From contig JAKSVZ010000009.1 of the NCBI GenBank assembly GCA_024407725.1, positions 1 through 32,000 on the forward strand: a stretch of 32,000 nucleotides of DNA. The letters are read 5' to 3'. Of this stretch, positions 1-32,000 are shown in pieces. The notes under the pieces were generated by a model. The model was not told where the DNA came from. It did not search any database and was given only the letters and a program-made list of their open reading frames with translations. Source of the stretch: Opitutales bacterium (GTDB taxonomy: Bacteria > Verrucomicrobiota > Verrucomicrobiia > Opitutales > UBA9783). Numbering within the stretch: position 1 is the first letter of the stretch; the number at the start of each line of letters is the position of its first letter. Both the position numbers and the translations under genes were made by a program.

Positions 1-8415: not shown

Positions 8416-9204
8416 CTAATAGTTAATATTAAAGAAACGCAATGCGTTTTCGGCGGTTATTTTTGCGCAATCCGCAAACGAAATTTGCTTTATTTCGGCT
8501 AATTTTTCAGCCACATACCGTACATATTCCGGAATATTGTGCTGTCCTCTAAAGGGAGCAGGGGTTAAATACGGGCTATCGGTTTCAATAACCATACGCT
8601 CCAACGGTACCCAAGGAGCAGTTTCCAGCATATTTCCTGCACGTTTAAAGGTTATGACCCCTGAATAAGACACAAAACCGCCGTTGTCTATAATCCACTG
8701 AGCGGCTTCCAAATCCTCCGCAAAGCAATGAAACAATACGCGGCTCAAATCAAACTGCGTATGAATCAGAATTTCTTTAATAGCAAAAAAAGCATCGCGG
8801 CAATGAATCACAATGGGGAGATGATAACGCTGTGCCAAACGCAATTGGTACTCAAATGCCTGCATTTGTAGCTTCATTTGCGGAATGTGTTCCTTATCAA
8901 AGGTACCATGGAAATCGAGACCAATCTCCCCCACCCCAATTGAATGCGGTAAGTACGTACGCAAGCGTTCCAAATCCTCTTCCCACCGCTCGCTCACTTC
9001 CAATGGATGCAGGCCATAATAAACCCTTACGCGGTTCGAATGTTCAGCAACCTGTGAATTCAACAACCAATCGTTGGGGCAAGTTGATGCCAACAAAAGC
9101 ATCCGTAAATTCTTTGCATCCAATTGGGATATATATTCCAGCGCCCCATTCAGACCCAAATTATCCAAATGGCAATGGGAATCAATTAACAATGGGGTCA
9201 TCAC
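8416..9204 (-). CDS. tatD: TatD-family metal-dependent hydrolase/DNase
   Basis: N-terminal IDSHCHLD, an internal GEIGLD, and HCR..HCF plus ETDSPYL motifs typical of TatD. Confidence 0.85.
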   Translation of the reverse strand: MMTPLLIDSHCHLDNLGLNGALEYISQLDAKNLRMLLLASTCPNDWLLNSQVAEHSNRVRVYYGLHPLEVSERWEEDLERLRTYLPHSIGVGEIGLDFHGTFDKEHIPQMKLQMQAFEYQLRLAQRYHLPIVIHCRDAFFAIKEILIHTQFDLSRVLFHCFAEDLEAAQWIIDNGGFVSYSGVITFKRAGNMLETAPWVPLERMVIETDSPYLTPAPFRGQHNIPEYVRYVAEKLAEIKQISFADCAKITAENALRFFNINY

Positions 9205-9272
9205 AGGGTAATAAAAATTTTCTTATGCGCTTAATGGTTGCAAAACCGTAAAAACTAAAATTAATTAAAAGT

Positions 9273-9848
9273 ATGACGTTGTCAAATTGGATTACCCTCT
9301 CGCGTATCGGGTTAATCTTCGTCATTGGATGGTTATTTTACATCCCTTGGCCTAAGGCAAAAATTCTTGCTCTTATCGTTTATATTCTTACTAGCTCAAC
9401 CGATTGGTTGGATGGCTATGTTGCGCGCAAATATCACCAAGTGACCGACTGGGGAAAGTTGATGGATGCGTTGGTAGATAAAATTTTTACCATCAGTATG
9501 TTTATCTTATTGATCGGCAAAGGCCTCATCCCGACTTGGGGAATCTTTTGCATCCTGCTGATTTTATGCCGCGAATTCTTCATCACCGGTCTACGCATCT
9601 TGTTGGCAAAAAGCGGGGTTGTCCTTGCAGCCGAAGCGCACGGAAAGATTAAAACCATTTTACAATTAGTGGTGATCGGCTCGTTCTTTTTAATCGAAAT
9701 GCTAAGGGTCAATATCCACGCTGATTGGATGCAATCCTTACTGCCTGTTTTGTGCTGGATCAATACGGTCAACTTTATCCTAGCTACCGCCTTAACCCTT
9801 CATTCTGGGATCCATTACTACAACAAGTACAGCGCGTATTTGCACTAA
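9273..9848 (+). CDS. pgsA: CDP-diacylglycerol--glycerol-3-phosphate 3-phosphatidyltransferase
   Basis: CDP-alcohol phosphatidyltransferase motif DWLDGYVARKY..G..MDALVDK. The 191-aa polytopic membrane protein fits PgsA in size. Confidence 0.8.
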   Translation: MTLSNWITLSRIGLIFVIGWLFYIPWPKAKILALIVYILTSSTDWLDGYVARKYHQVTDWGKLMDALVDKIFTISMFILLIGKGLIPTWGIFCILLILCREFFITGLRILLAKSGVVLAAEAHGKIKTILQLVVIGSFFLIEMLRVNIHADWMQSLLPVLCWINTVNFILATALTLHSGIHYYNKYSAYLH

Positions 9849-9890
9849 GAACATTGCTATTTTCCCCAAAAAACGTTATCCTAATAGTGT

Positions 9891-10331
9891 ATGGAGCTAT
9901 TCAAGGATTGGCTTACTGAACTAGATAAGGAATTGAATTTAGGGGGTGAGTTGGCGCTCGACGAACATCAACGGTGCTTCCTCTTGTTTGATGAAAATCT
10001 ATTGGTCAGTATTATTTACCATCCTCATGAAAACGCCTATGAACTTAGGGGAAATTTAGGCCCTATCAATCGGTTGCGCAAAAAGCAGATCAATGCTAAG
10101 TTGATAGAAGCCAACCTAATCGGTGAGCTTAATGGCATTGCCCACTTCGCCATTGAAAAATACAGCGAAAAAGCGCTACTTATTCAATCGCTAACGCTCG
10201 ATACTTGCGATTATCCACGCTTCAATAAATCCCTAGAGCTGTTTGTTAACCTTTTTGAGTATTGGACTAAAAACCTAACCTCATTAACCACCAAAGTGAC
10301 CCAAGCGCAAATCGTTGGGTTGCGTGTTTAG
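9891..10331 (+). CDS. Class I type III secretion chaperone-like protein (CesT/SycE-like)
   Basis: 146 aa and acidic. The pattern F..WL..L...LNLGGELALDEHQRCFLLFDENLLVSIIY....AYELRGNLGPI...L..LIEANL is typical of CesT-family chaperones. This is pattern recognition only. Confidence 0.5.
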   Translation: MELFKDWLTELDKELNLGGELALDEHQRCFLLFDENLLVSIIYHPHENAYELRGNLGPINRLRKKQINAKLIEANLIGELNGIAHFAIEKYSEKALLIQSLTLDTCDYPRFNKSLELFVNLFEYWTKNLTSLTTKVTQAQIVGLRV

Positions 10332-10359
10332 TACTCAATTTTTTGCTTATTCATACCGT

Positions 10360-11241
10360 ATGCAAGGCATTTACACATCACTCATCACTCCCTTCTACAA
10401 AGACAAAGTGGATTATGAATCGCTAGAACGCTTACTGACGTATCAAATTAAATCAAAAGTACAGGGGCTCATTCTGCTGGATACAACCGGAGAAAATTCA
10501 ACCTTAGAATCCACTGAGCGCAACGAATTGATTACCTTTATCACTAAAAAGCTTAACCATAAACTGCCGTTTTTCCTTACCATTGAGGCAAATTGCACGC
10601 GTAAGGCCATTCGGTTTATGCATGAACTGGAGCATTTTAAACCCGATGGATTTTTAATGGTCACGCCCTATTATAACCGTCCTACTCAAAGCGGCCTGTA
10701 CCTCCATTATGAAGCGCTTGCCAAGGAAACCCGAAAACCGATTTGCTTGCACTCATCCGCATTTCGCTGTGGAACTGAATTAGCTGTTGATACCATCGAC
10801 CAATTGCGCCAAGCGTTTCCCGATACCATTATTGCCATTAAAGAATCGGGCAATTCCTGCAACCGCGTCAGTCAGCTCCTTAAAAACAAACGCAGTCCCT
10901 TCCACGTCCTATCGGGAGATGATTCCCTCATCCTGCCATTTTTAGCACTCGGAGCACAAGGAGCCATCAGCACAGCCGCCAACTGGATTGCAAAAGAAAT
11001 GGTTCAACTTTTTACCTTTGTTCAAGCCAACGACCTTGAAAGCGCCGCCCCCATTAACCGAAATTTTTATCCTTTATTTCGCGCATTGACCGTAGAAACC
11101 AACCCTGCCCCTATCAAATACATTTTGTATAAGGCAGGTTGGATCAAAAGCCCAGAAGTCCGTTTGCCTTTAAGCCCATTATCCGCCAAAAGCATGGCCT
11201 TTATTGACCAAATCCTGGAAAAATTAAAAGCCCAGTCTTAA
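10360..11241 (+). CDS. dapA: 4-hydroxy-tetrahydrodipicolinate synthase
   Basis: Contains TSLITPF, DTTGENSTLESTER (the GTTGE-type motif) and the active-site lysine context IIAIKESG. ATG 10360 (MQGIYTSL) is preferred over the 10315 start, which overlaps the upstream gene. Confidence 0.85.
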   Translation: MQGIYTSLITPFYKDKVDYESLERLLTYQIKSKVQGLILLDTTGENSTLESTERNELITFITKKLNHKLPFFLTIEANCTRKAIRFMHELEHFKPDGFLMVTPYYNRPTQSGLYLHYEALAKETRKPICLHSSAFRCGTELAVDTIDQLRQAFPDTIIAIKESGNSCNRVSQLLKNKRSPFHVLSGDDSLILPFLALGAQGAISTAANWIAKEMVQLFTFVQANDLESAAPINRNFYPLFRALTVETNPAPIKYILYKAGWIKSPEVRLPLSPLSAKSMAFIDQILEKLKAQS

Positions 11242-11307
11242 TCCACTTACAGACGCCACAAAACATTTTCCATTTTACAAGCACCCTCACTTGATTAAGA
11301 TGAAAGC

Positions 11308-11880
11308 ATGATTGCTTTTTTAGAAGGCGTTCTAGATTCTGTTCATGCCCACAGCATCTTTTTAGCAATCCAAGGCATCGGTTATGAGGTATTTGTTCAA
11401 AAACCTCAAGCGTTTCAACCGCAGCAACATTACCGCTTATACACCTGCCCCATTTACCGAGAAGACAACCAACAACTCTATGGGTTCCTTACGATGGAAG
11501 AACGCAACTGCTTTAAGTTGTTAGTAGAAAAAGTCAGCGGTATAGGGCCTAAATTGGCCTTAACCTTGTTAACCGTTTTTTCGATGCAAGAACTCTGCTC
11601 GTTGATCGTTAATCAAGATTACCAAGCGCTTACCCGCTGCCCTGGAGTCGGTAAAAAAACCGCTCAACGGCTTTTGTTGGAGCTTCATGATTACTTAAAA
11701 GCCTTACCTGCATCAACACCTGCCGATACCCCTCATACGTGTTATAAAGACGCTATCGAGGCGCTAATTGTCCTAGGTTATCCCCGCAAACAATCAGAAG
11801 AGCGAATCCAAAAAGTTCACGAAAATCATCCTGAGCTGGATTCCGTGGAAGCTATTTTGCGTCAAGCCTTGCAAAGCTAA
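11308..11880 (+). CDS. ruvA: Holliday junction DNA helicase subunit RuvA
   Basis: N-terminal MIAFLEGVL, helix-hairpin-helix segments (VSGIGPKLAL, CPGVGKKTAQRLLLEL) and a size of 190 aa. Confidence 0.9.
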   Translation: MIAFLEGVLDSVHAHSIFLAIQGIGYEVFVQKPQAFQPQQHYRLYTCPIYREDNQQLYGFLTMEERNCFKLLVEKVSGIGPKLALTLLTVFSMQELCSLIVNQDYQALTRCPGVGKKTAQRLLLELHDYLKALPASTPADTPHTCYKDAIEALIVLGYPRKQSEERIQKVHENHPELDSVEAILRQALQS

Positions 11881-11980
11881 GCGCGCATACCCTATCACCC
11901 GCTTTATTGCTGCTGATTGAGTCATCGAAAATTGACTTGCGTCCCCCGTTTAAACCCATTGTTTTAAGGGTATACAGATT

Positions 11981-12301
11981 ATGCAACCGTTCTTCTTTTC
12001 ATTTTTATTCGGAGCAGAGGTTCCACAAGCCCCTCAAGGAGCTTCCATAACCTCAAGCCTATTGATGATGGGGCTGTTTTTCTTGGCCTTCTGGTTTTTG
12101 ATGATTGCCCCTCAACGGAAGCGTCAAAAGGAACAAAAAGCGATGATTGCAGCCCTCAAGGTAGGCGATGAAATCATAACCTCCTCTGGGTTTCTAGCTT
12201 CTGTTGTTCAAGTAAAGGAAGACCGTTTGGTCATAAAAACAGGCGATGCTAAATTAGAAATCTATAAGCAGTTCGTTCAATCCGTACATCATCACAAATA
12301 A
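11981..12301 (+). CDS. yajC: Preprotein translocase subunit YajC
   Basis: Single TM helix followed by the APQRKRQKE..LKVGDEIITSSGF..V pattern. It lies directly upstream of secDF with a TAATG overlap. Confidence 0.85.
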   Translation: MQPFFFSFLFGAEVPQAPQGASITSSLLMMGLFFLAFWFLMIAPQRKRQKEQKAMIAALKVGDEIITSSGFLASVVQVKEDRLVIKTGDAKLEIYKQFVQSVHHHK

Positions 12302-14790
12302 TGCAAGCGACTAAGTGGCGTTTAGGTATTACCCTCCTAGCAATTGCTATTGGGGTCGGTCAATTAATGCCTTGGGAAGATAAACCGTATGATACGTATC
12401 TGACCCAGCAGGTAAAAAGCAACAAAGAGCAATTCCAATCGGTTTTGCAAGCAGCTCAAACTCAGGTTAAAGAGCACAAGGCGCCTAACTTAATTCAGGC
12501 ATTGGTACGTATCTGTAAGGAACGAAAGCTGGATTTAAGTACCTGCTTTACCCAATTTAATGCCGCGGATATTAAAAATTTTGATAAGCGGAATCAGATC
12601 CTCCTACAGCACCTATTGCATCAATCCCAAAGCGTGTTTAAGCAAGGATTGGATCTCAAAGGCGGCGTTGCATTTTCATTGAGCATCAACCCGCAAGTGT
12701 TGGAAGGTAAATCCGATTGGGAATGCGAAAAGTTGGTGCAAAAGGCGATTGAGGTTATTACAACCCGTATCGATGCTCTTGGGGTAGCTGAACCGATTGT
12801 ACGCCCCTATGGACGCAATAACATTGAAATTCAACTGCCCGGCATTTCGCTTGAAACCCATCCGGATATCGTTGGCGCCCTCAAAAAGCCAGCAAAGCTA
12901 GATTTTCGTTTGGTTAAGGAAGATGCAGACCCGAATGGCTCTATTCCCTTAGGATATGAGCGCTTGGTCATGGAGCACGAGGATGAGCAAGGGCAATGGA
13001 TGCAAATTCCGTTGATTGTTAAACGCATCCCAGAGATGACGGGGAAAGCCATTAAGGAAGCCCAGCCGGTGGTAGATGCTTACGGAAAGTATGAGGTCAG
13101 CCTGCAAATGACCTCCGAAGGTAAAGAGCGTTTTGCAAGCATTACCCGACAAAACCTACACCGTCGCTTAGCCATTGTGCTGGATGGCGTTGTATGCTCC
13201 GCCCCTGTTATTCAATCAGAAATTACCGGTGGACAAGCCAGCATTTCAGGACGCTTTACCCAACGCGACGCGATTGAGCTTTCTAACGTACTCAATAACC
13301 CGCTGGAATTTGAGCTAGAATTGGCAGAAATCTATGAAATAGGACCCTCGCTTGCCACCAGTGCTAAAAACATCGCTATTTATGCATCCTTGGCAGGACT
13401 CATCCTGTTGATCACGGTCATGTCTTTGTATTACCACCTATCCGGTATGCTCTGCAGCCTCTCTTTGTTGCTCAATGCGTTCTTCATCTTTGTTTCTTGG
13501 GCAATCTTAGGAGCAACCATCACTCTGCCCAGCATTACAGCGCTTGCGTTAACTCTTGGAATGGCCGTGGATGCCAACATCCTGATTTTTGAACGCGTCC
13601 GAGAAGAACTCCGCGCAGGTATTAACTTAACCACCGCTTTAAATACAGGACACAAAAAGGCATTCATCGCTATTTTAGATTCCAACCTAACAACGCTTTT
13701 AACCGCAGGATTGCTCGTTCTTTTAGGAACCGGTGCGGTTAAAGGATTCGGAATCACCTTGGCAGCCGGTATTTTAACCACCCTGTTCTCCGTTTTGTGC
13801 TTCAATCGAGCTTTGTTGGAACTTTTGGTACACGCCAACCATTTTCACCTACCGGATCAAGCTTGGTTTCAAGATGCAAAAATCAACTTTTTAGCCCACA
13901 TTAAGGGCGGTTTGTGCATCTCCTGCTTATTGGCTCTCATCGGTTGCGCTGCATTTGGAATACGGGGCAAAGGCGTACTGAGCATCGACTTTGTGGGTGG
14001 AGATGAATTGTTGGTTCAAGGCGACCGCATGGTGGATTGTCAAAAAATCCGCGATTTAGCGAAGCAAAAGCAACTGGGTACCATCAATGCCGTCTATCAG
14101 AAGAACCTATCCAGCACCTCGCATTTGCTAAAAATTCAAACCGAAAAGGGGCGCGGCATGGATGTGTTTTCAGCCGTACAAGCATCCGAGCCTGAAGTTC
14201 ATTTCAAATGCGTTTCGAAAAACCAAATCGGTGCTTCCGTCAGCTCAGATGTCCAAAAACATGCTATTTTATCCATTGTGTTCGCACTCATCGGTATCCT
14301 AGCCTACATCGCGGTGCGCTTTGAATGGACCTATGGAATTAGCTCTGTATTGGCGTTAACGCACGATACCCTCATTACCATGGGCTTATACGTCGCATTC
14401 GGACATCAATTTACAGCGCCCATGATTGCTGCAGTTTTGTTGGTCATCGGTTATTCGATCAATGATAAAATCATCATTTTCGACCGCGTCCGCGAAGAGC
14501 TAGCAGCCAATCGTTCCCTACCCCTAAACGCTGTGATCAATCGCTCCATCAACAAAACCCTATCGCGTACGTTAATGACCAGCTTAACGACGTTTATTCC
14601 AACGTCATTGCTGTATATCTGCTGCTCCGGAATCGTACGGGATTACGCGCTTGTATTCATGTTGGGAATTATTATCGGTACGTTCTCATCCATCTTCGTG
14701 GCAACGCCTTTGTTTTATAAATTAAACCACGGGAATCGCACCCATTTGGACAATCCACAAACGTCTAAGCACGCTTGGGAACAAGCATAA
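12301..14790 (+). CDS. secDF: Fused protein-export membrane protein SecDF
   Basis: 829 aa with two six-TM halves, each carrying the SecD/SecF signature (MAVDANILIFERVREEL and IGYSINDKIIIFDRVREEL), and a large periplasmic loop. Confidence 0.9.
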   Translation: MQATKWRLGITLLAIAIGVGQLMPWEDKPYDTYLTQQVKSNKEQFQSVLQAAQTQVKEHKAPNLIQALVRICKERKLDLSTCFTQFNAADIKNFDKRNQILLQHLLHQSQSVFKQGLDLKGGVAFSLSINPQVLEGKSDWECEKLVQKAIEVITTRIDALGVAEPIVRPYGRNNIEIQLPGISLETHPDIVGALKKPAKLDFRLVKEDADPNGSIPLGYERLVMEHEDEQGQWMQIPLIVKRIPEMTGKAIKEAQPVVDAYGKYEVSLQMTSEGKERFASITRQNLHRRLAIVLDGVVCSAPVIQSEITGGQASISGRFTQRDAIELSNVLNNPLEFELELAEIYEIGPSLATSAKNIAIYASLAGLILLITVMSLYYHLSGMLCSLSLLLNAFFIFVSWAILGATITLPSITALALTLGMAVDANILIFERVREELRAGINLTTALNTGHKKAFIAILDSNLTTLLTAGLLVLLGTGAVKGFGITLAAGILTTLFSVLCFNRALLELLVHANHFHLPDQAWFQDAKINFLAHIKGGLCISCLLALIGCAAFGIRGKGVLSIDFVGGDELLVQGDRMVDCQKIRDLAKQKQLGTINAVYQKNLSSTSHLLKIQTEKGRGMDVFSAVQASEPEVHFKCVSKNQIGASVSSDVQKHAILSIVFALIGILAYIAVRFEWTYGISSVLALTHDTLITMGLYVAFGHQFTAPMIAAVLLVIGYSINDKIIIFDRVREELAANRSLPLNAVINRSINKTLSRTLMTSLTTFIPTSLLYICCSGIVRDYALVFMLGIIIGTFSSIFVATPLFYKLNHGNRTHLDNPQTSKHAWEQA

Positions 14791-16524
14791 ATGCGTTGGT
14801 GTTTTCCTTCCTCTTGCTCCATTCCTCAATGGTTAACGGATTACCTTAAGCAACAGGAGCTGCCGCACGCTTATTTACCGATTTTAGGCCAGCTGCTTAG
14901 TCAGGTAAGTCCTCCCTTCAATAATCCACAGGAGGTAGAGCAGTTCTTGCGTCCATCGTTAAAGAACTCTGAAGCCCCTAAGGACATTCTAAATTTACCA
15001 GAAGCGGTTCAGTGCATTCATGCGGCCTGCAAAGCCCACAAACGGATTATTGTGGTTAGCGATTACGATGTGGATGGCGTCACCAGTATGACACTGATGT
15101 ACCGCTTTTTTCACTACTTCCAGCTACCCTTTACCCCTGTATTTCCATTAAGAAAAAGCGAAGGGTATGGGTTAACCGATGCGTTTATCGATCGTATCCT
15201 CAAAACCCATGCGCCCTTCGATTACCTCATCGCCATGGATTGCGGAACGAATTCGACTCAAGCGATTCAGCGCATCAACGCCTCTGGTGCATCCGCCCTT
15301 ATCATTGATCACCACCAACCAACCGTTGATCCCTTACCTTCGGCTCTCATCGTTAATCCGCACGTACAACCCGAACGCCATTCAGCATCTGCTCAAAACT
15401 TATGCACAGCAGGATTGGTCTTTAAATTTATCCAATATTGGCGCACGCTGTTAAAACAAGAGGGCTGCGCGGCTGCAGAACAATTGGTATTGAGCTCATT
15501 TTTGGATTTAGTGGCCTTAGGAACCATTGCCGATGTAGTACCTTTGCGCGGAGATAACCGCTTATGGGTGCATTTTGGCTTAAAGGCTATGGAACGAACG
15601 CCGTCCTATGGTCTTAAAACCTTACTGAAATTAGCAGGATGCGGCCAAATTCCTACGGTTGAAGATATAGGGTTTAAAATAGGGCCGCGCATCAACGCAG
15701 GCGGTCGGTTGGATTCCGCCACAGCCCCGTTTGAACTGCTAACGTCCGATGACCACCCTAACTGCAAGGCCCTCGCGACTGAATTGGACGCACTGAATTC
15801 CCAACGCAAGTCCATGGAACATCAAATGGTTCAAGAGGCCGAAGCGCTCATCGCCCAAGATCCCAATCAACACGCCTATGTTCTCTATCAACCGCATTGG
15901 CATACCGGTATTGTAGGAATTGTTGCAGGGCGCCTGATGCACCAGCATCATTGCCCCATCTTTGTGCTAGGGCAGCAAAATGAACTCGCTAAGGGTTCAG
16001 GGCGCAGTATTTCGGGCGTTGATCTCGTTCCCCTCCTTACTCAAGCGCAACCATGGATTCATCAATGGGGCGGGCATGAAGCAGCGGTTGGGTTAAGTAC
16101 CGCCATCGATCAAATTCCAGCCTTGGAGCAATCTATCCGCCGTTACCTAAAGGATACGTTTCCCGTTTGGCCCCAACCTACCCTGAACCTATCCGGTATC
16201 CTGACGGAAGACCTACTAACGGACGACTTTTTGCACATACTGGATCGCTTAGGTCCCTTCGGATCCGGTTATGAACCTCCCCTGTTTGCCCTCCCTTCTA
16301 TTCAATTAACTCAACCGCCTAAGCGTTTTGGTTCCAATAATAACCACCTGCGGCTACAATGGCATCGCCATAGCTTCGTCGCTTGGAATTATTCGGGAGC
16401 CGAACCGTCCATTAATCAGCCCATCGATTGCGCAATCCGTTTAGGGTGGAACTATTGGGCCAATCGCTTGAATTTACAAATTCAGTTGATTGATTGGCGC
16501 CCATCAGAATCCATCGACCTATAA
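14791..16524 (+). CDS. recJ: Single-stranded-DNA-specific exonuclease RecJ
   Basis: DHH-family motifs DYDVDGVTS, MDCG, IIDHHQ and GGHEAAVG. Size is 577 aa. Confidence 0.9.
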   Translation: MRWCFPSSCSIPQWLTDYLKQQELPHAYLPILGQLLSQVSPPFNNPQEVEQFLRPSLKNSEAPKDILNLPEAVQCIHAACKAHKRIIVVSDYDVDGVTSMTLMYRFFHYFQLPFTPVFPLRKSEGYGLTDAFIDRILKTHAPFDYLIAMDCGTNSTQAIQRINASGASALIIDHHQPTVDPLPSALIVNPHVQPERHSASAQNLCTAGLVFKFIQYWRTLLKQEGCAAAEQLVLSSFLDLVALGTIADVVPLRGDNRLWVHFGLKAMERTPSYGLKTLLKLAGCGQIPTVEDIGFKIGPRINAGGRLDSATAPFELLTSDDHPNCKALATELDALNSQRKSMEHQMVQEAEALIAQDPNQHAYVLYQPHWHTGIVGIVAGRLMHQHHCPIFVLGQQNELAKGSGRSISGVDLVPLLTQAQPWIHQWGGHEAAVGLSTAIDQIPALEQSIRRYLKDTFPVWPQPTLNLSGILTEDLLTDDFLHILDRLGPFGSGYEPPLFALPSIQLTQPPKRFGSNNNHLRLQWHRHSFVAWNYSGAEPSINQPIDCAIRLGWNYWANRLNLQIQLIDWRPSESIDL

Positions 16525-16526
16525 GA

Positions 16527-16557
16527 TTGACAAAGTCCAAGGAGCATCGAGTATAAT
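16527..16557 (+). promoter_or_regulatory. Candidate sigma70-type promoter of trxB
   Basis: TTGACA (16527..16532) and TATAAT (16552..16557) are both perfect hexamers, but the spacer is a long 19 nt. Confidence 0.4.
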
Positions 16558-16592
16558 AAAGACCTAAGTGCAGCTTAACGTGTGCAGTTAAT

Positions 16593-17564
16593 TTGGGAGA
16601 TGGTAGAATGCACGACGAACAAATAATCATTGTTGGAAGCGGATGCGCTGGGTTATCAGCCGCTATCTATGCTGCACGCGCACAACTACACCCGTTGGTG
16701 ATTGAAGGAAACCAACCGGGAGGATTGTTAACGCAAACCACCCAAGTGGAAAATTTCCCTGGATTCTCTGAGGGGATTCAAGGATACGAGTTGGTTAACC
16801 GTATCCGTAAACAGGCTGAGAAATTCGGTGCTCGTTTCTTGTCCAACCAAGTGCAGCGCATTACCTTTGAAGCCAATTCATCGCTCAATCCTCACCAGCT
16901 CAAAGGAGCAATTTTGGACGATGGTCAAACGCTTCAAGCAGCGGCGATTATTTTAGCAACTGGGTCTCATCCAAAGATGCTTGGTTTGCCCCATGAAGCG
17001 AAATTGCTGGGCGGCAAAGGACTCAGCGTTTGCGCCACCTGCGACGGATGCTTTTATAAAGGCGAAACCGTTTGCGTAATTGGCGGAGGAGATTCTGCTT
17101 GCGAAGAAGCTTTGTATTTAAGCCAAATCTGCAAAAAGGTTTATTTGGTTCACCGACGCGATACCTTACGCGCTTCAAAAATTATGGCTGATCGCGTACA
17201 ATCCAATCCAAGTATTGAATGCGTATTCGATTCCAAACCGGTTCAATACGAAGTGGATCCTCAAGGATTTATTCAAGGATTACAGGTACAATCCAACGCA
17301 ACCCAAGCGCTACGGGTGCTGCCCTGTACCGGTATCTTTTTGGCCATCGGATGGAACCCAAACACTGCGTTATGTAGCTCCCTTTTGCCCTTAGATGACA
17401 AAGGCTATTTTTCCATCGACGCCCACCTACAAAGTAGTATTTCTGGCCTATTTGCAGCAGGAGATTGCGTTGATACGCGCTACCGACAAGCAAGCGTTGC
17501 AGCCGGTATGGGAGTACAGGCCGCTTTAGAAGCACAAAATTGGTTAACCCAGCATCATGAGTAA
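16593..17564 (+). CDS. trxB: Thioredoxin-disulfide reductase
   Basis: FAD motif GSGCAGLSAA, redox-active CATCDG, NADPH motif GGGDSACEEA. ATG 16608, preceded by GGGAGA, is the more likely start. Confidence 0.9.
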   Translation: MGDGRMHDEQIIIVGSGCAGLSAAIYAARAQLHPLVIEGNQPGGLLTQTTQVENFPGFSEGIQGYELVNRIRKQAEKFGARFLSNQVQRITFEANSSLNPHQLKGAILDDGQTLQAAAIILATGSHPKMLGLPHEAKLLGGKGLSVCATCDGCFYKGETVCVIGGGDSACEEALYLSQICKKVYLVHRRDTLRASKIMADRVQSNPSIECVFDSKPVQYEVDPQGFIQGLQVQSNATQALRVLPCTGIFLAIGWNPNTALCSSLLPLDDKGYFSIDAHLQSSISGLFAAGDCVDTRYRQASVAAGMGVQAALEAQNWLTQHHE

Positions 17565-18039
17565 ATGTTGTCTATGTGAACAAACTGCAAGCGTGCACCT
17601 CATCAATGTGGACGCAAATGGACGTATGTTCGAAACCTTTTTGTGTGCCGAACATGCCGAAAGCAAGGAGGTTTCCACCCCCAATGCGTACCAATTGATG
17701 GATATATTGCCGCATTACGACAAAGGCGTTGTGTTATCGAACCACATCTGTCCTACCTGCGGATGCACCAAGGAATGGATTGAAAACACCCATCATGCCG
17801 GCTGTCCCGATTGCTATAAAACCTTCAAAGAGCTCCGGTTAACGGGCGCCCATGATTGTTGCGTCCATTTCGGCAAAATTCCGCAAGGGAAGCTATCGCC
17901 AGAGGCATTTAAACCCCGCTTACGTTATTTACAAGCGCAGTTGCAGGCAGCCATCGATGCGGATCGTTTGGAAGTAGCTCAGCAAATACAAAAACAAATC
18001 CGAACCATTGAAAGAGCCATAAAAGCATGTACTCAATAA
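17557..18039 (+). CDS. mcsA: McsA-like zinc-finger/UVR-domain protein (protein-arginine kinase activator family)
   Basis: N-terminal C..CE...A..H...V..NG......LC..HA, a second CPTCG....GCPDCY..F zinc-finger pair, HFGKIP, and a C-terminal UVR-like helix (RLEVAQQIQKQIRTIE). Confidence 0.7.
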   Translation: MSKCCLCEQTASVHLINVDANGRMFETFLCAEHAESKEVSTPNAYQLMDILPHYDKGVVLSNHICPTCGCTKEWIENTHHAGCPDCYKTFKELRLTGAHDCCVHFGKIPQGKLSPEAFKPRLRYLQAQLQAAIDADRLEVAQQIQKQIRTIERAIKACTQ

Positions 18040-18329
18040 CCTTTGATTCTCAATGCCAAGCGGTTTTAGGGAAAATGACGCAGGAAAAACAGCTGAAATT
18101 GGTGGATTTTTTAAGCAATTTTGATGCGCAAAAAGTTCCCGCAGCTGATCAAATGAAGCGCGATAATAAGCTGTTTTATCGATTAAAATGGGAAGCCTTT
18201 CGCATTTACATCGAATCTACACCAGAAGGCACCCTTATTGTGCACTCTATCCTTTCAAAGCATTCTTGGAATGACTTTTTGTTTCGGGCAAAATTACCCT
18301 ATCCATCCGAAAACAACACCCCAAAATAG
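18027..18329 (+). CDS. Small RelE/ParE-superfamily-like protein (100 aa)
   Basis: MYSITFDSQCQAVLGKM..EKQLKLVDFLSNF...K..........FYRLKWEAFRIYIES.PEGTLIVHSILSKH follows the usual RelE/ParE layout (MYxIxF...A.K.L.KL...YRLRVGDYRIIY.I....I.I..I.HR). It overlaps mcsA by 13 nt. Pattern-level call only. Confidence 0.45.
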   Translation: MYSITFDSQCQAVLGKMTQEKQLKLVDFLSNFDAQKVPAADQMKRDNKLFYRLKWEAFRIYIESTPEGTLIVHSILSKHSWNDFLFRAKLPYPSENNTPK

Positions 18330-18346
18330 CCCCAAAGGCATCTATT

Positions 18347-19141
18347 ATGTTAAGTACTAACCGAAATTCTTCATTAACAAAAATCTATTTATTACCGAAT
18401 ACCTTAACAGCAGGTAATTTGTTCTTCGGATTTTTGTGCATTATTCGGTGCATCCAAGCAAAATACTGCAATGACGGCGCAGCATCCGCCGAGCTTTACA
18501 ATCAAGCAGTTTGGTGCATTTTTGGCGCATTGGTATGTGATGGACTGGATGGACGGGTAGCGCGCCTCAGTGGACGGGAATCCTTATTCGGCATCGAATT
18601 TGATTCGTTGGCCGACATCATATCGTTTGGGCTAGCACCCGCTATGATTGTGTTCTTCCTGATTTTATCCCCAGAAAACAACTTCCCGTTTTTCAAACGC
18701 ATTGGGTGGCTCATCGGCTTTATCTATTTACTGTGTGGAGCAGTACGCCTAGCGCGCTTTAACGTTACCCATCATCCGCTGTTACCGAAAGACCAACGGC
18801 CCACATCCCCTAATTCCGTATTTGTTGGTCTCCCGATCCCAGCTGCAGCAAGCGTTATCGCCTCATTGGTCTTGGTCATCAATCAATTCGATCTAAAGGC
18901 CTTTGCAATTTGTTTGCCCTTTTTGATGCTGCTGATTGCTTGGCTTATGATCAGTAATGTTTACTATCCCAGCTTTAAGCATCTCGATTGGACAACGGAA
19001 ACTAAACTGATAGCCTTTGTCATCATTATCAGCACCTTGGCGATTTTGGCGCTATTTAAAGGCTTATCCTTTTTCATCCTATCCATCAGCTATGTTTTTT
19101 ACGGCCTTATCCATCACTTGCGCCATAAAAAACCGCTTTAA
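18347..19141 (+). CDS. pssA: CDP-diacylglycerol--serine O-phosphatidyltransferase
   Basis: CDP-alcohol transferase motif DGLDGRVARLSGRESLFGIEFDSLADIISFG in a polytopic membrane protein of 264 aa. Confidence 0.85.
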   Translation: MLSTNRNSSLTKIYLLPNTLTAGNLFFGFLCIIRCIQAKYCNDGAASAELYNQAVWCIFGALVCDGLDGRVARLSGRESLFGIEFDSLADIISFGLAPAMIVFFLILSPENNFPFFKRIGWLIGFIYLLCGAVRLARFNVTHHPLLPKDQRPTSPNSVFVGLPIPAAASVIASLVLVINQFDLKAFAICLPFLMLLIAWLMISNVYYPSFKHLDWTTETKLIAFVIIISTLAILALFKGLSFFILSISYVFYGLIHHLRHKKPL

Positions 19142-19153
19142 AATTAAAAAACT

Positions 19154-19567
19154 GTGCGCTTCCTTCAATGGCTTCAAATCCTTTATAGCAAGCTGAGGTC
19201 CTGTGGTTCTAAAACAGGACGTTTGGGGCGTAAGGGGGAACAGGCGGCAACCCGATTTCTCAAGCGCGCTGGATATCATATCCTCGACCGCAATTGGCGC
19301 TCAGGACATTACGAATTGGATATTGTGGCTCAAATCGGTTCCTGCGTGGCTTTTGTTGAAGTTCGTGGGCGCTGCACCCAAAGCCTTCAAAGTGGGTACG
19401 ACACCATCAATCGTGCGAAGAAACAAGCACTCTCTAAAGCCATACGCGCTTATTTAAAGCAGCATCGCTGGATACACAGCTACCGCTTTGATATCATCTC
19501 GATTGATTGGGACACCCAAGGAACGATCAGCGATATACGCCACTACGAATCGGTTCCGCTCCGGTAA
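19154..19567 (+). CDS. yraN: YraN-family (UPF0102) endonuclease-like protein
   Basis: GEQAATRFLKRAGYHILDRNWRSGHYELDIVA....VAFVEVRGR matches the conserved YraN core. GTG start. Confidence 0.8.
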   Translation: MRFLQWLQILYSKLRSCGSKTGRLGRKGEQAATRFLKRAGYHILDRNWRSGHYELDIVAQIGSCVAFVEVRGRCTQSLQSGYDTINRAKKQALSKAIRAYLKQHRWIHSYRFDIISIDWDTQGTISDIRHYESVPLR

Positions 19568-19945
19568 TTACAAAGCGGTATCGACGTAATCACTACACAC
19601 CAGCAGGTATTTAAACAAGCGGTAAAGCGTAGGTTGATCGCATTCCGTATCTAAAATTTTAGCGAAAAATCCAATGTCATGATCGGATTGTGCAATCGCC
19701 TGCACCTGAAACGTCTCATGTGCGTTTTGCAAGGGCATCGATAAAGCTTTTTCATACATAGCGTAAGGCAAAGGCGCAAGGTCGTAAGGCTTTATTACAA
19801 AGAAAAATATCCACTCGCCGGATTCTTCAATTTGCAACGTACGGTTATCATCCAATATAAACTGGATACACCGCTTATCATTTAACTTCAGGTCTGGGAT
19901 TCCAATATGATTACCAAACGCTTGTAATTCACTATCAATTAGCAT
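19568..19945 (-). CDS. Class I type III secretion chaperone, SycN/YscB-like
   Basis: From ATG 19945, the sequence MLIDSELQAFGNHIGIPDLKLNDKRCIQFILDDNRTLQIEESGEWIFFFV resembles the SycN N-terminus (..LGVP.......IQLE....TLQLE..G). Its start overlaps the stop of the upstream 95-aa gene by 11 nt (ATGCTAATTGA). Confidence 0.5.
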   Translation of the reverse strand: MLIDSELQAFGNHIGIPDLKLNDKRCIQFILDDNRTLQIEESGEWIFFFVIKPYDLAPLPYAMYEKALSMPLQNAHETFQVQAIAQSDHDIGFFAKILDTECDQPTLYRLFKYLLVCSDYVDTAL

Positions 19946-20222
19946 CGTTATTCTCTTCAAAAATTTTCTCATCCAAAAACTCTTGGATGATATTCACAAA
20001 CTGCATCCGCAATTCATCTTTATCGAAAAGCGAATCGGGATACTGCCGTAAACTTAGGATTAATTGGGTTAAAAAAAAGATAATGGCCTCACGCGACCGA
20101 ATCCCCAACGGATGCATCATCTGCACCACCTGTTCTTCATCGAGGTATTTTTTCAAAATCGCATGCATCATGGTTTTGGTTATCCCATAGGCTTTTTCAC
20201 TAACTAAGGAAGGACTTAACAT
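19935..20222 (-). CDS. TyeA-like small protein (95 aa)
   Basis: The size is close to Yersinia TyeA (about 92 aa, from memory). The C-terminal part LRQYPDSLFDKDELRMQFVNIIQEFLDEKIFEENND resembles TyeA [36 protein letters not shown], also recalled from memory. It sits between a larger acidic protein and a chaperone. Confidence 0.45.
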   Translation of the reverse strand: MLSPSLVSEKAYGITKTMMHAILKKYLDEEQVVQMMHPLGIRSREAIIFFLTQLILSLRQYPDSLFDKDELRMQFVNIIQEFLDEKIFEENNDAN

Positions 20223-20228
20223 AATACA

Positions 20229-21353
20229 TTAAAATAAACGCGGGAAGGTATCAGCGGTTCGTTGTACCATTTGTTCATTGATGGTTTGAACGGTACCTAA
20301 TTTTTCAACGGTACGGCAGGTATTCGCAATAGCGCTAGCAATAGACGGTTCCGGACAGCTTTTTAATTCAGACGACAAACATTTCATCACAATCGATAGA
20401 TTATCGCTAAAATGAGCAACGGCCGACTTACGGTCTTCAAAATGCTCAACCAAGTTACCCAACAAGCAATCGAATACCTTCATGGCATCCCCCTTAAGCG
20501 GTAAAATCTTATCCAAAATCAACGCATTGAAGTCCTTAGGCGGCAAGGTAATGGAATGCGTTAAATGTGCAGTGGTTTCGCGTAACAACGGCGCCAAGAC
20601 GTAACTATCCTCAATACGGTTTCTATCAACCCCCATTAAGCGATCCTGTTCGGATCGGATCGACTTAATGCTCTTTTTCAGGTTATCCGCCTGTTGGTTC
20701 ACGTGATCCTGACTGTCTTGGGAATAGGTAGCAGATTTATCCGGCTGCTTCATCTCTTCCGAAAACTGTTCGAGTTGGGTTAATTTACGCTCCCATACAT
20801 CCAAAACAATCTGCAAGGCATTATGCTGCTCCGCAATATCCTCAAACATCATTAAACCGTTACGGATATCATCGAGCGTCAACATTCCGTTCTGCGCCAA
20901 CGATCCATCCAATTGCTTAAAGAACGAACGATATTGCCGCTCACTCCCTGAAAACAACGCATTAGAACGCTCTAAAACCGTCTGTTTTAAGTCCTTAGCC
21001 GTTCCATCATTGATCAAGGTTAAACGCTCTAAGGTTTGCTTTTCAACCCGCTTGCTGCGATTATCTTGTTCATTAACCTTTTTCGAATCCTCTGTCTCAG
21101 CAACCGAATTTAAACGCGGAGCACCTTTTTTCGTTTTCGATTTAAACTGTTCTTCTTTAACACTCTTATGAGCCTGAAACGAAGACATGCATTCGTCATC
21201 CTTCGTACTTGGATCCACATCCATATTCGCTTGGATCGCTTGAGTATCTAACTGACCCTTTTGGACACTTGCTCCCTCTTGTACTTCTTCGGTAAACGAA
21301 GGCTGTGCTTGCGTAGTCGATTGTGTTTGAAAATTTAATAGTTCTTCGCCCAT
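20229..21353 (-). CDS. Hypothetical 374-aa protein, possibly the T3SS gatekeeper (SctW/YopN/CopN-like)
   Basis: Disordered Q/S/T/E-rich N-terminus followed by a helical body. It is the first gene of a tightly packed three-gene unit, with a 6-nt gap to the TyeA-like gene. Function is inferred from gene order only. Confidence 0.35.
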   Translation of the reverse strand: MGEELLNFQTQSTTQAQPSFTEEVQEGASVQKGQLDTQAIQANMDVDPSTKDDECMSSFQAHKSVKEEQFKSKTKKGAPRLNSVAETEDSKKVNEQDNRSKRVEKQTLERLTLINDGTAKDLKQTVLERSNALFSGSERQYRSFFKQLDGSLAQNGMLTLDDIRNGLMMFEDIAEQHNALQIVLDVWERKLTQLEQFSEEMKQPDKSATYSQDSQDHVNQQADNLKKSIKSIRSEQDRLMGVDRNRIEDSYVLAPLLRETTAHLTHSITLPPKDFNALILDKILPLKGDAMKVFDCLLGNLVEHFEDRKSAVAHFSDNLSIVMKCLSSELKSCPEPSIASAIANTCRTVEKLGTVQTINEQMVQRTADTFPRLF

Positions 21354-21427
21354 TATCTTGTATAAACAAGCATTTTTTATGCCTAATTTTGACCATTCGG
21401 TATCCCACCCTGCCCTATCCTTCTGGG

Positions 21428-21455
21428 TGGACTTTTAAAAAAAACTCATTAAAAT
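21428..21455 (+). promoter_or_regulatory. Candidate promoter of the pfk gene
   Basis: TGGACT (21428..21433), a 16-nt spacer, then TAAAAT (21450..21455). The -10 ends 7 nt before ATG 21463, so the mRNA may be leaderless. Confidence 0.4.
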
Positions 21456-21462
21456 AAAAAAT

Positions 21463-22644
21463 ATGAAAGTTGCTATTTTAACCTCAGGTGGGCTTGCTCC
21501 CTGCTTGTCCGCTGCCGTCGGATATTTAATACAGCGTTATCATCTTTTAGACCCAAAAATTGAAATCATAGCGTATCTTCACGGATACCAAGGGCTTTTG
21601 TTGGGGCAATCAACCGTGTTGTCCGATTACTCAGAAGCTTCCACCTTGCTCCATTTTGGAGGAAGCCCGATTGGCAATAGCCGCGTTAAATTATCCAACG
21701 CATCCGATTGCGAAAAAAAGGGATTAATTGCGTCTGGAGCTAACCCCTTTGAGGTTGCTGCTCAACAACTCATCACCGATCACATCGATGTTTTGCACAC
21801 CATCGGCGGCGATGATACCAGCACAACCGCTGCGGAACTTGCCCACTTCTTAAAGCAACATAACTACCCATTAACCATCGTTGGCTTGCCCAAAACCATC
21901 GATAACGATATCAACCCAATCCAATTAAGTTTAGGGGCTACCACAGCTGCAGAACAAGGCGCTATTTTTTTCGAACACGTCGTCAACGAACATACAGCTA
22001 ACCCCAAAACCTTGGTGGTTCATGAGGTTATGGGACGCCACTGCGGATGGTTAACCTATGAAACCGCACGCCAATATACCGAACGCTTACAGCGACGCAC
22101 CTTTGCCCCTCATTTGGGCTTTTCAAAAGAAGCCTTTGAGTTGCATGCGTTGTATATCCCTGAAATCGATATCCAATTGGATGCGGAAATCGCTCGTTTA
22201 CAGCCAAAATTAGACCATATCGGCTCCCTAAACATTTTTGTCAGTGAAGGAGCGTGCGCTAATGTGATTGTTCAAGAACTGGAACACAGCGGACAAGCCG
22301 TAGAACGCGATGCATTCGGACATGTAAAATTGGATAAAATCAACGCAGGGCAATGGATTGGCGAACGCTTAGCCAAACGCTTAGGAGCTAAAAAATTGCT
22401 GGTACAAAAAAGCGGCTATTTCGCCCGTTCCTCTCAACCTAACGCTTTCGACCTTAACCTAATCCAAGCTTATGTTGATTACGCCGTTGAATGCGCCTTC
22501 AACAAACAAAGTGGATTGATCGGCCAAGACGAACGCTTCGGCGGACAATTACGCTCCATCGAATTTGAAGCGATTTCAGGCGGTAAACCCTTGAATATCA
22601 AAGACCGCGCGGTACAAACGTTCATCAACAGCTTAAATCAGTAA
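21463..22644 (+). CDS. pfp: 6-phosphofructokinase, probably pyrophosphate-dependent
   Basis: PFK family motifs GGDDTS, PKTIDNDI and MGRHCGW. GGDD rather than GGDG is the classical correlate of PPi dependence. Confidence 0.8.
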   Translation: MKVAILTSGGLAPCLSAAVGYLIQRYHLLDPKIEIIAYLHGYQGLLLGQSTVLSDYSEASTLLHFGGSPIGNSRVKLSNASDCEKKGLIASGANPFEVAAQQLITDHIDVLHTIGGDDTSTTAAELAHFLKQHNYPLTIVGLPKTIDNDINPIQLSLGATTAAEQGAIFFEHVVNEHTANPKTLVVHEVMGRHCGWLTYETARQYTERLQRRTFAPHLGFSKEAFELHALYIPEIDIQLDAEIARLQPKLDHIGSLNIFVSEGACANVIVQELEHSGQAVERDAFGHVKLDKINAGQWIGERLAKRLGAKKLLVQKSGYFARSSQPNAFDLNLIQAYVDYAVECAFNKQSGLIGQDERFGGQLRSIEFEAISGGKPLNIKDRAVQTFINSLNQ

Positions 22645-22751
22645 GTGGATAATACCCGCTCAACCTATAGTCAGCTTATATTGAGCTGACCAATGGAATT
22701 AGGTGTGGATAGGGTTTATTAGTAGCCGCAAAAAGCAGAAAAACATTAAAG

Positions 22752-22846
22752 CTTGACTTACATAGCCAAATAGGATATAAGTCTTTTGCTACCTGTAATC
22801 CTTATAGAATTAATTTTATTGTAATAAGAACGTAATAAAAGTCAAG
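22752..22846. repeat. TTGAC/GTCAA-bounded element A (95 bp) with face-to-face promoter-like ends
   Basis: Plus strand: TTGACT 22753..22758, 17-nt spacer, TATAAG 22776..22781. Minus strand: TTGACT 22845..22840, 16-nt spacer, TACAAT 22823..22818. A-tracts flank both ends. Confidence 0.7.
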
Positions 22847-22894
22847 GAAAAATATACTTTAATCTCACCGATAAAAAGCCAAGAGCATTTAAAA

Positions 22895-22991
22895 CTTGAC
22901 AAAATAAAGTTTTATCTTACAATCACAATTAATGCATTTATTGAACATATGGCTCAATCTTATTTTAAAGATTGATACCATTAATGTCAAG
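22895..22991. repeat. TTGAC/GTCAA-bounded element B (97 bp)
   Basis: Plus strand: TTGACA 22896..22901, 16-nt spacer, TACAAT 22918..22923. Minus strand: TTGACA 22990..22985, 17-nt spacer, TAAAAT 22967..22962. A hairpin terminator follows immediately. Confidence 0.7.
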
Positions 22992-23022
22992 AAAAAAGCC
23001 TCACTTTTGGTAAGGCTTTTTA
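22992..23022. terminator. Bidirectional intrinsic terminator (gap on the minus strand, element B transcript on the plus strand)
   Basis: A6, then stem AAGCCT (22996..23001) paired with AGGCTT (23013..23018) around an 11-nt loop, then T5. It lies 7 nt past the gap stop. Confidence 0.75.
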
Positions 23023-23028
23023 AAACTT

Positions 23029-24094
<1,066 letters not shown>

Positions 24095-24286
24095 GAATGC
24101 GAATAGATGTCTTAACCCTCATCCTACCCCATCGCTAAAAAGCATAAAGAGACTTAAAGGAACCACAAAGCACTCGCATTAGGAACCAAAACCTTAAGCC
24201 ATCGCAAGCATTTCCCTGCTAAATTTAGTCCTAACACAACATCCTATAACTTAGTCGGACGCCTAAAAAAGATTGATGAAAACAGG

Positions 24287-24382
24287 CTTGACTTTTATCC
24301 TTATTAGGAATATAAATATATTCCTACTTTTGTGAATAGATTTGAATAATATTCTTATATAAGATCTTGTAAATAAGTCAAG
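24287..24382. repeat. TTGAC/GTCAA-bounded element C (96 bp)
   Basis: Plus strand: TTGACT 24288..24293, 17-nt spacer, TATAAA 24311..24316. Minus strand: TTGACT 24381..24376, 16-nt spacer, TATAAG 24359..24354. A perfect 9-bp inverted repeat, AGGAATATA-aa-TATATTCCT (24306..24325), straddles the plus-strand -10. Confidence 0.7.
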
Positions 24383-24391
24383 ATAAAAGCA

Positions 24392-24418
24392 AACCTGCAG
24401 GTACGCAGGTTGTTTTTT
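24392..24418. terminator. Bidirectional intrinsic terminator
   Basis: Stem AACCTGC (24392..24398) paired with GCAGGTT (24405..24411), 6-nt loop, then GTTTTTT. On the minus strand the same stem is followed by TTTGCTTTT, downstream of the 24467 stop. Confidence 0.75.
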
Positions 24419-24466
24419 GTCAATGATTGATTCCACTGGTATCTGAAATAGAGCAGGATTTGTTCG

Positions 24467-25598
24467 CTAAAAGGGAACATCTTCGTCGTTGTCAGAAGAT
24501 TGTTCAGGGTTCTGCAATTTATCCTCTGAAAAACTTGAATTTAACAACAGGTTCAATTTAAAAGCATTCGTCAAAAAATTTATTGTGCTGCAAGTAAGCT
24601 CTACAACGTAGCGTGCTTGGTATTTCTTTACACATGCATTCACATCATGAGCAGTACTAGCTATGTTTCTTAATTCCTTAACTCCCGTAAAGATATTAGC
24701 ATATGGATCCTCTTTAATTGGATCTATACATTGTTGAAGCGTGCACAAGGCACCTATAGCCAGCCCAATCCCTTGTTTTTCTACTTCATCTAGGTATAAA
24801 GAATTCAAGCTTTTATCAAGGTTTTGATGTTTAAGTAAGTTTTGCAAATAATCGATTATGTCTCCCCATGAATTTTTATTCTTTTTGAAAACCTTATTAA
24901 AAACAATTTCACATAACACTTTTAAAAAGCGTGTTAACGACAATTTACAATACAGTAACACTGCATCATATTTATCATGTTCTAATAAGTCTAGTATTTC
25001 AATAATCCTACTACCAACTACCTGATTGCACCAAATGGGGAGAGAAATATTAAGGATCGGAAATTCAATTAAGTCTGTAATTTTAACCCCATCGTCTGAA
25101 AAATGATATTCCAATCTGAAATGATATTTATTCCACAATTTAAAATTGACTGCTCCAATAATTACCCGACAAAAATTATAATAATTTTCATCATAAACAT
25201 TTTTTATCAGTTTCTTAAAAAAATCTGGGTTTTTTTCGTCAGGCGCCGATTGCAAGCGATTCAAATTAAACAAATCAGTTAATATTTTCAAGACTCTCTT
25301 GGAGGAGTCTTTTTGCGTAGAATTTATACAACCGCTTATCGTACGTTGATATAAATCAAACGCTTTCAACCAATGCCCATTACCCCAATCATAACATCTC
25401 TCAGAAACATCCATGAGAGGCATCTGAACCGCTTTCCAAGGTTTTCTAGATCCTTGAATGGACGCTGGCCAATCAATATTTTTAGGAAGACTTTTTTCCT
25501 CAGCTAAATATCGCGCAACAATGGGGGGGGATGGATTTTGTTCCGGTCAAATAACCAACAATTTCCTCATCCAGCAAACACTTCCATTTGTTTTCCAT
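24467..25598 (-). pseudogene. AT-rich hypothetical gene with an Abi_C-like C-terminal motif, interrupted by a frameshift at a C8 tract. It would encode about 376 aa if restored.
   Basis: ORF 24467..25423 stays open upstream to 25546 without a start codon. A 32-codon ORF from ATG 25598 (MENKWKCLLDEEIVGYLTGTKSIPP...) enters G8 at 25523..25530 (C8 on the coding strand). Removing one C joins it in frame to ..IVARYLAEEKSLPKNIDWPASIQGSRKPWKAVQMPLMDV... The C-terminal ELRNIASTAHD..ARYVVELTCSTINFL resembles the LRNxxGxAHG..hA.l.vn.a..l..fL core of Pfam Abi_C. Confidence 0.6.
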
Positions 25599-25701
25599 TC
25601 CCCTACCCTACCTGCTCTATTCCAAAAAGCAAGATAAATTCTAGGTAAAAGGGCTGTTTTTGATTGAAATGCATGCTGACCGTGCAGCATATTTTAAAAA
25701 G

Positions 25702-25800
25702 CTTGACTTATATCGTTAATAAGTATAAACTTTGTATTGAAACAATGGAAACAATAGGAAATTAAGTTAATTAATAACATAATTGTCTCCCCACGTCAAG
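25702..25800. repeat. TTGAC/GTCAA-bounded element D (99 bp)
   Basis: Plus strand: AAAAAGCTTGACT with TTGACT 25703..25708, 17-nt spacer, TAAACT 25726..25731. Minus strand: TTGACG 25799..25794, 18-nt spacer, TATTAA (weaker). Internal direct repeat GAAACAAT x2. Confidence 0.6.
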
Positions 25801-25916
25801 CCAAATCAGATTTTTTGCATTTACCCCCTACTAAATACAATGGATTTAGCGTACAGGAAACGCCATCATCAATCTCTGTGATTGAAGCCCAGAAACCGGA
25901 TAGATTCGATAAAAAG

Positions 25917-26013
25917 CTTGACAAAGGTATTACTTTTAGGGAAAAATGATTTATTGACAATTGATACAGTAATATTCAATAATATCGTAGCCAATTCTTG
26001 TACCGTAGTCAAG
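25917..26013. repeat. TTGAC/GTCAA-bounded element E (97 bp)
   Basis: Plus strand: AAAAAGCTTGACA (TTGACA 25918..25923) with only a weak -10 (AAAAAT at 18 nt) and a second internal TTGACA at 25954..25959. Minus strand: TTGACT 26012..26007, 17-nt spacer, TACGAT 25989..25984. A hairpin plus T-run follows. Confidence 0.6.
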
Positions 26014-26018
26014 TAAAA

Positions 26019-26047
26019 AACCCACGCACAGCCGAGGGTTGTTTTTT
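26019..26047 (+). terminator. Candidate intrinsic terminator after element E
   Basis: AACCC (26019..26023) pairs with GGGTT (26036..26040), with two inner C-G pairs, followed by GTTTTTT (26041..26047). The stem is modest. Confidence 0.45.
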
Positions 26048-26215
26048 CCCATTTTTCCACTCATTATAAGCCAAAAGCACAAACCTTAGGCGGTAAAAAC
26101 GTTATTTTGTTGATCGAAAACACGCGCGGTTAGATTATCTTTAGAAGTTATCTTGAGAGGTTTTGCTTAATTGCAACACCCCAAACGTTTACCCTGCTCT
26201 GAATTTTAATAAAAG

Positions 26216-26310
26216 ATTGACAAATAGGTTATTTTTGAAATAATAATTCTATTGGACAACCTACAATAATGCTTCACATTTATTGTATAAAATCTTATAC
26301 AAAAGTCAAG
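26216..26310. repeat. TTGAC/GTCAA-bounded element F (95 bp)
   Basis: Plus strand: AAAAGATTGACA (TTGACA 26217..26222), 16-nt spacer ending in TGa, then AATAAT 26239..26244 (extended -10-like). Minus strand: TTGACT 26309..26304, 16-nt spacer, TACAAT 26287..26282. An 8-bp inverted repeat, TTGTATAA-aatc-TTATACAA (26283..26302), covers the minus-strand -10. Confidence 0.7.
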
Positions 26311-26547
26311 CAAAAGTGTTTTAAAAGGCACAAATACCCATAAATCCAAAGACATTTGTAAAACAATCCATTCAGGTGATACAGTGGGGCTGTAATAACC
26401 ACACCATAGCTAAACCAACACCTTGTTTCAAGGTATATAAGCCCAAGAATCCTAGAAAAAACACAACTTAAGAACGCATTACGCGCCTACCGAGTTCACA
26501 TTCCAATCAAACAAGAACCCCTAGCGGTATTTCTTTTAAAAAATTTC

Positions 26548-26623
26548 TGGTGGACGGTGTAGGATTCGAACCTACGACCCCCCGGATGTAAACCGGATGC
26601 TCTAACCGCTGAGCTAATCGTCC
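26548..26623 (-). tRNA. tRNA-Val (anticodon TAC), CCA encoded
   Basis: Hand-folded from the reverse complement GGACGATTAGCTCAGCGGTTAGAGCATCCGGTTTACATCCGGGGGGTCGTAGGTTCGAATCCTACACCGTCCACCA. D-arm GCTC/GAGC, anticodon loop TTTACAT, T-loop TTCGAAT. There is one A-C mismatch in the acceptor stem. Confidence 0.85.
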
Positions 26624-26680
26624 CCTATTAAAAAATAAAAACTTAACCTCTAAGGAAGCAATCCCTGCAATCCCTAAAGA

Positions 26681-26926
26681 TTACTCGCCGTCATCGCCAA
26701 TAGCGTTAACAGGACAAGTTTCTTTCGCCTCCATGCAACGCTCAACTTCGCCTTCCAAAGACGGTTGTTTCTTTACATAGGAAGCTCCATCGCTTGTAAA
26801 ATCAAACACCTCAGGAGCGATGTTGTGGCACATTCCACAATGAATGCATTGATTATCGACGTAAAAACGACCGCGTACGTTTTCTGAAAGTTTATCCTCT
26901 TTAACAGCCATGATTTCATTACACAA
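26681..26926 (-). CDS. Small 4Fe-4S ferredoxin
   Basis: CIHCGMCHNIAPEVF plus a distal ETCPVNAI cysteine pattern in about 76-81 aa. The start could be the second Met (MAVKEDK, 26911). Confidence 0.8.
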   Translation of the reverse strand: MCNEIMAVKEDKLSENVRGRFYVDNQCIHCGMCHNIAPEVFDFTSDGASYVKKQPSLEGEVERCMEAKETCPVNAIGDDGE

Positions 26927-27008
26927 AGCCCACTTGTACCGTCAAGCAGATTTATAAATATCCACAAAAGCTAGGCTTTAGGGGGGTATTTTTGCTAAAA
27001 TAAAGTAA

Positions 27009-32000: not shown

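Follow-up and report, generated by a model that had tools for sequence, protein, structure and literature searches.

A poly-C tract splitting a putative AbiJ-like HEPN gene of a horse-gut Verrucomicrobium, a possible slippage switch in a rare gene family

Simple-sequence contingency loci with coding poly-G or poly-C tracts are found in Neisseria, Haemophilus, Campylobacter and Helicobacter, and a C run is present in Bordetella bvgS. Phage defence may also be phase-variable, for example in the Pgl/BREX system of Streptomyces coelicolor, which has a G tract in pglX, and in Type I and Type III restriction-modification. With regard to translation, CCC-C decoded by tRNA-Pro is the textbook case of a +1-prone sequence, and stalling at Pro-Pro is EF-P-dependent, effects reportedly treated by Gamper and colleagues in 2015. 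We know of no described tract-mediated phase variation in gut Verrucomicrobia. The HEPN domains of AbiJ proteins are fused to several different N-terminal domains, and the HEPN catalytic motif is R-x4-6-H, the Arg being followed by a polar residue (Anantharaman et al. 2013, PMC3710099). Among the papers searched, none reported that a homopolymeric tract switches a HEPN or Abi gene.

We analysed a 32-kb stretch of DNA (32,000 nucleotides, hereafter the window) from an Opitutales bacterium. It contains a gene, designated A', which as sequenced consists of two frames split at a poly-C tract. Its full-length homologues are the A genes of two relatives, L081 and L085, and a paralogue, B, reaches into the end of the window. 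The parts of the split gene are as follows.

24467..25598, minus strand: whole gene A' read with C7, 376 aa, putative AbiJ-like HEPN (Abi_C) protein, collinear with paralogue B and the L081 and L085 A genes
25500..25598, minus strand: upstream ORF of 32 aa from ATG 25598 (ORF list)
25523..25530, minus strand: poly-C tract, C8 over Ile-Pro-Pro codons (G8 on the plus strand)
24467..25546, minus strand: main reading frame with stop codon 24469..24467, composed of a start-less extension (25546..25424) and the 318-aa ORF
24467..25423, minus strand: 318-aa ORF from ATG 25423 (ORF list)

The preliminary description of this DNA had reported a gene split by C8, and this observation is confirmed; all of its sequence statements hold except the extent of the GC difference, which is considered below. 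G8 is present where it had been placed, the short ORF runs from ATG 25598 to the stop at 25500, and the frame of the 318-aa ORF is open upstream as far as 25546, directly preceded by TGA at 25549..25547. The predicted fusion into about 376 aa was also reproduced: translation of the edited sequence gave a 376-aa product when one C was deleted and 377 aa when two were added, the in-frame tract lengths for A' being C7 or C10. Codons 1–25 of the 32-aa ORF (MENKWKCLLDEEIVGYLTGTKSIPP) are the true N-terminus and align with A of L081 and L085 and with B; they are followed by seven out-of-frame codons and TGA. Residues 1–25, upstream of the tract, and 26–58, from the tract to the annotated start, are both conserved in A (L081, L085) and B. 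Since the protein sequence is conserved on both sides, the ancestral functional form is the full-length frame running through the tract. Gene callers annotated versions of 315 and 318 aa (P0001, P0006), and the deposited 315/318-aa protein is a truncated call, as 58 conserved residues are missing from its N-terminus.

The C8 tract is more than a chance feature of the sequence. No other G/C run in the 32-kb window is as long, the next being one run of 7 and four of 6, and CCC accounts for only 25% of Pro codons in 17 housekeeping ORFs. The sole other G/C run of at least 7 is a G7 at 28894-28900, inside the 392-aa ORF 28733..29911, which is the succinate-CoA ligase beta subunit by synteny with L085; its frame is unbroken, and C7 occurs at matching offsets in the homologous gene of four relatives. 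The preliminary description had proposed comparison of the tract among sister strains, and this comparison showed a conserved position and a variable length: all three full-length homologues (A' and the A genes of L081 and L085) carry a poly-C run, always over the same Pro-Pro codons. The two tracts outside the window are given below.

L081, 1165-1172: homologous tract, C8, in frame
L085, 3654-3664: homologous tract, C11, out of frame

The tract contexts have diverged (ATC8ATT in the window, ATAAC8ATA in L081 and ATAATC11ATA in L085), and the tract is the longest G/C run in L085 as well. L081 and L085 are 96% identical overall and have opposite tract phases, in frame versus out of frame, as compared between consensus sequences. 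Besides, the out-of-frame C11 of L085 is also present in L088 and the out-of-frame C8 of the window in L086. Other coding indels between L081 and L085 are of 6 and 3 nt, which fits a past in which selection maintained an open frame upstream and downstream of the tract. Across 376–377 codons, at 34–38% GC, neither A' nor the L085 A gene has a lesion besides the tract, and L081 A, in frame at the tract, carries a 1-nt deletion and a premature TAG. In at least eight sister contigs (L082–84, L091, L092 and L097–99) only C-terminal remnants of 57–94 aa are left, and no trace of the gene was detectable in L094–96. The dN/dS ratio of the A genes between L081 and L085 was approximately 1.6, compared with 0.33 for the adjacent BacA gene; neutral evolution of A was not rejected (p = 0.07–0.12), and purifying selection at the BacA level was rejected (p ~1e-6 to 1e-7).

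With respect to the reliability of the tract lengths, the Logan assembly of SRR17543914, a run of an equine gut metagenome study (PMC9529974), was 100% identical to the window over 3396 nt, C8 included, and C11 of the sister lineage was found in both megahit and Logan assemblies, although in each of these assembler pairs (two for C8, two for C11) both members may share the same reads. Both samples of the window lineage have C8.

The A' family appears tiny and, judged by database searches, confined to one gut/rumen Opitutae-like lineage. In a total of approximately 15 billion proteins searched, only a few rumen and horse-gut relatives were found, and none of the proteins searched was an intact in-frame version of A' or A. 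Restored A' matched itself alone in word-indexed searches of 5.8 billion protein clusters, an exhaustive phmmer search of 1.84 billion representatives found only P0002 and P0003, and queries with alignments added P0004, P0005 and P0008. The family alignment had no relatives in JGI metagenome contigs and IMG/VR, and 0 of 80 GAPDH loci from GTDB species genomes had an A' homologue. When the GAPDH gene of the window was compared with GTDB species genomes, it was Opitutales/Puniceicoccaceae-like at 77–78% identity, with no close genome. Overall protein identity of A' was 41–45% to the A genes of L081 and L085 and 23% to paralogue B, with which the alignment was end-to-end and collinear from residue 1. 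Paralogue B was stable throughout the comparison set; a complete copy is located at 909-1937 of L089, and in the window B and the prepilin-peptidase gene overlap by 63 nt at their 3' ends.

31746..32000, minus strand: 3' end of paralogue B (Abi_C, motif RNHAGDAHG), running off the window end
24569..24700, minus strand: Abi_C (PF14355) match, residues 300–343 of restored A' (24.8 bits, cut-off 24, E 2.4e-5)
24647..24670, minus strand: HEPN-type motif R310-N-I-A-S-T-A-H317, R-x6-H with polar N after R (alignment, codons checked)

The C-terminus of A' had been noted to resemble Abi_C, and the PF14355 profile, which we take to be the AbiJ family, supports this likeness at threshold: restored A' passed the gathering cut-off narrowly. 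Paralogue B was a clear match (39.4 bits, E 6.5e-10), and restored A of L085 had no Pfam match at E<=1. The R, N, A and H of the motif are invariant across A', A and B; in the remnant protein P0003, Gly replaces the motif Arg. An AlphaFold2 model of A' had a mean pLDDT of 61 and a pTM of 0.43, with residues 192–345 helical, the low confidence being explained by the shallow alignment of 6 sequences. Using this model, Foldseek gave no PDB match at E<0.001; only HEPN domains (1o3u, 2hsb and 3o10) appeared at probability 0.92–0.97 and target TM-score 0.61–0.65, which we consider weak support alone since the E-values were not significant. A sequence search of PDB with paralogue B found nothing, a search of NCBIfam gave nothing useful, and PADLOC-DB v2 defence models matched restored A' in 0 families at E<=10. 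Thus, the proposal of a defence-type gene draws support from the Abi_C score, the R-x6-H motif and a paralogue with a clear Abi_C match, and receives none from PADLOC models.

The predicted product of A', of about 376 aa, joins some 290 aa of uncharacterised N-terminal and middle sequence to a C-terminal AbiJ-type HEPN (Abi_C) domain with the R-x6-H motif, and is therefore a putative RNase, related in kind to abortive-infection or toxin proteins. It is similar to lactococcal AbiJ and its relatives in being a single polypeptide with a C-terminal HEPN-type domain, in having Asn after the motif Arg and a variable uncharacterised N-terminal region, and in its variable genome region (the paralogue pair of L085 is less than about 1 kb from Dcm methylase and Eco47II-type restriction genes). 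In contrast to them, it is at the Pfam threshold only, its restored L085 counterpart has no Pfam match, no PADLOC model recognises it, its family is limited to a single lineage, and it has His-Asp where paralogue B has His-Gly.

The gene is located in a small islet beside a tRNA gene, with the following features.

24079..26540: AT-rich islet of 2.46 kb, 34.5% GC, holding A' and replacing 26 nt of sister genome L085
26548..26623, minus strand: tRNA-Val(TAC), 3' end abutting the islet (Rfam)
24392..24411, both strands: bidirectional intrinsic-terminator-like hairpin, 8-pair stem followed by a T-rich tail on both strands
25771..25799, minus strand: candidate A' promoter, TTGACG, 17 nt, TATTAA (read by eye)
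25702..25800: CTTGAC-N87-GTCAAG module upstream of A'
25917-26013: second upstream copy of the module
24287..24382: CTTGAC-N84-GTCAAG module between A' and GAPDH

The islet begins directly at the tRNA-Val 3' end and is missing from the syntenic sister genome L085, to which its flanks are 96.5% and 90% identical and in which the same tRNA-Val lies 53 nt from GAPDH. A GC content of 25–30% against 45–50% had been claimed for the gene and its surroundings; A' is indeed AT-rich, but the difference was overstated, as GC was 34.3% in A', 34.5% in the islet and 43.2% in the rest of the window, with one 400-nt bin down to 28%. The terminator-like hairpin is 56 nt past the A' stop codon. The candidate promoter lies at the right-hand end of a module in which two promoters face each other, and a transcript from it would have a 5' UTR of about 165 nt; it was missing from the promoter scan because its -10 box ends in A. 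A' has a promoter-like site and a terminator of its own. Rfam identified three tRNAs and nothing else over the window. Islet ORFs had no integrase or other recognisable domain in Pfam, and since the small ORFs lack Pfam domains no antitoxin or partner candidate was seen in the islet. Of the features of tRNA-associated genomic islands, adjacency to a tRNA gene and absence from L085 were observed; no integrase was found, and no direct repeat of the tRNA 3' end was seen at the far islet edge. The suggested horizontal acquisition agrees with an AT-rich, tRNA-side insertion that has no counterpart in the sister genome, but it gains no support from an integrase or att repeats, and the islet contains the lineage's own repeat modules. 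A tblastn search of 50,697 phage and 72,556 plasmid records gave no match and hence no sign of phage or plasmid origin. The gene had been described as bracketed by TTGAC/GTCAA elements. Such elements do flank it, but they are a genome-wide intergenic feature and do not mark gene boundaries: there are six of these modules in the window, so they are not specific to A', and the module at 25702..25800 is 86% identical over 51 nt to one downstream of the L082 remnant gene. Their interpretation as transposon-like ends of a mobile unit carrying A' was rejected because the modules also occupy four further intergenic sites of the window and, in relatives, other loci.

The preliminary description had left four explanations side by side: phase variation, a required frameshift, decay and sequencing error. 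Our comparison narrows them, since conserved position and variable length favour slippage, decay is also supported and sequencing error is unlikely. We tentatively prefer the reading that the poly-C tract is an ancestral slipped-strand on/off switch, currently OFF; this is the most likely of the explanations, with plain decay a serious rival and the family one that is often lost. The preference is based on three of three homologues sharing the run at the same codons, on differing lengths and phases, and on the run being the longest G/C run. The tract over Ile-Pro-Pro codons near the 5' end would be an ancestral family feature, and replication slippage would alter its length and move the gene in and out of frame; the sequenced population, at C8, would be OFF and make only the 32-aa peptide, and cells with C7 or C10 would be ON. 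By our own estimate, with CCC at its share of Pro codons, the probability of a repeat tract at the homologous site by chance is below about 0.01. As expected for a contingency locus, a homopolymer of at least about 7 nt sets the frame, with C7 or C10 restoring 376–377 aa; length polymorphism with ON and OFF phases is seen between close relatives, as consensus sequences and with L081 broken elsewhere; and the tract, retained at 41–45% identity, is an outlier for the genome. A' and A also resemble such loci in having 8–11 nt of homopolymer in the 5' coding region and OFF frames that stop within 6–8 codons. They differ in that the host is a gut Verrucomicrobium, that sister copies are decaying and that the length differences are seen between consensus sequences. 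Compared with phase-variable defence systems, a defence-type gene would likewise be toggled by homopolymer length and the rationale of sparing the cost or toxicity of constant expression would be shared; those systems are multi-gene and methyltransferase-based, whereas A' encodes one HEPN protein and the islet holds no partner gene. The intact R-x6-H motif and the reproduction of tract lengths by independent assemblers argue for a switch. On the other hand, the only allele in frame at the tract has further lesions, the window lineage has C8 in both samples, and the threshold Abi_C score, the lack of a PADLOC match and the low-confidence structure model weigh against it. We infer that switching may occur at present and that the ON protein may be an active RNase serving defence.

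The serious rival, which is possible though we doubt it, is that A' is a plain pseudogene, dead or dying, in which poly-C as the most mutable site broke first and switching has no current role. The preliminary description took equally disrupted orthologues, together with uniformly C8 reads, as the mark of a pseudogene, and orthologues were found equally or more disrupted, which counts for decay, as do the remnants across the family and the contigs with no detectable trace, the additional frameshift and nonsense codon of L081, the dN/dS ratio with rejection of BacA-level purifying selection, the lack of an intact in-frame copy in any database searched, and C8 in both assemblies of the window lineage. 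However, despite 55–59% protein divergence the run still occupies the same codons, in AT-rich genes in which CCC is a minority codon, and one would expect a costly hypermutable run to have been purged or randomised if it were neither tolerated nor selected. The absence of lesions besides the tract in A' and L085 A, and the intact promoter-like site, terminator and catalytic motif, also speak against simple decay, and diversifying selection on a defence gene would yield a dN/dS above 1 as well. If homopolymer sequencing or assembly error had added the extra C, the real gene would be intact at C7. Homopolymers are error-prone and all data are metagenome consensus, but this explanation is the least credible of all: the SRR17543914 Logan assembly agrees on C8, the sister lineage has C11 in megahit and Logan assemblies, the G7 of the succinate-CoA ligase gene leaves its frame open, and the same site would need independent errors in two lineages. 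It is also very unlikely that the 315/318-aa ORF is the functional product, started at an internal ATG at P-L-M-D, with the tract adding an optional 58-aa N-terminal extension. A', L081 and L085 each have Met in this motif (MPLMD, LPLMD and LPSMD), gene callers chose this start, and GGAAAG lies 8 nt upstream of ATG 25423; yet the lost 58 residues hold D10, L17, G19, P25, W43 and P44, which are invariant in A', A and B, paralogue B has Val instead of Met at that position, and the L085 copy has no convincing ribosome-binding site there.

Expression despite the extra C, by a +1 ribosome shift on CCC_CCC_C at Pro-Pro(-Pro) or by RNA polymerase slippage, with a toxic RNase kept at a very low level, seems rather improbable. 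AT-C8 in the window and AT-C11 in L085, both in otherwise intact genes, are both 3n+2 and would need the same +1 correction, and the sole allele in frame at the tract (L081) gained inactivating lesions, as expected if unthrottled expression is harmful. However, the shared phase of two alleles would occur about 1 in 9 times by chance under random phase variation and is weak evidence. The need for a +1 correction is shared with prfB, as is a shift-prone codon in the P site (here CCC followed by C); in contrast to prfB, A' has no stop or rare codon in the A site, the next 0-frame codon being an ordinary CAU, and no suitably placed internal Shine-Dalgarno. No conserved, well-spaced stimulator was found, as the G-rich stretch upstream has not been conserved in the window and is about 19 nt from the shift site, and the L081 allele is in frame at the tract. 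Besides, bacterial examples of programmed +1 frameshifting are very rare, the main one being prfB, and RNA polymerase slippage is best documented on A/T runs. A stricter version, in our opinion improbable, is that the extra C is the normal state and the HEPN RNase is made only by rare +1 tRNA-Pro or polymerase slippage: two paralogues at 41–45% identity both keep a 3n+2 run over Pro-Pro(-Pro), and the L081 allele would have lost the slippage requirement and then been inactivated by other mutations. If so, the tract would be a built-in throttle on a toxic protein, which could sense the translation state (EF-P, tRNA modification) and hence phage infection.

Under the preferred slippage reading, a working switch would extend homopolymer phase variation to a single-protein HEPN/Abi-type gene and to gut Verrucomicrobia, and it would be a natural case in which a population hedges against the cost of an RNase that is potentially suicidal. 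A' is, putatively, a very rare RNA-cutting defence or toxin gene of a horse-gut Verrucomicrobium. The comparison set captures one small gene family at every stage of loss, from the tract only (L085) through several lesions (L081) and remnants to nothing detectable, and this series, with paralogue B stable alongside, is usable for studying the turnover of defence-type genes in gut bacteria.

The split gene A' occupies the minus strand at 24467..25598, where two reading frames meet at a run of eight Cs.

Components of A' and its flanks
ATG 25598 to stop 25500, minus strand: 32-aa ORF, passing through the eight Cs at 25530..25523
25423..24467, minus strand: 318-aa ORF, one frame away from the 32-aa ORF
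56 nt past the A' stop codon: terminator-like hairpin
~165 nt upstream of the A' ATG: promoter-like TTGACG-17-TATTAA, read by eye and absent from the promoter-scan list

The 318-aa frame was open upstream as far as 25546, immediately past a TGA at 25549..25547. Removal of one C fused both ORFs into a protein of 376 aa (the restored protein), and addition of two Cs gave 377 aa. What the preliminary description had stated on the ORFs, the C8 tract and the fusion of the frames by loss of one C was correct throughout on re-reading. No other G/C run in the window was as long as the tract; behind it came a single 7-nt run and four 6-nt runs. The gene had also been described as AT-rich, which was confirmed (34.3% GC versus 43.2% for the window outside the AT-rich islet that holds it), but the contrast was smaller than had been estimated.

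Neighbouring genes placed the host in Verrucomicrobiota, near Opitutales/Puniceicoccaceae (GAPDH 77–78% identical). The relatives' runs and assemblies appear to be rumen metagenomes, judging from sample labels and from project PRJEB21624. A Logan contig of SRR17543914, a run from an equine gut metagenome study (PMC9529974), matched the window at 100% over 3.4 kb. Among the relatives, the 37.8-kb sister contig L085 was syntenic with the window and carried a homologous gene (A) next to an Abi_C paralogue (B).

Gene order in the two contigs
L085: PFK, GAPDH, tRNA-Val, ferredoxin, rpoN, sucC, sucD, (methylase and restriction genes), tRNA-Asp, prepilin peptidase, B, A, BacA
Window: PFK, GAPDH, [islet], tRNA-Val, ferredoxin, rpoN, sucC, sucD, tRNA-Asp, peptidase, B 3' end (31746..32000)

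At 7038-7782 and 7772-8827 of L085 (both minus strand), an Eco47II-type restriction gene split into two ORFs, beside an intact Dcm-type methylase, is one more disrupted defence gene nearby. The window is without this restriction-modification pair, and tRNA-Asp comes directly after sucD.

We found that the restored protein matched the Pfam Abi_C profile, as had been proposed, at 24.8 bits (E 2.4e-5, residues 300-343), narrowly above the gathering score of 24; a suggested search of defence profiles gave nothing useful in PADLOC, nor did NCBIfam. The Abi_C assignment is backed by an end-to-end alignment with B (342 aa; 23% identity, E 4e-5), which is itself a clear Abi_C match (39.4 bits, E 6.5e-10). 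Every member in the alignment of A', A and B shared R-N-x5-H.

Variants of R-N-x5-H
A': RNIASTAH
A genes of relatives: RNLLSSAH
B: RNHAGDAH

Anantharaman et al. 2013 (PMC3710099) defined the signature of HEPN RNase domains as R-x4-6-H in which a polar residue follows the Arg, and by sequence the family motif corresponds to it. An AlphaFold2 model of A', built from an alignment of six sequences only, was of low confidence (pLDDT 61) and gave no significant Foldseek E-value; the sole matches combining a probability >0.9 with a target TM-score of 0.61-0.65 were the HEPN-domain structures 1o3u, 2hsb and 3o10, which lends weak support to a predicted structural resemblance. Based on the threshold score and the motif, the A' product probably belongs to, and works like, the AbiJ-type HEPN/Abi_C group. 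The family is rare: protein searches covering 5.8 billion clusters and 1.84 billion representatives yielded no more than three groups, namely the window protein, A-type genes (known from a handful of contigs) and B, which makes up a single 17-member cluster at 90%, and nothing was found in JGI metagenomes, IMG/VR, phage records or plasmid records.

Window 31746-32000, minus strand: B 3' end; the whole gene is at L089 909-1937 (342 aa, motif RNHAGDAHG)

B was intact in all relatives' contigs covering it, with identity of ~95% among rumen relatives and ~91% when L085 was compared with the window lineage, and one homologue bears the label "Opitutae bacterium". B and the prepilin-peptidase gene (31038-31808) converge, and their 3' ends share 63 nt. 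B is stable, whereas its neighbour A decays.

The islet (24079-26540; 2.46 kb, 34.5% GC) lies exactly at the 3' end of tRNA-Val, where in L085 only 53 nt separate tRNA-Val from GAPDH. Since the islet occupies this site in the window and not in L085, A', which is 41-45% identical to A, is a divergent paralogue at a new locus. The difference could reflect either gain by the window or loss by L085. No integrase, other recognisable ORF or repeat of the tRNA-Val end was found in the islet. Its ~700 nt of AT-rich DNA from the upstream modules to tRNA-Val (25826-26540) had no ORF >63 aa and neither Pfam nor Rfam match, yet strong promoter-like sequences occur at several points in it, and 26028-26042 (plus strand) resembles a terminator. 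The TTGAC/GTCAA elements reported to bracket A' were indeed present, but were not specific to it: they form a module, CTTGAC-N83-87-GTCAAG (95-99 nt), with six intergenic copies in the window versus 0.01 expected by chance.

Module positions
Window, all intergenic: 22752-22846, 22895-22991, 24287-24382, 25702-25800, 25917-26013, 28386-28482
L085: 2393-2491, 4738-4836
L089: 2181-2277, 2385-2483
L082: 715-813

Modules recurred in relatives L082-86 and L089 and were absent from 21-kb loci fetched from other Verrucomicrobiota. Because the islet contains three copies of this lineage-native module, it more likely came from the lineage's own gene pool than from a distant source. Module ends resemble inward-facing sigma-70-type promoters (-35 TTGAC(T/A/G), with a TA-rich -10-like box 15-18 nt on) whose predicted start sites are ~25 nt apart, and the AT-rich interiors show no conservation from copy to copy; a pair of convergent promoters, a pair of regulator-binding sites and a MITE-like element are all possible identities for the module. 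In the copy at 24287-24382, the plus-strand end (TTGACT, 17 nt, TATAAA) is aimed at a bidirectional terminator hairpin at 24392-24411, and a ~90-nt small RNA (approximately 24323-24411, plus strand; no Rfam match) could be made just downstream of and convergent with A'.

Comparison of the tract with relatives, as the preliminary description had suggested, showed that all three full-length homologues carry a poly-C run across the corresponding Pro-Pro codons, directly before a conserved I-V, with varying length and frame state.

Poly-C tract in full-length homologues
Window: ATC8ATT, SIPP/IVARY, out of frame
L081: ATAAC8ATA, ITPPIVSYH, in frame
L085 (L088 identical): ATAATC11ATA, IIPPP/IVSYY, out of frame

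The C11 was the longest G/C run in L085 (next longest, 6), and CCC accounts for only a quarter of Pro codons. DNA flanking the tract has diverged, so the shared tract is not a recent local transfer. Residues 1-25 upstream of the tract and 26-58 between it and the annotated start align with A and B and include family-invariant positions; this conservation on both sides implies that the ancestral functional gene spans the tract and, therefore, that the 315/318-aa proteins on deposit were called too short. L081 and L085 were 96% identical, with a 4-nt difference at the tract and other coding indels of 6 and 3 nt. The first ~77 codons of A, around the tract (L081 1044-1440 against L085 3538-3770), differed about three to five times more than the remainder (dS 0.125 versus 0.023), and 38 of 80 mismatches were concentrated in 400 nt, which suggests that the 5' end of A may be mosaic or recombined, or that mutation was locally raised.

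We tentatively favor the tract as an ancestral slipped-strand switch, now OFF, by which a working gene would flip ON and OFF through slippage. It is preferred because two divergent paralogues have long kept the tract at matching codons, a retention hard to explain unless the run was tolerated or favored in a working gene. The same retention argues against a plain pseudogene, a reading that ranks a close second and is a real possibility: none of the databases searched held an intact in-frame A' or A, and L081 A, whose tract does not break the frame, carries a 1-nt deletion (GAAAAAGAAC to GAAAAAAAC) and a CAG-to-TAG change 14 codons ahead of the conserved end. In the BacA-B spacer of relatives, full-length A occurred in L085, L088 and L081 only; C-terminal remnants of 57-94 aa (one without the putative catalytic Arg) were kept in L082-84, L091, L092 and L097-99, and no trace was detectable in L094-96. 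Between L081 and L085, dN/dS of A was 1.6 (gene body 2.2) compared with 0.33 for adjacent BacA; BacA-level constraint was rejected (p ~1e-6 to 1e-7) and neutrality was not (p = 0.07-0.12). These values fit relaxed selection, and diversifying selection would fit too. Under any model the tract is the likeliest first break, and damage confined to it therefore cannot separate switching from early decay.

Expression by rare +1 slippage on CCC_C, or by RNA polymerase slippage, is unlikely but worth noting. Both otherwise intact alleles require the same +1 correction (3n+2 Cs after AT), and the sole allele in frame at the tract (L081) carries the extra lesions, a pattern that would fit this reading; however, no conserved stimulator was found, and two alleles would share this phase by chance about once in nine times. 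That an internal ATG yields a truncated but functional protein is conceivable but quite improbable. Least probable of all is a sequencing or assembly error, which would need to hit the homologous site in two lineages: the C8 of the window is also in the Logan assembly (both may rest on the same reads), and the C11 of L085 is in megahit and Logan assemblies (which may likewise share reads). The window's only other G/C run >=7, a G7 at 28894-28900 (plus strand), does not break its ORF (392 aa, 28733..29911), which by synteny with L085 is the succinate-CoA ligase beta subunit. In the homologous gene of four relatives (L091, L092, L094 and L095), a C7 occurs at offsets that match. Homopolymer calling can usefully be checked against this run as an internal control.

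Phase-variable defence is known from restriction-modification systems and Streptomyces Pgl; in the literature searched, no report was found of homopolymeric tracts switching HEPN or Abi genes. In its behaviour the A' tract resembles poly-G/C contingency loci known from host-adapted bacteria, and its kept position and varying length indicate that this family has long lived with a hypermutable run.
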